Below are positions 1 through 64,000 of a DNA stretch of 64,000 bases, piece after piece; position 1 is the stretch's first letter; each line of letters opens with the position of its first letter. The notes under the pieces were generated by a model that searched no databases, was not told the DNA's origin, and saw nothing but the letters and a program-made list of their open reading frames with translations. The translations under genes and the position numbers were made by a program. The DNA lies in IMG/VR virus record IMGVR_UViG_3300032322_002561, positions 124,001-188,000 of that record. One strand, 5' to 3'.

Positions 1-253
1 TCACTGTGGCATCTCCGTATTCTACACGATAATTTTCAACCTGTAGACTGGCCTGGCGATCCAACAGTTCATATCGTATTGTGTACTTACCGGGCCAGGC
101 TTCAATTTGAAAGCTCTCTTGCAGATAGACATTTTGCCAGGTCCAGGTGCGCTCGGTAAACAATTCGTCATCAACGAATGCACGGTACTGTGGCGGTGTC
201 ACAGTCCAGGCACAGTGTACATCGCAAACTATCTTGACGAACTTTTTTGTCAT
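1..253 (-). CDS. hypothetical phage protein, truncated at window edge (MTKKFVKIVCDVHCAW...)
   Basis: Open frame from ATG 253 to base 1, translated by hand (absent from track); TAAATA 5 nt upstream. Confidence 0.7.
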   Translation of the reverse strand, partial: MTKKFVKIVCDVHCAWTVTPPQYRAFVDDELFTERTWTWQNVYLQESFQIEAWPGKYTIRYELLDRQASLQVENYRVEYGDATV

Positions 254-291
254 AAACCTATTTATCATAATCTTAGCCTATAAATATGGCT

Positions 292-1344
292 ATGTTAAAG
301 CTGGCTGATATACGTCGAGTACACGTAGAACTTACAACTCGTTGCAATGCTCGCTGTCCCATGTGTCCTAGAAACTATCGAGGATTTGATTATAATTCTG
401 GATATCCTATAACCGAATTGAGTCTTGCACAATTCAGACACATTTTCCCCGCTAGTTTTCTTGAACAGTTGAGACCGCCACCGTTTCCCAACGATGGGTT
501 CGCGCACAAACACATGAAATTTTACGGTGTATTGTTCAACGGGAATCTAGGCGATTTTGCATTGGCCAAAGATGGTGTAGAAATCGTGGAATATCTAGTC
601 AGTCACGGAGTTCCGGTCAAAATCAGCACCAATGGCAGCATGCGATCTAGATCCTGGTGGAGTCGCCTGGCTCTACCAGATGTCACAATTGGATTTGCCT
701 TGGATGGCTTGGCAGACACGCACAATTTGTATAGACAGGACACTAACTGGCACACAGTCATTGACAATGCCATGGGTTTTATTGGCGCCGGTGGCCAAGC
801 CATATGGCGCTTTATTCCTTTTGAACACAACCAACATCAAGAACAACAATGTAAAGAACTAGCCAAAGAACTAGGCTTTGCAAAATTTGACAACATAGGT
901 GACGGTCGCAACAATTCTCCGGTGTTTACTAGAACTGGAGAATACAGTCATCAAATTGGACATGATCCTAGACCTGCAAATCATGTGCCCAATGTTCACG
1001 TCTTGCTGGACAATCATAAGTCTTGGTTCAATCATCGCACTATTCGAATTGAAAAAGACGAACCCAATCTGCGACTCATATGCGAGCACAAGCGACAAGA
1101 AGAAATATACGTGGCCGCAGACGGCAGTGTGTATCCTTGTTGTTTTTTAGGATACTATCCAGCCACTATGAATCACCCCGGTAACGAGCAGTTGAAAGAA
1201 ATGGTACATGAAAATAATGCCTTGCAATATGATTTGGCACACTGCATGAACTGGTTTGAAAAAATTGAACAATCATGGAAACAGGCCAGCATAGCTGAGG
1301 GAAGATTATATCAGTGTGTGAACACTTGTGGAGGACGATCTTGA
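292..1344 (+). CDS. radical SAM protein with C-terminal SPASM/twitch-like Cys cluster
   Basis: [13 protein letters not shown] (CxxxCxxC), [22 protein letters not shown]; second ATG (292) preferred because the late promoter overlaps ATG 286. Confidence 0.9.
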
Positions 1345-1952
1345 ATTTGCAGTTGCAGAGATTGTTCAGTTTGGCCTATACTCCTGAACAACAGGCTAGA
1401 GAGGACCGTGCCGCCAGTAGCATAGCACACACTCAAAAGTTGCGTGATGAATTACCCATGCTGTTTGCTCGGCACGGCATTGTGTCCATGTTTGATGCAG
1501 GCTGTAATGATTGTTCTTGGAGCAGTAGACTTGCCAACACAATTGAATATCATGGTGGTGATATCAGCCTGGCCATGGTGGCACGAGTTTGGCGCGAGCA
1601 TCCTGAACTTGATGTGGTCTTACATGACGTGACCACAGATGCCTTGCCCATGGTACATGTGTTGTTTGTGCGAGATGTAGCCATACATCTAAACAACCAA
1701 GACAAACTGCGCCTGTTACGTAACTGGTTGCTGAGTCAGATACCCTGGTTGATGATCACGCAGGACTATCATGAAACTTGCAATCGTGATTTTGACTATG
1801 ATAAAGTAGATTTTCCCTTGGGCTGGGTAAACTGGAGCCTGGATCCTTGGAATTTTCCTGAGCCCATGGATAGTATCTATGAATTCAATAACAATCAATC
1901 TGGTAGATGCATGGCTCTATGGCATCGTGATCAAATCCGGGGCATGCTATGA
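1341..1952 (+). CDS. class I SAM-dependent methyltransferase
   Basis: MFDAGCND motif I, YHGGDIS, RDVAIHL; probable TTG start overlapping upstream stop. Confidence 0.75.
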
Positions 1953-2824
1953 GTGTGGCTCGTGTGTTGTTTTTGGCTAGATATCGTGTGCCACATGCGT
2001 GTTTTGCTCTGCAGTGGGATCACAATCTTGTGGGCATTGATTATACCATAGTGGCCAGTCCGGTGCCCAAACAAGAATTGTGGCCAGTGTTTCACAAATA
2101 CGGTATTGATACCACACGCTTTGAATATGTTCCCGACAGTGTTATATTTGACAAATATCCCGAGGTTGATAACTGGGTATTTCCTGATGACTATCGTGGA
2201 TGGTGGTTGCGACAACAGGCCATAAAATTGAGCTTCCTGGATCACATACAAGAAGAAGTCATGCTCATGCATGATCCAGACACGTTCATGATTGAACCCT
2301 ATTGTTGCTATCGCAATGGCAAATTAAATTTGATGAGTTTAATGAATGTCACACAGGGCAGTTATGAAGGCGTGTTTGAAGCCATTACAGGATTCCCCAG
2401 ACAAACACCGCACTGTTTTGTGACGGAACTGGTTCCAGTTCGGCGCACCGACTGGGTCGCATTGCGAAATCATGTATGGAATCGTTGGCCTGACAAACAC
2501 TGGTTGGATGCCATTATTGATGCTGTACCAGGCATGCCCACAGTGCCACCCTGGGGTAACGGTAACATAATTAAATGGTTCAGCGAATACGAATTTTTAG
2601 GCAATTGGGCAGTGAAATCTGGACATGTGGAATACACTGCACAAAAAAGATTTGAATACGACAATCTAGAATTATTGTCCACACTTGATCCGCGGCAGTT
2701 CAATGCGGTGTGTGATGCAGTTCCAGACTTGAGTCGCAGCATGCAGTTTGACTGGAACACTCTCACAGTGATAGATTTTGATCGTTACAGACGCATGGTA
2801 GAAAAATGTTTAGGGCAAAACTAA
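1949..2824 (+). CDS. putative glycosyltransferase-like protein (paralog of 5213 and 11444)
   Basis: GWWLRQQAIKL, DPDT, FSEYE motifs shared with the other two. Confidence 0.55.
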   Translation: MSVARVLFLARYRVPHACFALQWDHNLVGIDYTIVASPVPKQELWPVFHKYGIDTTRFEYVPDSVIFDKYPEVDNWVFPDDYRGWWLRQQAIKLSFLDHIQEEVMLMHDPDTFMIEPYCCYRNGKLNLMSLMNVTQGSYEGVFEAITGFPRQTPHCFVTELVPVRRTDWVALRNHVWNRWPDKHWLDAIIDAVPGMPTVPPWGNGNIIKWFSEYEFLGNWAVKSGHVEYTAQKRFEYDNLELLSTLDPRQFNAVCDAVPDLSRSMQFDWNTLTVIDFDRYRRMVEKCLGQN

Positions 2825-3900
2825 AATTCAAACTCTGGGCCTATACACATGCTGTTAATTGTGCTGACGACTGGTTTATTGATCCAGACAGCGTAGGCAC
2901 ATACAACGAAGCCTTGTCTGCGGCTTTCAAAGTGGCGGCTGTGCCGGTCATGTTCAATCGATCTAATGATTTTTCATATCAACCCGGTAACGAACACATT
3001 GACATGAGCCAGTTTGATCTGGTACTGCTGAGCGACATAGAATATAGATCAATCGAATCCATAACCGATTGGGCCAACCAACACGGTATTCATAATTGGA
3101 TTTTGGCCACAGGCGGATATGATCTGAATACCCCATTTGATTATGATCGCTGGGTGTACCGAGCTTGGTGGATCTACAACAGAGATATTCCATTCAATCA
3201 ATATCAAGAAGTTCGTGACGGTAAAAAAACATTTGTGTGCGATGCTTTGTTGGGCAGTCGAAGACCCAATCGTGACTTTGTAATGTTGAGCATGCAAAAA
3301 CACAATCTGTTGCATCGTAATCTAGTGACTTATCGCGAAGTGTTTACTGGCAATCAAGTTACCGACGTGTCTATGTATGTAAAGCAACATTTTGATGGCA
3401 CAGAATTAAATTTTCCCTATGTGAGTCCCAATCTTGATCCAGCCTGGGAAGTCAGCGATGTGGTTCGCCATTCAGACAGTCAAACTGTACCCTGGGAAAT
3501 ATATCGTAGAAGCTGGATCAGTTTAGCTGTAGAAAGTGTCAGCTCAGGATCCACATTTTTCATGGCAGAAAAAATTTCCAAGCCCATGATGGCCGCTAGA
3601 CCATTTGTGGTATTTGGAATCAAGGGTTTTTTACACACACTACGAGTTTTGGGATTCAAGACATTTGAACCCTACATTGACGAAAGCTATGACATGATTG
3701 ACAATGATATTCTGCGTTGGGAAGCTGCTTTTGCTGAAATCCGTAGACTTCATGATGTAGATCTAGATAGACTTTACATGCACCTGGAAGAACGGCTCAC
3801 ACATAATTTTCGTTGGATCAAAACTCTAAAAGATCATGCCAATCACAATGTGGCCATGCTGTTGCGCAAACACATACACATCAGGTATTGGTTAAATTAA
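2806..3900 (+). CDS. putative glycosyltransferase-like phage protein
   Basis: C-terminal VES...EKISKP...PFVVFG...GFKTF...IDESYD resembles fucosyltransferase-like phage proteins. Confidence 0.5.
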   Translation: MFRAKLKFKLWAYTHAVNCADDWFIDPDSVGTYNEALSAAFKVAAVPVMFNRSNDFSYQPGNEHIDMSQFDLVLLSDIEYRSIESITDWANQHGIHNWILATGGYDLNTPFDYDRWVYRAWWIYNRDIPFNQYQEVRDGKKTFVCDALLGSRRPNRDFVMLSMQKHNLLHRNLVTYREVFTGNQVTDVSMYVKQHFDGTELNFPYVSPNLDPAWEVSDVVRHSDSQTVPWEIYRRSWISLAVESVSSGSTFFMAEKISKPMMAARPFVVFGIKGFLHTLRVLGFKTFEPYIDESYDMIDNDILRWEAAFAEIRRLHDVDLDRLYMHLEERLTHNFRWIKTLKDHANHNVAMLLRKHIHIRYWLN

Positions 3901-4704
3901 ACCAAAGTCTTTGGTAATTCTACGGTACCACTGATCAGCAATTATTTCCTGCCCGCGAGCACTTGAGTGATATCCGGGATCTTCACCTGTGAAAGGATTG
4001 TTACCGCATATGGCCTGCGGTGATTCAGACGAGTCTGTGAGCAGGTAGTGGTCTGGTATAACCGCAGGAAAGGTATCACGCCATTGCGTGGGACGAGCAC
4101 TGTCAAATGGCCACAACAAGTTTGGCAAAAACAAAAATTTTATACCAGCCGACCACATCTGCATGACCCCGTCACGCATGATCCACTCGTCGCATTGTTT
4201 TTTCCACTCGTTGTCATATATGGTATCGATCCAGGCTCGGATACCGCGTTGTGCGTCTTTGGATATTCTGGACATTCTGTAGGGGTGATCAAAATTTTCA
4301 GCCAGCGTAAAAATAGTCTCACAGATCATGTTTGATGGCTCTTGACCATAGTTTACATTACGTATGCCATCTTCACGACGATATCCCACACCCAAGTTGC
4401 GATTTTGCAAGTGGCGTTCCAGGGGCGGATTTTCCCCTGCGCTGGGTGCTTGATTCCAATCATATGGTGCCGAATTAGCGGGTATTTCCATGCGGTCCCA
4501 AAACGTTGCACTGACTATGGCAAAGTCTGGACGTTGGCGTATGATCTCGTCTATTTGAATCCTAATGCCACCATTGGAGCAACCCTGTCGGGCTAGATTT
4601 TCTAAGTCCCAGCCCAAACGACCGGCTAATACTTCGCTCCAGGAGGTGCCTGGTGCAGTTTTACTGACTGCACTAAAGCTACATCCAGCCACCATGAGTT
4701 TCAT
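3892..4704 (-). CDS. SGNH/GDSL-like hydrolase
   Basis: N-terminal AGCSFS, NLARQGCSN, C-terminal DPGYH. Confidence 0.65.
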   Translation of the reverse strand: MKLMVAGCSFSAVSKTAPGTSWSEVLAGRLGWDLENLARQGCSNGGIRIQIDEIIRQRPDFAIVSATFWDRMEIPANSAPYDWNQAPSAGENPPLERHLQNRNLGVGYRREDGIRNVNYGQEPSNMICETIFTLAENFDHPYRMSRISKDAQRGIRAWIDTIYDNEWKKQCDEWIMRDGVMQMWSAGIKFLFLPNLLWPFDSARPTQWRDTFPAVIPDHYLLTDSSESPQAICGNNPFTGEDPGYHSSARGQEIIADQWYRRITKDFGLI

Positions 4705-5216
4705 GACATTTCCTTGTAACTGTTTTGATGCCCGCTGGAGTGAAATCCCGCAATGACCGTGCCGTGCATGGGTAGCTCTTCTAAACTGTAGGCCGTGCTT
4801 GGTACAGAATATGTCACAGTGCCTTGTCCGGGCGGAGCAAAACTCACCAACCCGCGATGATTTTTCACGGCATCATGAATCAGTTGATGATGTATGTGTC
4901 CATAATCGCCGAACTGATCATGAGTCAACACCAGGTCGTATTCCTGTGCCAATTCCCAACATTTATGTTGTGCTTCCTCTGCTGACCAACGAGTGAATTT
5001 TTGTAGTTCCTGATCGTGCCAGTCATCTTCAAAACCAAGAAACACACAGGAAATTCCACGTCGGTTCCAAAAATTTTTAAGTTCTTGACTCCTTGCTTCG
5101 TGTTCTTGATAAGTCAAATATGCTATGGTCCATGTAAATTCTGGATGATGATATATGTAACCAAACGCAAAGATTACACAATCATCAGGATGAGCTACAA
5201 GACAGAGTGCGTTCAT
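4701..5216 (-). CDS. PIG-L/LmbE-family de-N-acetylase
   Basis: VAHPDD and GDYGHIHH motifs. Confidence 0.8.
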   Translation of the reverse strand: MNALCLVAHPDDCVIFAFGYIYHHPEFTWTIAYLTYQEHEARSQELKNFWNRRGISCVFLGFEDDWHDQELQKFTRWSAEEAQHKCWELAQEYDLVLTHDQFGDYGHIHHQLIHDAVKNHRGLVSFAPPGQGTVTYSVPSTAYSLEELPMHGTVIAGFHSSGHQNSYKEMS

Positions 5217-6058
5217 TTTAAATTGAAGGCCATGAACATGCGTTGATCAATCAACAACATGCGATAACTGTTGCGTTGGTCTTCATTGAGTTGTTGCCAT
5301 GCTTTTCGATGCACGCTGACTGTGAGAGTAAGGGGCGATCTCATCTCTTTTATCAGTCGATCAAATTCACCTACCTGTGTATGACATACGTTTATAACTT
5401 GTCCTAGAGTGTTGTCTCGAGTATACAACGCATCCAAACTACCATAATGCATCTGACAAAAAGCCGAGTACAACATGAACTCAGTCATGTTGCCCTGTTG
5501 TTGAAACCATAAAGCAAAAGTGGTGTTGGTGCGTTTTGTTACTTCAGCAATCATGAGACGAATGGTATCATTATGAAAAAAGAATGGAACCCCACCGGGA
5601 CCTGCTTGCAGTTGCATGTCAATGTCAAACAATCGATTGCATGTTTCACGTGCAGGTTCAAATACCGGGTAAATTGGCAATTGGCCCAGGGTCAGTTGCT
5701 TGTGACGGTTGAATAAATCATCCAACAACAGATCGCGAACAAACACAGTCTTGGCATCCAGTACCATGGTATAAACATTATAGCTCATGCTGGCCACCAG
5801 CATTTTCCATAACTGCTGTGTGACCCATCCATTATCGGTCCAAGGAGAGGAAAATGCAGTCCTGGGTATCACTAAAACTTTTTCACTAAGATGTCCCCAC
5901 CAAGCAGGATCAATTTTTTCTACCAAAGTTTCGTGGTCATTCAAGACCACATAGATATTTCGTATGCCTAGATTTTGACAGTACATGTCAATGCTGGCAG
6001 CTTGGATGCGCAGTATAGGTAATTCTTCTTCAAAAACCACGGTGCAGATATCAATCAT
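5213..6058 (-). CDS. putative glycosyltransferase-like protein (paralog family)
   Basis: GWVTQQLWKM, VLDAK, PFFF, TEFMLY. Confidence 0.55.
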   Translation of the reverse strand: MIDICTVVFEEELPILRIQAASIDMYCQNLGIRNIYVVLNDHETLVEKIDPAWWGHLSEKVLVIPRTAFSSPWTDNGWVTQQLWKMLVASMSYNVYTMVLDAKTVFVRDLLLDDLFNRHKQLTLGQLPIYPVFEPARETCNRLFDIDMQLQAGPGGVPFFFHNDTIRLMIAEVTKRTNTTFALWFQQQGNMTEFMLYSAFCQMHYGSLDALYTRDNTLGQVINVCHTQVGEFDRLIKEMRSPLTLTVSVHRKAWQQLNEDQRNSYRMLLIDQRMFMAFNLK

Positions 6059-6089
6059 GCACTTATGTATCTGTGTTTGCTAGTGATTA

Positions 6090-6584
6090 TTAAATTATTT
6101 TGTGCCACACGTTATCAGGCCCCACATCAAATTTGATTTGACAAATATCCAATGCTTGTTGCACTGAGGGGTAGTCAACATCGTGTCCAATTAACCCGCG
6201 ATCGGTTTTTAACAAAGGTTGATACGCTTCAATATCCCTAACCACACTTTTTGTGCCATGGCCAGCATCAATAAAACAAAAATCAATCCGGTGATTGATA
6301 CGTTTGGCCTGTTCCCAACTGGTACCTTCTAACACCATTAATCGATCACCGTATTTTGTTGCCACAGAGGAATTATAAAATTGAGAGATGTTGTTATCAA
6401 CCGCATACATTTTCAACGTGGGGTTATGATCTAATAGATAAAATAACACTCTTCCAAATCTTACACCAACTTCAACACCAATCATCCAATTATGTTTTTT
6501 GACCTGTTGATCAAGATATAGCTCGCGTTGAGCTGGCAGAGTCCAACTCACAGTCATCGGTAAAGGATTTTTTATTTTAGCCAC
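6090..6584 (-). CDS. class I SAM methyltransferase (Methyltransf_24-like)
   Basis: VEVGVRFG, FIDAGH, IGHD. Confidence 0.8.
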   Translation of the reverse strand: MAKIKNPLPMTVSWTLPAQRELYLDQQVKKHNWMIGVEVGVRFGRVLFYLLDHNPTLKMYAVDNNISQFYNSSVATKYGDRLMVLEGTSWEQAKRINHRIDFCFIDAGHGTKSVVRDIEAYQPLLKTDRGLIGHDVDYPSVQQALDICQIKFDVGPDNVWHKII

Positions 6585-6590
6585 GTAAAA

Positions 6591-7187
6591 TTATTTGCGT
6601 CCAATTACCATGAATCTTGTGTATTCGGTTTCGGGATCACGTAAACGCATACGTCCATGATATAAAACTTTGCTAAGTGGAAAACGGTCCACTATGTCTT
6701 GTGTGCTTTCAAAATTCTTGTTTGGATCATGATCTCGCGCTTGCATGGCCACCAAGGTGCCCGAGGGTATGTTCAAGAACCAAGCTCGACCAGGCATGTC
6801 AGTAAGGCTGGTATTGATCACACAGCCCTGATCGCCTAGCTGTCTATAATCTAGCCGGTTGCTGTCAGCCAACATATATTCTGCATTGTCGACGCCCACA
6901 CGATCCAGTATCTTCTTGCTGCTTGATAAAAATTTCTTGTTTTTTTCTACCAGGACGATTTTGTCTGCACTGATTCGGCCTTCCAAGGTCATGTACAAGG
7001 CAGTGTTGCCATACCAGGAACCCAGCATGTAGATGGTTGAGAAACGATCTTGAATGCGTTCCAGTTCTTTCAACAACCAGACTTTGCTGGCTGTGAGATC
7101 GCGTGTGAAACTGCCAGCAAGGCTGTAGCCACTGCTTTCGTCTAGGTTAGACTGGTGCGTAAGGAAGTCTTGGAGTATCACTGCCAT
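6591..7187 (-). CDS. class I SAM methyltransferase with putative cleavable leader (ILQDFL...NLDE)
   Basis: MLGSWYG motif I, INTS, C-terminal YTRFMVIG. Confidence 0.7.
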   Translation of the reverse strand: MAVILQDFLTHQSNLDESSGYSLAGSFTRDLTASKVWLLKELERIQDRFSTIYMLGSWYGNTALYMTLEGRISADKIVLVEKNKKFLSSSKKILDRVGVDNAEYMLADSNRLDYRQLGDQGCVINTSLTDMPGRAWFLNIPSGTLVAMQARDHDPNKNFESTQDIVDRFPLSKVLYHGRMRLRDPETEYTRFMVIGRK

Positions 7188-7214
7188 CGTCCTCAGGCCA
7201 TACTGGATAATCGT

Positions 7215-7784
7215 TCATAGACCTGCCTTGGCCAGTGCAGCGCCTTTGTTGAAACTGGGACTATAAGGACTGTTGCCATCAACACCACCACGTGCTTTTG
7301 ACCATGCATAGCCTGCACGATGACCCGAACAGTCTTTGGTGCATTCGCTACCCAAGAACTGTAGTTCGTCCAACTGTTGTTCAGTTACTGGACCACCTTC
7401 AACCCAGGCATCACAGGTACGCTTGGCAGCACATTTGAATTTCAAGAATTTACAGTAGCCCAAATCGCCTGCATCAATGGTGTCGTGCGGATCACTTCCA
7501 GGTTCAGTGCCAATGCCACGGGCAATACAATCTAACATATCTTCTGATATGTCAAAGGCCGCACAGTTGCCACAACGGTTTTGTTTTACTGATTCAATGT
7601 CGTCGGTGTTCCACTTGTCAGCCAATTCAACCCAGTATTCTTCATTGGGCTCGTTGGGGTTCAAGGGCCCATAGTGATATTCGTCTATGGCTTTTTGACG
7701 ATTACGTAAATTAAGATCGATGCTCTGTGTGGCCGGAGGACAACCTTTTTCCACTGCTTCGATCAAGTTAATTAAATCACGCAC
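7215..7784 (-). CDS. putative head-cargo protein with two Cys-rich modules
   Basis: Leader MRDLINLIE; CGNC..C..C..C module; LDE then LQFLGSECTKDCSGH module. Confidence 0.6.
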   Translation of the reverse strand: MRDLINLIEAVEKGCPPATQSIDLNLRNRQKAIDEYHYGPLNPNEPNEEYWVELADKWNTDDIESVKQNRCGNCAAFDISEDMLDCIARGIGTEPGSDPHDTIDAGDLGYCKFLKFKCAAKRTCDAWVEGGPVTEQQLDELQFLGSECTKDCSGHRAGYAWSKARGGVDGNSPYSPSFNKGAALAKAGL

Positions 7785-7899
7785 TTTCTTTTAACCTTTG
7801 ACGATAAATGTGCAAGGCCTCGGTGAGATTCGCAGCCTCTATAACTTCGACTCGTTTACTGCCGTCGGTATTGGTGTGGGTAAATGTATAAGTTTTCAT
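7777..7899 (-). CDS. 40-aa small protein MKTYTFTHTNTDGSKRVEVIEAANLTEALHIYRQRLKESA
   Basis: Fills the gap with overlaps to both neighbours; translated by hand. Confidence 0.6.
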   Translation of the reverse strand: MKTYTFTHTNTDGSKRVEVIEAANLTEALHIYRQRLKESA

Positions 7900-9995
7900 A
7901 GTGTCATGCTACGTGGTTGTCCAAACACACGAATGGCTGCTTGTAATTGACGACGAAATGGTTCACCACTGCGATCATATTCAATCATGAGCCAGTTGCC
8001 CAGGCGATCTTGCACAAGTCCATATTCTTGTGCGGTACGGGCACTGTCCACTGTGAAGTAGTGCAGACGTCGAGCTCGTGGTTTACCGGGTTGTTGTTCA
8101 CGTACCAATGTAAGTTTGGCCACTGCCTGTTGCACGTCTTGTGGAAGTTTTTGCAAGGGTATTGGTACTTGTGTATATTGTCCAGTGGCAGAGTCGGTGT
8201 GAACCAGGATCATGGTACCATTGGGTTTTTTGGTAAATCTATAACCCAGGCGTTGCATGTCATTGCGTAGATCGGGTATTAGGCCTTGGGGATCACCGCG
8301 CACAATAAGCGTGATCATGTTAAGGGCTTTTTGTATGGCTAGATCTTGTCCAGGCAATTTGGGTTGTGGTTCCATGGCTCCGGGCAATGGAACGATTTCC
8401 TCTTGTAGCATACTATACAATGCACGGAACACTGATTCTTTTGTACCTGTTTTCATAACTCTTGGATCCCATGGTGGTGTTTGACTTCTGGTAGGAAACT
8501 TTAAAACTGTTGCGTCTGTTGGTTGTGGTGTAGCAGGTGTTGTGGATTGCGGTATGTTGACCACGTTGCTGCCACCACGCAGCGGTAGCTCGGATTGTGT
8601 TGGTTGCGGCGTTATTGGTTCTGCAAACAGGTCGCCTTGTTCGGGGTCGGCAGTTAGATCTTTTGCCAGTTTGTCTAATGCCGGGGATCGTGTTGGTTCG
8701 GCCTTGACCTTGGGAGTTGGTTTACGTGCTTTGCGACGTTGGACTGGTTTTTCTTTACCGGTAGCAACTGCTGGTGTAGTGTCTGGTTCTGCTGGTGTGG
8801 CAGGTTTCTTTTTTGGCGCAGCTTTGGATCTCACAGCTGGCTTTTCATCAGACTTTGGTTTGGGAGTAGGCAATGCAGGCTTCTTACCAGCGGCAATGTC
8901 TGCGGCTGTGTCTTTGGTGTCTGTGGGAGTCATACCTTGATCTTTGGCCCAGGTATCAAGTTCTTGGAAACGTCGTTCTTTGTCTTGTAGATCAGCCACC
9001 AATTCGGCCTGTTGTTGACGCAGTTGGCGTTCTTGTGCCAAGAGATCTCGTATGTCTTCGCGATCCTGTGCCTGCGTTTTGCGATAGTCAAAAATCAAGG
9101 CTTCAAGGTCGCTTTGTGCTTCAGGATTTTCAGCTCGTAGTTGGCGCATGATTCTCTGCGTTCTAGGATTGTCAAAATCTGTTTCTCTTTTTTCAAGCAC
9201 CGTGCTCTTGCCTAACTGCACAGTGCGGTCAGGAGGCAAAGGCTTTTGGGGAGTGCGTAAGCGGTGCATGACAATGGTTTGTTCAATGCGTTTGGCCACG
9301 GCTTGGGCTGTATCTGCATCTTCTTGTTTGACAGCTTCTTGAAACTTTTCCAACAAGGGCTTGATTTCGGGATATATGTCATCAAAGCTGGTGATTTTAT
9401 TGGTCAAGGCCTTGACCACTTGATTGGTATTGTATATTTTCAAACGATTCCGAATGGTGTAATATGCACCCAGCGTAAATGCTGTGCCGCCCAAGATTGC
9501 AACAGCCAAGGCATCTCGTAAGGCATTGTCAAGAAAAGGATCTACTGCTTCCAGTGTTCGGGTGGGTGGTTTTATACGATCTATTCTTGGTGCAATGTTG
9601 GCTGTGACATCAGTAGCCGCCGGTGCTGTGCCGTATTTGGCTTGTTTTTTCTTTTCTTTGCTGAGTTTTTGTTGTGCGATCAAAGGAGCTAGCCTGCGAT
9701 CAAGATCGGCCAACTGTGCTCGCAGTTGTGGTAGTTGGCTTGGCTTGTATGGTATACCATAGATTTTGCTGGCCTGTTTGATAGCATCCTCGTAGTCCAA
9801 TACTATGCCTTCACGACCAGCATCTCGCATGGCCATGGCAGCTGCTTTGTACAGCAGTTGATTGGCAGTGATTTCTGGACCTACTTTGACTTCTTCCACA
9901 GGCACACAGTTGGGCACCTGACGATCGCCTTTTTTCTTCATGCCAGCTTGGCGGTAACCCTTCCAGCAACGTTCAGATAAATCTTGAAACTTCAT
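7896..9995 (-). CDS. multi-module putative head-cargo polyprotein
   Basis: Leader MKFQDLSE; CWKGY...PNCVP peptide; coiled-coil and Pro/Ala/Lys segments separated by [LV]xE. Confidence 0.65.
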   Translation of the reverse strand: MKFQDLSERCWKGYRQAGMKKKGDRQVPNCVPVEEVKVGPEITANQLLYKAAAMAMRDAGREGIVLDYEDAIKQASKIYGIPYKPSQLPQLRAQLADLDRRLAPLIAQQKLSKEKKKQAKYGTAPAATDVTANIAPRIDRIKPPTRTLEAVDPFLDNALRDALAVAILGGTAFTLGAYYTIRNRLKIYNTNQVVKALTNKITSFDDIYPEIKPLLEKFQEAVKQEDADTAQAVAKRIEQTIVMHRLRTPQKPLPPDRTVQLGKSTVLEKRETDFDNPRTQRIMRQLRAENPEAQSDLEALIFDYRKTQAQDREDIRDLLAQERQLRQQQAELVADLQDKERRFQELDTWAKDQGMTPTDTKDTAADIAAGKKPALPTPKPKSDEKPAVRSKAAPKKKPATPAEPDTTPAVATGKEKPVQRRKARKPTPKVKAEPTRSPALDKLAKDLTADPEQGDLFAEPITPQPTQSELPLRGGSNVVNIPQSTTPATPQPTDATVLKFPTRSQTPPWDPRVMKTGTKESVFRALYSMLQEEIVPLPGAMEPQPKLPGQDLAIQKALNMITLIVRGDPQGLIPDLRNDMQRLGYRFTKKPNGTMILVHTDSATGQYTQVPIPLQKLPQDVQQAVAKLTLVREQQPGKPRARRLHYFTVDSARTAQEYGLVQDRLGNWLMIEYDRSGEPFRRQLQAAIRVFGQPRSMTL

Positions 9996-10828
9996 TTTTT
10001 CTTGTTGCCCCAGTTGGCGGCACCTTTCTTACGACATTGCACAAGGGCACCCGATGCATAAGCTGACGGCCAGACCTTGTAACGACTTTTTACTTTTTGA
10101 TAGCAGGCGTCTTGTTTTTCATCAACTTGATCTCGGTTGACATGTTTTTCTAAACGATCAATAGCACCCTTCATGTCTTCGCGACCTTGCCGGGCTGCGG
10201 CCTGACGCTTTGCTTCTATTTCGTCGTGTTTGCGTTCGCGTTCAGCGGCAGCACGTCTAAATTTTTCCAGTGCAGTTTGACCTTTGCCTTCATCCATGTC
10301 ACGCTGACGACGCTTGCCAAAGTATCGTTGTATGGCAGGATCATCACGATCCACTGCTACCAGGCGCTCGGGACTGATATACCAGCCTTTACCGTCACGA
10401 TCTAGTATGCGAACTCTACGCTCGCTGGGATCACCACTCATGCGGAACACTTCCCCATATTCGCCATCCTGACTGTCACGCACATAATCACCGTCTCGCA
10501 AGCGGCTATCTTCGTCATCATACCAGTCATCGTCGTCTGTGTATTGTTCTTTTACTTTGGTGGCCACATTTTTAGCGGCTCCTCTACGTTCTGGATCGGG
10601 ATCTTCTCTGCGCTTCTTGGCCGCAGCTGACGCACGACCTTTTTTGCCCAGGGCATGTGCCTTGCTCTGTGGCAGGCATTTTGGTTTGCCTTCTGATTCT
10701 GATCCTCGGGCACAACTGCCACGGATTTTACCATCGGGGCCAAAACGCACCCATTTTTCCTTGAACCACTTGCGTAGGTTTTCTTCAACGGGGTCAACAG
10801 TGTTTTCAAATAAATCAGTCAAAATCAT
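9992..10828 (-). CDS. putative head-cargo polyprotein of basic Cys-paired peptides and an SH3/KOW-like module
   Basis: Leader MILTDLFE; junctions VEE/NLRKW, VKE/QY, MDE/GK, VDE/KQDAC. Confidence 0.65.
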   Translation of the reverse strand: MILTDLFENTVDPVEENLRKWFKEKWVRFGPDGKIRGSCARGSESEGKPKCLPQSKAHALGKKGRASAAAKKRREDPDPERRGAAKNVATKVKEQYTDDDDWYDDEDSRLRDGDYVRDSQDGEYGEVFRMSGDPSERRVRILDRDGKGWYISPERLVAVDRDDPAIQRYFGKRRQRDMDEGKGQTALEKFRRAAAERERKHDEIEAKRQAAARQGREDMKGAIDRLEKHVNRDQVDEKQDACYQKVKSRYKVWPSAYASGALVQCRKKGAANWGNKKK

Positions 10829-10859
10829 GGTTTTGTTCTCTCTGAATATTTATTGCGTT

Positions 10860-11447
10860 TTAACGCCCAGTCCACTGTGCAATCATGCTGGCATCACCCG
10901 AATATATGCTGCGACCCGGTCTCAAGGCCTTTATGCTGCGGCGTCCCGACTGTATGGGGAAAGTGTATGTGATCGTGTTGCGAGTTTCATGCACTATTTC
11001 GTCACCGGGCTGGGGGTTGTAATCCTGTTGAGACTGTTTGGCGATTCCGCTCACTTCCACACCAGGTATGCGGTTTAACTTTAACCACATGGCCTGCCCA
11101 TGCTTGGTTTGTGTTTTGCCGGCTCTCAGCGTTAATTTTAATATGCTGAGTGCTATGCCATACAGGGCCAAGCCCAGACCCTGTCCACGATAGTCAGGAT
11201 CAGTAGCCACAGTTTCCACACGATAACTGTCTAGCATATCTCCTGTGGGTAGCACATCTAATTCAGCTACCAAACTGTTTTGATCAAAGATCATGATTTG
11301 TTTGAGATCGCCCTCGTGTTGTACGGCATAACTGTAGCCACTGCCGCCGGGCAAAGGTCGGGCACCACGAGGGGTCTGCATGGGTGCAAGAGTATCCTTG
11401 TCGCCAAAGTCACCCTGTGGTATACGAGCTATTTCCATGATTTTCAT
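10860..11447 (-). CDS. GNAT-family acetyltransferase
   Basis: DPDYRGQGLGLALY acetyl-CoA motif, QTKHGQAMW; leader MKIMEI. Confidence 0.8.
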   Translation of the reverse strand: MKIMEIARIPQGDFGDKDTLAPMQTPRGARPLPGGSGYSYAVQHEGDLKQIMIFDQNSLVAELDVLPTGDMLDSYRVETVATDPDYRGQGLGLALYGIALSILKLTLRAGKTQTKHGQAMWLKLNRIPGVEVSGIAKQSQQDYNPQPGDEIVHETRNTITYTFPIQSGRRSIKALRPGRSIYSGDASMIAQWTGR

Positions 11448-12328
11448 GCTGGTTCCTGAACAGCCATAGACTGTAAACTCTGGCTGGCAATATTTACGTC
11501 AAATCCTTTGTTGACAAACCACTGTATCAATGTCAGACGTTGGTCATGGGATAAACTCTGCACCACATCTCTATGCACTGCCGATATCAAGTTTGTGGGC
11601 ACACTGTACCACTTGTCCAACATATTGTGCTCGATGTCTGCTTGGGTGATGTAGTATGTATCTGCCAACGACAAGTCTGATTTGGCTGTGATTTCAGCGG
11701 CAGTAATACAGTTATAAAAGTTGTGCGCAATCAAACTGTAAAAAATAAATTCAGATTCCCAATAATCAAACGGTTTTGATACTTCGTTGAAAAGATAGTC
11801 TATATCAAAACTCACACAGTGTTGAGCAATTACAGTGTTCATTACAAACGGAGTCAGGACTTCGTATGTGTGTGATGTAGAATTGAGACCAAGGATCTTG
11901 GCTACACTATCTAGCCAGGTTTGTCTGGGTCCAGTGGCACACACATCAGTTATGATGGGTCTGCCATTCAAGCAAGGCCAGTTTGACAATGATTGCTGAC
12001 GCCAGAAAAAATTCTTGCTGTCCAAGACCATGTAACGTTCATTTGAGATCAACTGTGATGCCATGAGTTTTAACAACTGTTGTCTACGATAACCGTGCCG
12101 ATCGGGTCGATGATAGTGTGTTTCTGGTAACAAAGTTGGAGACAGTTTTAATGTGTGTCGATGATAGAATGGAGTTAATTTTTCTCTCCAAATTTCTAAA
12201 TCACTTTGGTCCTGAACAATGATCCAGTGCGTGATAGGATTTGTAACAAAAAGATCAATACTGTGAGCTTGAAACAACAGTTGATTCAAGTCACTCAACT
12301 GTGATACAGTTACAACATCCTGAATCAT
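11444..12328 (-). CDS. putative glycosyltransferase-like protein (paralog family)
   Basis: GYRRQQLLKL, VLDSKN, TPFVM, SEFIFY. Confidence 0.55.
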   Translation of the reverse strand: MIQDVVTVSQLSDLNQLLFQAHSIDLFVTNPITHWIIVQDQSDLEIWREKLTPFYHRHTLKLSPTLLPETHYHRPDRHGYRRQQLLKLMASQLISNERYMVLDSKNFFWRQQSLSNWPCLNGRPIITDVCATGPRQTWLDSVAKILGLNSTSHTYEVLTPFVMNTVIAQHCVSFDIDYLFNEVSKPFDYWESEFIFYSLIAHNFYNCITAAEITAKSDLSLADTYYITQADIEHNMLDKWYSVPTNLISAVHRDVVQSLSHDQRLTLIQWFVNKGFDVNIASQSLQSMAVQEPA

Positions 12329-12504
12329 GATTTGACTTCTCTCACGTTGCTGACTATACTGTCAACGCCATATTGTGCTCTAAGCAGGCGTTTGGCCAAT
12401 TCATAATTGCGAGCAACCACCTGTGTGTCAATCAAGGTGGCACTGTTTTTAAGTTTGACTCTTGCATGAAAAGTCTTGAGATTTTCCAATTCTTTGACTT
12501 TCAT
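12325..12504 (-). CDS. small protein (MKVKELE...)
   Basis: ATGA overlaps with both neighbours; start at 12504 preferred. Confidence 0.65.
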   Translation of the reverse strand: MKVKELENLKTFHARVKLKNSATLIDTQVVARNYELAKRLLRAQYGVDSIVSNVREVKS

Positions 12505-15500
12505 TTCTTTTTGGATCTTCCTGACTTCATGTTGGCACACCAGTGATACATTTTGGCTTTCTCACCACTGGCATTTTTAGCTCGTTGACGTAGGCTTGTA
12601 ACTGAGCCATTGCAACTGGCCCCCGCACGTTTTACACGTCCAGGACGGCTCTTGCCTTTGACCTTGCCATCTGCAAAGTTTTCATTGACGTCATCACCTA
12701 GCTTGCGAGCCATTTGAATCTGCTGGGTCATGTTTTCTATGTCATGCTGATCAATGGCTTGCCCAATAGCGCTGCGAGATTTCAGCGAACGTACCACTGG
12801 CTCCACGGGTTCCACACGGTCCATGGATTTTTTCTTGATGACGGGTCTTGGTGGCACAGCACCTGCACCTGATACAGGATCTATGGCCTCGGCTACAATT
12901 CGGGTTCTAAGGAGTCCTGGTGGCATGCCCTCTTGTTCTTGTTGAGCTATCCAGGCACGCACTTCGTCAGCTGTGGCGTTACGCATGAAATGTATCACAC
13001 GGTCAGGATCATCATCCAGAACCAACTCGTAGTTCTGTCGCCGTGGCTCAAAGTTCTGTGCCACATCTGTGTTGACATCCTGCACACCCAGTCTGCGTTG
13101 TACGTCCACACTATCTCTTTGATCATCGGCGGCCTGCTGACCTTTTCTGTAGCCATAGTCAGCAGTGTCGTTGGGCAAGTCTTTCATCTTGAGCCACCGA
13201 TCAAACACACGACTGGCTTCCTGATCACTGTTGGCATGGAATCGGTCAACTACTCGCAAGTCTACAGTGCGTTGATCCACAATTTCATAGTTGTATTGAG
13301 TTGCTGTTGCGGGTTTCTTGACAATACGTTTGGCCACTTGTGCTCTGGGGCTGACTTTGGGCTCTGGCGTCTCATCAGGCCTGCGATATATGTTCCAGTC
13401 CAAGGACCGTTCTCCATATTCGTATTGGACCCGTTGCGTGGCTTTGTCAATGTCAGAAGCACGCATGGTCAGGAGCATTTTGCCCGTTGCATCAAACACA
13501 TCAAACCAGGGCTGTTTGATGCGCACATCAAGCTCATTAATGTCCCGACCGTATTGTCTCAAGAAAAGATCATAGGCTGAGTCATAGTCTTTAGCATACA
13601 GTGTGCCAACGATTCCGTCAGGGCTGTCTTTGTTGTCTCTGCGATAGACTTCGTATTCGTCTTTGCCTGTGCCAGGCAACTCTTTCTGTAGCACAGTATC
13701 AGCCCATTGTTTCTTTAACTGTTCTTTGTTGATGGTACCTGCTGAAAACTCCGAGAACAAGCGAAGTTGGTCCGCATATTGTTCGTTGTCTTGGGTAACC
13801 AACTTGTATAGTTTCTTGGCATACTCCTGGCGTTCGGCACTGGGATCACCGGCTATGGCCATGGCTCGGGCAAAACGCAACATGGTATTTTCTAATATGC
13901 CGATTTCTTCATCGCCTTTGGCCAACCAGTCGCCTCCGGGGCTACGGAATTCCACATAGCCATCTTGTAAATGTGCTGACGTATACTTGCTGGTGCCCAC
14001 ACCTTTTTGCAGTTCTCGGTAGGCCAACTCAGTGAGTCCATGACGCAACAATTCTACCACACCGGCTGGATCACTGCGTCCACCTTTGATGTTTTGTTTT
14101 AACTTGTCCAAGGCCGACGCACAATAGGTGTTAGCTGTACGACCAAACTGCTGTTGCACATACTTGTCGCCCATGAACAGGATCAACTTTACATAGTCTA
14201 TACCGACACTATCGTTGGCGTCTTCAGATTTGATCCGAGGCAAGCTCACGCCCATGTGCAGGCCTGTGGAACTATTGGTATAGGCGTTGCCACCGTTGGG
14301 ATCATTGGCCCAGTCTACCACTGCCTTTAATTTTTCTATGGCCATCAGCAAGGGCATGGGTGGGCTGACTATTTCAAGACCCATTTCTTCACTCTTGTCA
14401 TCGGGATCCAGGCTGCCATCGGGTTCTATGATCCAGGTGCCTTCTCTGCGTGCGGCACTGTGATAATTGGTGCTGACTTTGACAGGCATGTCCACTGCAT
14501 CTTGCAAGCTACTACCAATGTCGTCCCAATCACGGCTACCATTGTTGCTCTGGGCATCCATGTTCCACACAGGCCAGTCCAAGTTGTATTCGTTGGCAAT
14601 GTCACTCATCCAACGCAGTCCGACATCTGAAAAGAAGCTGTCACTGTCAGGACTATAGCTGTCACGGAAATCGTCCAGGGCCTGATCATAATAGCCGTCT
14701 TGTTTACGTATGCTGGTTTCTACTTCTTCGTCTAGGATGGCGTCGGCATCATCCACGGCTTCCATGTAAGTCCTGTAGTCAGGATTCTGTTCAGCAAAAG
14801 CTTCTTGTTCAGCTGAGGTCGTAAATTTGGGTGCGTCTGAACCCAGTCTAAATATCTTTTCGGCTTGATCGTCAGTGAGTTCCATGCCATCTGTTAGCAC
14901 GGCCAGTATACGCTCGCCCATGGGCACTTCGTCGAGATGCTGTTCACGCACTAGGTCTTCGGCTTCGTTGCCAAAATCTTCACGCACCCGCTCATCGTAC
15001 CAGTTCATGTAGGTTTCGTCTAAGTCGTTTTCCAGTCTGCTGACTCCGCGATCACTGAGTCCAAACCCATATTCATCGTTACTGAAAAACTCTATAACCT
15101 GCTGTATGCTGTAGGCACGCTCGTCGTAGTCGTAGTCGGGCTCAGGATCCATCTCATCACTTTCACCCTGTGTGTCACGGAATATGAGTTCAGCTTCAAA
15201 ACCAGCACGTATGCCCTTGGCTGCATCCGACGTGGCAAACTTTTCCAAGGCCGTGGGACTCATTTTGACTTCGTCAAGATCATCTTCATCTAGTTGTTTA
15301 CCTTGTGCTCGCGCTATGGCATCTTGCCCGGCAACAAAATCTTTTGCCGCAATGCCTTGGCCGGCTGACTGGCGTTGTTTGAGTCCTGGCAATAGTGGCA
15401 AGCCTTTTTTCTCGTGCGACTTCAGTTGTGCTTGCAATCGTTGTTGTAGAGCTGGTGTATCATAGAACAGGGCATCCACAGCATCTAGGATATAGACCCA

Positions 15501-17867
15501 GGGTGCGGCACTGTCGCTTTGTATGCTACGAGTGTCACCGGTCTGTAGATCCTGGATGTCCATGCTGTCTATGGCCAGTGGTCCAGCTACACCAGATCTG
15601 ATCATGTCTACTGGGCGCACCACAAAGTTGGCTGACTCACGACTGCGACGGTTTGTTAGCCGTACTTCATAGGTGGTGGGATTAATTTCGTCTACCAGTT
15701 CAGCACGCCATCCGTGTTGTGTTTCAGACTCGCCTTGTGCTGACTCGTCTACATGCCCATTCATGCCAAACTGATTGGCTGGAGCACGTTGATTGCGTGG
15801 GTCAATGTATTCATAGGGGTCGTCTTTGAACTGTGCCAGCTCTTGAGCCAGGCGTTCTTCCAGGGTGCTTTCGCGCAGGTTCACAGTTTTCATCAACAAG
15901 CCAGGTCGTCCTTGGCTGTCAGTTTTGAGTGCCATTTTGTTGGCTTGTCGACCAACTTCACCAGGCCGTATGTCTTGAGTCAAGGCCATGCTGTAGCGTG
16001 GATCTTTAGCCTGCTTTTTTGTGGGAATATATCCACTGGCATTCTCAGCCATTTTCCGTCTCATCTGTTGTGCCAGCTCATAATTTTGTAAAAATTCTAG
16101 TTCATTACGAGTCATTGGTTTATTGGCTACTTTTTTTGCTCTCAAAAATCGATAGTAGTCGTCTTTGTCTTTTTGACTTTGGTTGACGGCTATTTTTAGT
16201 TCTTCGTTTTGTTGGAACTGTTTGTCAAATTCTGCTTTTTTACGATAATATTCTTTTTTGTAGGCTTCAAAGTCAGCGGCCGCCTGTTCGGCACTTTGTG
16301 GTGGCACACGCGGTGCTGGTGGCAAAGTGCCCTGACGTTTTTGCATGCGATACAGCCAACTTTGATTTTGTGCATTGGCATCACCGCCCAGGGCGCGACT
16401 GTAGTTTATGATCTCTTGACGGAGATCTTCCTGAGCACCAGTCCAACCCATGCGTTTGAGTGTCTGTGCTGTGCGTGCCGCATCTACTGCACCACCAAGA
16501 GCTTGTCCTATTGTGCGATCTTGTGCTTGTGCACCACCGGCAGCCAGTGCAGCGGTCAAGGCACCGGCAGCCAACTTGCTTTTGATACCTTCGTCAACAC
16601 TTTCTTTTTCAAAGTATTCAGGGTAGGCATCGGTAAAGTCACGCATGATGATGCCGGCCACAGCATGTGCTTCGTTTTCCCAGTCACTGCCGGTTTCCCC
16701 GGCATCTGCAGGCAAGGGTTCAATTTCATGCTGGCGGCAGTGTGCCAGTTCATGTGCCGTGGTGCGCATGATGTCCAAGATATGTCGATTGGGCAGGCTC
16801 ACGTGCAAGGTATGTGTTTCAGGGTCAAATCTACCAAAGCTGGTGTTGCCTTCACTCCAGGCAGCATCAGAATGCAATTCTATCACAGGCAGTTTTTCAA
16901 TGCCCAGACGCTTGGCCACATAACGAACAAACCGTGATATGATTTTTTTGGTCAGTGGTGTTTCACTGAGAAACATTCTAGTTGATGGGCTGACCCCGTC
17001 CGGAGTAGAAGCTTCACGTATGTCCTGGCTCTCGCCACCACCGTCCCCTCCACCACCTTCTGAGCCGGCAGCATGATCTTGCCCAGCATAGCCAAAACCT
17101 GGATACCAGTAACCACCAAATGCACCGTAGCGAAACTTTTTCTTTTTGGCTTTCTTTCGGCGTTCGTTTAAGCTGAGTTCGCGATCCTTGAGTTCGTTGC
17201 GACGATCAAACAGGCGTTGGATATAGCTCTGACTGCGCAACATCTTGTAGGCCAAGTTTTCTGGACCAAATTCTCCGTTGGTTTCCAGTCCGGCCTTGCG
17301 CATCTGTTTGACTTTTTCTATGGTGGCTGTGACCTGTTCAAGGCTGTCACTCTCAATGGCCTGTTCAACTCTAGCACCAATGTCTTCGTACTTGTGTTGC
17401 ACGCTCATGTCGTCAATCTTGGCACGACGTCTTTTTGGCACTGAGATCCAGTCATCATTGAGCACGCTGTAGATGCCCTGACTCACGTGTGGTTGATCGG
17501 CATCTTGCACATACAGTTCCACATCATAGCCACCTATGCGAATGTCATGTTCATCGTTGTATTGATATTTTTTGGCATCAAACAGCTCGCGATAGACTTC
17601 GTCTTCGGGAACCTGCACCACTAGATGTAGATCAATGTCACTGTGTGGAGCATAACTGTAGGCGGCATTGCTGCCGCTGAGCGTGATGTCTTGGATTTGC
17701 AGATCGCTTACGCCAAGAAATTCTTGGAAATCTGCCGCAATTGCCAACAGTTTTTCACGCACTTCAGGAAGCAGTTTTTCGTCACTGCCAAAAATCCGTG
17801 GATTTAAGTTGTCGTGAAACTTTACAGCATCAGCAAGATTATAGGTCTGCAGCTCATGGATGTTCAT
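12501..17867 (-). CDS. 1788-aa polyvalent protein: Pol-beta-type nucleotidyltransferase, HExxH metallopeptidase, COOH-NH2 amidoligase and small modules
   Basis: GSNA...SDIDLH...VELYVQ; TTAHELAH...ENEA; GFEAEL...DGSL...LEIVSPP...STGLHMGVS...VEFRSPG. Confidence 0.8.
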   Translation of the reverse strand: MNIHELQTYNLADAVKFHDNLNPRIFGSDEKLLPEVREKLLAIAADFQEFLGVSDLQIQDITLSGSNAAYSYAPHSDIDLHLVVQVPEDEVYRELFDAKKYQYNDEHDIRIGGYDVELYVQDADQPHVSQGIYSVLNDDWISVPKRRRAKIDDMSVQHKYEDIGARVEQAIESDSLEQVTATIEKVKQMRKAGLETNGEFGPENLAYKMLRSQSYIQRLFDRRNELKDRELSLNERRKKAKKKKFRYGAFGGYWYPGFGYAGQDHAAGSEGGGGDGGGESQDIREASTPDGVSPSTRMFLSETPLTKKIISRFVRYVAKRLGIEKLPVIELHSDAAWSEGNTSFGRFDPETHTLHVSLPNRHILDIMRTTAHELAHCRQHEIEPLPADAGETGSDWENEAHAVAGIIMRDFTDAYPEYFEKESVDEGIKSKLAAGALTAALAAGGAQAQDRTIGQALGGAVDAARTAQTLKRMGWTGAQEDLRQEIINYSRALGGDANAQNQSWLYRMQKRQGTLPPAPRVPPQSAEQAAADFEAYKKEYYRKKAEFDKQFQQNEELKIAVNQSQKDKDDYYRFLRAKKVANKPMTRNELEFLQNYELAQQMRRKMAENASGYIPTKKQAKDPRYSMALTQDIRPGEVGRQANKMALKTDSQGRPGLLMKTVNLRESTLEERLAQELAQFKDDPYEYIDPRNQRAPANQFGMNGHVDESAQGESETQHGWRAELVDEINPTTYEVRLTNRRSRESANFVVRPVDMIRSGVAGPLAIDSMDIQDLQTGDTRSIQSDSAAPWVYILDAVDALFYDTPALQQRLQAQLKSHEKKGLPLLPGLKQRQSAGQGIAAKDFVAGQDAIARAQGKQLDEDDLDEVKMSPTALEKFATSDAAKGIRAGFEAELIFRDTQGESDEMDPEPDYDYDERAYSIQQVIEFFSNDEYGFGLSDRGVSRLENDLDETYMNWYDERVREDFGNEAEDLVREQHLDEVPMGERILAVLTDGMELTDDQAEKIFRLGSDAPKFTTSAEQEAFAEQNPDYRTYMEAVDDADAILDEEVETSIRKQDGYYDQALDDFRDSYSPDSDSFFSDVGLRWMSDIANEYNLDWPVWNMDAQSNNGSRDWDDIGSSLQDAVDMPVKVSTNYHSAARREGTWIIEPDGSLDPDDKSEEMGLEIVSPPMPLLMAIEKLKAVVDWANDPNGGNAYTNSSTGLHMGVSLPRIKSEDANDSVGIDYVKLILFMGDKYVQQQFGRTANTYCASALDKLKQNIKGGRSDPAGVVELLRHGLTELAYRELQKGVGTSKYTSAHLQDGYVEFRSPGGDWLAKGDEEIGILENTMLRFARAMAIAGDPSAERQEYAKKLYKLVTQDNEQYADQLRLFSEFSAGTINKEQLKKQWADTVLQKELPGTGKDEYEVYRRDNKDSPDGIVGTLYAKDYDSAYDLFLRQYGRDINELDVRIKQPWFDVFDATGKMLLTMRASDIDKATQRVQYEYGERSLDWNIYRRPDETPEPKVSPRAQVAKRIVKKPATATQYNYEIVDQRTVDLRVVDRFHANSDQEASRVFDRWLKMKDLPNDTADYGYRKGQQAADDQRDSVDVQRRLGVQDVNTDVAQNFEPRRQNYELVLDDDPDRVIHFMRNATADEVRAWIAQQEQEGMPPGLLRTRIVAEAIDPVSGAGAVPPRPVIKKKSMDRVEPVEPVVRSLKSRSAIGQAIDQHDIENMTQQIQMARKLGDDVNENFADGKVKGKSRPGRVKRAGASCNGSVTSLRQRAKNASGEKAKMYHWCANMKSGRSKKK

Positions 17868-17882
17868 AAGCTGTATTTACCG

Positions 17883-18749
17883 TTATTTTGTGCTTGTGGC
17901 TTCTTCCAGAACCGCAGGTTGTGTGCTGTCAGCAGGATCGCTAGATGCCAAGACTTCGGGTTCCTGTATGTCAACCGGCTGTTTTGCAGCCTCGTGAGCA
18001 CCGCCCACTTTGGGTTGAACCAGCGCATGCAAATCTTGATACAGTTTGTCCTGCGTGGCACCATCAAATATGTATGTGCCAATGTGTTTGAGCAAGATAC
18101 GTTTGTCAATGTAGACCTGACCACCTAGATCACGCCAGTTTTCACAAAAGGTCCAGTCTTCACTATAGTAACGACCTTCGCGCACGGCTGTGTCAAAATA
18201 GGTCTTCATGTAGGGATTGAGCTCTTCTGGCAAGCCAATGTCATTGGTAAACGGTTTCACAGCCGGATGTGCATCCAATTTTTCAAACACTTCGCGCTTG
18301 ATCAACAAGAATCCAGTACCAGTCTTGGTTACTTCAACCAAGTTGTCTTCGCCTTGTTCTTTGCCAGGAATACCATTCACACACCATTTGACCGGCAACG
18401 ATTTCATGGGATATAATCCGCCAATCACATCAACTCTGCGATCCAACAGCACCAACAAGTGCCATGGTTCCCAACCAATATCAGCATCAATAAACATAAG
18501 ATGTGTGCTGCCTTGTGTGTGCAAGAACTTGGCTGTGAGTGTGTTTCTAGCACGACTAATCAAGCTCTCATTGGTCATAGTTTCCACGGTCCAGTCAATG
18601 CCCAGTTGCCGACAGGCATTACTCCACTTGATAAAACTCATAAAAGTTTGCTCACTCAACATGCCACCATAACAGGGCATGCAAATGTGTACTCGTGTGG
18701 TTTTTAGATATTCTAGATCAACATTGATTTGTATCTGCTGTTCAGGCAT
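17883..18749 (-). CDS. GT-A fold glycosyltransferase-like protein
   Basis: SLISRARN, FIDADI (DxD), GTGFLLI, SEDWTFC. Confidence 0.75.
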   Translation of the reverse strand: MPEQQIQINVDLEYLKTTRVHICMPCYGGMLSEQTFMSFIKWSNACRQLGIDWTVETMTNESLISRARNTLTAKFLHTQGSTHLMFIDADIGWEPWHLLVLLDRRVDVIGGLYPMKSLPVKWCVNGIPGKEQGEDNLVEVTKTGTGFLLIKREVFEKLDAHPAVKPFTNDIGLPEELNPYMKTYFDTAVREGRYYSEDWTFCENWRDLGGQVYIDKRILLKHIGTYIFDGATQDKLYQDLHALVQPKVGGAHEAAKQPVDIQEPEVLASSDPADSTQPAVLEEATSTK

Positions 18750-18799
18750 TCGGGCTCTCCATAAAATAGTCTTCTATTTACAGAGTATAGCAGTTGTGA

Positions 18800-19798
18800 T
18801 TATTTTTTACGACCAGCGCAGTGCGCTTTTTGGCTAAAGCCCCTGGGGTTGTTGCAGTTGATTGAACGCTTGTATTTGGCAGACCACTTTTCGTCTATGT
18901 AGTCATCGCTCTCATTGTATGTGGCGGCCCAGCCTTGATTTTCGTCCATTTCTTTTTGTTTTTTAGCCACGTAATTTGTGATACGGCTCTTGGTCACACT
19001 GTGCTGTGCTTTTGTGGGATTGGCATAATTGCCTGGTTTGGAGTAAACCAGCTTATCGCCGCGATATATTTCTACTCGATCAGGATGATATTTGATAGTG
19101 TACCCTTGATACGCAAAAGATTTCACATCGTAGGTAGAAGTTGACACTGGTCGAGTCATGGTTTTTTTCTGTTTGGCCACTGCTTCGGGATTGGAGGGGA
19201 ATGATTCTTCCATGCCCAATATAGCAGTGTCTAGTAACTTTACTACATTTTGTGCCAATGCAGGATTCTTTTGTGTGATGGGGTACAGGCTCATGACAAG
19301 AGCCTGTTTGCGTCGGTCATTTAATCGAGGCCATGCCGCACGTATTTCTGTAGCCGAAGTCATACCAGGACCAAATTCCACAGTGGGCAAATAGGCCATA
19401 TAAGCATGTTGAGCAAATGGTGCTAGATCCTGTTGTCCTTTGTAGGGCTGTAGATAACTGGGCGATCCATCTTTTTTGACGCCACCTGCTTGTGGCGGTT
19501 TGTCAGCATCTTTTTCACTGCGCACAAAGATCAACTGATCGGTTTCAGGGTCAAATCCAGCAGTGATTTCCTTGGCTTGGAACGGGCTTTTGACTTGTAC
19601 AAAATGGCCGGGTTCAACACCGGCCAACTTGGCCAGCTTTTCTTTTACAGCAAATGGAAAAGGTCGTGCTGACGTATCATTTGTGGCTGCCACAAACACT
19701 TCAGCATTGGGGAACGCTTTGCGTGCAGAGTTATACAGGGCATAATGACCTGCATGAAAAGGATGGAACCCACCGGGCATAACGACAATTTGCTTCAT
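18800..19798 (-). CDS. HIGH-family nucleotidyltransferase with C-terminal small modules
   Basis: PGGFHPFHAGH, SATEIR; C-terminal IDE/KWSAKYKRSINCNNP...C. Confidence 0.75.
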   Translation of the reverse strand: MKQIVVMPGGFHPFHAGHYALYNSARKAFPNAEVFVAATNDTSARPFPFAVKEKLAKLAGVEPGHFVQVKSPFQAKEITAGFDPETDQLIFVRSEKDADKPPQAGGVKKDGSPSYLQPYKGQQDLAPFAQHAYMAYLPTVEFGPGMTSATEIRAAWPRLNDRRKQALVMSLYPITQKNPALAQNVVKLLDTAILGMEESFPSNPEAVAKQKKTMTRPVSTSTYDVKSFAYQGYTIKYHPDRVEIYRGDKLVYSKPGNYANPTKAQHSVTKSRITNYVAKKQKEMDENQGWAATYNESDDYIDEKWSAKYKRSINCNNPRGFSQKAHCAGRKK

Positions 19799-19804
19799 AC
19801 CCAG

Positions 19805-19810
19805 TATTTA
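19805..19810 (-). promoter_or_regulatory. T4-like late promoter TAAATA, example of a leaderless class
   Basis: TAAATA or variant 4-7 nt before ATG at 10 or more genes. Confidence 0.8.
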
Positions 19811-19822
19811 TCGAGGTGGTGT

Positions 19823-20188
19823 TTAGTAGGAAATAGTGACTGAATTGATGGTACCACCGCTGAAACCGGTCACACGTACCCGCATCCATGTGAAGTTTCC
19901 TATCACAGTTTCAGGGTGTCTGTCGGTCAACGGAGTTGTAGAACCATCACCAAACGTAAACGTATTGAACCATGTGGCAGTTTCAGGCACTGTGTCTAGT
20001 GTAGCTTCCAAGTGCATGATGCCTTCGAAACCTGTGACATCAAAAGTCACAGTTTGGATCCCGCCGCGACCGCGGTAATAATTAGCGGCCTTGACTGCAT
20101 CTGATATCCAGTCCTGGCTGCTACCATCGTAATTGCCCGAGGCATCGCCATAAACTGTACGGTTCAATATGGTTTGCGTGGTGATCAT
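19823..20188 (-). CDS. hypothetical beta-rich protein (possible virion protein)
   Basis: ORF in late operon; beta-strand-like pattern. Confidence 0.6.
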   Translation of the reverse strand: MITTQTILNRTVYGDASGNYDGSSQDWISDAVKAANYYRGRGGIQTVTFDVTGFEGIMHLEATLDTVPETATWFNTFTFGDGSTTPLTDRHPETVIGNFTWMRVRVTGFSGGTINSVTISY

Positions 20189-20352
20189 TTTGCTGATTCT
20201 ACTTCCACAATCACACCAGAACCGGCTAATTCTTCTGCGACCTGACCCAAAGCTGTCACAACTTCTGCTGTGGCAATGGGCGCAGGATTGTCAGAATCTT
20301 TAACCAATTTACTGAGTTTGATCACTACTACTTCTTCATGTATTTTTGCCAT
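20185..20352 (-). CDS. 55-aa protein MAKIHEEVVVIKLSKLVKD...VEVESAK
   Basis: Translated by hand; TATAAATA 7 nt upstream; ATGA overlap with next gene. Confidence 0.75.
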   Translation of the reverse strand: MAKIHEEVVVIKLSKLVKDSDNPAPIATAEVVTALGQVAEELAGSGVIVEVESAK

Positions 20353-20362
20353 AGTGACTTAT

Positions 20363-21067
20363 TTATAGCCGTTTGATCACGGGCACGCTTTTGCGTATTG
20401 CACCAGGTGCCAGTATGGCCAGCATGGTTTCGTACTGTAGATTGTTGTGTTCGATATAAAAGTAACGCTGACACCAATCACTGCGCCAGGTCTTGCCAGG
20501 TTGATTCAACCAGTGCCATAAAGCTCGACTGGCTTGTGCCTGTACAGATTCCTGATCTTGTTGAGCCACAATCCAGGCCTTTAATTGCGACTTGGTATCC
20601 AGTGATATCTTGCGCTCGCGGAAAAAAGTTCTATATTTGAATTTTGGATTATTGATCACTATGCTGTCTTTTGGTTTATCTACCACAGCTTGTCTTATAA
20701 CTCTACCAAATTCTACCTGCGGGCAACGATACAAGGCATGGCACAGATTTGCATCGTTGGTATAAACCGTGGCCCAATCCATGCTGACCACCAATTTGAA
20801 CTCGGCTGGCCAATTCAACAATAGGTCTCGAGTGGCGCACAAATTTTCTACTGATTCCTGTGTAAAACACTTGCTCTTGCCATCAGAACGATTATTTAGA
20901 TGTATGCTCCAGCTGCGTCGTAGGTTGATGAATTTGTTCAAGGTTTGCGGGCTAGGCATGCCACGCAAGGCAAAAATTTCAGTTTGTTTAAATGTAAAAG
21001 CGTAACTGTATAGATCATAATACAGTCGATCTCGATGTTCAATCTTGATTGCTAATTGAGTCAACAC
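20363..21067 (-). CDS. hypothetical protein
   Basis: Long ORF in operon order. Confidence 0.65.
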   Translation of the reverse strand: MLTQLAIKIEHRDRLYYDLYSYAFTFKQTEIFALRGMPSPQTLNKFINLRRSWSIHLNNRSDGKSKCFTQESVENLCATRDLLLNWPAEFKLVVSMDWATVYTNDANLCHALYRCPQVEFGRVIRQAVVDKPKDSIVINNPKFKYRTFFRERKISLDTKSQLKAWIVAQQDQESVQAQASRALWHWLNQPGKTWRSDWCQRYFYIEHNNLQYETMLAILAPGAIRKSVPVIKRL

Positions 21068-23315
21068 AGATAATTCCTTCGCTGTTTAGGCCCGGCAATA
21101 GATGCGTTTCAGTAACAAATTCTATGTGATCTTCGACTAGGTTCACAATGATTGTGCAGTCTCTCAATTGATCAAACAGAATTTTTTTACTAAGTGGCAC
21201 ACGGATCAATTCGTCAATCTTGCGGCTCAAGGGTCTGGCCCCCATTTTAGAATCATAGCCTTTGTCGGCCAAGTATTCTATCACGGGTTCTGTGATGTTG
21301 AGTCTTATGTTTTTGGCCTGCAAACTTCCACGCAGTTCATCCACAAACTTGACCACAATTTTTTTGATGGCCAATGTGTCCAGTTTCTTGAATTTGACAA
21401 TGGCATCTATTCGATTGCGTAGTTCAGGACGGAAAAAATCTTTTAGGGCCTTGTCTTCACTTCCGGTACGTTCAAGTTCAGTACCAAAACCAATATTGTT
21501 GTTTTCATTGTCCCTGGCACCAAGATTGGAAGTCATGATTATGATACAATTTTTAACATCTACCCGTTTGCCATTGGCCGATGAGATATGACCTTCGTCC
21601 AGCATCTGCAACATGATGTTGATGACATCGGGATGAGCTTTTTCAATTTCGTCAAACAGCAATATAGCAAAAGGGTTTTTGCTCACATCGCTGATTAATT
21701 TACCGCCGCCCACATTGCCATCTTCAAAGCCCACATAGCCGGGCGGTGCGCCAATGAGACTGCTCACAGTGTGACGTTCTTGATACTCACTCATGTCATA
21801 TCGCAACAGTTTCATGTCAAGATTTTCCGCCAGGAGTTTGGCCAATTCGGTCTTGCCAGTACCAGTGGGACCAAGGAACAAGAAACTGCTCATGGGTCTA
21901 GCACTGTTGCCTATGCCAGCAAAACTGATGTACACACGATCCAACACAGTGTCCACGGCTGACTCCTGACCATACAGGCGCTGTTTGATATTGCTGTCCA
22001 GTTCCACAATCTTGGCACTGCGTTCATTTTGCAGTTTGTCTGTGGGTACACCTGTGAATCTGGCCACTTGTTCCTGAATCATTGTTCTGGTAATAGTCAC
22101 AGTGCCTTGATCTTTTACTCGTTCTCTGGCACAGGCAGCATCAATAAGATCAATGCTCTTGTCAGGATTTTTGCGATCATGTATGTAGCGGTTGGCATAT
22201 TCCACAGCAGCTGTCATGGCCTCGGTGTCAATTAACACGTCATGAAACTGTTCTAGCCTTGGACTCAATCCAATCAGGATCTGTTCCGTGGTGGCGGCAT
22301 CGGGCTCATCAATGGCCAACCTATAAAATCTACGCATGAGTGCTCGATCTTTTTCAAAGCTTTCGTAGTATTCTTCCCAGGTGGTTGAAGCAATGACCTT
22401 GAGATTGCCTCGTGTGATGGCCGGCTTGAGCATGTTGGCAAAATCCAAGGTACTGTTGCTGCCTGCGCCAGCACCCTTCATGGTATGTGCTTCGTCAATG
22501 AACAGGATGCACTTTTTCTTGGTTTCCAAGGCTGCTATCACGGCCTTGAATTTTTCTTCAAATTCGCCACGATATTTTGACCCAGCCAGCAAAGAGCCTA
22601 TTTCTAGACCCCAGACTTCATAGCCTTGAATAAATCGTGGCACACGTGCGGCCACAATTTCCTGTGCCAGACCATCCACAATGTGTGTTTTGCCTACGCC
22701 AGGATCGCCTACCATGAGCACGTTGGCCTTGAATCTGCGTGCCAGCACTGTGATTAGTTCCTGCACTTCTTCGGCTCGTCCTATCATGGGTTCTAACTTG
22801 TTGGCCTGAGCCAAGGCAGTGAGATTGGTACAGTATTCTTCTAGAATCTCTGTGGCCTGATTGTTGGTGAGCTTTGCATCGTTGTGATTGTAATGTTTTT
22901 GCCAGAACTCTACAAATTCTTGTTTTTTTACTCCGTGCTTGAGCATGAAATACTGTGCATGGCTGTGTGCTTCACTCATGATGCTGAGATATAAATCCAC
23001 AGTGGCCATGCTGCGTCGACCTGTAAACATGACCTGCACATTGGCACGATTGAAAAGACGTTCCAAGGCTTGAGTTTTTCTTGGCTGTAGATTGGGATCT
23101 TCATTAATCAGATTAACAAGACTGCGCAGATAGGCCTGTATTTCAGTTTCCAAAATATCAACTGCTACACCAAATTTTTCCAAGACTTTTCTAAAAGGTG
23201 CATGTTTGATCAAGGCCAGCAACAGATGTTCGGTTAGAACATATTCGTGTTTGAGATCACGGGCTATGCGCACCGCTTCTTCTACAATTGCTTCTATTTC
23301 AGGATTGTTTTGCAT
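21039..23315 (-). CDS. clpA: ATP-dependent Clp protease ATP-binding subunit ClpA
   Basis: Clp N-domain; two AAA+ modules (GDPGVGKT/LFIDEAH; GPTGTGKT/LLFDEIEKAH); IGF loop; 758 aa. Confidence 0.9.
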   Translation of the reverse strand: MQNNPEIEAIVEEAVRIARDLKHEYVLTEHLLLALIKHAPFRKVLEKFGVAVDILETEIQAYLRSLVNLINEDPNLQPRKTQALERLFNRANVQVMFTGRRSMATVDLYLSIMSEAHSHAQYFMLKHGVKKQEFVEFWQKHYNHNDAKLTNNQATEILEEYCTNLTALAQANKLEPMIGRAEEVQELITVLARRFKANVLMVGDPGVGKTHIVDGLAQEIVAARVPRFIQGYEVWGLEIGSLLAGSKYRGEFEEKFKAVIAALETKKKCILFIDEAHTMKGAGAGSNSTLDFANMLKPAITRGNLKVIASTTWEEYYESFEKDRALMRRFYRLAIDEPDAATTEQILIGLSPRLEQFHDVLIDTEAMTAAVEYANRYIHDRKNPDKSIDLIDAACARERVKDQGTVTITRTMIQEQVARFTGVPTDKLQNERSAKIVELDSNIKQRLYGQESAVDTVLDRVYISFAGIGNSARPMSSFLFLGPTGTGKTELAKLLAENLDMKLLRYDMSEYQERHTVSSLIGAPPGYVGFEDGNVGGGKLISDVSKNPFAILLFDEIEKAHPDVINIMLQMLDEGHISSANGKRVDVKNCIIIMTSNLGARDNENNNIGFGTELERTGSEDKALKDFFRPELRNRIDAIVKFKKLDTLAIKKIVVKFVDELRGSLQAKNIRLNITEPVIEYLADKGYDSKMGARPLSRKIDELIRVPLSKKILFDQLRDCTIIVNLVEDHIEFVTETHLLPGLNSEGIICVDSISNQD

Positions 23316-23362
23316 GGATGTCAGTTAGTTTGTGTTTAGTATATAGCAGGCCAAAGGTTTTG

Positions 23363-24136
23363 TCAAACTCTATGCTTTTTTATTGCGGCAATTATTTCTG
23401 GAGCAATCTGGGATGGCAAATAGGTACCAAGCCTCACAAACACGTCGCCTTGATTATTGTTGCGATCTCGCAGACCTTGACCACGCAAACGCAACAATGT
23501 GCCGGGTTGAGTTCCTGCTGGAATAGCGGCCGACAACGAGGCATTGGTTATACTGGTAAGATTCAAGGAGCCGCCCAAGATCAAGTCCCACACTGGAACC
23601 TTTTGATCAATTATGAGATTGAGACCGTGTCGTTCCCACTGCTGATGTGGATGCACTCTGAATTGTACTACCAAATCAGATCCACCAGGACCAATTCCAG
23701 CATATTGAACGTTGTCACCGTCATTGATGCCCACGGGTATATCTATAGACACTGTGCTGGTGCCAGACGTGGTGCCAAGATTGACAGTTCTTGAGCCGCC
23801 CAGGGCCACATCATTCAGAGTTATCCATAGTGTCAATCTAACATGACCTGGACCTCTGCGTGACTGATGATGGAAATTTTGTCCAAACATGCTGAACAAA
23901 TCGTTGAAGTCAAACCCAGCATTGCCAAATCCTGCAAAATTGGTTTGTGGATTATCGTAACCAGATCGTCGTTGCGGGTCACTCAAGACATCGTAGGCTT
24001 CTTGAATTTCTTGAAATTGTTTGGTATCACCACCTCGGTCCGGATGGTGTTGTGCAGCCAAACGCCGATAAGCACGTTTTATGTCATCGGCATTGGCTGT
24101 ACGATCTACGCCTAAAGTTTGATAGTAATTTTTCAT
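23363..24136 (-). CDS. DnaJ-class co-chaperone without Zn finger (CbpA-like)
   Basis: J-domain HHPD, G/F region, DnaJ C-terminal LRLRGQG. Confidence 0.9.
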   Translation of the reverse strand: MKNYYQTLGVDRTANADDIKRAYRRLAAQHHPDRGGDTKQFQEIQEAYDVLSDPQRRSGYDNPQTNFAGFGNAGFDFNDLFSMFGQNFHHQSRRGPGHVRLTLWITLNDVALGGSRTVNLGTTSGTSTVSIDIPVGINDGDNVQYAGIGPGGSDLVVQFRVHPHQQWERHGLNLIIDQKVPVWDLILGGSLNLTSITNASLSAAIPAGTQPGTLLRLRGQGLRDRNNNQGDVFVRLGTYLPSQIAPEIIAAIKKHRV

Positions 24137-24184
24137 TGCTTCACAAGTAATTATACAACTTATACTTGGTGAGAGCGATATTTT

Positions 24185-24370
24185 TTATTTCTTTTTGTCA
24201 GGAACCGGAGTACCTTCAAGTTTTTTATGAACCTTGATGTCTTTGCACACTTCTTTTTTGGTTTTTTCATCCTTTTTGCAAACACGTTTGGTCTCACCAG
24301 CGGCATTGGCCACGGTAATAAAACTCACAGCTATAACTGTGGCCCAACAAATTTTTACGATTGCGTTCAT
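24185..24370 (-). CDS. small exported protein
   Basis: Signal peptide ending ANA; Cys pair; SD AAGGA. Confidence 0.65.
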   Translation of the reverse strand: MNAIVKICWATVIAVSFITVANAAGETKRVCKKDEKTKKEVCKDIKVHKKLEGTPVPDKKK

Positions 24371-24382
24371 GATTGTTTCCTT

Positions 24383-24844
24383 TTAGATTTCAGGGTGTGG
24401 CGGCTGTTGTGGAGCCGCAAAGGGTGAAGGCTTTGGTGCCGGTGCGGCAAAGGCGGGTGCTGTACTCATGCTATTGCCACCTAATGGTACTGAGCCAAAA
24501 CTGGGTGCAGGAGCCGCCACCGGTGCGCCAAATGCAGGCGCAGGACCACCGGCCTTGTCATTTAGCTTTTCTTGTGTGCGACCATATGCGGCAATACCCA
24601 ATATGGCACCCATGGCGATGTGGAACAGGCCAGCACCTTGAAGTGTGATAGGCATCCACTGACTTTCTACTTTGCCATCACCCAAGGTCTGGACCAGGCT
24701 CCATAATATAGGAAATATCACAAAGTCCATGGTACACACCAACATGTACATCCAACCCATGGCTGGACGCCATTTTTTGTTCATCCAATCTTCTTTGGCT
24801 TTGTCTGAATCAGACATTTTTGCATACTCTTCGGCTGTGGCCAT
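24383..24844 (-). CDS. 3TM holin-like membrane protein
   Basis: KWRPAMGWMY, hydrophobic helices, GRTQEK. Confidence 0.7.
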   Translation of the reverse strand: MATAEEYAKMSDSDKAKEDWMNKKWRPAMGWMYMLVCTMDFVIFPILWSLVQTLGDGKVESQWMPITLQGAGLFHIAMGAILGIAAYGRTQEKLNDKAGGPAPAFGAPVAAPAPSFGSVPLGGNSMSTAPAFAAPAPKPSPFAAPQQPPHPEI

Positions 24845-24881
24845 TTGTTGCTCCTTTTATAATTTTTATTATGTGCTACTA

Positions 24882-25142
24882 TTATACTGCACTGGCTATA
24901 GCAACCAAGGCAGTTATAGCTGTATTTAACCTTTGCTTGGTTTCAAATTCGGACATGTTTTCTGTGATAGTGATCTGACGCTGTAGATCTAATAAGAGTT
25001 CTGCGTATTCTGCTTGACTGATGTTGCCGGCACGCAGTTCTTCGCCATAGGCCGCTGTGGCCGTGGCTACCATACGAGTATTTTCATCGTCGGGATTGTT
25101 CAAGATATGTAGCACTTCCGTTTCCCATTGTTGCCAAGTCAT
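24882..25142 (-). CDS. hypothetical protein (MTWQQWE...)
   Basis: SD AAGGAG before ATG 25142; track start is over-extended. Confidence 0.7.
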   Translation of the reverse strand: MTWQQWETEVLHILNNPDDENTRMVATATAAYGEELRAGNISQAEYAELLLDLQRQITITENMSEFETKQRLNTAITALVAIASAV

Positions 25143-25152
25143 TGTGTTCTCC

Positions 25153-26028
25153 TTATTCAGTGGGTTGTGGTCGTAACAAACGACTCCAGCGTTGTAACCA
25201 GCTGGGTTCTTTTTTGATCTCGGGTTCTGGTCGCTTTTCGGGCTCGGGCGGAGGCTTGGGCATGTCTTTGAATTCCGTCTCGCGACCTTGACCAGCACCA
25301 CCCTTCCAAAAAGCCTGACCCATGGCTGTTTGTGCTGTGCCTGGCACGATGTCATTGCCTAATTTTCTGGCAAAGTTATACATGGCCGATGCTAACCCTT
25401 GTCTTCTGTAGCGTTCATCAACATTTAGCATGACTGGCCTTAAATTCCAGTCATTGGTTTCTTTGTTGAATCGAGCATAGAAGCGCACTTCGGCTATGCC
25501 ATAGCGTTGGGCCATCCAGTTTTTGTCAGCAGGATCAAATATTCTTATACTGATACCGCGGCTGTCTCGCATGGCTGGATCTGGGTCATTCTTCCAGGGT
25601 TCCATGCCTGTGGCACGAATTGTGAATCCATTGGGCAGTTGACGCTCTATTTCAAAGCCATCTTTAACTGTGTCAGGATTGATTTTTTCTTGTAGATATT
25701 CATTGTCTTCCCATACCGTGGCTTCTGCGCCGCGATGTTTATCCCAAAAGCTCCGACCAGCGTCAGTCTGATCCCAACTGCGGACGATGGTATAGCCTTG
25801 GCTTTTTAAATAATCATACATGGCGGCCGCAATGCCTTGACCGTGATAGCGTTCATCTACCCATACCGTTTGTGGATCTAATCTACCTTCATCATCGTAG
25901 AAAAATTCTGCCATGCCCAATTCTCTGGCACCATCTGCACCATAGGCTCGTATGGCCACACCATCCGCATCCTTGCTTATTTTAAGGCTCATGCCTTCAT
26001 AATCTTTCACAAACTCTTGGGCTCTCAT
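25153..26028 (-). CDS. tandem GNAT acetyltransferase polyprotein
   Basis: Two units VDERY[HR]xQG[IL]AxAMY...QTxxGxxFW; leader MRAQEF; linker VWE/DNEYLQE. Confidence 0.8.
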   Translation of the reverse strand: MRAQEFVKDYEGMSLKISKDADGVAIRAYGADGARELGMAEFFYDDEGRLDPQTVWVDERYHGQGIAAAMYDYLKSQGYTIVRSWDQTDAGRSFWDKHRGAEATVWEDNEYLQEKINPDTVKDGFEIERQLPNGFTIRATGMEPWKNDPDPAMRDSRGISIRIFDPADKNWMAQRYGIAEVRFYARFNKETNDWNLRPVMLNVDERYRRQGLASAMYNFARKLGNDIVPGTAQTAMGQAFWKGGAGQGRETEFKDMPKPPPEPEKRPEPEIKKEPSWLQRWSRLLRPQPTE

Positions 26029-27869
26029 AGGCTGTAGGGATCCACTATAACAAGATGACCGTTGTTGCGTCGGCCAAGATTTTCCACTGCTGATAAATCC
26101 AGGGGTGCCTGCCCACCCAGAGCTTGGATCATGTGTTCGGTGGCCTGCAACAAGCCTGCCAGTTGTTGTTGTCCAATTTCATCGGGCACAGGATTCTGTT
26201 TCACAAACTCTGGACCCTGACCTCGATCCACGGCACTCATTAGTTTTTCAATGTAGTCCAAGGTAGCTTCTTCGTTGGCCACGTAGTTCACACGTTCCAT
26301 TTCATACACAAAGTAGGTTTCACCGTCCACTGTGAAGTTGCCTGAGTTGTAGATCCTGGGATAGAAAGGATTGCGTTGATTTTGCTCAAAGAAACGCACA
26401 TAGTTTTTTACAATCTGTTCACGTTCTGGATCACCAGTGCCTAGCACTTTGACTATGGTACCTCGCGGACTTTCAAACGCCATCTGGTCGCGTCCTTCAC
26501 CAGCTAACTCATAGCCACGCTGGAAAAAATATTCTTGTATTCTATCACTGACAGTGAGTTCGTCAGGATAGTTGACTTCATTTACCTGTGCCACGGGTCT
26601 CCAGGCCTGGATATAGTCACGATTCAATAGATACTTTGCGGCCCAAGCACGATGATTGCCATCTATGATGTAGCGATCAGCATCTATTACAATGGGTTTC
26701 CGGTCTACCAAGTGAGCACTGACTTCGCCAGCATGGCCAGGTTCTACCATCATTACTCTGCCGTAGGGATCACTTTCAGGTTCGTCGTCATCGTAGTCCA
26801 CGTCATCGTATTCTTGATCAGGTATGTTAAGGTTAAGTAGTGGAACTTGAACCAGTTCCCACTGTGGGTGTGCTAACACAGCTCGGGCTAACTTGTCTGT
26901 CATGGGTTCGTGATGTGTCTTGTTTATGTAAGCCAGGACTTGTTTCGCTGTGGCTTGCTGTGCTTCTTGAATAGGTTGCCGTTTTCTAAATATGCTGTAT
27001 AGAATAGGAAAATCTTCGTCGCCTACCATGTCCTGTACCAAGGGTCGGGCACCACCTTCACGCTGGATAAAATCCTGATACACCTGTTGATACACAGCTT
27101 CAGGATCTCTGCGATAGTCTGCACTGCTTTTACAGTCGCTGGTGAATCCTTCAAAGTGTATGCGATAGGCTCCTATGTCTTCCACACCACAGTCGTCAGG
27201 ATTTAGGCTGTCTAGGAACTGTTCTATGGCTCTAGGTATGCGTGCTTCTTTGAGATTTTGTTGTCGATCCAGGTAGTACAAATTCCAGCCAGGAGGATGT
27301 TCAGTCGATGCCCGCCATTCTGGGCCCAGGACACGCTGTAGCAAAGGCAGTAATCGGTCATAGAGTTTCGCACGGCTGGTGTCAGTGCCTATGGACTTGT
27401 ACCAAACTCGCTTGGGTTTGTAATAAGCCACTGCTTCGGGCAATCTAGCAAGTATCACATTGATAGCAGACATCAAGGTCTGGGTACTGCCTGGTTTGCC
27501 CTTGTCTTTTTCCAATGCAAATCCACGACCGTCCACACTGAAGTTTATTTCTAATCCCTTGGCGGTATTTTTAAAAAACACTTCTAGGTTGTGTTCACCA
27601 GCCTTGGTCTTAAATCTACTACGACTCTGGTGTGCGGCAGGTTCACTTTTTACTGGGCGATCAAATATTTCTTCTAGATTTTTAAAATCGCGAATCCAGG
27701 TCCATCTTGTGTCGGCGTCAATCCATTTCACACCCATGCTATTACGTTTATGCGGTTCGGTATCTATCAGCCAGTCACCCTTTTCGTCTCTGCGGAGGAT
27801 TCTTACCACCTGGCCTGTGCGTTCTAATTTACCCATGCGAAATGGTGCGGCAAATTCTTCAGCTCTCAT
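26025..27869 (-). CDS. multi-module protein with ParB/Srx-like and protein-kinase-like domains
   Basis: Leader MRAEEF; IIDGNHRAWAA; GEGRD..VKV..YEMERV..DL...NLG..IVDP. Confidence 0.7.
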   Translation of the reverse strand: MRAEEFAAPFRMGKLERTGQVVRILRRDEKGDWLIDTEPHKRNSMGVKWIDADTRWTWIRDFKNLEEIFDRPVKSEPAAHQSRSRFKTKAGEHNLEVFFKNTAKGLEINFSVDGRGFALEKDKGKPGSTQTLMSAINVILARLPEAVAYYKPKRVWYKSIGTDTSRAKLYDRLLPLLQRVLGPEWRASTEHPPGWNLYYLDRQQNLKEARIPRAIEQFLDSLNPDDCGVEDIGAYRIHFEGFTSDCKSSADYRRDPEAVYQQVYQDFIQREGGARPLVQDMVGDEDFPILYSIFRKRQPIQEAQQATAKQVLAYINKTHHEPMTDKLARAVLAHPQWELVQVPLLNLNIPDQEYDDVDYDDDEPESDPYGRVMMVEPGHAGEVSAHLVDRKPIVIDADRYIIDGNHRAWAAKYLLNRDYIQAWRPVAQVNEVNYPDELTVSDRIQEYFFQRGYELAGEGRDQMAFESPRGTIVKVLGTGDPEREQIVKNYVRFFEQNQRNPFYPRIYNSGNFTVDGETYFVYEMERVNYVANEEATLDYIEKLMSAVDRGQGPEFVKQNPVPDEIGQQQLAGLLQATEHMIQALGGQAPLDLSAVENLGRRNNGHLVIVDPYSL

Positions 27870-28453
27870 GTTCTATGATACTCCGACGCTTGGCCATTGG
27901 GATCCACATGCCAGGCATAGAATCGGCTCCAAGGATATTCTTGTTTGAGGCTTAGGAACGCATTCAAGTTGGGCACTGAATCATCGTACATGATCAGCTT
28001 GTCAAAGTGTTCCTTGCCCAACAAGTGCCGTAGTATGATCTTTTTCTTTTCTTCTGTGGCGGCCTTGATGGCCAGGTTGCCAGCACGATACACATGTACT
28101 TTGTCCATGTTGATACCAAAGCGTCTAAAGGTATCTAGGAATATGTCTCGATCGTTGAAGTCCGATCTGGCAGTGAGCATGATCACTCGATTGCCCGTGG
28201 CTATGTCGTGCTTGAGTTGTTTGATCATGCCAGGTATGGGTCGTGCCTTGGTAAAAAACTCTCGGGCATCTTGAAACTCACCAAAGTCAAATGTTTCACC
28301 GGGTTGTAGTCGGTAGTGTGTGAAGTCGTGACTGTTTAATTTTTTGACAATTTTCCCATCACGAACTACACCTACCTGGGTGTCGGTGTTGACCAAGGTA
28401 TCGTCAATGTCAAATATGACTAGTTTTTCGTTTCCAAGTTCGCTGGCTCTCAT
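27866..28453 (-). CDS. HAD-superfamily phosphatase
   Basis: IFDIDDTL, LTAR, K, YDDS; leader MRASEL. Confidence 0.85.
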   Translation of the reverse strand: MRASELGNEKLVIFDIDDTLVNTDTQVGVVRDGKIVKKLNSHDFTHYRLQPGETFDFGEFQDAREFFTKARPIPGMIKQLKHDIATGNRVIMLTARSDFNDRDIFLDTFRRFGINMDKVHVYRAGNLAIKAATEEKKKIILRHLLGKEHFDKLIMYDDSVPNLNAFLSLKQEYPWSRFYAWHVDPNGQASEYHRT

Positions 28454-28457
28454 ACAC

Positions 28458-28865
28458 TTATTTACGCGGCCTGCCGGCTGTTACTCGCTGTATGAGCATG
28501 GCACTGTTTTCTATGCTCACATACTTTAATCTGCAGAATGTGGCACTTACTGTGCCTTTAGCATAGGCTGTGTTGAGTCCTTGGGCTATTTCGTTGAGTG
28601 CCTGGGCACTTTTGTAGCCATTCTCATTGCGGGGTATTTGCTGACTGTATTTTTCATACAAGTTGGTCTTGCGAGCCATGGCTTCGGCATTGACCGGAGC
28701 CAGTACTGGGTTGGCACACTGCTCGCGATACTGACCTGCGTCCACACGTATTTCTGTAATCAGCAGGTATTCGTTGGCGTCGTAGGGTGCCATGAAGTAG
28801 GCATCCCACAAGGCACAGCCACTGAGGACAGTGGCTGTGATCAAGGCTAAAACAAATTTACGCAT
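28458..28865 (-). CDS. lipoprotein
   Basis: Lipobox LSGC after a basic/hydrophobic signal. Confidence 0.75.
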   Translation of the reverse strand: MRKFVLALITATVLSGCALWDAYFMAPYDANEYLLITEIRVDAGQYREQCANPVLAPVNAEAMARKTNLYEKYSQQIPRNENGYKSAQALNEIAQGLNTAYAKGTVSATFCRLKYVSIENSAMLIQRVTAGRPRK

Positions 28866-30142
28866 CAGTGAAACTGCTCCTCCTCTGTGCTTCCTTTTAA
28901 TGCCTGGGTACTTGCATCCGCTTCGATGGTTGTGGTGAGCCGGTCAAAGTATCCCGTTCCCACTTCTCGTTGATGCTTGACCGCTTCAAAGCCTCGGGCA
29001 CCGTCTGTGAATTCTTTTTGTTGTAGTTCCACAAACGCAGACATGCCACGGCGAGCATACCCATGAGCCAGATCAAACATGCCGTGATTAAGAGCATGAA
29101 ACCCAGCCAGAGTAATGAATTGGAACTTGTAGCCCATTGCACCCAGCTCTCGCTGGAAAATAGATATTGTTGTATCATCTAGGTTTTTCTTCCAGTTAAA
29201 CGATGGTGAGCAGTTGTATGCCAACATCTTGTTGGGATATTTGTCATGTATCGCATCTGCGAAACGTTTGGCAAAATCCAAATCTGGTGTACCTGTTTCG
29301 CACCAGATCAAATCAGCATAGGCCGCATAAGCTAGGCCACGACTGACTGCTTGTTCAAAGCCGTTGCGTGTGACGTAGAAGCCTTCCACGGTGCGCTCGC
29401 CTGTGAGGAACGGTCGGTCATTTTCATCCACATCAGTTGTGACAAGTCCAGCGGCTTCGGCATCAGTGCGTGCCAACAACACAGTAGGCACACCACACAC
29501 ATCAGCGGCTAATCTTGCCGCATTGAGCTTGTTGACTGCTTCACGTGTGGGTATCAGGACCTTGCCGCCCATGTGTCCACATTTCTTGGCTGATGCAAGT
29601 TGGTCTTCAAAATGCACGCCCGCGGCACCGGCTTCGATCATGCTTTTCATTAATTCATATGCGTTAAGCACACCACCAAATCCAGATTCAGCATCGGCCA
29701 CGATGGGTTGGAAAAAATCCGTCTCGCCTGAGTCTTCCATCCACTGGATCTGATCAGCACGTGTGAATGTGTTGTTGATCTTGCGCACCATCTCGGGCAC
29801 TGAATTCACTGCATATAGACTTTGATCCGGATACATCTGTCCCGACGTGTTGGCGTCAGCAGCCACTTGCCAACCACTTAGGTAAATTCCCTTGAGTCCG
29901 GCCTTGACCTGTTGTAGTGCCTGCATGCCTGTGAGCGCACCCAAGGTGGCCACATAGGGTTCTTCCAGGAGACTCATCCATAGTTTGTCGGCACCACGTT
30001 GTGCTAGACTGTATTCCACAGGATTTGATCCTTGTAGGTCAACAACTTGTTCTGCTGTATAATTTCTCTTGATGTGATCCCAACGTGGATTGGTTTCCCA
30101 TTCTTTTTTGATTACTGCTGCTCGGGCCTTTTTGTTAGGCAT
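28865..30142 (-). CDS. aceA: isocitrate lyase
   Basis: [57 protein letters not shown]. Confidence 0.97.
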
Positions 30143-30143
30143 T

Positions 30144-30482
30144 TTACTTCTCCTCTTCTTTGCGTGTCATGTACTTGTCCATGATGGCGTTACCGACCCA
30201 CACGGCCATGTAACCTACAAAATACCATTCTGGAAAGTTACCTGGATTGTTTATCAATATGTAGATAAATCCCCAGGTGCTGATTACCCAAGCGCCGAAT
30301 CTTGTGAATTTCTTCTCGTCGAGTTTGCCCTCAGTCGATACCAGATCTTTTAGGTCCAGCTCATCATTGGGATTACGTGTCATTGTTACCAAGGTAATGA
30401 TAATAATGAGCACCATCAGAGCCAACAACAATTCCATGGTGTTGGCCGCTGTAAAATAGTTCATGAAAGTTTCAAAGGTCAT
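30144..30482 (-). CDS. membrane protein, putative holin
   Basis: Three hydrophobic segments and charged C-terminus; follows spanins; start 30482 overlaps upstream stop. Confidence 0.55.
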
Positions 30483-30781
30483 TTGCTGATACTTTCGTAG
30501 ATTTTTCGTTGTTCGTCGTACCACTGTTGCCAGCCGTCAGTACGGTTCTTGCACTCGTAGTAGAGCGCATAGTTGGCCACAACCACTTCTAACAGGCTAC
30601 TTAGCTGGTGGTCTTGTGGGTTGACTTGTGCTAGGGCGGGGCAAGGTTCCCGTAGTTCCTGTGGAACTTCCGGAAACTTTATTTTGACTGGCGCTGTTGA
30701 GCAACTCGATAGCAACATCAGGCACACGACACTCAGCATCAATCTTACTTGCATTAGCCCTAATAGCGGCTTGGTTTGCAT
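30479..30781 (-). CDS. o-spanin (Rz1-like lipoprotein)
   Basis: Lipobox LSSC, Pro-rich, overlaps the i-spanin in another frame; exact start uncertain. Confidence 0.75.
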   Translation of the reverse strand: MQTKPLLGLMQVRLMLSVVCLMLLSSCSTAPVKIKFPEVPQELREPCPALAQVNPQDHQLSSLLEVVVANYALYYECKNRTDGWQQWYDEQRKIYESISK

Positions 30782-31124
30782 TTTTTACTTCCTGTGTTAA
30801 ACGTTTGTTTTGAGACAACTGATCCGACAACTTCTTGTTGGCTTCAGCACTTTGTTTCTCTGCCGTGGCGACCCGGGCTTCTAGTTCCTTCACACGCTCG
30901 CGCCAACTACGTTCTACATCAGCGCCGCCCTTGAAGTACACACCTAATACTAAACATACAACTCCGATGAGCTGTATGGGTCCGCGATATAAATTAAAAT
31001 AAGGTACCCAGCGAGCAATCCATGAAGCACTGATGCCCACCAGACCCACTATGATCAGACCATTGACTAAAACAGTGATCAGCCAGTCAGGTATCAAACT
31101 CCAAAGGAACGCCAGTTGCCACAT
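30597..31124 (-). CDS. i-spanin (Rz-like)
   Basis: N-terminal TM helices, coiled coil, C-terminal Cys; directly after endolysin. Confidence 0.75.
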   Translation of the reverse strand: MWQLAFLWSLIPDWLITVLVNGLIIVGLVGISASWIARWVPYFNLYRGPIQLIGVVCLVLGVYFKGGADVERSWRERVKELEARVATAEKQSAEANKKLSDQLSQNKRLTQEVKNANQAAIRANASKIDAECRVPDVAIELLNSASQNKVSGSSTGTTGTLPRPSTSQPTRPPAK

Positions 31125-31750
31125 CAGTGACCACCAAATACTTCTAGGGCATGAGCATAGTGTTTCATTCTATCCTCAAGGCCAATGGTTCCCCCGTTTA
31201 TTCTTTTTGTCATTGTGAGAATATCGTTTGTGTCAGCAAAACGATTTAAGTTGTTGGTTTCCCAGAACCAGCAGGCACTTTGTACTGCGCCTTCAAAGGT
31301 TTCTAGATATGCAGCGGCTTCCTCTACAGGTGTTTCAATACTTTCGGCAAAATTTTCATAATTGCTCTTGCCTGTGAGCTGTATGAGTCCACGTCCGCAA
31401 TATCTGTAGCCATCGCCTGAGGCTTCGTCGCCGTTGCCCATCCTATTGGCATAGATACGGTTGGCTATGGCTTCGGCCTTGTTGGGCAAGCTGGCATATT
31501 GATTGGCCAGCTCATCTGTGGGGAAATACTTGGGAAATATTTTACGCAGGCTGGCCGCACGATAATTCAAATTTTCTTTAAGGAACATGAATCCGCCCGA
31601 CTCATGCGCACACTGGGCCAAAAAGGCAGCCACACGCTGTGGCGTGTCAATACCATAATCAGGTAACAATTTGTTTAGTGCGTCACACCATTGATCAATG
31701 TAGGGATTTTTGGGTATGATCTGTGCCAGTTGTTCACGGGTAATTTGCAT
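31124..31750 (-). CDS. glycoside hydrolase family 19 endolysin
   Basis: AFLAQCAHES, ENLNY, GRGLIQLTG, TKRINGG. Confidence 0.92.
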   Translation of the reverse strand: MQITREQLAQIIPKNPYIDQWCDALNKLLPDYGIDTPQRVAAFLAQCAHESGGFMFLKENLNYRAASLRKIFPKYFPTDELANQYASLPNKAEAIANRIYANRMGNGDEASGDGYRYCGRGLIQLTGKSNYENFAESIETPVEEAAAYLETFEGAVQSACWFWETNNLNRFADTNDILTMTKRINGGTIGLEDRMKHYAHALEVFGGH

Positions 31751-31779
31751 GGGTAAAGTCCTTTAAGTACCCATATTTA
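31749..31779 (-). promoter_or_regulatory. late promoter overlapping a start-codon-sequestering hairpin of the endolysin
   Basis: TAAATA 31779-31774; inverted repeat ATGGGTA/TACCCAT 31774-31768 with 31755-31749. Confidence 0.65.
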
Positions 31780-31782
31780 GCA

Positions 31783-32460
31783 CTAACTCACATGCAACAT
31801 GTTTGCTGTGGCAGTGGGAAGATTTGTAATCATATAATTGGCTGCGGCTTTATGTGCAGTTTCTAGGGGATGAAGCTTTGGACTTATTTCGTAACCTTTT
31901 TGCCTGGACCACTCCAAAAAGGTCATGTCTTCAAACATTGTAAAATAAGGGCGTAAAAAATTCTGTAGACTGGCTGTCACCGAGCTGTTGTTCCAGGTTT
32001 GATCCAGCAACAAAGGGTCAATATAGGTCATGACAAAGGGTTGTTTTTTTTGGTGCAACATGTCCACAACAGATTTTACGTAAATCAAGCTGGTTAATTT
32101 GTCTTTGTATTCAGATTGTAATTGTGCAAAATAATTCACAGCCAAAGGATCAGGGTCTGCAGGCCGCAGTGTTTGCCATTCCGAGTGTTTGTATTTGATA
32201 TGCGGTACCGAAATGTAATCAAAACGATCGATCCAGGTCCAACTAATCACATACAGGGCTTGGTCATTGATGTAAAGTTGTTTTAGAACTTGTTCAGCAA
32301 TGCGAAGATTTCCGCATCCAGCTGACGCCCAACATTGATATTCAAACCCTAAATTTTCTGCAAGTCTGGCTGGCCATGTCTGCGTGCTGCCATTGAGAGG
32401 ATCATAGTCAGATAGATCTGAACCTTGTATAAAACTACAACCAAAACTTTTGAGTTTCAT
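31783..32460 (-). CDS. SGNH/GDSL-like hydrolase
   Basis: FGCSFIQGSD, GCGN, SWTWIDR, HP near C-terminus. Confidence 0.65.
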   Translation of the reverse strand: MKLKSFGCSFIQGSDLSDYDPLNGSTQTWPARLAENLGFEYQCWASAGCGNLRIAEQVLKQLYINDQALYVISWTWIDRFDYISVPHIKYKHSEWQTLRPADPDPLAVNYFAQLQSEYKDKLTSLIYVKSVVDMLHQKKQPFVMTYIDPLLLDQTWNNSSVTASLQNFLRPYFTMFEDMTFLEWSRQKGYEISPKLHPLETAHKAAANYMITNLPTATANMLHVS

Positions 32461-32490
32461 GCTGTAATTTAGCGCCGGCCCAACTGAGTT

Positions 32491-33330
32491 TTATTTTTCT
32501 AGTCCCAAGGATTTTCTTATCTTGGTTGCACTGATAGAATGTGTGGCCTCATCAAAGGTTTCTTGTTCAATCCGATATCCCACATCACGCCCGTAGGTAA
32601 TGTTTACGATGTTGGGCACTACCTGTATTTCGTACTGCCCTTGATACAAGGGATCCAGATCTCTGCGTATATAACTCTTGACCTGATCTATGGCAAAGGG
32701 ATTTGATCCTTGCCAGCCCTGGCAATCACGTATTTGTATCACAACCTGACCGGTCTTGGCAATGGCACGTTCAAACAAGGCTCTATGACCGGCATGCCAA
32801 GGTTGCCAGCGACCCAGCATCTGCACAGTTTCCTGTTGCCAGTTAAATGTAGGACGTCGGCGACGGTCTATGATGTGACTACCAACAAATTCAGCCCATT
32901 TTTCTGCGTTCTTTTCTGTGATGCGAAAATCATACACTTCGGGTGGCACAAACATCTTGTTGGTATCTTCAAATCTGCCGGCTTCGATGGTGTCCATCCA
33001 AATGGTCCAGTCAGCCTTGAAGTTATTGCGCATTTCTGGTATGGGTGCCACAAAGTCACAGATCACGTAGTCCGTGGTAGTGGCCAAAGCAAACTCCAAC
33101 ATCCTTAAACTCTGTCGTATGCGACCTTCCTTTGAGAAGTCCCAGTCGTTGTATTTGCGTCGCACATCGTCGGCATTGAACCAGGACACTGTGGCATCCA
33201 TGCCAGTGATGGGCAACATTTCAGGTATGTTGCTTCTGGTGCCATGTTTTTCTAGATAGGTTTTGAGATGTTCTGCAAAGTAGGTCTTACCTGATCCAGG
33301 CAGGCCCATGATCAAAATTCTTTGTGACAC
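32491..33330 (-). CDS. APS-kinase-like P-loop kinase fused to HIGH nucleotidyltransferase
   Basis: GLPGSGKT, NADDVR, DFSKEGRIRQ; GRWQPWHAGH, SATKIR. Confidence 0.8.
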   Translation of the reverse strand: MSQRILIMGLPGSGKTYFAEHLKTYLEKHGTRSNIPEMLPITGMDATVSWFNADDVRRKYNDWDFSKEGRIRQSLRMLEFALATTTDYVICDFVAPIPEMRNNFKADWTIWMDTIEAGRFEDTNKMFVPPEVYDFRITEKNAEKWAEFVGSHIIDRRRRPTFNWQQETVQMLGRWQPWHAGHRALFERAIAKTGQVVIQIRDCQGWQGSNPFAIDQVKSYIRRDLDPLYQGQYEIQVVPNIVNITYGRDVGYRIEQETFDEATHSISATKIRKSLGLEK

Positions 33331-33342
33331 TGTGATGCTTTC

Positions 33343-33918
33343 TTAAAAGTTAATGCCGGCTGCGGATTTTAATTCTTCAATTTCGGGTGTAGTTTTGGTG
33401 TAGATCTTTTTTGTTTCTAATCCAGCAGCTTCGCGAATTTCGTTGAGATCTTTTTCTTTTTTCATTCTATAACTATCTGGGGTCAGTGGTACCGTGGCAG
33501 AAAATGATTCTTCACTAAATGGGATAGTTTTGCCTTGATAGTGTATCATCCAATCGTCTGGTTGAAATTCGGTCAATGTGCTCAAATCGTCCACGAGCTC
33601 AAACACATTTTTTGCAGCCGCAGTTCTACGACGTATTTCTACATACACCAAATATCGGCCAGGTTTTATTTCGCCTGGGCTGACTTCAGAATCCAACACA
33701 AAGTCATAGCCTTTTTCAAACCAGCTCATGAGATCTCGAGCTGCCTGTTTGTCACGAACAAAAAAACTCAGCACAATGATGTCTTCGTCGTCGCCCATTT
33801 TGGAACTGAATTCGTCCACGTGAATAGTTGACTTCATGATTCCATCAAGATCTTTGTACTGCAATCCCTCTAACAAGGATTCAGAATTATTGTGCCTGTT
33901 GTAAATTTTGTTGTGCAT
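33343..33918 (-). CDS. hypothetical phage protein
   Basis: Long ORF coupled to upstream gene; start uncertain. Confidence 0.65.
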   Translation of the reverse strand: MHNKIYNRHNNSESLLEGLQYKDLDGIMKSTIHVDEFSSKMGDDEDIIVLSFFVRDKQAARDLMSWFEKGYDFVLDSEVSPGEIKPGRYLVYVEIRRRTAAAKNVFELVDDLSTLTEFQPDDWMIHYQGKTIPFSEESFSATVPLTPDSYRMKKEKDLNEIREAAGLETKKIYTKTTPEIEELKSAAGINF

Positions 33919-34453
33919 CTTGTGCCTGTTCATCGCTTTGATATTCTTGTTTGTCTAGATCCTGCTCGTAGGCATCGTCTAGATCCTTCAAATCAATTTC
34001 TTGATCTTCCATTTCAATTGAGCCGGTCCGAATTTCGCTCATGAGCCGTTTGGGCATGACAATTTCTACAAGCCAAACATTTTTTTCAATAATTCTAGCC
34101 TTGTGGGTGCCAGGAATGTAGTCACTGGGATCTGTGATCTTGATAGGTATTTTAATCTTGTTTTTCTTGTATTGTACTTCGCAATCAAAAGGCAATAATC
34201 TACGTCCACCGCGTGGATCGGGCATGAGTTTTTCAGGCCACATAAAAATACAAGTCACGCGATATTTGTCAATCTGGGGACCAGACACTAGCTCGCCAAT
34301 TTCCCAGTTTTTGTAGGCATAGATATCTAGTTCGTCCAATACTCGTTCAAAGTCCAAGAGAGTGGTCAGACTTCCATCGCTCATGTAAATGTCACGAATG
34401 TTATCGGCCACCTGCCAGTAATCTTCGTGATTTTTGAATATCTCTTTGTCCAT
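33887..34453 (-). CDS. hypothetical phage protein (MDKEIF...)
   Basis: TATAAATA 5 nt before ATG 34453. Confidence 0.7.
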   Translation of the reverse strand: MDKEIFKNHEDYWQVADNIRDIYMSDGSLTTLLDFERVLDELDIYAYKNWEIGELVSGPQIDKYRVTCIFMWPEKLMPDPRGGRRLLPFDCEVQYKKNKIKIPIKITDPSDYIPGTHKARIIEKNVWLVEIVMPKRLMSEIRTGSIEMEDQEIDLKDLDDAYEQDLDKQEYQSDEQAQDAQQNLQQAQ

Positions 34454-34621
34454 GCAATTATTTATACAGGATGCACAAGCTGGCAAGTTAGTGGAAAAAT
34501 GCCCTGGTCAATATTTATTGTTAAAAAATAAAAAATTCAACTGTGATTGATTTTGCATGTGTTTGATCGTAAATATCTTGGTCCAAAGTCTGGGCAATCA
34601 AACACACAAGGAGAATAGCTC

Positions 34622-35356
34622 TTGAGCAGAAATCGCGCACAAAAAGCACAAAAACGTATGACTCAGCAAGAAAACACAATTTCATTTCAACAGGTCAAAA
34701 AGATTCATAATCCGCGACCAGTTGATTTGGTACCAAGAACTCGCAATCAAGAACGCTTGGTCTTGGCCTTGCAAGATAGTGCTCAACATATTGTGGTCAC
34801 TGTGGGACCCGCAGGCACAGGCAAAACCTACTTGGCCATGCAGGCCGCAGTACGAGCCTTGAGAGAAGGCCGCACAGAACGCATAGTAATGACCCGCCCC
34901 GCAGTGGGAGTAGAAGATGAACGGCACGGATTCCTGCCGGGAAATCTTGTGGCAAAAATGGAACCATGGACTCGCCCACTTTTAGATGTCCTGCGCGAGT
35001 ATTACCGCCCTCAAGACATTAGTGCGATGATTGAGGATCAGGTCATAGAAATAGCACCTTTGGCATTCATGCGCGGTAGAACTTTCAAACAGGCCTGGAT
35101 CATTGCCGACGAGATGCAGAACGCTACACCTGCTCAGTGCAAAATGTTGATGACACGCATAGGCGATAATTCAAAAGTTATAATCACGGGCGATATAGAG
35201 CAGGCCGATCGCAGTCATGGCGACAACGGGTTGTTGGATCTGTGTCAGCGACTGGCAAAAAATCAAACCACGGGCATTGCAGTGTGTGAGTTGCAGACTC
35301 GAGATGTTCAAAGACACAAAATTATAGGAGATGTTCTTAAACTCTATCAGGATTGA
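34622..35356 (+). CDS. phoH: PhoH-family ATPase
   Basis: GPAGTGKT, RPAV, GFLPG, FMRGRTF, DEMQN, TGDIEQ. Confidence 0.95.
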   Translation: MSRNRAQKAQKRMTQQENTISFQQVKKIHNPRPVDLVPRTRNQERLVLALQDSAQHIVVTVGPAGTGKTYLAMQAAVRALREGRTERIVMTRPAVGVEDERHGFLPGNLVAKMEPWTRPLLDVLREYYRPQDISAMIEDQVIEIAPLAFMRGRTFKQAWIIADEMQNATPAQCKMLMTRIGDNSKVIITGDIEQADRSHGDNGLLDLCQRLAKNQTTGIAVCELQTRDVQRHKIIGDVLKLYQD

Positions 35357-35372
35357 TAGCTATAAGTAGTTG

Positions 35373-36005
35373 ATGAATCTCGGTAGTCAATTACATTCAC
35401 CTATAGTGCTGAGTTATGGTAGGACTGGATCAGTCCTACTGGCAGCTAATCTGGAAAAAAGTCTCAACGGGGTTGATGCCAGAGCAGACAAAATCAAATA
35501 TGTCAAAGAATTACCGTTTGATTTCACTGCCGAACACCCCACGGTGTTTCACAGTCATTTGAAGCTAGATAGAAGCATCATACCCGGACTCACACGAGTA
35601 TTTTCTCTACGCTTGAATCCCATTGAACACATCCTGTCATTTGTCATGGTAGACAAGTTCAAGCATTATCATCTGCGCAATACCTGGGCCAAATTTGAAC
35701 TAGAACCTTTTGTGTTTGATCAATGGCACATGATAGATCAACTATGTAGAGACATCAAAGATTGGCATGAATACTATGTTGCCGATCTTGCCGCAGAAGA
35801 TTTTGTTATCAATTATGAAGTAATGATTCGCGGTCTAAAGCCTGACCAACCTTGGCAAAAAATTTATCCTGACAAACATTGCGTAATCCAAAATCACATG
35901 GACGTGGTGAATTATATCGTGACTAGATTTAACTGGCAACCGGAATTAGATGTGTTTGCCAAGCACCGGGCTAGATTTGACTTATACCCTTACGCTACTG
36001 GGTAA
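35373..36005 (+). CDS. sulfotransferase-like (Stf0-type) protein
   Basis: SYGRTGSVLL PAPS-loop-like motif, INYE. Confidence 0.5.
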   Translation: MNLGSQLHSPIVLSYGRTGSVLLAANLEKSLNGVDARADKIKYVKELPFDFTAEHPTVFHSHLKLDRSIIPGLTRVFSLRLNPIEHILSFVMVDKFKHYHLRNTWAKFELEPFVFDQWHMIDQLCRDIKDWHEYYVADLAAEDFVINYEVMIRGLKPDQPWQKIYPDKHCVIQNHMDVVNYIVTRFNWQPELDVFAKHRARFDLYPYATG

Positions 36006-36594
36006 CATGTTCAAATATTTCCCGCCAATTTTTGACCAATTTAACACCGGGATGATAAAAGTGCATGTTGTGACCGTGTTCCAAGAGCAGGCATCGTAGT
36101 CCTGCTCGGTAGCCGGCTTCGGCATTTTCAGGCTTGTCTTCGATCCACCAACATCCAGTGCCTTCATATTCCTCTAGTGCTTCGTCCTTGTGAGCCCCAG
36201 TGTCCAGGCACACTAGGCGTTCAAAGGCTGTGGATCCAAACAGTTTGTGTATGTTCATTTCACGCAGTTTCTGCGCATTGGGATCCAGGCTCAGGCTGGT
36301 TATAGCATGGAATCTGAATCCGTACTCTTCATGCAGGCGTTTGATGTAGTACATGGCATCACGCTGGGCTGGTAAGAATCCAATTGCGGCGCTTTCATTG
36401 AATACCTTGATCAATTTACGGATCTGTTCTTTGCTGACTCCATACCGAATGCTCATGTCATACTGTAGTTTTGACCCCGGCACTTCTTCAAAGCCGTGTT
36501 CCTGCATCCATACATTGAATGCCCATTCCCAGTCTAAACAAACACCGTCGCAATCGGTAAGGATTAACCGATCCAGATTTTTCCATTTCTTCAT
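35995..36594 (-). CDS. HAD-like 5'(3')-nucleotidase
   Basis: TDCDGV, ITS, K, IEDKPEN. Confidence 0.8.
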   Translation of the reverse strand: MKKWKNLDRLILTDCDGVCLDWEWAFNVWMQEHGFEEVPGSKLQYDMSIRYGVSKEQIRKLIKVFNESAAIGFLPAQRDAMYYIKRLHEEYGFRFHAITSLSLDPNAQKLREMNIHKLFGSTAFERLVCLDTGAHKDEALEEYEGTGCWWIEDKPENAEAGYRAGLRCLLLEHGHNMHFYHPGVKLVKNWREIFEHVTQ

Positions 36595-36606
36595 AGCACG
36601 ATTATA

Positions 36607-37377
36607 CTATGATTCGCTTTTTTGGTCAACCTGCGTTAGTTTTTTTATGATTTTTTCCGCCATAATTTTATGACTTTCAATTCCAGGATGTACATCGTCG
36701 TTGGCATAATCTACAGAGAAAGACTCAAAGCTGTCAAACAAATTAACCCATTTTTCTTTATCTAGTGATTTAAATTTTTCCTGTAACTTAGAAAAATAAA
36801 AAATTATTTCTTGATCATTTCTGTTATCAAAATCTAAAATTGTTTTTGAATACAAGGACAAACTTTGAGACAAATTGTCAGATAAAGGGTTGATCAAGTC
36901 TTGAGTCCAAGGCACCAGTCCATTTATAAAATATAACTTGATCGAACATGATTTTGCTAATTCGCACAATATGGCACAGTACTCAATTAAATCAAGTATG
37001 TTTTGATAATCATGATTAAGCAACAACAACAAATTTTTTAATTTTTGAGTATCCTTTGATGTAATGTACAAATCTCTATAGGTAAAATCTGAAAATTTTG
37101 CGTTGTGTGAATTAAAAAAAACTTCTGGTCCTGGCGATAACCAAATTCTATTCAATGCAGACCACTGTATAAAAACTATTTGATATTTTTTTTCTAGTAT
37201 TGCATTGGCAGATCTTAAAAAAATCTCATAATTACCAGATCCAGGTACTGCTATGTTTGTTTTTTTGAAATTAAAATAATCTGCAACAATTTGATCGTAA
37301 AGATACTTTGTTCGCTCATGATTATCAAACCCATTACCAAATGTAAGAGAACATCCATCAAAACAAACATTAGTCAT
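36607..37377 (-). CDS. SGNH/GDSL-like hydrolase in an AT-rich gene
   Basis: DGCSLTFG, NIAVPGSGN, QWS, DDVHPG. Confidence 0.7.
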   Translation of the reverse strand: MTNVCFDGCSLTFGNGFDNHERTKYLYDQIVADYFNFKKTNIAVPGSGNYEIFLRSANAILEKKYQIVFIQWSALNRIWLSPGPEVFFNSHNAKFSDFTYRDLYITSKDTQKLKNLLLLLNHDYQNILDLIEYCAILCELAKSCSIKLYFINGLVPWTQDLINPLSDNLSQSLSLYSKTILDFDNRNDQEIIFYFSKLQEKFKSLDKEKWVNLFDSFESFSVDYANDDVHPGIESHKIMAEKIIKKLTQVDQKSES

Positions 37378-37403
37378 TTTTTGCCAGGTCTAATTTCTTA
37401 GAT

Positions 37404-37694
37404 TTAATTTTGTTGGTCAACGGCTTCGGCTGTGATGTTTATGGGGTGTCCGTTTTCATTGAACAATCGTTCTATCACATTGGGATAGTGCTGATAGTAG
37501 TAACTCACAATACGATCCCAATTCTTAGGAACAATAACTCCATCCATGCTACAAGTTACCACTTTCTGTTCTTTGAAGTCGAGAATTACATTACAAGTCT
37601 GAATATCCTTGTTTCGAAGACGTTTGCTAACAACCATGCCCTCGTCAATTTTTCCAGAGGGAGTTTTATAGTAAGTTAAAAGTAAGTATCTCAT
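37404..37694 (-). CDS. hypothetical protein
   Basis: ATGA overlap with clamp-loader gene. Confidence 0.7.
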   Translation of the reverse strand: MRYLLLTYYKTPSGKIDEGMVVSKRLRNKDIQTCNVILDFKEQKVVTCSMDGVIVPKNWDRIVSYYYQHYPNVIERLFNENGHPINITAEAVDQQN

Positions 37695-38614
37695 TTGATT
37701 TGTCCCAACTCAATCAGTGTTGCACTCAAATTAATTTCAGTATCGGCTACCTGGGTATTGTTGACCAGACCATTGCGTATGATCACAATGGCTTGATCTT
37801 GTTGTTCCACTGTTTTACCAAACAAATCAATGTTGTCATACATCCAACGAAAAATTTCTTCGGCTTCTTCCGGAGTTGAACTTTGACACAATAGAGTACG
37901 AGCTTCGCGAATTCGACCGTGTTTGAAAAGATCCACACAGTCTAAACGCCAGTCACGTGCGCTGCGATCTGCGGTACCAGGTTCAACCAAGCGACCAGTT
38001 TGACTGTTTAGTTGCACAAGATTTAGACACTTGCGCAAGTCTGGATAAGTGGCCTTGACATAACTGTCTAGCACATCCAAGTCAAATTCTATGCCTTCAC
38101 TTACCAGCACTGTGGCCACTCGAGCTGTGAATTCTGTATGATCAGTTTTGACAATATGAAATCCTTGACAACGACTGTGCAGTGGAGGAATAATCTTGTT
38201 GGGATAATTGCAGGTAAGAATAAAACGCACGGTCTCACTGTAATCCTCCATGAGATTACGCATGGCTGGTTGTACAGAATTAGGATTCAAATAGTCAGCT
38301 TCATCAATCAAAACTACTTTGAAATTTCCATACGGCATGGTTTGACAAAAACTGATCAGCTTGTCCACCCACTCGATTTTGCGACCTTCTTTGGAGCCAT
38401 TGGCCCACAACACATCATATTCATCAACTTTCAGCTCGTTGATCAGCATCTTGGCCATGGTTGTTTTGCCAGTACCTGGACTGCCGCTCAACAACAAGTG
38501 AGGAATAGTACCGTCTCGAATCCACGCTGAGACCTGTTGCCGTTGATTGTCGTCAACAAACACATAGCCATCCATGCTGCTGGGACGATATTTTTCAACC
38601 CATAATTCTTTCAT
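37691..38614 (-). CDS. sliding-clamp loader ATPase subunit (T4 gp44/RFC-like)
   Basis: LWVEKYRP, GSPGTGKTT, IDEAD, SRC, PDLRK. Confidence 0.93.
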   Translation of the reverse strand: MKELWVEKYRPSSMDGYVFVDDNQRQQVSAWIRDGTIPHLLLSGSPGTGKTTMAKMLINELKVDEYDVLWANGSKEGRKIEWVDKLISFCQTMPYGNFKVVLIDEADYLNPNSVQPAMRNLMEDYSETVRFILTCNYPNKIIPPLHSRCQGFHIVKTDHTEFTARVATVLVSEGIEFDLDVLDSYVKATYPDLRKCLNLVQLNSQTGRLVEPGTADRSARDWRLDCVDLFKHGRIREARTLLCQSSTPEEAEEIFRWMYDNIDLFGKTVEQQDQAIVIIRNGLVNNTQVADTEINLSATLIELGQIK

Positions 38615-38743
38615 TTAAACCATCCTTTGATTGACTGTATTAAATTATAATATCTTTCGCGATAAAGATCAACAGGAGCCGGCAGATGAGGACAACGACC
38701 CTGCCGCCAATCACAATTGAGCTGAATTGACTCACCGCAGGTG

Positions 38744-38983
38744 TTACATTTTTTTGAGTCGTTGCCAGACCTGTTGTTTTTCATGTTCTTTTAAAAATTC
38801 CTCTTCTCCGGTGAAAGTGGGTGAGTTTTCGAGGATACGGTCTAGCTCAAACTTGATAAGATACAAATCTTGTTTGATCATCCATGACGTCCAACCGTCA
38901 TTGTAAGAACTGTTTAATTCTATTGACATACGTTGAAGCTGACTGTGTATGTCAGTTTTGTCCCATAATTGTTGAAAACCCAT
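38744..38983 (-). CDS. hypothetical protein (MGFQQL...)
   Basis: ATG immediately after groES stop. Confidence 0.6.
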   Translation of the reverse strand: MGFQQLWDKTDIHSQLQRMSIELNSSYNDGWTSWMIKQDLYLIKFELDRILENSPTFTGEEEFLKEHEKQQVWQRLKKM

Positions 38984-38984
38984 G

Positions 38985-39386
38985 CTACGAGTGTAGCATG
39001 TTGTCGGGCTTTTTGTCAACATGTATGGCGTCAGAAAATGTTTCGTCCTCCATACGATTATCACTGACCAAGAGAATATCTTTGGGATCCACACGGCGTA
39101 TGGTGTGCTTGCCTGATTCGTCCTCTATATCTAGGCCACGAGTCCAACGTCCGTGTGCTACCAAGATCCACTGTCCCACAGTGACTTCATTTTGATCCGG
39201 TCCCACTGCATAGACCTGGGCCCATCTGGGTCGAATGCCCTTGGTGGTTCCATTATCACCAGGCAGTATGATACCGCCTTGGCTGAGTCTAGTTTCAAAA
39301 TTCATTTCGGCCACAATGACATGATCCTTGAGAGCTCGCAGTTGTTGTTTGGAGATTTGATGAGGTTGGAATGCTAATTTGGTCAT
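38985..39386 (-). CDS. groES: co-chaperonin GroES-like
   Basis: LRALKDHVIV, GGIILP, VYAVGP, VGQ, DIL. Confidence 0.85.
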   Translation of the reverse strand: MTKLAFQPHQISKQQLRALKDHVIVAEMNFETRLSQGGIILPGDNGTTKGIRPRWAQVYAVGPDQNEVTVGQWILVAHGRWTRGLDIEDESGKHTIRRVDPKDILLVSDNRMEDETFSDAIHVDKKPDNMLHS

Positions 39387-39387
39387 G

Positions 39388-39597
39388 TTATTTTTTTCTT
39401 GGATTGATTACTTGACGATTGTACTGAGTGTTGACTTGATTGGGTTTTGAACGAATTACGTTGTTCAAGTCATCGACTTCGTCGCCGCGAGCATTGACCT
39501 TCATGTTGCCCACAGCACGTACTTTTTCATTCTGCAACATGAGTTTGCCCATGTCAAGAGTTTTACCTTGTGCAGTTTTGTATGTTTTTTGTGTCAT
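39388..39597 (-). CDS. small basic hypothetical protein
   Basis: SD AGGAG and TAAATA upstream. Confidence 0.7.
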   Translation of the reverse strand: MTQKTYKTAQGKTLDMGKLMLQNEKVRAVGNMKVNARGDEVDDLNNVIRSKPNQVNTQYNRQVINPRKK

Positions 39598-39618
39598 TGC
39601 TGTCTCCTAAAACAGTAT

Positions 39619-40140
39619 TTAACGCAGAAATTCCGCAGGATCTAAATCATAATACAGGCTGTCAATTTTATGAACGCCCAGTTTGTACAGCACATAACTG
39701 GCCACACTGCTTCCACGTCCCACTCCCCAAATCAGATTGTGGGCATGCATCACATCCATGAGATACTTGAGATATCGTAAAAGGTCAAACAGATTGCGTT
39801 CTTGATACAGCAACAGTTCTTGACCGCAACGTTGTAGTTCAGCATTGTTGTTGCACAGGCCCAACACATGTTCGGCTATGTCCAAATTCTTGTATTCTTC
39901 AGGCATGAACCACTGGCTTTGACAAATTTGGTCAAATTCTTGCACAGTTATGTGTTGGTTTTTTTCGTGTTGCCAAGTCTTGAATTTGTCATGATCAAGA
40001 CCTATCTGAGTCAAACTGTCAAGGTCAATTGTGGCATCAGTCAAGACATTTTCAAGTTTGCACAGATCATGTCCTTGCATGGCTAGATTGAACAGATCTG
40101 TTTCTCCAAAAACTATTTCACCGTATGGAGTCGTCTTCAT
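39619..40140 (-). CDS. dnaE: DNA polymerase III alpha-like fragment (split DnaE)
   Basis: GVGRGSSVASYVLYKLGVHKID...EFLR; ends before the catalytic PDIDxD; start uncertain (40140 or 40158). Confidence 0.8.
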   Translation of the reverse strand: MKTTPYGEIVFGETDLFNLAMQGHDLCKLENVLTDATIDLDSLTQIGLDHDKFKTWQHEKNQHITVQEFDQICQSQWFMPEEYKNLDIAEHVLGLCNNNAELQRCGQELLLYQERNLFDLLRYLKYLMDVMHAHNLIWGVGRGSSVASYVLYKLGVHKIDSLYYDLDPAEFLR

Positions 40141-40732
40141 TTTTTCCAAAATTAGCATATACTATAATGTTACCGGTATGATCCACGTGATTGTCCGGCC
40201 ACATGAGATCATACTCAGCCCAGGTGTTGGGAGTTACCTTGACAATTTTTTCTTCACTTTCGGACACAATTTCTATGTTGTGATTGAGAGTGCCTGCATT
40301 GTTCCACCAACCTGGGGCCTGAAACGGTCCAAGATTTTCTTCACTGTCGTGTTGATACCATACCCCGTCACTGACACTGCTGGTAATGTCCACACTGGTC
40401 ACAGTTAATCTACCTTCCATGATGGCATTGAGTTTACAGTGTAACATCATTCCAATGATTTGTTCAATGGGTTCGTCTGGCAAAGTGGTGACATTCACAC
40501 CCATGATTCTCAAAAGTTGTGCATGATCCTTGTGTTTTTCGTGTATGAACACAGCGTCTTGCAATATGCTGTTGATAAAACATCTAAGGCGTTCCATGGC
40601 AGTATTGAGTTCTTGCTTGTTTTCAGTATTGGTGATCATTTGCATGACTGCTGTATAGCTGTTGATCATCAATCCAGATTCTGTGTAAACTGCTGCCAAA
40701 AATTCGCTGTCGTACTGGATTCTTACATTCAT
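40118..40732 (-). CDS. hypothetical protein
   Basis: Long ORF in operon. Confidence 0.7.
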   Translation of the reverse strand: MNVRIQYDSEFLAAVYTESGLMINSYTAVMQMITNTENKQELNTAMERLRCFINSILQDAVFIHEKHKDHAQLLRIMGVNVTTLPDEPIEQIIGMMLHCKLNAIMEGRLTVTSVDITSSVSDGVWYQHDSEENLGPFQAPGWWNNAGTLNHNIEIVSESEEKIVKVTPNTWAEYDLMWPDNHVDHTGNIIVYANFGKNEDDSIR

Positions 40733-40968
40733 TCTATTTTGATTTTGCTGTCAAAGTCTATGTTGCCAGGATTTTGCTTGCGATAAGATTCTGACAGTTT
40801 TTCCTGGTACTTGTTTTTAAAAGTTTCTATGGCCATTTGTAACTGATTTATCAGCTGACCGTTTCCGGTGTTATAAGCTATGTTGAGTTTTTTGGTTAGG
40901 TCGTTGATTTTATCTGACAGTTCATCAATAGTCAGCTGATCAATACTGCCAATCAAAGGATGTTCCAT
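40729..40968 (-). CDS. small coiled-coil protein
   Basis: TTGACA-17-TAAAAT promoter 6 nt upstream of ATG. Confidence 0.7.
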   Translation of the reverse strand: MEHPLIGSIDQLTIDELSDKINDLTKKLNIAYNTGNGQLINQLQMAIETFKNKYQEKLSESYRKQNPGNIDFDSKIKIE

Positions 40969-41012
40969 GTTGTTATTTTATAGAATCCAAACGGATTTGT
41001 CAAGAGATTTGA

Positions 41013-42509
41013 CTAGGACCAGTTGCCTACCGAAGTGACCGAGCTGGTGCCCATGGGGGTCAATCTAAAATAACTGTTGCGCAACACTGTGGGGGCGCCA
41101 CCGGGTGCAGCACTAAATTGGAATTGTGGAATAAAAGTACCTCCAACATTGGTACGCAGAGCTCCGGTAATTTTTATGGTTATAAATTCTGTAGTGGTTG
41201 ACACAGCCCCAGTTACTACCACAGATCCAATACTGGTTCCAATAATGCGATTTACTGCGCCCAACGTATTGGTTGTAGTGGTACTTGCTTCAGCCAAATA
41301 AGTGATACTGGTCAAGGTAGCTGTACCGCCAAAGTTTATGGCTGTGGTATGACTTGTGGTACCGGCACTGCGACTGATAAAATACAGGCCTTCAAACATG
41401 TAAGTGGTTGCACTTGGCAATGTTATACTACCGCTGGCTGGCGTGTTAAAAACTCGTTGTGCTGCGGCGCTGTTGGCAGCAGTGTAGTCTGAAGACAAAC
41501 ACACAAACGGTGTTGAAGGAAGTATTCCGCGCTGACTAGCAATTGGAGCCGAATAAAATACAGTGCCATCATACTCCACGGTCCCAGCACCCACGGTAGA
41601 GGTCAATCCCCCTGCGGTAAAGGTCATGGACGGAGTCAAACTGGTTCCTGCTGTGGGTCTGATAAAACCCAAAACGCTGCTGGTAGTTACAAGATTGCCC
41701 ACGGTTGACAACAGTCCCACGGTCAATATATTGCCGCCGCGCACGTTGCCTGCAATACTGATTTGGCCATTAGAAAGCACATTGCCACCAATGATGTTGC
41801 CGGTGATGCTGGCTAGGCCAGGGGAGTTAATATTGCCACCTATGACGTTGCCCACAGCCGACACAAAGCCTGTTGCTGAAACATCATCTGTGGTGATGTC
41901 CGCACTGTTGAAGTTGGTCAAAGCGCGGTTCAAGTCAAACAAGGTAATGGCTACGCCACCATCGCTGGTGCTAAAACCAAATTCATAGCGGCCTGTGGCG
42001 CCAAAAGTTATAGTGTTTGAAACACCGGCTGTGCCTGGACTGATGCCTTGAATGCCACTCAAGCCCAGACTGACCGAGGCCGGTATGGTCAAAGTATGTG
42101 CAATGTTGGTTATATTGATTTGTATGCGTAGGTATCCATAGCTTCCGGCTGATGGAAAGTTGGTAAAGTTCAGTGACACACTGCCCGAAGTTGTGATCAG
42201 TTGATAATGTCCCAGGGCATAATTCAATAACACCGTACCTGAGGTAGTACCTACTGTCACTGCTGTAGCTGAAAAATCCTGTATCTTTGCGGCAAAGATC
42301 AAATTGTCATTCATGTTGTTGTCAAGAGTGCCGCCAATCAAGGCAGCCTTGAGCACAGCTTTGTTTTGTAAGTCATTGATTTCGTTTTCAGCGTACTGGA
42401 AATTTTGCTTGGTATTGGTGAAGTTGTCACGAAAACCCTGACTGTTGTTGTCTTGACCAGCTACCGGGTACGCACCATCAATGTTGTTTGGATTAATTTG
42501 ACTTGCCAT
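41013..42509 (-). CDS. tail fibre/baseplate-associated structural protein
   Basis: N-terminus paralogous to 42526 (INPNNID..YPVAGQDN..QGFR); GN-rich repeats. Confidence 0.75.
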   Translation of the reverse strand: MASQINPNNIDGAYPVAGQDNNSQGFRDNFTNTKQNFQYAENEINDLQNKAVLKAALIGGTLDNNMNDNLIFAAKIQDFSATAVTVGTTSGTVLLNYALGHYQLITTSGSVSLNFTNFPSAGSYGYLRIQINITNIAHTLTIPASVSLGLSGIQGISPGTAGVSNTITFGATGRYEFGFSTSDGGVAITLFDLNRALTNFNSADITTDDVSATGFVSAVGNVIGGNINSPGLASITGNIIGGNVLSNGQISIAGNVRGGNILTVGLLSTVGNLVTTSSVLGFIRPTAGTSLTPSMTFTAGGLTSTVGAGTVEYDGTVFYSAPIASQRGILPSTPFVCLSSDYTAANSAAAQRVFNTPASGSITLPSATTYMFEGLYFISRSAGTTSHTTAINFGGTATLTSITYLAEASTTTTNTLGAVNRIIGTSIGSVVVTGAVSTTTEFITIKITGALRTNVGGTFIPQFQFSAAPGGAPTVLRNSYFRLTPMGTSSVTSVGNWS

Positions 42510-42525
42510 TTATGTTCTCTCAGTG

Positions 42526-43422
42526 TTATGCAAACACGGCTCCATTATTGCCAATACAGAACCACTTGTTGTTGATGTATTGCAAGGTACAGGCTTCACC
42601 AATGTTGGCAAATGTAATTGTTCCTGAACCCGATGTTTTCCAACCCGCATTGGTCACAGTGATCACCATGTTGCCCAAGTCAGCATACATGGCCAGGGTC
42701 TTGATTTGTCCAGACACTCCTGCAGCCAAGGTAGCAGTTTCACTGGCCGCAGTAGAAAAATAACTCGTGGTCTTGGCCAAGCTCACAGCGGCACTGGCAG
42801 CAAGATCTTCACTGGAATTGTTAAGGGGCGACAGTGCTTTATTAGCATCAATCACTGTGATGGTACTACCACTGGTGTAGGTTTCAAATGTGAATTCGTA
42901 CACACCAGTACTGGCAAAAGCAATGGTACTAACCCCAGTTATGCCGTTGACTGACAGGCCTTGAATACCCACATTGTTCACGGTAACCGCAGATGGTAAC
43001 AGTAGAGTATGACTGGTTGAAGCCACAGTGACTTCAACCTTGACAATGGCTGCTGTACCTGCAGCCGGAAAGTTCACAAAAGACAGTGTAACAGCACCAT
43101 TTGTGGTCAAGGTATGATAGTGTGCAGAAGCATAGTTGATGTCTACAACACCGCTCACTGAACCCAGAGCCACTCTTGACAGGCTGAAATCTTGTATTTG
43201 ACCGTTGTAGATCAGTGTGGCTCCAAGATCGTTATTGAGTGTTCCTCCAGTCAGTGCGGCCTTGAGCAAGACCTTGTTTTGTAAGTCGTTGATTTCGTCT
43301 TCCGCAGCCTGAAAATTGCTGCGAATATTGGTGAAATTGGTACGAAATCCCTGAGTGTTGTTGTCCTGTCCGGCAACGGGGTATTCGATATCAATGTTGT
43401 TTGGATTAATTGCACTGGTCAT
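42526..43422 (-). CDS. tail/baseplate structural protein
   Basis: Same N-terminal domain as 41013; beta-rich. Confidence 0.75.
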   Translation of the reverse strand: MTSAINPNNIDIEYPVAGQDNNTQGFRTNFTNIRSNFQAAEDEINDLQNKVLLKAALTGGTLNNDLGATLIYNGQIQDFSLSRVALGSVSGVVDINYASAHYHTLTTNGAVTLSFVNFPAAGTAAIVKVEVTVASTSHTLLLPSAVTVNNVGIQGLSVNGITGVSTIAFASTGVYEFTFETYTSGSTITVIDANKALSPLNNSSEDLAASAAVSLAKTTSYFSTAASETATLAAGVSGQIKTLAMYADLGNMVITVTNAGWKTSGSGTITFANIGEACTLQYINNKWFCIGNNGAVFA

Positions 43423-43434
43423 CTTGAGTCCTGA

Positions 43435-46400
43435 TTATTCAACAATTTGCGCTTTGGGAAACACGAGATATTTATCATTAGCATCGCTGGTATCGTACAT
43501 ATCAACTGGCTCAACCCACTGCACACTGTCCTTGTCAAACGTGGTTTCTTGACTGGTGGTTGTAGTGGCTGAAATCAAGGGCAACCAACTGACTCGGGTC
43601 AATTCAGGTCCTGGGGCCACTGGTCTGTACAGATTGGTGCCTGCTGCATAGGTTTCGCCCTGACTGGATACCACGTAGTCGTTGGCCACAGTTTCTTGAC
43701 TCAGAGTCAAGGTGAACACACCGTCTAGGCCAATGCTTACAGTCCAGATTGCCATGCGATCATTTTCGTAATTCACAGTCATGGTGCCTGTGGCATTTGA
43801 CAAGGCCACGGGTGCACCGCCGGGCAACAAGCTGACCTGGAACCGTCCCAAGACCATGCGCATGATACCATTGGCATTGCTAAGTTGCAGTGGTAACCCA
43901 CCGGAAGTTTCACTGACTTGAAATTGTGTGGCGCTGAACACTTCCACAATATAATAGGGCTTGGACAAGCCGCTGGGGAGAATATTTTCAATGTTGCCAA
44001 ATGTGCCGCCTGCTGTAAACTGCATGTCGCCTGTGGCATCAATCACAGTGTAAATTGAACCCAAATATGTGGCACTTATGGTAATCTTTTTAAGGGCAGT
44101 GTTTACCCCAGCCACATAGTAGGTAACACCAGAATTTATGTTGCCAAAGTTTACACCGTCAAACACAATGGGCTGACCTATTTCTATACCAGTCACAGAA
44201 TCGCATACCAATTGGTTGCCAAGAGCTTCGGTGCGAGTGATTCGAGACTGTAGACGTCCGGCTGTAAACCATACTTCGTCACCTAGGGTCAATCCCGAGG
44301 TACTGGTGCAGGTCAAACGATCTGTGGCTGATGCTGATGCTGTGCAATTTACTGTGGCTATGTTGGTGACATAGTACACTTGAGTAAGTCCCAAACCTGT
44401 TTCAGCTGTGATACCACCAAACGTGGTTCCTGTAAAGTATATCTTGTTTCCTACCTGCATGTCTATAGTGGTGTCACATGTGATAAAATCTGTAGAGGCC
44501 GAGGTTGATGTACAGGCACTGGTAAAGCCAGGAAATACTGGCCTAGCATAGTCAAATGTGCCCGGAAACGCAATATCATTACCAAAATCAAATCCAATTT
44601 CATCGAATGGTTGAAGGAACTGACTCCACGCACCTTCAGCATCTACGGTACCGTAATTTTCTTGGCGCACAAAAATTATCTTGCTGCCGTTTCTTATCAC
44701 AACCTTGGTGCCTGGTGGTGGACTTTGGCCGCCTACTGCTACCCAAGTCACTCCATCTAGTCCGCCCAGTTCGTTTATGAATTCAACTGTGCGACCATTT
44801 ACCTCGCTAAATGCCAGTTCAGTACAGGCATTGACTATGCCAAGGTCGGTGTATCCTGTGGCATTGATACGATCAAACGTGGTTTGATTGGCCTCAGGTG
44901 TCCAATTCTGTGTTTCTGGATCCCAATTTTGACTGAGTGCCGCATCAACTTCGTAACGATCAACCTTGAAATCGATTTGATTGAGATTGAGACCGTACTG
45001 ACTGAGATAGTAGGCAATTTGACTGCTGCGTCCTGGATTGGTATAACAGATTACCCAGGCTGGTGTGAATCCCAACACACGACCATCAGTTTGTTTGCTG
45101 GTCATCCATAAAGGAAGTTCTGTGGAGATTTGACCCACAACATCAATGACTTGATCACGCATGTTGACCAGGCTGTTGGGATAGACTTCGGTTACTACGG
45201 TGCCATCGTCCAAGGTTATTGAATAGGGCAAAGTCACAATCTTGCTCACACTGGCACCTTGTGCATTAACTAGATTGTCAATGATTTGACTGTAAACGAC
45301 TTCATAAATCACCTCGCCGGTCTCAGGATCAAGAGCTTGTGCAGTTTCGATACTGCCCAAGATCAAGTTTTTCCAGTAGTGATTCTCGTACAGACTAGAC
45401 ACATAGGTTTCCAGGGTTTCTGGCGCTAGACCAAATGCGTGTTGGTACTTGACCTGTGTACTGAGTCCAAAATTTGCATCAGTGGGTCTATATATAAACT
45501 CTGGCGGGAATATTTCGGTGTTGGTCAACAAGGCATTTAACTGCGCACGATCATTCTGTGGCGGCATGGCCAACACAAAAAGATTTTGATAGGGTTTGTT
45601 GTACCTTCTTACCAGCTTGATTGTGAATTCTTTGAAAACACTGACAATTTCTTTTTGTCCGGTCAACCGCATGTTGGCTTGCAATTGCGCACCAGATCCG
45701 CCGTAGCCTTGAGCCACAAAAGCTATGGCTGGACTAATGTAGCCGGCACCGGGATTGGCAATATCAACTGAAACTATGCTGGTTCCCAGTATGGTCACAG
45801 TGCCGGCTTCGGCAGTTTCAGTTTGCGCACCCTTGGGTTCGCTGAACTGTATGACCGGCGTCAAGTTTCCGCTTTGATAGTTCAAACCGCCATTGAGCAC
45901 GGTCACACTGGCCACTTCGTAAATCAACTGCAAGGGATCTGTGGCAAAAGCGTTGACTGTGAACAAAAATGTAAGGTCAAACGTGGTGTCATTAACTCCC
46001 AACAGATCACTCTGTGAAACGTCAATTGTGGTGGTTCCTAGATCCAAACTAAAGGTATTAAAGCTGGCACGTCCAGCGATCTCGCCCGAGGTCAACAAGC
46101 GCAGACCCTGCGGCAATTGATTGAAATCGCCACTGCCCAATCTGTAAAACAGTTGCCTGCCACCGCGATTTACTGCTTCGACCTTGAAGATACTGGTTTG
46201 ACCGTTTTCTAATTCACCCAAAAATGCATCAGTGATCCAAGTTACTTCTTGGTCGGTGGCACCGGTCACAGTCAAGGTAAACGGATACAGCGTGCTTTGC
46301 GGAAGATCCTTGGGAACAGCCAACATTTCTCCTGTGGCTGTGGTCAAGGCCAATATAGAGCCACCCAGGGTGGCTGTTATGGAAAAATGTGTGTCATCCG

Positions 46401-47811
46401 GTATAGATAACACATAATAGATCTGTCCCGCTACAATACCACCAAAGGTTTCACCTTCGAATACTACTTCGGTTCCCACATAGAAGTCAGCACGTGTGGA
46501 TGTGTCGCACGTGATCAAGTTTGTGACACTGCTGGTTTCACTGCACACCAGAGTACGAGCACGCACCTGTATGTTGAAACTGTAGTCAATTTCGGTGGTA
46601 CCTTGATCAGGTATGTAGCCGTAGTACCAACCTGTGTATCGATCCAGTTGTAGGCCCGGTGGCAAACCATTTCCAAGGTTGACTGTGATGGCGTATTCAA
46701 CCTGGCTGGTGTCATAGTCTTGACCCACAAAACGATAAGCATAGTAGTTGTCACTGCGCACCCTTCCCAGAGTGCTGGGTTCAAAGTTCAACAAGAATGG
46801 TGCACGCTCAGTGGTTTCGTCTGCGGTAACCTCGCTGTTGTCGGCTGTGATGGTAGTATTGTCGCCGGTAAGATCATCGCGGTTGTACACAAATATGGTA
46901 TAGGTGCGCAGGTTGCTGCTTTTTCCGTCAGTGACTTCAAGCGTAAACTGATAATTCTTGCTTATGGCCGATACCACAAAGTCGTAGGGAAAATTTTCAC
47001 TAGGCGTTAAATCATAACCCACAGGTTCGTTGACATTTCTGGCAGGTTGAATATAGCCACTGATCAGGCCATCGGTGCTGACCGTGGTTCCTGGGGGCAA
47101 GGCACCAGCCACCAAGCGCACAATGTTGGTTTCACCAGGATCCACACCTTGTACTTCCACCTGCACATTGGCATAGTCACCATCATAGTATATGGCCAAT
47201 TGTCCAGCTGGTGTCACAAATTCAGGAATATCATTGCCGGTTATGGTCAAGGTAAATGTGCGATCAGCAATTCTATCAATGGCACCGCTGGGTGTCAAGG
47301 TGTATGCTCTAATCACAAACTTGCTAACGATGTCTGTGGCCACTGGTGTGGGAACGCCTTGAATCAAGGTTTGTGCTTGTGGTACACCTGTAATATTGCC
47401 ACTAGCGTTGATTTGCATGCCATTAGGCAAGGTACCAGCTATGAGTTGATACAAAATTGGCTGATAAAAATTTGTTACAAAATATCCCGTGGCCGTGGTC
47501 AAGGTCACACTGGTGGTGCTGTCGGCCGTGGCAGCAACTGTGAATGTTGTTGCACTGTCTACTGTGAGCACATAGTAAGGCACGTTGGCCTGTAGGCCAC
47601 CAAACGGACTACCACTGAATATCACACGATATCCTGGTCTAGCTCCAGCAGTAGTGTTGCAAGTAATTAAATTGGTACCTGCTGTGGTCTCACTCACAAT
47701 TGAAGCCGGAGCCGCGGGCGGAACTTCGGCCAAGAGTGGATTTTGGTAGAATACCTCTTCGGGTATAACCCCTAGGCTACCTGCGGGTGTAATCCAAATT
47801 GGTTGTGCCAT
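43435..47811 (-). CDS. large baseplate wedge/Ig-repeat structural protein
   Basis: W.TPAG.L and LP.GL.L..G.I.G Ig-like repeats; GG....YYV repeats; C-terminal DKYLVFP. Confidence 0.75.
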   Translation of the reverse strand: MAQPIWITPAGSLGVIPEEVFYQNPLLAEVPPAAPASIVSETTAGTNLITCNTTAGARPGYRVIFSGSPFGGLQANVPYYVLTVDSATTFTVAATADSTTSVTLTTATGYFVTNFYQPILYQLIAGTLPNGMQINASGNITGVPQAQTLIQGVPTPVATDIVSKFVIRAYTLTPSGAIDRIADRTFTLTITGNDIPEFVTPAGQLAIYYDGDYANVQVEVQGVDPGETNIVRLVAGALPPGTTVSTDGLISGYIQPARNVNEPVGYDLTPSENFPYDFVVSAISKNYQFTLEVTDGKSSNLRTYTIFVYNRDDLTGDNTTITADNSEVTADETTERAPFLLNFEPSTLGRVRSDNYYAYRFVGQDYDTSQVEYAITVNLGNGLPPGLQLDRYTGWYYGYIPDQGTTEIDYSFNIQVRARTLVCSETSSVTNLITCDTSTRADFYVGTEVVFEGETFGGIVAGQIYYVLSIPDDTHFSITATLGGSILALTTATGEMLAVPKDLPQSTLYPFTLTVTGATDQEVTWITDAFLGELENGQTSIFKVEAVNRGGRQLFYRLGSGDFNQLPQGLRLLTSGEIAGRASFNTFSLDLGTTTIDVSQSDLLGVNDTTFDLTFLFTVNAFATDPLQLIYEVASVTVLNGGLNYQSGNLTPVIQFSEPKGAQTETAEAGTVTILGTSIVSVDIANPGAGYISPAIAFVAQGYGGSGAQLQANMRLTGQKEIVSVFKEFTIKLVRRYNKPYQNLFVLAMPPQNDRAQLNALLTNTEIFPPEFIYRPTDANFGLSTQVKYQHAFGLAPETLETYVSSLYENHYWKNLILGSIETAQALDPETGEVIYEVVYSQIIDNLVNAQGASVSKIVTLPYSITLDDGTVVTEVYPNSLVNMRDQVIDVVGQISTELPLWMTSKQTDGRVLGFTPAWVICYTNPGRSSQIAYYLSQYGLNLNQIDFKVDRYEVDAALSQNWDPETQNWTPEANQTTFDRINATGYTDLGIVNACTELAFSEVNGRTVEFINELGGLDGVTWVAVGGQSPPPGTKVVIRNGSKIIFVRQENYGTVDAEGAWSQFLQPFDEIGFDFGNDIAFPGTFDYARPVFPGFTSACTSTSASTDFITCDTTIDMQVGNKIYFTGTTFGGITAETGLGLTQVYYVTNIATVNCTASASATDRLTCTSTSGLTLGDEVWFTAGRLQSRITRTEALGNQLVCDSVTGIEIGQPIVFDGVNFGNINSGVTYYVAGVNTALKKITISATYLGSIYTVIDATGDMQFTAGGTFGNIENILPSGLSKPYYIVEVFSATQFQVSETSGGLPLQLSNANGIMRMVLGRFQVSLLPGGAPVALSNATGTMTVNYENDRMAIWTVSIGLDGVFTLTLSQETVANDYVVSSQGETYAAGTNLYRPVAPGPELTRVSWLPLISATTTTSQETTFDKDSVQWVEPVDMYDTSDANDKYLVFPKAQIVE

Positions 47812-47820
47812 AGCAAGTGT

Positions 47821-50634
47821 TTATATTGTGAACCAACCACCGTTCCACATACGTAAGCGGTTGGTTGAATTGTTAAAATACATTGAGCCCACAGATCCGG
47901 TGGCAGGATCTGAAGTTCTTGACGGTATAACCATGTATTGTCCGTTGTTGAAGAAAGGAATACCACTCACAGAAAGTCCGGTCAAGGTTCCCAGGCTGGT
48001 TATAGCGGGTTGGCTGGCACCGGTCACAGTGAACGCATTGGTAGCATTTGTGGCGCTACTGGCAAAAGAAGCAGACCCCACGGTGCCTGTCACTTGTGCA
48101 CCAGGAATATTGGTGAGTCCAGCACCAGAGCCATTAAACTGGCTGCCACTGATTTGTCCTGTAGCGTTTATAGCGCCGCCGGTGGTGATACTGCCCGCGC
48201 TGACTGCGGCGCCAGTCACTGTGCCTGTAGCACTTAGGGTGGTACCAATTATGGTACCACTCAGACTCATTGACGATCCGGTGTATCCTGAAGCCAAGAC
48301 ATTGCCACCTTGAATGTTGCCTGTAGCACTTATTATGCCTGCTGTGCGCAAATTACCACCTTGAATGTTGCCTGTAGCACTGAGTGTGCTGGTCACACCC
48401 ACGGCCACTGCGGTTACGTTGCTGATCAAACCACCGTCGCCTAGCAAGAACGAAGAAGCCGCTACGTTGCCATTACTGGACACTGTGCCAAATGAATTAA
48501 TGTTACCGCCAATCACGTTGGCCGAGCTCTGTATTGCGCCCACTGCACTTATGATACCACTGGTGGTGATTGCGCCCGTGCTCACTATGTTTCCACCAAT
48601 CACGTTGCCCGTGGCACTGACAGTGAGTCCTTGAACCACCACTGCGGCCAAGACATTGCCACCATTGACATTGCCTGTAGCAGTGATCAATCCTGTTGTG
48701 CGTATGTTGCCGCCCTGAACGTTGCCGGTGGCAGTAAAGGTGGCTGTTTGCACAACACCAGCTGTGATCAAGTTGGCACCGGTGATATTTCCGCCAGCAC
48801 TGACTGTGCCGCTGGTGGCAATATTACCACCGGCCACGTTGCCCACGGCACTGACTGCGCCTTGCGCTTCAAGATTACCTACAACCAAGTTACCATAGCT
48901 GTTGATGGAAACAATTTCGTTTGTGATAGTGGCCGAAGTCACAGCCAACAGTTTACCTGAAGATGCTTGAAATCCTATAAAGCTACTGCGTTCCTGAGTG
49001 TCAAAATACCAAAGTTGTTCGCCACGGTCCTTGCCATCATTACTGATCAAAGGTGTATTGTTGGCACCGCGGCCAATGCCAATTATGGGATCTTCAATGG
49101 CCAAGGTGGATACATTGGTGTATTCGGCTGTGCCGTTGACAGTGAGATTACCGTTGACCACTGCATCGCCTGTTACAGACATGCTGCCTGGTGTGCTGAT
49201 GTTGCCGCTGGTCAGAGTGCCAATCACTGTGACAGCATTACTGATTTTGTTGAATGTGAATCCAGCCGTGGCATTTGCATTACCACCATCGTTGAATAGG
49301 ACCTGAGTGTTACTACCGCTGACATTTAAGTTACCTGAAATGTTACCAATAACGTTACCAAAGAAAGTTGTGGCTGTGACATTGCCTACAGCAGTGATGT
49401 TGGCCGATGCCAACAAATTGACCCCACGCACATTGGCCGTGGATACCACGTCATTTGTGGAGTTGATGTTGCCACCTGTGACGTTGCCTGTGGCGCTGAT
49501 TGCGGCAATAGTAGTAAAACCAAACACAGCATTGGCACTACCAGCCAGAATTATGTTATTGCCGGAGATGTTTCCAGCAGCACTGACCACACCGCCTGTT
49601 ATGACATTACCACTGGTGATGTTGCCTGACGCACTAATTCTTGCGGCAGTGACCAAAGTTGTTGCGTTGATGTTGTTGGCAGCCACGTTGCCATCCACAA
49701 GACCGGCCGTGATGTTACCGCCAGTGATGTCACCAGTGGTGCTGATACTGGCACCTGTGACCACACCTAGACTTACTAAATTGGCACCAATTACATTGCC
49801 ACCAGCACTGACTGTAATGCCCACAGATATATTGTTGCTGGTGATATTTCCTGTGCCGCCCAGACTGTTGGCTACCACTAAACTGTCAAGTGTGCCCACG
49901 GTCTGCAACGAACTGTTGACCACGTTGGCACTTATTGTGGTACCAGTCAACAGCGCCGCGGCTGTTGTGGCTTGAATACCGGTCAAAAGACTGCCGTTGC
50001 CCACAAAAAAGTTGCCGCTGATGTTGCCTAATGTGCTAATGTTACCAGTGGCTATCAAAGCACCGGTTAGAGTGGCATCTGCACCAAAAATATCGCCTGT
50101 AGCACTCATAACACCGCCGGTGTTTAGATTCTGGGAAATTAGGTTTCCTGAAGCAGAAATGGTTCCAGCAGTGAGCAAGTTACCGCCAGTGACATTGCCG
50201 CCTACAACCAGCTGCGTGAGTGTGCCCACAGATGTCAGGGTGGAATTCACCACGTTTGCACTCAGCGTGGTTCCTGTGAGTTGTGCCGCATTGGCCTGAC
50301 TTACCACCCCAGTCAACAAACTACCATTGCCTATGTAAAATCCACCTGCAGTGATGTTGCCCGTGGCTGAAATTGCAGTGTTAGCTAGAAAAGTGCCTTG
50401 GGCAGTAACGCCTGTACCAGACACAACCAACACGTTGGCTATGTTGGCCGCACTCATGCTTATGGTGCTGTCTTGTACAATATTGATGTTTGATGTACCA
50501 TTGGCAATACCCGAAATACCACCAATGTTGTAGAGTTCGCTAAAATTATCGTTTGTGATGGTAAACGCGGTTCTTAACGGATCACCAGTGCCATCGTTGG
50601 CAGTGTTTCCAATATCTATAAACTGTTGTGGCAT
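47821..50634 (-). CDS. tail fibre-like protein with T4 gp9/gp10-type N-terminus
   Basis: IDIGNTANDGTGDPLRTAF..N.NFSELY; many SATGN[IV]xGGN repeats. Confidence 0.8.
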   Translation of the reverse strand: MPQQFIDIGNTANDGTGDPLRTAFTITNDNFSELYNIGGISGIANGTSNINIVQDSTISMSAANIANVLVVSGTGVTAQGTFLANTAISATGNITAGGFYIGNGSLLTGVVSQANAAQLTGTTLSANVVNSTLTSVGTLTQLVVGGNVTGGNLLTAGTISASGNLISQNLNTGGVMSATGDIFGADATLTGALIATGNISTLGNISGNFFVGNGSLLTGIQATTAAALLTGTTISANVVNSSLQTVGTLDSLVVANSLGGTGNITSNNISVGITVSAGGNVIGANLVSLGVVTGASISTTGDITGGNITAGLVDGNVAANNINATTLVTAARISASGNITSGNVITGGVVSAAGNISGNNIILAGSANAVFGFTTIAAISATGNVTGGNINSTNDVVSTANVRGVNLLASANITAVGNVTATTFFGNVIGNISGNLNVSGSNTQVLFNDGGNANATAGFTFNKISNAVTVIGTLTSGNISTPGSMSVTGDAVVNGNLTVNGTAEYTNVSTLAIEDPIIGIGRGANNTPLISNDGKDRGEQLWYFDTQERSSFIGFQASSGKLLAVTSATITNEIVSINSYGNLVVGNLEAQGAVSAVGNVAGGNIATSGTVSAGGNITGANLITAGVVQTATFTATGNVQGGNIRTTGLITATGNVNGGNVLAAVVVQGLTVSATGNVIGGNIVSTGAITTSGIISAVGAIQSSANVIGGNINSFGTVSSNGNVAASSFLLGDGGLISNVTAVAVGVTSTLSATGNIQGGNLRTAGIISATGNIQGGNVLASGYTGSSMSLSGTIIGTTLSATGTVTGAAVSAGSITTGGAINATGQISGSQFNGSGAGLTNIPGAQVTGTVGSASFASSATNATNAFTVTGASQPAITSLGTLTGLSVSGIPFFNNGQYMVIPSRTSDPATGSVGSMYFNNSTNRLRMWNGGWFTI

Positions 50635-50654
50635 AAAATCCTGTCCTTGTATGC

Positions 50655-50685
50655 TATTTACCAAAACTTAGTAGACCGCTAAATA
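50655..50685. promoter_or_regulatory. back-to-back late promoters of divergent tail genes
   Basis: TATTTA 50655-50660 (minus) and TAAATA 50680-50685 (plus), each followed by SD and ATG. Confidence 0.7.
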
Positions 50686-50704
50686 CACAAGTTCGGAGCA
50701 ATCA

Positions 50705-52735
50705 ATGTCATATATCATTAATAACAGTCGGGGTCAGGTTGTAGCTGTCGTTGCAGACGGCACTATCAATACTTCTGCCACCAGTTTGGCACTTGTGGGA
50801 CGTGCTGTCAGCGGTTATGGCACCAGTGAAAATGAAAATTACTTGTTTTTGTTGGAGAATTTTGCCAATTCCACCGAGCCCAACAACCCAATTCTAGGAC
50901 AACTATGGTACAATTCCAGTACCGATATTCTAAGCGTGTATGCCAGTGATAACAACTGGGCGGCTTTGGCCAGTGAACAGTACGTGGAAGATTCCAAAAT
51001 TTCGCCAATATTTACAGGCATACCCGAAGCACCCACAGCGGCCCCTGGCACTGCTACAACACAGATTGCAACCACGGCTTTTGTGACCTCAAGTCCGCAA
51101 TTTTTGGGAGTGCCACGAGCACCCACTGCCGTGGCCGGTACTGCTAACACACAAATAGCCACCACAGCCTTTGTCACAAACAGCCCACAACTGGCAGGCA
51201 CACCCACAGCACCCACAGCGGTTCCCGGAACCAATACCGCACAGATAGCCACCACAGCGTTTGTGACATCGGGTCCAGATTTTGCTGGCTCGCCCACAGC
51301 ACCCACACTGCCCACGGTAACCAACAGCACGCAGTTGGCCACTACAGCATTTGTGCAGAACAACAAAGTGAGTCCGGCCTTGTCGGGCACACCCACAGCA
51401 CCCACCGCCTCAGCAGGTACAAATACCACACAGATAGCCACCACGGCCTTTGTGCAAGGTGAAAAAGTCAGTCCAGCCTTTTCTGGCACACCCACAGCAC
51501 CCACAGCGGCTCCTGGAACCAATACCACACAGATAGCCACCACAGCTTTTGTGCAAGATGTGGCAGGAAACTTGGGCACCATGAGCACTCAGAATGCCAG
51601 TTCGGTCAACATCACTGGAGGCACCATTTCTGGCATCACACCTTTGCCTGTGTCGTCGGGCGGTACCGGTGCAAGTAACCCGGCTGGTGCACGAAGCAAC
51701 CTGGATCTTGGTACCATATCACAACAAAATGCCAACGCGGTGTCCATTTCAGGCGGGGAAATTACAGGTATTGTGGATCTATCTGTGGCCGATGGTGGAA
51801 CTGGTGCCAGCACAGCCGCTGGCGCACGTACCAATCTTGGGGTTGGAACGTTAGGCACACAAAATTTCAACAATGTAAACATCACTGGCGGAACAATTAC
51901 AGGTATTTCGCCCTTGCCGTTATCTGCAGGCGGCACAGGCGCACCCAATGCCGCACAGGCCAGAACCAATCTTGGACTGGGCGACTTGGCCACCCAATCT
52001 GCCAATAATGTATCAATTTCTGGTGGAGTCATAGAAGGAGTAAATTTACAAAATCTTGCTGGTCCTTTAGACATCATCTGCGGCGGTACAGGTGCAATCA
52101 ACGTGGTGCAGGCTCGCCTTAATTTAGGTCTTGATTCAATGTCCTTGCAGGCCAGCAACGCCGTCAACATCACCGGTGGTAACATCAGCGGTATCAATCC
52201 CTTGCCCATTTTGTCAGGTGGCACTGGAGCTTCAACAGTGGTGCAAGCACGTACTAATCTAGGTCTTGGCAGCATGGCCTTGCAAAACAGTAGCAACGTC
52301 AGCATTGGTGGCGGATTTATCAACACCTTGAGTGCGCCTTTGAACATTGCAGATGGTGGTACTGGAGCCACCACAGCTGAGCAGGCTAGAAACAATCTTG
52401 GACTAGGTACAGGCGCCACCGCCAATATTGGTACCATGGCTGGTCAAAATCAAAATGCAGTAACAATAACCGGCGGAACCATTGCTGGCATCACAGATCT
52501 TGCTGTGGCCGATGGCGGCACAGGTGCTTCTAGTGCTTCACAAGCAAGAATCAATTTGGGAGTACCGTCAACTGGTATTACAATATCGGCTGGCGCAGGT
52601 TTGTCGGGCGGTGGAGACCTAAGTGCCAACCGCACCTTAAGCATTGCATCAAACAGCAACGGATTTGGTGTTAGATACATTTCACCAGCATCGCCCACGG
52701 GTGGTAACAACGGCGATATCTGGTATCAGATTTAA
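50705..52735 (+). CDS. tail fibre protein
   Basis: N-terminal ENFA...P..GQLWY; about 7 PTAPTA..GTNTTQIATTAFV repeats; about 7 GGTGA...ARxNLGLG repeats; GDIWY end. Confidence 0.85.
   Translation: MSYIINNSRGQVVAVVADGTINTSATSLALVGRAVSGYGTSENENYLFLLENFANSTEPNNPILGQLWYNSSTDILSVYASDNNWAALASEQYVEDSKISPIFTGIPEAPTAAPGTATTQIATTAFVTSSPQFLGVPRAPTAVAGTANTQIATTAFVTNSPQLAGTPTAPTAVPGTNTAQIATTAFVTSGPDFAGSPTAPTLPTVTNSTQLATTAFVQNNKVSPALSGTPTAPTASAGTNTTQIATTAFVQGEKVSPAFSGTPTAPTAAPGTNTTQIATTAFVQDVAGNLGTMSTQNASSVNITGGTISGITPLPVSSGGTGASNPAGARSNLDLGTISQQNANAVSISGGEITGIVDLSVADGGTGASTAAGARTNLGVGTLGTQNFNNVNITGGTITGISPLPLSAGGTGAPNAAQARTNLGLGDLATQSANNVSISGGVIEGVNLQNLAGPLDIICGGTGAINVVQARLNLGLDSMSLQASNAVNITGGNISGINPLPILSGGTGASTVVQARTNLGLGSMALQNSSNVSIGGGFINTLSAPLNIADGGTGATTAEQARNNLGLGTGATANIGTMAGQNQNAVTITGGTIAGITDLAVADGGTGASSASQARINLGVPSTGITISAGAGLSGGGDLSANRTLSIASNSNGFGVRYISPASPTGGNNGDIWYQI
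51010..51560 (+). repeat. coding tandem repeats (about 90-100 bp unit) in tail fibre
   Basis: Recurrent gcacccacagc and acagatagccaccacagc. Confidence 0.8.
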
Positions 52736-52744
52736 AGACACTAG

Positions 52745-54091
52745 ATGGCACAGACAATTATCAGAGCTCTAGGATATGTAGGAGCTAGACAAGTTTTTAC
52801 TTGGCCTAGCAGTGCCAGTTTCAACAATTCAATCACAGCCTATCTGTGGGGTGGAGGTGGGGGTGGTGGCGGTTATGATGCTGGCAATTCGGGTGGTTCA
52901 GGCAGCGGTGGTGGTTACAGCCAAGTTACATTTAGTGCCAGCCCTGGCGATGTAATAGAAGTCAGCGTGGGTGGCCCAGGCACGGGTGGTGCCAGCAGTA
53001 GAAGCGGAGCTCCTGGCGGTAGTCCTGGCTTGAGCCTGGTCTTAGCAGGCACTGTGTTTACCACTCTAGACATAGCTGGAGTATTTAGAGTCACCAACGG
53101 AGCATATTGCACGTTCTTGAACAATTTTGGAGTCTGGAACGAGCCCGGTGGCGGCAGTGCCAGTTTTGGTCGCGACATTACTGTAAACTTCCCCAGTTCA
53201 GGTTTTTACACATTTGAGTTTTCAGTAGACAATGCAGGTCAAGTTTATCTCGACGGCGCTACAATTTTCAATCTCCAGGGCGAGTACAATTATGGTAACT
53301 CTGTTACTACAAGAGTGTTTGTTGCTGCCGGTAATCGCTTGTTGCAACTGCGTGGACAAAATTTTCATGGACCGGGCAGTTTTGGCCTGACCATTGCGGG
53401 CGGATTGGCCTTCAGTGGCGGTCGTGGAGGCAATGCGGGTGGTTCGGGCAGTTCTGGCGGAGGTGGCGGAGGTGGCGGTGCCACAGTGTTGAGGAAAAAT
53501 GGCACAGTGTTGGCCGTGGCCGGCGGTGGAGGTGGTGGAGGTGGTGCAGGTATCACATCGGGCACTGAGCCTGGAAACGCACCTGGACCATCAGGACAAA
53601 CCACACCCGGTATTTCAAACGGCAGTGATGGTGGCGACCGCGGTGGTGATGGCGGAGGTGGCGGAGGTGGCGGAGGTGGCAATGCCGGCGGTAACGGCGG
53701 ACCACAGGCTCCCTATGATACCTGGGGCTATGCGGGTTTTTATGGTGGTAATTTAGGAAACCGCAGCGCCAATCCACAAGGAACCACTGCTGGTTTCACA
53801 ACCAGTCCATATTATCCTGGCGGCGTTGGTAGAGGTGGCGGTCCCACAGCATCTGGGACTCCTGGCTATGCAGTGTTAGAATTTGAAATAACCGGAAGTT
53901 TTGTTAGGAATGGTGGAATATGGAATCCAATACAACAAACCTGGGTCAAACAAGATGACATATGGCAACCCGTGCAAGGAGTCTATGTCAAGTCAGGTGG
54001 GGAATGGCAACCTGTGGACGGCACCTTGGCTCCAAATTTCTCAGTGACAGGTGGTTCTTTTGGATACAGTTCTAGACCACAGGGTGGTTAG
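52745..54091 (+). CDS. glycine-rich tail fibre tip/receptor-binding protein with PA14-like insert
   Basis: WGGGGGGG poly-Gly tracts; [17 protein letters not shown]; C-terminal VKxGGxWxP repeats. Confidence 0.7.
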
Positions 54092-54411
54092 ACACTGAAA
54101 CTGCTTCCGCATCCGCATGTGGTTGTGGCTTGAGGATTTTTTATACTGAAAGCGGCACCGTATTGATCTTCTTTATAATCAATTTCAGCACCTTGCAAAT
54201 ACTGGCTGCTCATGCCGTCAACTAGGACATTTACTCCGCCTACGTCTAGATCAAAGTCGTCTTCGTTAGTGATTTCGTCTAGAGTAAAGCCATACTGAAA
54301 TCCTGAGCAACCACCACCTTGTACAAACACACGCAATTTCAAAGCAGGATTTTGTTCTTCGGCCAAGATGTCTCGCAGTTTGGCCACTGCTGATTCACTT
54401 ACTGTTATCAT
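54088..54411 (-). CDS. erpA: Fe-S cluster insertion protein ErpA/IscA
   Basis: [24 protein letters not shown]. Confidence 0.93.
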
Positions 54412-54962
54412 AATCTTTCGTTGCAAACATTCCAGTCAATAATTTTCCAGATGTTATCGAGATATTTTTCTTTGTCTGATTGATAATCCAGGGCCCAGGC
54501 ATGTTCCCACCAGTCCACTAACACACATATATCTGTTCTTACCGCATGGTTGGCTATGGTTTTGATGGTACCAGCAGTGCTCAAGTAAACCCACCCAGAA
54601 CCTTGGATCTTCATTGCTTCTGTTTTAAACGCTTCCTTGAAATCTTCCCAGGTTTTGAAGTTGCTTTCAATGAGTTCTAGCACAGCACCTCGAGGACGAT
54701 TGGCACCTCGCGGTGGTTGCAGTTGTGGAAAAAACTTGTTGTGTAAAAAACTGCCAGCACGATTGAAGTTTGCGTTGCCTTCGCCAGCATTGTATCTTTT
54801 TGCATAGCCCCGAGCCAGGTGTTCATAGTGATAGTCTATGGTTTCCTTGCTCATCACAGGATGCAAGTCACCAGGACCATAGGGCAAGGGCGTGGTTTCC
54901 AACTTGGCTGGACGTGTGCTGGCTTCTAATAGTTCTAGATCTTTGCGGATGTCGTGTTGCAT
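54408..54962 (-). CDS. Fe/Mn superoxide dismutase with N-terminal extension
   Basis: PLPY..L.P.MS.ET..YH, GSGW, DWWEHAW.LDY. Confidence 0.9.
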
Positions 54963-54970
54963 CTTGATAT

Positions 54971-55189
54971 TTACCTACGGCGTGTGACCCTGCCACGGGT
55001 GAGATCATATGGACTGAATTCTATTTCAACGCGATCTCCCAGGAGTATTTTGATGTTGTGCTGTCGCATCTTGCCAGAAATCACACCAGTTACCAAGGTA
55101 TCACTCACATCTAATTTGATTCTAAACATGGCATTGGGCAAAACATCTACCACAGTGCCTTCCATTTTGAAACCTTCTTCTTTGGCCAT
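54971..55189 (-). CDS. infA: translation initiation factor IF-1
   Basis: MAKEE...LPNAMFR...[22 protein letters not shown]. Confidence 0.97.
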
Positions 55190-55192
55190 GTG

Positions 55193-56173
55193 CTAGTTCA
55201 ACCAGTCGCCAATGATCTGCATGGTGGTAACATTTGTGGTATCAAACAACACGGATTTTTTGTTGTTGCTGTAGAAGCAGGTAAAGTTGTTGTCCACCCA
55301 GGGCATCAAGAGTTCTAGATTGACCGGATCTTTGACATCAAACAACCACAAATACAAGTCGGTTCGTTTGACCGGGCTGTCGCTTTTTCTATAGGCGCCC
55401 ACCAAGCGTCCGTAGTTCCACTCCCACTCACCAGTTTTTTCTGTCACAACATTGCAATGAAACAGTTCACTGGGCTGTATCAGTTTGGCCACGTCTTCGG
55501 TGCAGTGAACTTCAAGGCTGATTTTTCCGTAGTTTTTGATATTCTTTTGCCAGAAATTATGCACAGTTACACCAGCATTGATGTGTGGCAAGGCCTGATC
55601 TTGTTTGTCGTAAATGGTGTGTCTGATCACACTGCGACAAAATTTTGGCAGGCTTTGTTCACGTTCTTCCAGACTGATTTCATAGTCAAGATTAGTGAGA
55701 TGAAACATGGCGTCAAATTCTTGTGTGCTGGAAATACGTTGACACGAATGCAACAAAGGCATGCTGTGTCCCTTGGGTACCAACAACACCAGACTACCAA
55801 GAGCCAGACCACTGCAGGCAAGAGCCGCAAATCTGGTTGCACCTGCACCAAGCTCAAGTTCACCTGCCGAGTTCAAGGTAGCAAACAAAGGCAACAGAAA
55901 CTCTTCGTGTTGGCGTGTCTGACAGAGATGTTGAACAAAACCCAGATGTTTGTAGTCGGTATTCATGTAGGCCTGTTTTATGGCCTGGATTGTTTGATTG
56001 CGCCAGCGCAGATTCAAGTCATGATCAAGATGCCGACACACATAGAGATCACCCAGTGTCAGACAGTATTCAACCCAACCAAACTGTGCGCCATCAACTT
56101 CGGTGCTGAGAGTCTTGCCTTCTTGACTGTCAGAACGATAGCTGATTTTGGTTTTTATGCTAGTATTATTCAT
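55193..56173 (-). CDS. hypothetical protein
   Basis: 326-aa ORF in operon order. Confidence 0.65.
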   Translation of the reverse strand: MNNTSIKTKISYRSDSQEGKTLSTEVDGAQFGWVEYCLTLGDLYVCRHLDHDLNLRWRNQTIQAIKQAYMNTDYKHLGFVQHLCQTRQHEEFLLPLFATLNSAGELELGAGATRFAALACSGLALGSLVLLVPKGHSMPLLHSCQRISSTQEFDAMFHLTNLDYEISLEEREQSLPKFCRSVIRHTIYDKQDQALPHINAGVTVHNFWQKNIKNYGKISLEVHCTEDVAKLIQPSELFHCNVVTEKTGEWEWNYGRLVGAYRKSDSPVKRTDLYLWLFDVKDPVNLELLMPWVDNNFTCFYSNNKKSVLFDTTNVTTMQIIGDWLN

Positions 56174-56177
56174 GTTG

Positions 56178-56705
56178 TTATTTAATCAGTCTCCAGCCTA
56201 GGTCTGCAACAGTTTGCCATAGCAGGGTGTCATTTTTAACATCTACAGGTTCAAGCCCAGTTAAATCCTGTTTGAGCACACAGTCACAGTTTATGTAAAA
56301 CTCTTCCGTGGTGCGTTGGCGCACAATATTGGTCAAACCCATGGGCCTGGTATGCAAACACATTTGCCAACTCAAGCCCACCACTAACCAATGCTGTATA
56401 TTCCAGACCTTGTTGTATTCAAAAAAACGCACAGGATCAGTCACATCAGCAATCAAGCACTGGCGTGCCACCAAGTGGTCACGCAGAACCGGACTGAGTG
56501 GGCCAAAATCATACATGGCACTACCATAGCATGCGCTTACAGCTATGTCAAACTTGAATTTTTCCAGCACCGGCAACATGTTACGACAGAATCTATCTAG
56601 ATGGGGATTGTAATCATTTGAGGGCCAACAGTCAATCATGATTAGTCCGCGTATGTCAGGACAGGGTTCTTGATATTGTTGTAGTAGACTGGGAAGTGTA
56701 AGCAT
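56178..56705 (-). CDS. isochorismatase-family cysteine hydrolase-like protein
   Basis: IMIDCW (catalytic Asp-like) and VVGLSWQMCL (Cys-nucleophile-like). Confidence 0.5.
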   Translation of the reverse strand: MLTLPSLLQQYQEPCPDIRGLIMIDCWPSNDYNPHLDRFCRNMLPVLEKFKFDIAVSACYGSAMYDFGPLSPVLRDHLVARQCLIADVTDPVRFFEYNKVWNIQHWLVVGLSWQMCLHTRPMGLTNIVRQRTTEEFYINCDCVLKQDLTGLEPVDVKNDTLLWQTVADLGWRLIK

Positions 56706-57103
56706 TAGCGACGCATTTTACTTATATCGCGAGCCTCATCATCGGTAAAAATTGGCACAGCATTGGACTTGTGCATGGTACCAATGCCCTTGATCTTGGT
56801 GCCTGTATAGGCTTGATCGGTGTGTTTTACACAGGCCACCCAGCCGGTGTCGCGACTCTCAATGTGCGGAGTTTCACGACCTGGAGGAGGTGTCAGTTTA
56901 ACTGAAAGTGTACCCCGGGGCTTGGGCGGTGGTGCCGGGGTACGGCTGAATCGTGGCGCCATCTTTTTGAAGTTGCCCAGGCGTTGTTCCCATTCTTCTT
57001 GTAACAGTTCTGCACGTCGTTTGGCTTCAGCACTGGCCCATTTGCGTGGCCCACGCTTCTTACCAGTGGTGCTTAACCAGGGACCTTCAAGATGCATAGT
57101 CAT
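56705..57103 (-). CDS. conserved basic phage protein
   Basis: C-terminal YTG...GIGTMHKSNAVP; own promoter and SD. Confidence 0.75.
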   Translation of the reverse strand: MTMHLEGPWLSTTGKKRGPRKWASAEAKRRAELLQEEWEQRLGNFKKMAPRFSRTPAPPPKPRGTLSVKLTPPPGRETPHIESRDTGWVACVKHTDQAYTGTKIKGIGTMHKSNAVPIFTDDEARDISKMRR

Positions 57104-57164
57104 AAAAAGACTCCTATTTCACTATACTAGTATTATAACACGATAGGAGTTTTTGGTCAACCGT

Positions 57165-57479
57165 TTATTTGAACAGGATCATGGCCATGATAACCGCCTG
57201 GGTTATAAAGCCCAAGCCAATGGTTATGATGTTCAGCATGTCACGCTGGACTACTGCACGGAAGAACAACAAGATCAGGCCGGCCCACATGAACAACACA
57301 ATGTCTAGATTTGGAACAGTGTCCGAAAGTCCTGTGAGCAAGGCCAGTAGTGTGGGTATGGTGGCACAGTGTATGACCACTACTGCCAACCAGCCCAGAG
57401 TTTCAGCACTTACTTTGGGCAAGTGTTGTTCTAACCAGGTTCTTGAAGAATTCAACCAAGCGTCTAATTTGATTATCAT
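57165..57479 (-). CDS. membrane protein
   Basis: Three hydrophobic helices. Confidence 0.7.
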   Translation of the reverse strand: MIIKLDAWLNSSRTWLEQHLPKVSAETLGWLAVVVIHCATIPTLLALLTGLSDTVPNLDIVLFMWAGLILLFFRAVVQRDMLNIITIGLGFITQAVIMAMILFK

Positions 57480-57481
57480 GT

Positions 57482-58042
57482 TTAGATTTTTTCCGCATAA
57501 AAAATGTGTCTCCCAAATTTACCTACCACGGGTTTGCCCCATTGTGGTTTCACATAGTCTGCATGAAAATAAAGTGCGTTTTTCATGCTGGGCAGTCTGA
57601 AACCTTCTAGTAGGACCTTTTTCGCTACTTCTTCTGCTTCTTTCCAGTGTGCTGGATATATGGGTCGGATCTTGCTGGATCCATCACAGAACCAGGAAAA
57701 CTGACATACTACCTTGTCATACACAATGTTCTTTTGATAAACCACACCGCAGATGTCTCGGGCAAAACGTCCCGACTCCACACGGTTGATGGTGACCTGT
57801 GCCACAGCGACCTTGCCTTCAAAGGGCTCGGTTGCGGCTTCCCAGTAGATGTTGCGTGTCAAGCAATCCAACTGCTTGGCTCGATCAGCGGCACTGACAA
57901 AGCCTTGACGTGCCGCTTCGTTGGTGGCACGCAGAGTTTCTAATTTTGTGTCGGTGACAAACAGCACTGCCACGACCACGGCCATGAAACTGATGGCCTT
58001 TACTACTATACTGCCTAGATTGGACTTTGAAGTTGCCTTCAT
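57482..58042 (-). CDS. SleB/Hydrolase_2 cell wall hydrolase with N-terminal membrane anchor
   Basis: CLTRNIYWEA, VAQVTINRV, CQFSW, ALYFHADYV.P.W, HIFY. Confidence 0.9.
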   Translation of the reverse strand: MKATSKSNLGSIVVKAISFMAVVVAVLFVTDTKLETLRATNEAARQGFVSAADRAKQLDCLTRNIYWEAATEPFEGKVAVAQVTINRVESGRFARDICGVVYQKNIVYDKVVCQFSWFCDGSSKIRPIYPAHWKEAEEVAKKVLLEGFRLPSMKNALYFHADYVKPQWGKPVVGKFGRHIFYAEKI

Positions 58043-58321
58043 AGTTTTCTCCCGTCAGCTTAGTGAGCTGTTCACCGGAGTGCCCAGGATGGGCGCATTG
58101 ACAAAGATTTGGGCAAAAGAAAAGACCTCGGGCCTCCTTTGGCATACTCTCCGAGCGCGGCTTTGTTTCTCACCGGGCCTGTACCATTTGTCAATGAAGA
58201 GGATTTCCGAAGTCCTCTTTGATCAGCTTTGCGGCACTGACCGATCCGTTGTGGAGTAGAAGTTGGGTGTAATCCTCCGCTGATCGATTCTACGACAGCC
58301 TGAACTGGTGTTCTACTCCAT
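58043..58321 (-). ncRNA. about 280-nt structured 5' leader RNA of the cell wall hydrolase
   Basis: 10-bp stems 58311-58320/58252-58261 and 58187-58196/58096-58105; hairpin 58197-58219; SD-pairing stem 58049-58080. Confidence 0.6.
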
Positions 58322-58422
58322 AAAATACTTAGTAACTGATCAATATCAGAAACAAATAAAGTCATTTTTTTAACACTTTTTACCATAATATACACATATT
58401 ATAGCACGACTAAGTTTTAAAG

Positions 58423-58749
58423 TCAATCTCGTTCAATTAGATGTCTTTTTTGCTCGATCTTACTCCAATGATCAGCATCAGGCAAAGCATCAACTCGTTT
58501 GGTCATAGACGGCCATAATTGAGCTAACTCTGCATTGAGCGCAATAAATTCTTGTTGATCTCCAGGAACATCATCTTCGGCATAAATCGCATTTACTGGA
58601 CATTCTGGTACGCAAACAGCACAATCGATACACTCGTTGGGATCAATTACAAGAAAATTTGGCCCTGCTCGAAAACAATCTACTGGACACACATCTACAC
58701 AATCAGTGTAACGGCATTTGACACAGGCTTCGGTTACAACAAAAGTCAT
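58423..58749 (-). CDS. fdxA: 7Fe ferredoxin FdxA
   Basis: [31 protein letters not shown]. Confidence 0.93.
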
Positions 58750-58750
58750 A

Positions 58751-59512
58751 TTACTCCTCGAATTTACAAACTGGGATTGGCGTCATTTTGTGCATGTTTT
58801 GGGCACGCAGTTCTCGATAACGTTTTAATTTTTTCCTGTCTTGTGGCGCGGCTCCAAATCCCGCCGCATCCAACTGCATCATGGTTTCCAGTTCAGGATA
58901 GGTCATGCCCAACTGATCTTCATCGGTGCGTCCATCAGCCCAGAGTCCGTCTGTGGGTGCGGCATCAATGATTTCCGGCATGATGCCAAGCTCGCGACCC
59001 ATGGACCATACGTCGGTCTTCATGCAGTCGCCAATGGGGCTGATGTCCACACCACCATCGCCATACTTGGTAAAAAAGCCCACACCAAAATCCTCGACCC
59101 GGTTACCGGTGCCAACAACAATGCCACTATTGCACTGTGCAATTTGATACAAGGTCATCATGCGTAATCGACTACGGCTGTTGGCAAAGGCCAACTCGTT
59201 GTCAAACACTGTGCCCATGGCTCGTTCAAATTGTTTAAAAGTAGGTGTAAGATCCAAGGTGTAGTTTTCAGCATTGGGATATTGTGTGGTCAACCAGTAA
59301 GCATGCCCTACGCTGAGTTCATGAGTGTGTTTGCTCTGTTTTATGGGCATGCACACAGCCATGGTAGGGATACCGGTGCGAGCACACAAGGTGGATACCA
59401 CAGCTGAGTCAATGCCGCCCGATACTCCCACCACAAGAGTTTTGATCTTGTTTTTGGTGGCGTAGCTTTTGATCCACTTTGTAATATAATTAATTCTTTG
59501 TTTGGGCGTCAT
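58751..59512 (-). CDS. nadE: NH3-dependent NAD+ synthetase
   Basis: [39 protein letters not shown]. Confidence 0.95.
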
Positions 59513-60042
59513 TCTATTTCTGGAGCGGGCATGGCTTTGATACGATCCCAAGTGGCCTGTTTATCCTTAATATGCTGTTCTAGCTTGCGATATTGTTCAC
59601 CCAGCTCACGCAGGTCCTCCCACTCCTTTTCCAATTCTGGATTGGGTTGGAACAGGCTCAAGCGTTCTTCGATCCTTTTGACCGCTGCTACCAGACTCCA
59701 GCCATTGACTTCTACATCAGCGCCTTCACCGTTGAGTTGGATTCGGCCGCTGGTAGGACTTTGTGTGAACCAAGGTGTTGCGTTGGTTCCAGTGGAGTAA
59801 ATGGTGTTGGACAACGAAAGATTACCAAAGGTAACCGAAGGTGAAATACTGGCTCCAATAGCACCAGTCACAGTGTATGGACTGGTCAGGCTCATGTTGT
59901 CCAAAGCCGAGGTAATGGTTATGGTATCATTTGCAATGTCACTGGCAGTGGGAGTGCTCTCGTACAAGGCAAAGTTGTTGTTTAGGTCCCACTCCTTGAC
60001 AATTTCCTCCAAGCGAGTGGGTGCAGATATTTTGGGTTCCAT
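59509..60042 (-). CDS. hypothetical protein
   Basis: ORF overlapping both neighbours. Confidence 0.7.
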   Translation of the reverse strand: MEPKISAPTRLEEIVKEWDLNNNFALYESTPTASDIANDTITITSALDNMSLTSPYTVTGAIGASISPSVTFGNLSLSNTIYSTGTNATPWFTQSPTSGRIQLNGEGADVEVNGWSLVAAVKRIEERLSLFQPNPELEKEWEDLRELGEQYRKLEQHIKDKQATWDRIKAMPAPEIE

Positions 60043-60227
60043 TACTTGGCGCTCAAGGCTTCTTTTTCTGCTGTGATTTCTTTGCGTCGCTCTTTGATGG
60101 CTTTGGACATTTCTTGCAGGGCTTTTCTAGCGCGAGCAGCAGATGCTTTAACGCCTTTGCCTGTGAACTTGTCATTTTCGGCGATGTAGGTTTCGAATGC
60201 GGTTTTGATTGCTTCATGATTGGTCAT
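60042..60227 (-). CDS. histone H1-like/Hc1-type small basic protein
   Basis: KF..KGVKASAARARKAL.E....KE.RK. Confidence 0.65.
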   Translation of the reverse strand: MTNHEAIKTAFETYIAENDKFTGKGVKASAARARKALQEMSKAIKERRKEITAEKEALSAK

Positions 60228-60289
60228 TTTTGTTCCTTGATTAAATGTGCAGAATGCACTTTGTAATTATACGGCAAAAGTGCAGGGTG

Positions 60290-60553
60290 TCAAATATTAA
60301 TATGCCGTTTTAGCCAAGGATCCCAAACTGCCAGATTGTCCCAACCATGAGTCCAGGTCACAATAAACAAACTTAAAGTATTGTGATCAAATATGTGCAT
60401 GCGGTTGTCCTCCACTCTTGCAGATATAGATTTGCTGGTTTGGGTCCATCGGATCAGGCGATCACGGGCTGAGCTGTCTCGGTAAATCACTGTGAAAAGA
60501 GGTTGTTCGCTTCTGTAAGTTGATAAGGTCATGCTAGTGTATGGTTTGATCAC
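60290..60553 (-). CDS. hypothetical protein
   Basis: ORF in operon. Confidence 0.6.
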   Translation of the reverse strand: MIKPYTSMTLSTYRSEQPLFTVIYRDSSARDRLIRWTQTSKSISARVEDNRMHIFDHNTLSLFIVTWTHGWDNLAVWDPWLKRHINI

Positions 60554-60770
60554 TGCTCCTTGGTTCAGTGATCTCGTTTACATACTTAGCAAACTTGTCG
60601 TCCAAAATGACCATTTCATCGTCGTGCTCGGCAGCACGGTCGGGGTCTACACCCATGACACGCATGAGACCGCCCACGTGTACTTCGGTGATGCCATGAT
60701 GATACAACACCATCATGAGCTCGTACATGAGCACACGAACTTCTTGTTCCAATTTTGGATCGTCTAGCAT
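60534..60770 (-). CDS. hypothetical protein
   Basis: TAAATT 5 nt upstream of ATG. Confidence 0.7.
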   Translation of the reverse strand: MLDDPKLEQEVRVLMYELMMVLYHHGITEVHVGGLMRVMGVDPDRAAEHDDEMVILDDKFAKYVNEITEPRSSDQTIH

Positions 60771-60786
60771 ACTATAATTTATGCTT

Positions 60787-61112
60787 GAAAGAAAGTGCCC
60801 GGCTACCTTATGTCAAAAGGCCCCGGGCTGGAGTATCATCGTTATCTAGTTCCGCACTAGCCGCGTAGTAGGTTTTAGTCTAACCTACCCAACCCCACAC
60901 CGTTCTGGTTGATGCGTTACCCCAGGTATAACCCCCTGGACGGGTGACATTGGTTTTGCTACTGGACTATTTGCTGTAGATCATATGCGTTACTCGAGTT
61001 TACATCTTATCTCTACAGTTACTCAGGTCTGATCAAACCCATGGCTTCCAATAGCAAAACCAATATCAGGGGACTTATGGTCTGGGCCTACACCCAGCGT
61101 CCGGCCCCTGAG
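60787..61112 (-). ncRNA. about 325-nt structured non-coding RNA of unknown family
   Basis: 20-bp stem 61047-61066/60947-60966 (two U-G wobbles on minus strand), at least 6 further stems, U-rich 3' end. Confidence 0.7.
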
Positions 61113-61115
61113 CAA

Positions 61116-61451
61116 TTAGGCTACTACTGCATCTACAGACTTGACAGCGGCCTTGGCTTTTAAACCTTTGCCAGCTACTTTGACTTCGCCTTTCTTGGCA
61201 ACTTTGGTCTTTTCTGCCAGCTTGTTGGCTACTGCATAACCTGCATCGCCACTCTGACCCAAGCTCTGCAAGTGCTGGAGAGCTTCCAACTTGGTCATTG
61301 CACGTGGCAATTCGATCAAGTTGATGTCAGTGCAACCTGCCTTGTTTAGGATCTTGATACGAGCTACCAAGTCGTTTGCAAAACGTGCCTTAACAGTACC
61401 GTTAGGGTTTTTTGCTGTGCCTGCTACTGTGAATAATTTTTCTGCTGCCAT
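61116..61451 (-). CDS. basic protein with Lys/Ala-rich tail (paralog of 62868)
   Basis: AG...G..K.R.A...R...L...G...TK..A pattern; own sigma70-like promoter 61515-61543. Confidence 0.75.
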   Translation of the reverse strand: MAAEKLFTVAGTAKNPNGTVKARFANDLVARIKILNKAGCTDINLIELPRAMTKLEALQHLQSLGQSGDAGYAVANKLAEKTKVAKKGEVKVAGKGLKAKAAVKSVDAVVA

Positions 61452-61577
61452 TTTGTGTTGCCTTTCTAAGTTGCCGTACTAGTTGATTAAATTTACTACC
61501 TTACTACAATAACCATTATACTTGATATTGGTGTCAATGTCAACCATAATAGCTATATCTGGTTAGCCAAAACTGCC

Positions 61578-61706
61578 TTATTTGGCAGCTTCACGGCTGT
61601 ACTCTTGTACTTTGGTCACGCCAGCATCCAGCATTCTTGCTATACCAGTGAATCCCACTGTGGCAATGACCAAACCAAAAATAGTTCCAATTATGAAGTT
61701 TTTCAT
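61578..61706 (-). CDS. 42-aa membrane peptide MKNFIIGTIFGLVIATVG...
   Basis: Translated by hand; ATGA overlap with upstream gene. Confidence 0.6.
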   Translation of the reverse strand: MKNFIIGTIFGLVIATVGFTGIARMLDAGVTKVQEYSREAAK

Positions 61707-61912
61707 TTGGTGTTCGTTCCTTGGTTGGTGGTTGATGAAGTTTTAGAGCCTGACATTTTGTCCCGTGTCCACTCGGCTGATTTGGTAATGTCGGTGCCCA
61801 TACCGGCCACAGTATTGCAACCGGTCAATAACACCACTGCTACCACAATCAGAGCCATGACTCCCAGGGTTGGCATGTTCAGTGCCAAAAAAGCCAATAT
61901 ACGATCTTTCAT
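61703..61912 (-). CDS. entericidin EcnA/B-like lipoprotein
   Basis: LLTGCNTVAGMGTDI; SD GGAGG. Confidence 0.75.
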   Translation of the reverse strand: MKDRILAFLALNMPTLGVMALIVVAVVLLTGCNTVAGMGTDITKSAEWTRDKMSGSKTSSTTNQGTNTK

Positions 61913-61924
61913 GTTGCCTCCTGC

Positions 61925-62197
61925 TTATCTACTCAAATTGATCACACGACCTTGGAAATCCATGAAGCTGGTTCTCCAAGGAACAAACACAATCTTGCCA
62001 ACTCGGCTGTGTTCACCTTCGGCCAATACCTCGCCGCCAAACACGTCTCGGGTGACACGAATTTTATAGGCTTGGTAACCTTGGGTTGTGTCGCCACTGT
62101 CAATGACTTCGCCCTCTACAAAACAGTCTTCACGACCCACCATGGGTTTGAAATCATAGCCACGAATTACATCACCGTTTACGATTGTTAGTTCCAT
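61925..62197 (-). CDS. small early protein (SH3-like)
   Basis: Promoter and AAGGAG SD upstream. Confidence 0.75.
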   Translation of the reverse strand: MELTIVNGDVIRGYDFKPMVGREDCFVEGEVIDSGDTTQGYQAYKIRVTRDVFGGEVLAEGEHSRVGKIVFVPWRTSFMDFQGRVINLSR

Positions 62198-62228
62198 TTT
62201 CTAGCTCCTTTTTAATTACTATACATAT

Positions 62229-62259
62229 ATTATAGCAAAATGAGCTTTTTTGGTCAACC
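62229..62259 (-). promoter_or_regulatory. sigma70-like early promoter GGTTGACCAAAAA..TATAAT (also at 36601, 57132, 63291)
   Basis: TTGACC-17-TATAAT (TACAAT at 63291) with identical 13-nt 5' block in four copies. Confidence 0.85.
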
Positions 62260-62262
62260 GTT

Positions 62263-62427
62263 TTATAGGGGCTGTAAGTCACTGATTTTAAACTCCAAAA
62301 TGCTGTCTGGATAGTCAAATTCGCTGGAATCGTCAATAATTACTGCTTTATTTCCATGCAATTCAATGACTTGCCCTGTAATGCCGGGCTGATCTACTAC
62401 TTGCACAAAATCGCTGATGTTGATCAT
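62263..62427 (-). CDS. 54-aa KOW/SH3-like protein MINISDFVQVVDQPG...
   Basis: Translated by hand; GGAGG SD; ATGA overlap. Confidence 0.6.
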   Translation of the reverse strand: MINISDFVQVVDQPGITGQVIELHGNKAVIIDDSSEFDYPDSILEFKISDLQPL

Positions 62428-62696
62428 GCTACCTCCAAAAGATTTGCTGGTACATTGTAACGGCCTTGGGCGGTATCTACCAAGACATATTTCTGTTTGA
62501 TTCGGTTCACTGTGCCCTGAACATCACGTCCTTGTTTGGGATGATAGAATTTCACACTCAAACCCGGACGTAGATCACGTTTGACTTCGTTGCCCAACTG
62601 GCTACGGGCAAACTTGAGAGCACGGGCCACCATTTCCAATTCACGGTTGTCCAGGCGACCACTTGTGAGTTCTGCAACAATTTGATTGACATTCAT
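62424..62696 (-). CDS. small SH3-like protein
   Basis: G.V..I..KY..V......VP..LL; SD GGAGG. Confidence 0.7.
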   Translation of the reverse strand: MNVNQIVAELTSGRLDNRELEMVARALKFARSQLGNEVKRDLRPGLSVKFYHPKQGRDVQGTVNRIKQKYVLVDTAQGRYNVPANLLEVA

Positions 62697-62866
62697 TCTG
62701 CGGCCTCCCAGGCTAAAAATCTACGTTCCATTTCTGCTTGATAACACTCAAGTATGACCTCGTCCGTGATGCCACGACTCTGCGATTCTTGATAAAGTTC
62801 AATTTTGGCTTCAAGTTGTTGAGTGGTCAACTGGCGTATTTGTTGTCTAAATTCATTGAGACTCAT
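62693..62866 (-). CDS. small hypothetical protein (MSLNEF...)
   Basis: ATG just after upstream stop; overlap with next gene. Confidence 0.55.
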   Translation of the reverse strand: MSLNEFRQQIRQLTTQQLEAKIELYQESQSRGITDEVILECYQAEMERRFLAWEAAE

Positions 62867-62867
62867 G

Positions 62868-63260
62868 TTAGTTGGCCTCATATGCTTGACGAACACGCTC
62901 ACAGAACTCGGCACGAATCCGGGCTGCCTGTTTGGGTGTTAGTCGGACATTGTCGTCAACTGCAAGTTCAGAACGCTTGATTTTTACTGTGCGAGCTTTC
63001 TTGGGTTTTGCAAACGGATTTTCATCACGAACTTGTGCGGTATAAAATGCTTCAAGTTCTCGGGCACCGTTGGCATGATCCAAACGAAGCAGTTCTTTGG
63101 CAGCATCAGATTTGGTGTAAACATCATTGATAATACGCATGTAAACTTCTTCGCCCAAGGCTTCTAACTGTTCAACACGTTTTTGAGTTGTAGCAGTGCG
63201 GAAACGCATCTTGCCTGTTTTGTCACGACTGTAACCTGCGTATATAATTGCGTCTTTCAT
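62868..63260 (-). CDS. basic early protein (paralog of 61116)
   Basis: AAGGAG SD before ATG 63260; promoter 63291-63319. Confidence 0.75.
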   Translation of the reverse strand: MKDAIIYAGYSRDKTGKMRFRTATTQKRVEQLEALGEEVYMRIINDVYTKSDAAKELLRLDHANGARELEAFYTAQVRDENPFAKPKKARTVKIKRSELAVDDNVRLTPKQAARIRAEFCERVRQAYEAN

Positions 63261-63332
63261 ATCAGCTCCTTTATCAATTACTATACCAATATTGTAACAA
63301 ATCGGGCATTTTTGGTCAACCAAAATACAGTG

Positions 63333-63387
63333 TGCTAAGTCATTGATTCTATTAGAAAAAATATCTTTATAGATCAATGACTTAGCA
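63333..63387. repeat. 15-bp perfect inverted repeat TGCTAAGTCATTGAT-N25-ATCAATGACTTAGCA
   Basis: Arms 63333-63347 and 63373-63387. Confidence 0.85.
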
Positions 63388-63395
63388 GATACCCC

Positions 63396-63944
63396 TTAGA
63401 TATTGAAATATTCGTAATGTTTGGCTAGATCCCAGACGCTTTGATCAACTGGAGTGCCATCATATGTTTCAATATCAATGTTCAACAGTTGATATCGTTG
63501 CCAAAACATCCAAGGATTTGGAGTTTTCTTTGTGAGTTTGTTAGACCCCAAAACAGCATTGGCATCGGGCCGGATCAAACACGTAGGCGCATTCAACGCC
63601 TGCTCGATAGTGATCACGCCACCGATCAACATGTTGCGAACAGTACGCAAAGGTATTACATGCTCAAACACATTACCTTTCTTTTCGTACACGCCCACCT
63701 GGCGGTAGTGTGCTTTGATCTTGCCGGCAATGACATAGTCATGGTATCTACGTATCAAGTCATCAATTTCATCGCGTATCAATCTGCCACGTTGCGTGAT
63801 CTTGGTCAGTTTGCGATAGGTTGCCAAATGCCGTTCAAGTTCACTGGTAATAAAATCAGTGGTTTCAACATAGGCCTGACCATTCCTTACCACACGATCC
63901 GGTTCAACATCACGAAATGATTCTATTTGTTCTCTGATCAACAT
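63396..63944 (-). CDS. hypothetical protein with HNH-like EHVIP motif
   Basis: FEHVIP...N; SD AAGGA. Confidence 0.55.
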   Translation of the reverse strand: MLIREQIESFRDVEPDRVVRNGQAYVETTDFITSELERHLATYRKLTKITQRGRLIRDEIDDLIRRYHDYVIAGKIKAHYRQVGVYEKKGNVFEHVIPLRTVRNMLIGGVITIEQALNAPTCLIRPDANAVLGSNKLTKKTPNPWMFWQRYQLLNIDIETYDGTPVDQSVWDLAKHYEYFNI

Positions 63945-64000
63945 TAGAATAGGTCCTTTTTAGCTGGGCTGAACGAGGTTGAAATATTCAATCTAGGCAA

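What the first reader, a model, noticed from the sequence alone, without database searches (positions are those of the whole stretch)
60787..61112. Unclassified structured ncRNA of about 325 nt directly downstream of a small basic protein gene
Seen: an intergenic region with no credible ORF, almost fully paired on the minus strand. It has TCAGGGG/CCCCTGA (61111-61105/61072-61066) enclosing CTGGG/CCCAG, and a 20-bp helix (61066-61047/60966-60947) whose only two non-Watson-Crick pairs are U-G on the minus strand but A-C on the plus, which indicates strand. Other stems are CTGTAGA/TCTACAG, CCAGG/CCTGG, GTAGGTT/AACCTAC, CTAGT/ACTAG and a final GCCCGG/CCGGGC followed by TTTCTTT. The 9-mer GUAACGCAU occurs twice (60993-60985, 60920-60912), with GAGUAAC and GAUAACG variants. 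It begins about 4 nt after the stop of 61116-61451. Inference: a co-transcribed protein + RNA unit (RNP, protein sponge or type III TA-like pair) expressed early.
Basis: partly seen in the sequence, partly recalled or inferred. Interest (0 to 1): 0.82.

Follow-up and report, generated by a model that had tools for sequence, protein, structure and literature searches.

The report
Self-pairing phage RNA behind an early gene
The "325-nt RNA" is four separate pieces, and its 124-nt core belongs to a widespread, apparently undescribed RNA family of giant freshwater phages whose two hairpin loops always carry palindromes, the signature of an RNA that binds copies of itself.

Summary
But the region is not one 325-nt RNA and not a partner of the 111-aa protein.

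It has four modules, which occur independently in relatives:
- A: a hairpin, 61111-61066.
- B: a three-way-junction RNA, 61068-60945.
- C: a clade-restricted block, 60950-60829.
- D: a terminator-like hairpin, 60828-60787.

Only 7 of 80 loci encoding the protein carry B.

B belongs to a family of over 100 distinct members in uncultured giant-phage contigs. About 96% of cells pair, and 28 of 34 pairs show compensatory changes. Most members sit inside tRNA arrays, on the tRNA strand and flush against the neighbouring tRNAs. Eleven lie directly 5' of a GOLLD RNA.

Both loops hold palindromes that change while staying palindromic. Loop 2 shows nine different perfect hexamers plus one G.U-compatible variant. 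Loop 1 shows at least seven different 4-nt cores. Pairs between adjacent bases cannot form within one chain, so I infer intermolecular kissing loops and self-association.

The biological role is unknown. I rate this a new variant of a known kind, the phage tRNA-array RNAs that form homo-oligomers.

The parts
61515..61543 (-). Sigma-70-type promoter (TTGACA, 17 nt, TATAAT) upstream of the 111-aa gene. It is the likely start of the transcript that carries A, B, C and D.
   Evidence: 12 of 12 consensus matches. No other minus-strand promoter-like site until 60293-60266.
61116..61451 (-). 111-aa gene (p111). It has a conserved alpha/beta core, a long helix and a disordered Lys/Ala-rich tail. Function unknown.
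   Evidence: 2928 homologues, none named; pLDDT 74, tail below 50; no PDB fold match; no family.
61066..61111 (-). Module A: a GC-rich hairpin 4 nt after the stop codon, with an inner CUGGG/CCCAG stem and a conserved RUAAGU on the 3' side of the loop. It has no U-run.
   Evidence: z -2.28; the same hairpin type follows p111 in about 25 of 80 loci, and the outer stem covaries (GGGG/CCCC, GGGUGG/CCACCC, GAGAG/CUCUC). It occurs once in the window.
60945..61068 (-). Module B: a three-way-junction RNA and member of the phage family modelled as R1. P1 pairs 61068-61047 with 60966-60945. The short arm is 61040-61025. The long arm is 61018-60974.
   Evidence: 114.5 bits, E 2e-20, coordinates 60943-61069. 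(z -6.59). (covariation). (coordinates).
61030..61035 (-). Loop 1 palindrome UGAUCA in the 8-nt loop of the short arm. Proposed self-pairing (kissing) site.
   Evidence: the core at this position is GAUC, GCGC, GUAC, ACGU, GGCC, CUAG or UGCA in the first 63 members. The two self pairs are 55 GC + 1 UA, and 42 AU + 11 CG + 5 UA + 2 GC.
60992..60999 (-). Loop 2 palindrome ACUCGAGU (core CUCGAG) in the 13-nt A-rich loop of the long arm. Proposed self-pairing (kissing) site.
   Evidence: nine different perfect hexamer palindromes occupy this position in 100 of 101 distinct members. The exception, CGGUCG, is self-complementary through G.U pairs.
60829..60950 (-). Module C: a clade-restricted block that begins AUGUCACCC and overlaps the last 6 nt of P1. 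It contains three small hairpins (60939-60922, 60888-60868, 60860-60846). Function unresolved.
   Evidence: relatives exist only in L302 and L290 (window type) and in L183, L004 and L002/L282 (second type). It occurs without B (L002, L302). 9 of 28 pairs are compensatory in 6 sequences; z -0.04.
60787..60828 (-). Module D: a terminator-like hairpin (GCCCGG..CCGGGC with an inner CCUU/AAGG stem) followed by ACUUUCUUUC. It is the likely 3' end of the p111 transcript.
   Evidence: z -3.42, 89% of the ensemble; nearly invariant in all loci that carry C. The simple terminator scan missed it because of its internal loop.
60768..60784 (-). Conserved GCAUAAAUUAUAGU motif ending at the AUG of the 78-aa gene (60534-60770). 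It is not part of the RNA and marks the start of the next gene unit.
   Evidence: CATAA(A/G)T lies 6-7 nt before the ATG of the p78 homologue in most loci of the clade. It does not recur in the window.

Best explanation
The 345-nt gap between the 111-aa gene and the 78-aa gene is an insertion hotspot. In this phage it holds four independent RNA modules on one early transcript: hairpin A, module B, block C and terminator D.

Module B is the core. It is a 124-nt RNA of a family spread among uncultured giant freshwater phages. It folds into a three-way junction with three parts:
- a 20-bp closing helix whose sequence is free to vary;
- a short arm with an 8-nt loop;
- a longer arm with a 13-nt A-rich loop.

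Each loop displays a palindrome, here UGAUCA and ACUCGAGU. I propose that each palindrome pairs with the same loop of another copy, as in the HIV-1 dimerisation hairpin and the symmetric bridges of GOLLD and OLE. B would then form symmetric dimers, or closed or linear multimers.

In most phages B is cut out of tRNA precursor transcripts by the tRNA-processing enzymes. Here it has moved to the 3' untranslated region of a strongly expressed early gene.

Shown: family membership, secondary structure, strand, genomic contexts and palindrome-preserving covariation.
Inferred: transcription, processing, self-association and any biological role. The role is most likely that of a self-assembling phage RNA particle, related in use to GOLLD and ROOL.
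For: Modularity:
- Alignments A1, A5 and A8.
- L002 and L302 have C and D without B.
- L008, L020, L006 and L021 have A and B without C.

Family and structure:
- Model R1 finds one copy per locus at 83-144 bits in IMG/VR and metagenome contigs.
- On a plain MAFFT alignment, 28 of 34 pairs have compensatory changes.
- In the first set, 96.5% of cells pair, against 74% when shuffled and at most 42% when slid.
- A second set from another collection gives 96.1% paired and 25 of 34 pairs compensatory.

Strand:
- Paired cells hold 230 G.U against 30 A.C.
- In all 54 array loci among the first 63 members, every tRNA has the element's orientation.

Processing context:
- The closing helix includes the encoded NCCA end of the upstream tRNA in 43 of 46 flush cases.
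- A downstream tRNA starts -4 to +12 nt from the last pair in 54 of 101 members.

Self-pairing:
- Loop 2 carries nine different perfect palindromic hexamers in 100 of 101 members, plus CGGUCG, the G.U intermediate between CGGCCG and CGAUCG.
- Loop 1 cores are GAUC, GCGC, GUAC, ACGU, GGCC, CUAG and UGCA in the first 63 members.
- Self pairs score 0.423 covariation against 0.078 shuffled (0 of 500), and at most 36% of cells pair when slid.
- Loop 2 needs at least 9 switches, or 21 by parsimony on a loop-masked tree.
- Pairs between adjacent or near-adjacent bases cannot form within one chain. PMC12286853 uses the same argument for OLE and GOLLD.
- Duplex energies are comparable to the HIV-1 dimerisation palindromes.

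GOLLD link: 11 distinct members lie 409-434 nt upstream of the GOLLD 3' domain, which is the length of the GOLLD 5' region.

Phage-only distribution: 0 of 17 pattern hits in 185,579 cellular genomes match the model.
Against: - There is no expression or end-mapping data. All members come from uncultured phages, and no cultured phage matched.
- Self-association is inferred from sequence only.
- My search patterns fixed the flanks of loop 2. The first pattern also fixed the loop itself, so the dominance of CUCGAG is partly by construction.
- One member (L141) has a GNRA-like loop 1 instead of a palindrome.
- The window copy lacks the tRNA flanks that would define its ends, so it may remain part of the mRNA.
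- Close relatives (L002, L003) have lost B, so it is dispensable.
- Block C is not more stable than shuffled sequence, and its role is open.
Confidence: 0.62

Rival explanations
1. Module B is an accessory of GOLLD RNA: a 5' extension or a companion that docks on or regulates the GOLLD cage. On its own it has no function, and the window copy is an orphan or works with a GOLLD encoded elsewhere in this genome of 236 kb or more.
For: - 11 of 82 distinct members with enough downstream sequence lie directly 5' of a complete GOLLD on the same strand, at a fixed distance of 409-434 nt.
- GOLLD also uses symmetric kissing loops.
Against: - Most members sit flush between two tRNAs with no GOLLD in the fetched 10-15 kb.
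- There is no GOLLD in the 64-kb window.
- The palindromes of B pair with themselves, not with a GOLLD loop that I could identify.
Confidence: 0.15
2. One reading: the RNA and the 111-aa basic protein form a ribonucleoprotein, sponge or toxin-antitoxin-like pair.
For: - The two are adjacent and probably co-transcribed in this phage and in about 9 relatives.
- The protein has a basic disordered tail.
- Hairpin A follows the gene in a whole subclade.
Against: - 73 of 80 protein loci lack B.
- Most B members are in tRNA arrays.
- There are no tandem repeats.
- The protein has no nuclease or defence family match.
Confidence: 0.07
3. The palindromes act in DNA: they are binding sites for dimeric proteins, or a cruciform at an origin, packaging or recombination site.
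For: Hexamer palindromes are typical of sites for dimeric DNA-binding proteins, and the whole element is an inverted repeat.
Against: - G.U to A.C asymmetry is 230 to 30.
- Orientation relative to the tRNAs is fixed in 54 of 54 array loci.
- The element sits flush against the tRNA ends.
- Nine different hexamers would each need their own protein.
- One variant is self-complementary only as RNA.
- The flanks of the palindromes are asymmetric and A-rich.
Confidence: 0.04
4. The region is only 3' UTR furniture: stabilising hairpins plus a terminator, or a selfish hairpin element that inserts between genes, with no trans function. Block C plus D could instead be a leader that controls read-through into the 78-aa gene.
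For: - The gap is an insertion hotspot whose contents vary.
- B is lost in close relatives.
- C+D directly precedes the 78-aa gene in 5 of 6 loci.
Against: - Junction and loop-flank sequences of B are nearly invariant across more than 100 members while the helices covary. That fits a folded functional RNA, not a passive hairpin.
- The termini vary, unlike transposon inverted repeats.
- There is one copy per locus.
- In L004, C+D precedes a different gene.
Confidence: 0.1

Closest known systems
GOLLD RNA (Rfam RF02032) and ROOL RNA
   Same: - Phage-encoded and located in tRNA arrays, with function unknown.
- They form homo-oligomers through kissing loops, including symmetric self-pairing loops supported by palindrome-to-palindrome covariation (PMC12286853).
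- 11 members of the B family lie directly 5' of a GOLLD.
   Different: - B has about 125 nt against roughly 600-830 nt or more.
- B is a single three-way junction instead of about 27 stems.
- There is no sequence or model match.
- The window has no GOLLD and no tRNA.
- Assembly of B has not been observed.
HIV-1 dimerisation initiation site (kissing hairpin)
   Same: - A 6-nt palindrome sits in a hairpin loop, flanked by unpaired purines.
- Natural variants switch between palindromes (GCGCGC, GUGCAC; established knowledge).
- Duplex energies are similar.
   Different: - B carries two such loops on one three-way junction, so each molecule has two self-interfaces.
- It is not part of a viral genome RNA, and there is no homology.
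phi29 prohead RNA (pRNA)
   Same: A phage RNA of about 120 nt built on a three-way junction, with two loops used for intermolecular pairing and a long helix formed by the two ends (established knowledge; mentioned in PMC12990946).
   Different: In B each loop is complementary to itself.
- Nothing links B to DNA packaging.
- No Rfam family, pRNA included if it is in release 15, matched the window at E <= 10.
Phage T4 stable RNAs rnaC and rnaD (species 1 and 2)
   Same: Small stable RNAs of 139 and 119 nt at the end of a phage tRNA cluster, released by tRNA processing, with function unknown for decades (annotation in AF158101).
   Different: - No match to model R1.
- rnaC has a tRNA-like T arm, and neither has the two palindromic loops.

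Membership tests
Module B family (model R1, defined here) | Full-length match to the covariance model built from 32 members | tested here: met
   Window 60943-61069, minus strand: 114.5 bits, E 2e-20, model positions 1-131. The window's own contig copy was one of the 32 training rows, so this match is partly by construction. Members not used for training score 83-144 bits.
Module B family (model R1, defined here) | Palindrome in both hairpin loops | tested here: met
   UGAUCA at 61035-61030 and ACUCGAGU at 60999-60992.
Module B family (model R1, defined here) | Location inside a tRNA array, flush against tRNAs | tested here: not met
   No tRNA in the 64-kb window. The window lineage carries B behind the 111-aa gene.
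GOLLD RNA (RF02032) | Match to the Rfam covariance model | tested here: not met
   No hit in the window at gathering score or at E <= 10. The same search finds GOLLD at 191-223 bits in L114, L094 and L147.
GOLLD RNA (RF02032) | Homo-oligomeric cage seen by cryo-EM | not testable with these tools
   Only sequence evidence for self-pairing loops is available.
Type III toxin-antitoxin (ToxIN-like) | Antitoxin RNA made of tandem repeats of about 36 nt | tested here: not met
   Tandem Repeats Finder found 0 arrays in 60700-61200. The only direct repeat is a two-copy 14-mer.
Type III toxin-antitoxin (ToxIN-like) | Adjacent endoribonuclease toxin gene | tested here: not met
   The 111-aa, 78-aa and 87-aa proteins have no PADLOC, Pfam or PHROG match.
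tmRNA | tRNA-like domain plus tag reading frame | tested here: not met
   ARAGORN found none in the window. The only Rfam trace is a 14.9-bit permuted-tmRNA match (E 1.6) over the end of the ORF, far below the cutoff of 47.
Intrinsic terminator (module D) | GC-rich hairpin followed by a U-run | tested here: inconclusive
   The hairpin is stable (-19.2 kcal/mol, z -3.42), but the tail is ACUUUCUUUC with interrupting C's. The simple scan did not call it.
T4 rnaC / rnaD | Sequence and structure similarity to the T4 RNAs | tested here: not met
   R1 with filters off gives no hit at 2909-3172 of L303.

The most novel reading that the evidence does not exclude
Module B is the smallest natural RNA-only building block found so far. 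In this reading, a 124-nt three-way junction joins through its two self-complementary loops into closed rings, filaments or small cages in infected cells. It may work together with GOLLD cages, and the loop palindromes may act as a phage-specific assembly code.
Probability: 0.25. Interest if true: 0.88.

Novelty: new variant of a known kind. Interest (0 to 1): 0.72.

Why it matters
- Natural RNAs that assemble with copies of themselves were recognised as a class only in 2025 (GOLLD, ROOL, OLE). Their function is unknown, and they are large and hard to manipulate.
- A 124-nt family with two loops under the same palindrome-preserving selection would give a small system for studying RNA self-assembly. 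It occupies the same genomic niche and is sometimes fused head-to-tail with GOLLD. Loops can be swapped and heterodimers designed.
- The family also offers a handle on what such RNAs do for phages that carry large tRNA arrays.
- It shows that 3' UTRs of early phage genes can host RNAs that elsewhere are released by tRNA processing.

Tried and rejected
- **Known RNA families:** no hit in Rfam 15 at gathering score or at E <= 10 on the window, nor at the positions of typical family members. This excludes all curated families at that sensitivity, including any SRP, 6S, Y RNA, 5S, ribozyme, riboswitch, pRNA or DIS models the release holds.
- **tmRNA:** only a 14.9-bit trace over the ORF end, and ARAGORN found none.
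- **Intron splitting one gene:** rejected. The 111-aa and 78-aa genes are separate in all relatives, with a terminator and a conserved start motif between them.
- **Small ORFs in the gap:** the 30-aa and 37-aa ORFs are not credible. By my own reading of the aligned sequences, the ATG that opens block C gives 21, 23 and 24 codons in the window type and only 8 in the second type, so there is no conserved peptide.
- **Repeat or mobile element within the window:** BLAST finds only the element's own two arms plus short matches at chance level. One of these lies inside a coding region at 21475.
- **Transposon-like inverted repeats:** the termini vary and covary, so this is rejected.
- **Cultured phages:** no DNA match for the window region or for a typical member, and no protein match for the 111-aa gene.
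- **Cellular genomes:** 17 pattern hits, none real.
- **Identity of the 111-aa protein:** Pfam, PHROGs, PADLOC, the Atlas, an AlphaFold model and a PDB fold search gave nothing.
- **Alignment of hairpin A with MAFFT and RNAalifold:** failed because the 5' strands were misaligned. I read the covariation from the raw sequences instead.
- **Literature:** five searches found no description of this family.

Full report
**1. The observation**

The region 60787-61112 lies on the minus strand between a 111-aa gene (61116-61451) and a 78-aa gene (60534-60770). It holds no credible ORF.

- The long helix pairs 61068-61047 with 60966-60945. It has two U.G pairs that would be A.C on the other strand.
- The whole stretch folds to -122.4 kcal/mol on the minus strand (z -3.68). 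The plus strand reaches -105.6 kcal/mol (z -1.98).
- A perfect sigma-70-type promoter lies at 61543-61515.
- Rfam 15 has no match at gathering score or at E <= 10.
- ARAGORN finds no tRNA or tmRNA in the whole window.

Folding the pieces separately changes the picture:

| Piece | z-score |
|---|---|
| Long hairpin (B) | -6.59 |
| Last hairpin (D) | -3.42 |
| First hairpin (A) | -2.28 |
| 122 nt between B and D (C) | -0.04 |

**2. The RNA is not a partner of the protein**

The 111-aa protein is common: 2928 homologues, all unnamed. It is found on contigs of up to 364 kb in IMG/VR. These are uncultured giant phages, many of them from lake and other freshwater metagenomes by their source records, and GenBank phages have no match.

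In 80 loci the space after the gene ranges from an overlap of 20 nt to 345 nt.
- Most relatives have a plain terminator there.
- The gene order 111-aa, 78-aa, 87-aa is conserved. The first gap ranges from 63 to 2146 nt and often holds extra small genes. It is an insertion hotspot.
- Only 7 of the 80 loci contain the long hairpin.

Alignment shows four modules that occur independently.
- **A** is a hairpin right after the stop codon.
- **B** is the long hairpin.
- **C** is a block shared with only five other sequence types.
- **D** is a nearly invariant terminator-like hairpin.
- L002 and L302 have C and D without B. L008, L020, L006 and L021 have A and B without C.

The type III toxin-antitoxin idea fails. 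There are no tandem repeats and no nuclease or defence family match. The protein model has a confident alpha/beta core and a disordered basic tail, but no structural neighbour in the PDB.

**3. Module B is a member of a large phage RNA family**

I ran three pattern scans of IMG/VR, one of JGI and other metagenomes, and one of cellular genomes. Each was followed by a covariance model (R1) built from 32 sequences.
- They gave more than 100 distinct members, one per locus, at 83-144 bits. A few shortened variants score 46-59 bits.
- The window copy scores 114.5 bits.
- None of the 17 pattern matches in 185,579 bacterial and archaeal genomes fits the model.
- No cultured phage has a member.

The structure is a three-way junction:
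- a closing helix of 17+3 pairs whose sequence is free;
- a short arm with an 8-nt loop;
- a long arm with two internal loops and a 13-nt loop;
- nearly invariant junction strands (AAGC, GUAAC, AAUAA, UGA, GCAAAUAGU).

Covariation supports this fold.
- On an ordinary MAFFT alignment, 28 of 34 pairs show compensatory double changes.
- On the model-fitted alignment, 96.5% of cells pair, against 74% after shuffling and at most 42% after sliding. The covariation score is 0.616 against 0.187.
- A second set from a different collection gives 96.1% paired and 25 of 34 pairs compensatory.

**4. Context and strand**

Of the first 63 members, 54 lie inside arrays of 2 to 45 tRNA genes. Every tRNA in those loci has the orientation of the element.

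The element fits its tRNA neighbours closely.
- In 46 of 101 distinct members an upstream tRNA with an encoded CCA end abuts the element. In 43 of these the first pairs of the closing helix include the last 2-7 nt of the tRNA, most often 4.
- In 54 of 101 the next tRNA starts -4 to +12 nt from the last pair.
- The upstream neighbour is most often tRNA-Glu(UUC).

I infer from established tRNA processing that RNase P and the 3'-end enzymes would release an RNA of about 125 nt. T4 rnaC and rnaD occupy the same kind of place but do not match the model.

**5. The loops**

The two hairpin loops carry palindromes, and the palindromes change while remaining palindromes.
- At one fixed position of loop 2, 100 of 101 distinct members have a perfect hexamer palindrome. 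There are nine kinds: CUCGAG, CACGUG, CGAUCG, CAAUUG, CUGCAG, CAUAUG, CGGCCG, UCUAGA and CAGCUG.
- The one exception, CGGUCG, is self-complementary through G.U. It is the expected intermediate between CGGCCG and CGAUCG.
- Loop 1 has GAUC, GCGC, GUAC, ACGU, GGCC, CUAG or UGCA in the first 63 members. A looser scan of all 101 finds further kinds.
- One low-scoring member (L141) has a GNRA-like loop instead.

I counted these positions as pairs of a base with its mirror base. The two inner pairs of loop 2 each show four pair types and almost no unpaired cell. Covariation is 0.423 against 0.078 shuffled (0 of 500), and at most 36% of cells pair when slid. On a tree built with the loops masked, the loop 2 hexamer changes at least 9 and up to 21 times.

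Pairs between adjacent bases cannot form inside one chain. This is the argument Kretsch et al. used to support the symmetric bridges of OLE and GOLLD (PMC12286853). The palindromes are set off from the stems by unpaired A-rich flanks, as in the HIV-1 dimerisation hairpin, and their duplex energies are similar.

I therefore infer two self-pairing interfaces per molecule. That allows symmetric dimers, rings or chains.

One caveat: my first pattern fixed loop 2 and the later ones fixed its flanks. The frequencies are biased by this, but the fact that every variant is a palindrome is not.

**6. A link to GOLLD**

Rfam finds GOLLD RNA in three B-bearing arrays, each with a tRNA-Asn embedded in it. 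A profile of these three hits finds more.
- In 11 of 82 distinct members with enough downstream sequence, B ends 409-434 nt before the GOLLD 3' domain, on the same strand.
- The GOLLD 5' region is 420 nt in the solved RNA, so B sits directly 5' of the whole GOLLD.
- Eleven arrays of the flush type have no GOLLD or ROOL within 10-15 kb, and the window has none.

B is thus a separate unit that shares GOLLD's niche and is sometimes joined to it.

**7. The other modules**

- **A:** the hairpin is present behind the 111-aa gene in about 25 of 80 loci. The outer stem covaries and a conserved RUAAGU lies in the loop. It occurs once in the window. Its role is unknown.
- **C:** it has relatives in only a handful of contigs. 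It shows 9 compensatory pairs in six sequences but no excess stability. It occurs without B and, in L004, before a different gene. It may be a separate small RNA ending in D, or a leader; I leave this open.
- **D:** it is probably the terminator of the early transcript. The 78-aa gene then starts behind a conserved CATAA(A/G)T motif found across the clade.

**8. Verdict**

- The single 325-nt unit and the protein-RNA pair are not supported.
- The core belongs to a new family, absent from Rfam 15 and from the literature I could search.
- By its sequence, the family belongs with the self-assembling phage RNAs of tRNA arrays.
- Transcription, processing, assembly and function are all inferred and remain to be tested.

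Noticed in passing
L114:8247-8702 (-), L094:1132-1594 (-), L147:1448-1910 (+): GOLLD RNAs (191-223 bits) sit in giant-phage tRNA arrays, each with a tRNA-Asn embedded in the linker. Module B lies directly 5' of the whole GOLLD in 11 distinct loci.
   Followed up: partly
window 61066-61111 (-); L007, L012, L057, L010, L028, L077 just after the p111 stop: Hairpin A is a conserved motif of its own. It has a covarying outer stem (GGGG/CCCC, GGGUGG/CCACCC, GAGAG/CUCUC), CAGG on the 5' side and RUAAGU on the 3' side of the loop, and no U-run. It replaces the ordinary terminator in one subclade.
   Followed up: partly
window 60768-60784 (-) and the same place in most of L001-L080: A conserved CATAA(A/G)T motif lies 6-7 nt before the ATG of the 78-aa gene across the clade, right after the upstream terminator and with no Shine-Dalgarno sequence. 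It could be a phage-specific promoter giving a leaderless mRNA, or a translation signal. It does not recur in the window.
   Followed up: partly
46 tRNA-flush family members, e.g. L099:2860-2870: The closing helix of B pairs with the genome-encoded NCCA 3' end of the upstream tRNA in 43 of 46 cases. The tRNA end is therefore sequestered in the precursor transcript.
   Followed up: partly
tRNA arrays next to B, e.g. L116:222-457, L123:1363-1607, L160:5520-6025 and 6156-6618: There are several other recurrent non-coding gap elements without long ORFs: about 225-250 nt after tRNA-Glu (8 loci), about 190-560 nt, mostly after tRNA-Ile (11 gaps in 10 loci), and mostly about 465 nt before tRNA-Asp (6 loci). 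No Rfam match was found where tested (L123, L159, L160).
   Followed up: partly
window 60045-60227 (-), promoter 60266-60293 (-): A 61-aa gene matches the histone H1-like protein Hc1 (Pfam PF07432, E 4.5e-12, above cutoff). It has its own perfect TTGACA-16-TATAAT promoter.
   Followed up: no
L002:3090-3170, L003:3355-3390: Close relatives keep the outer 8 bp of B's closing helix (UGAUAUUG / CAAUGUCA), but a different, shorter hairpin replaces the interior. This looks like replacement or decay of B in place.
   Followed up: no
L302:1376-1762: A 128-aa membrane protein gene is inserted between hairpin A and block C in one relative. This shows that C and D stay together next to the 78-aa gene when other DNA is inserted.
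   Followed up: no
L117:11639-12008 (-), L082:2777-3297 (-): tmRNA genes lie on the same giant-phage contigs as the tRNA arrays. L117 has a beta-proteobacterial type at 152 bits with tag ANDSVYALAA. L082 has a permuted type at 83 bits.
   Followed up: no
window 61116-61219 (-): A weak permuted-tmRNA match (14.9 bits, E 1.6) covers the last codons of the 111-aa ORF, which ends ..AVVA-stop. It is far below the cutoff and I treat it as chance.
   Followed up: yes
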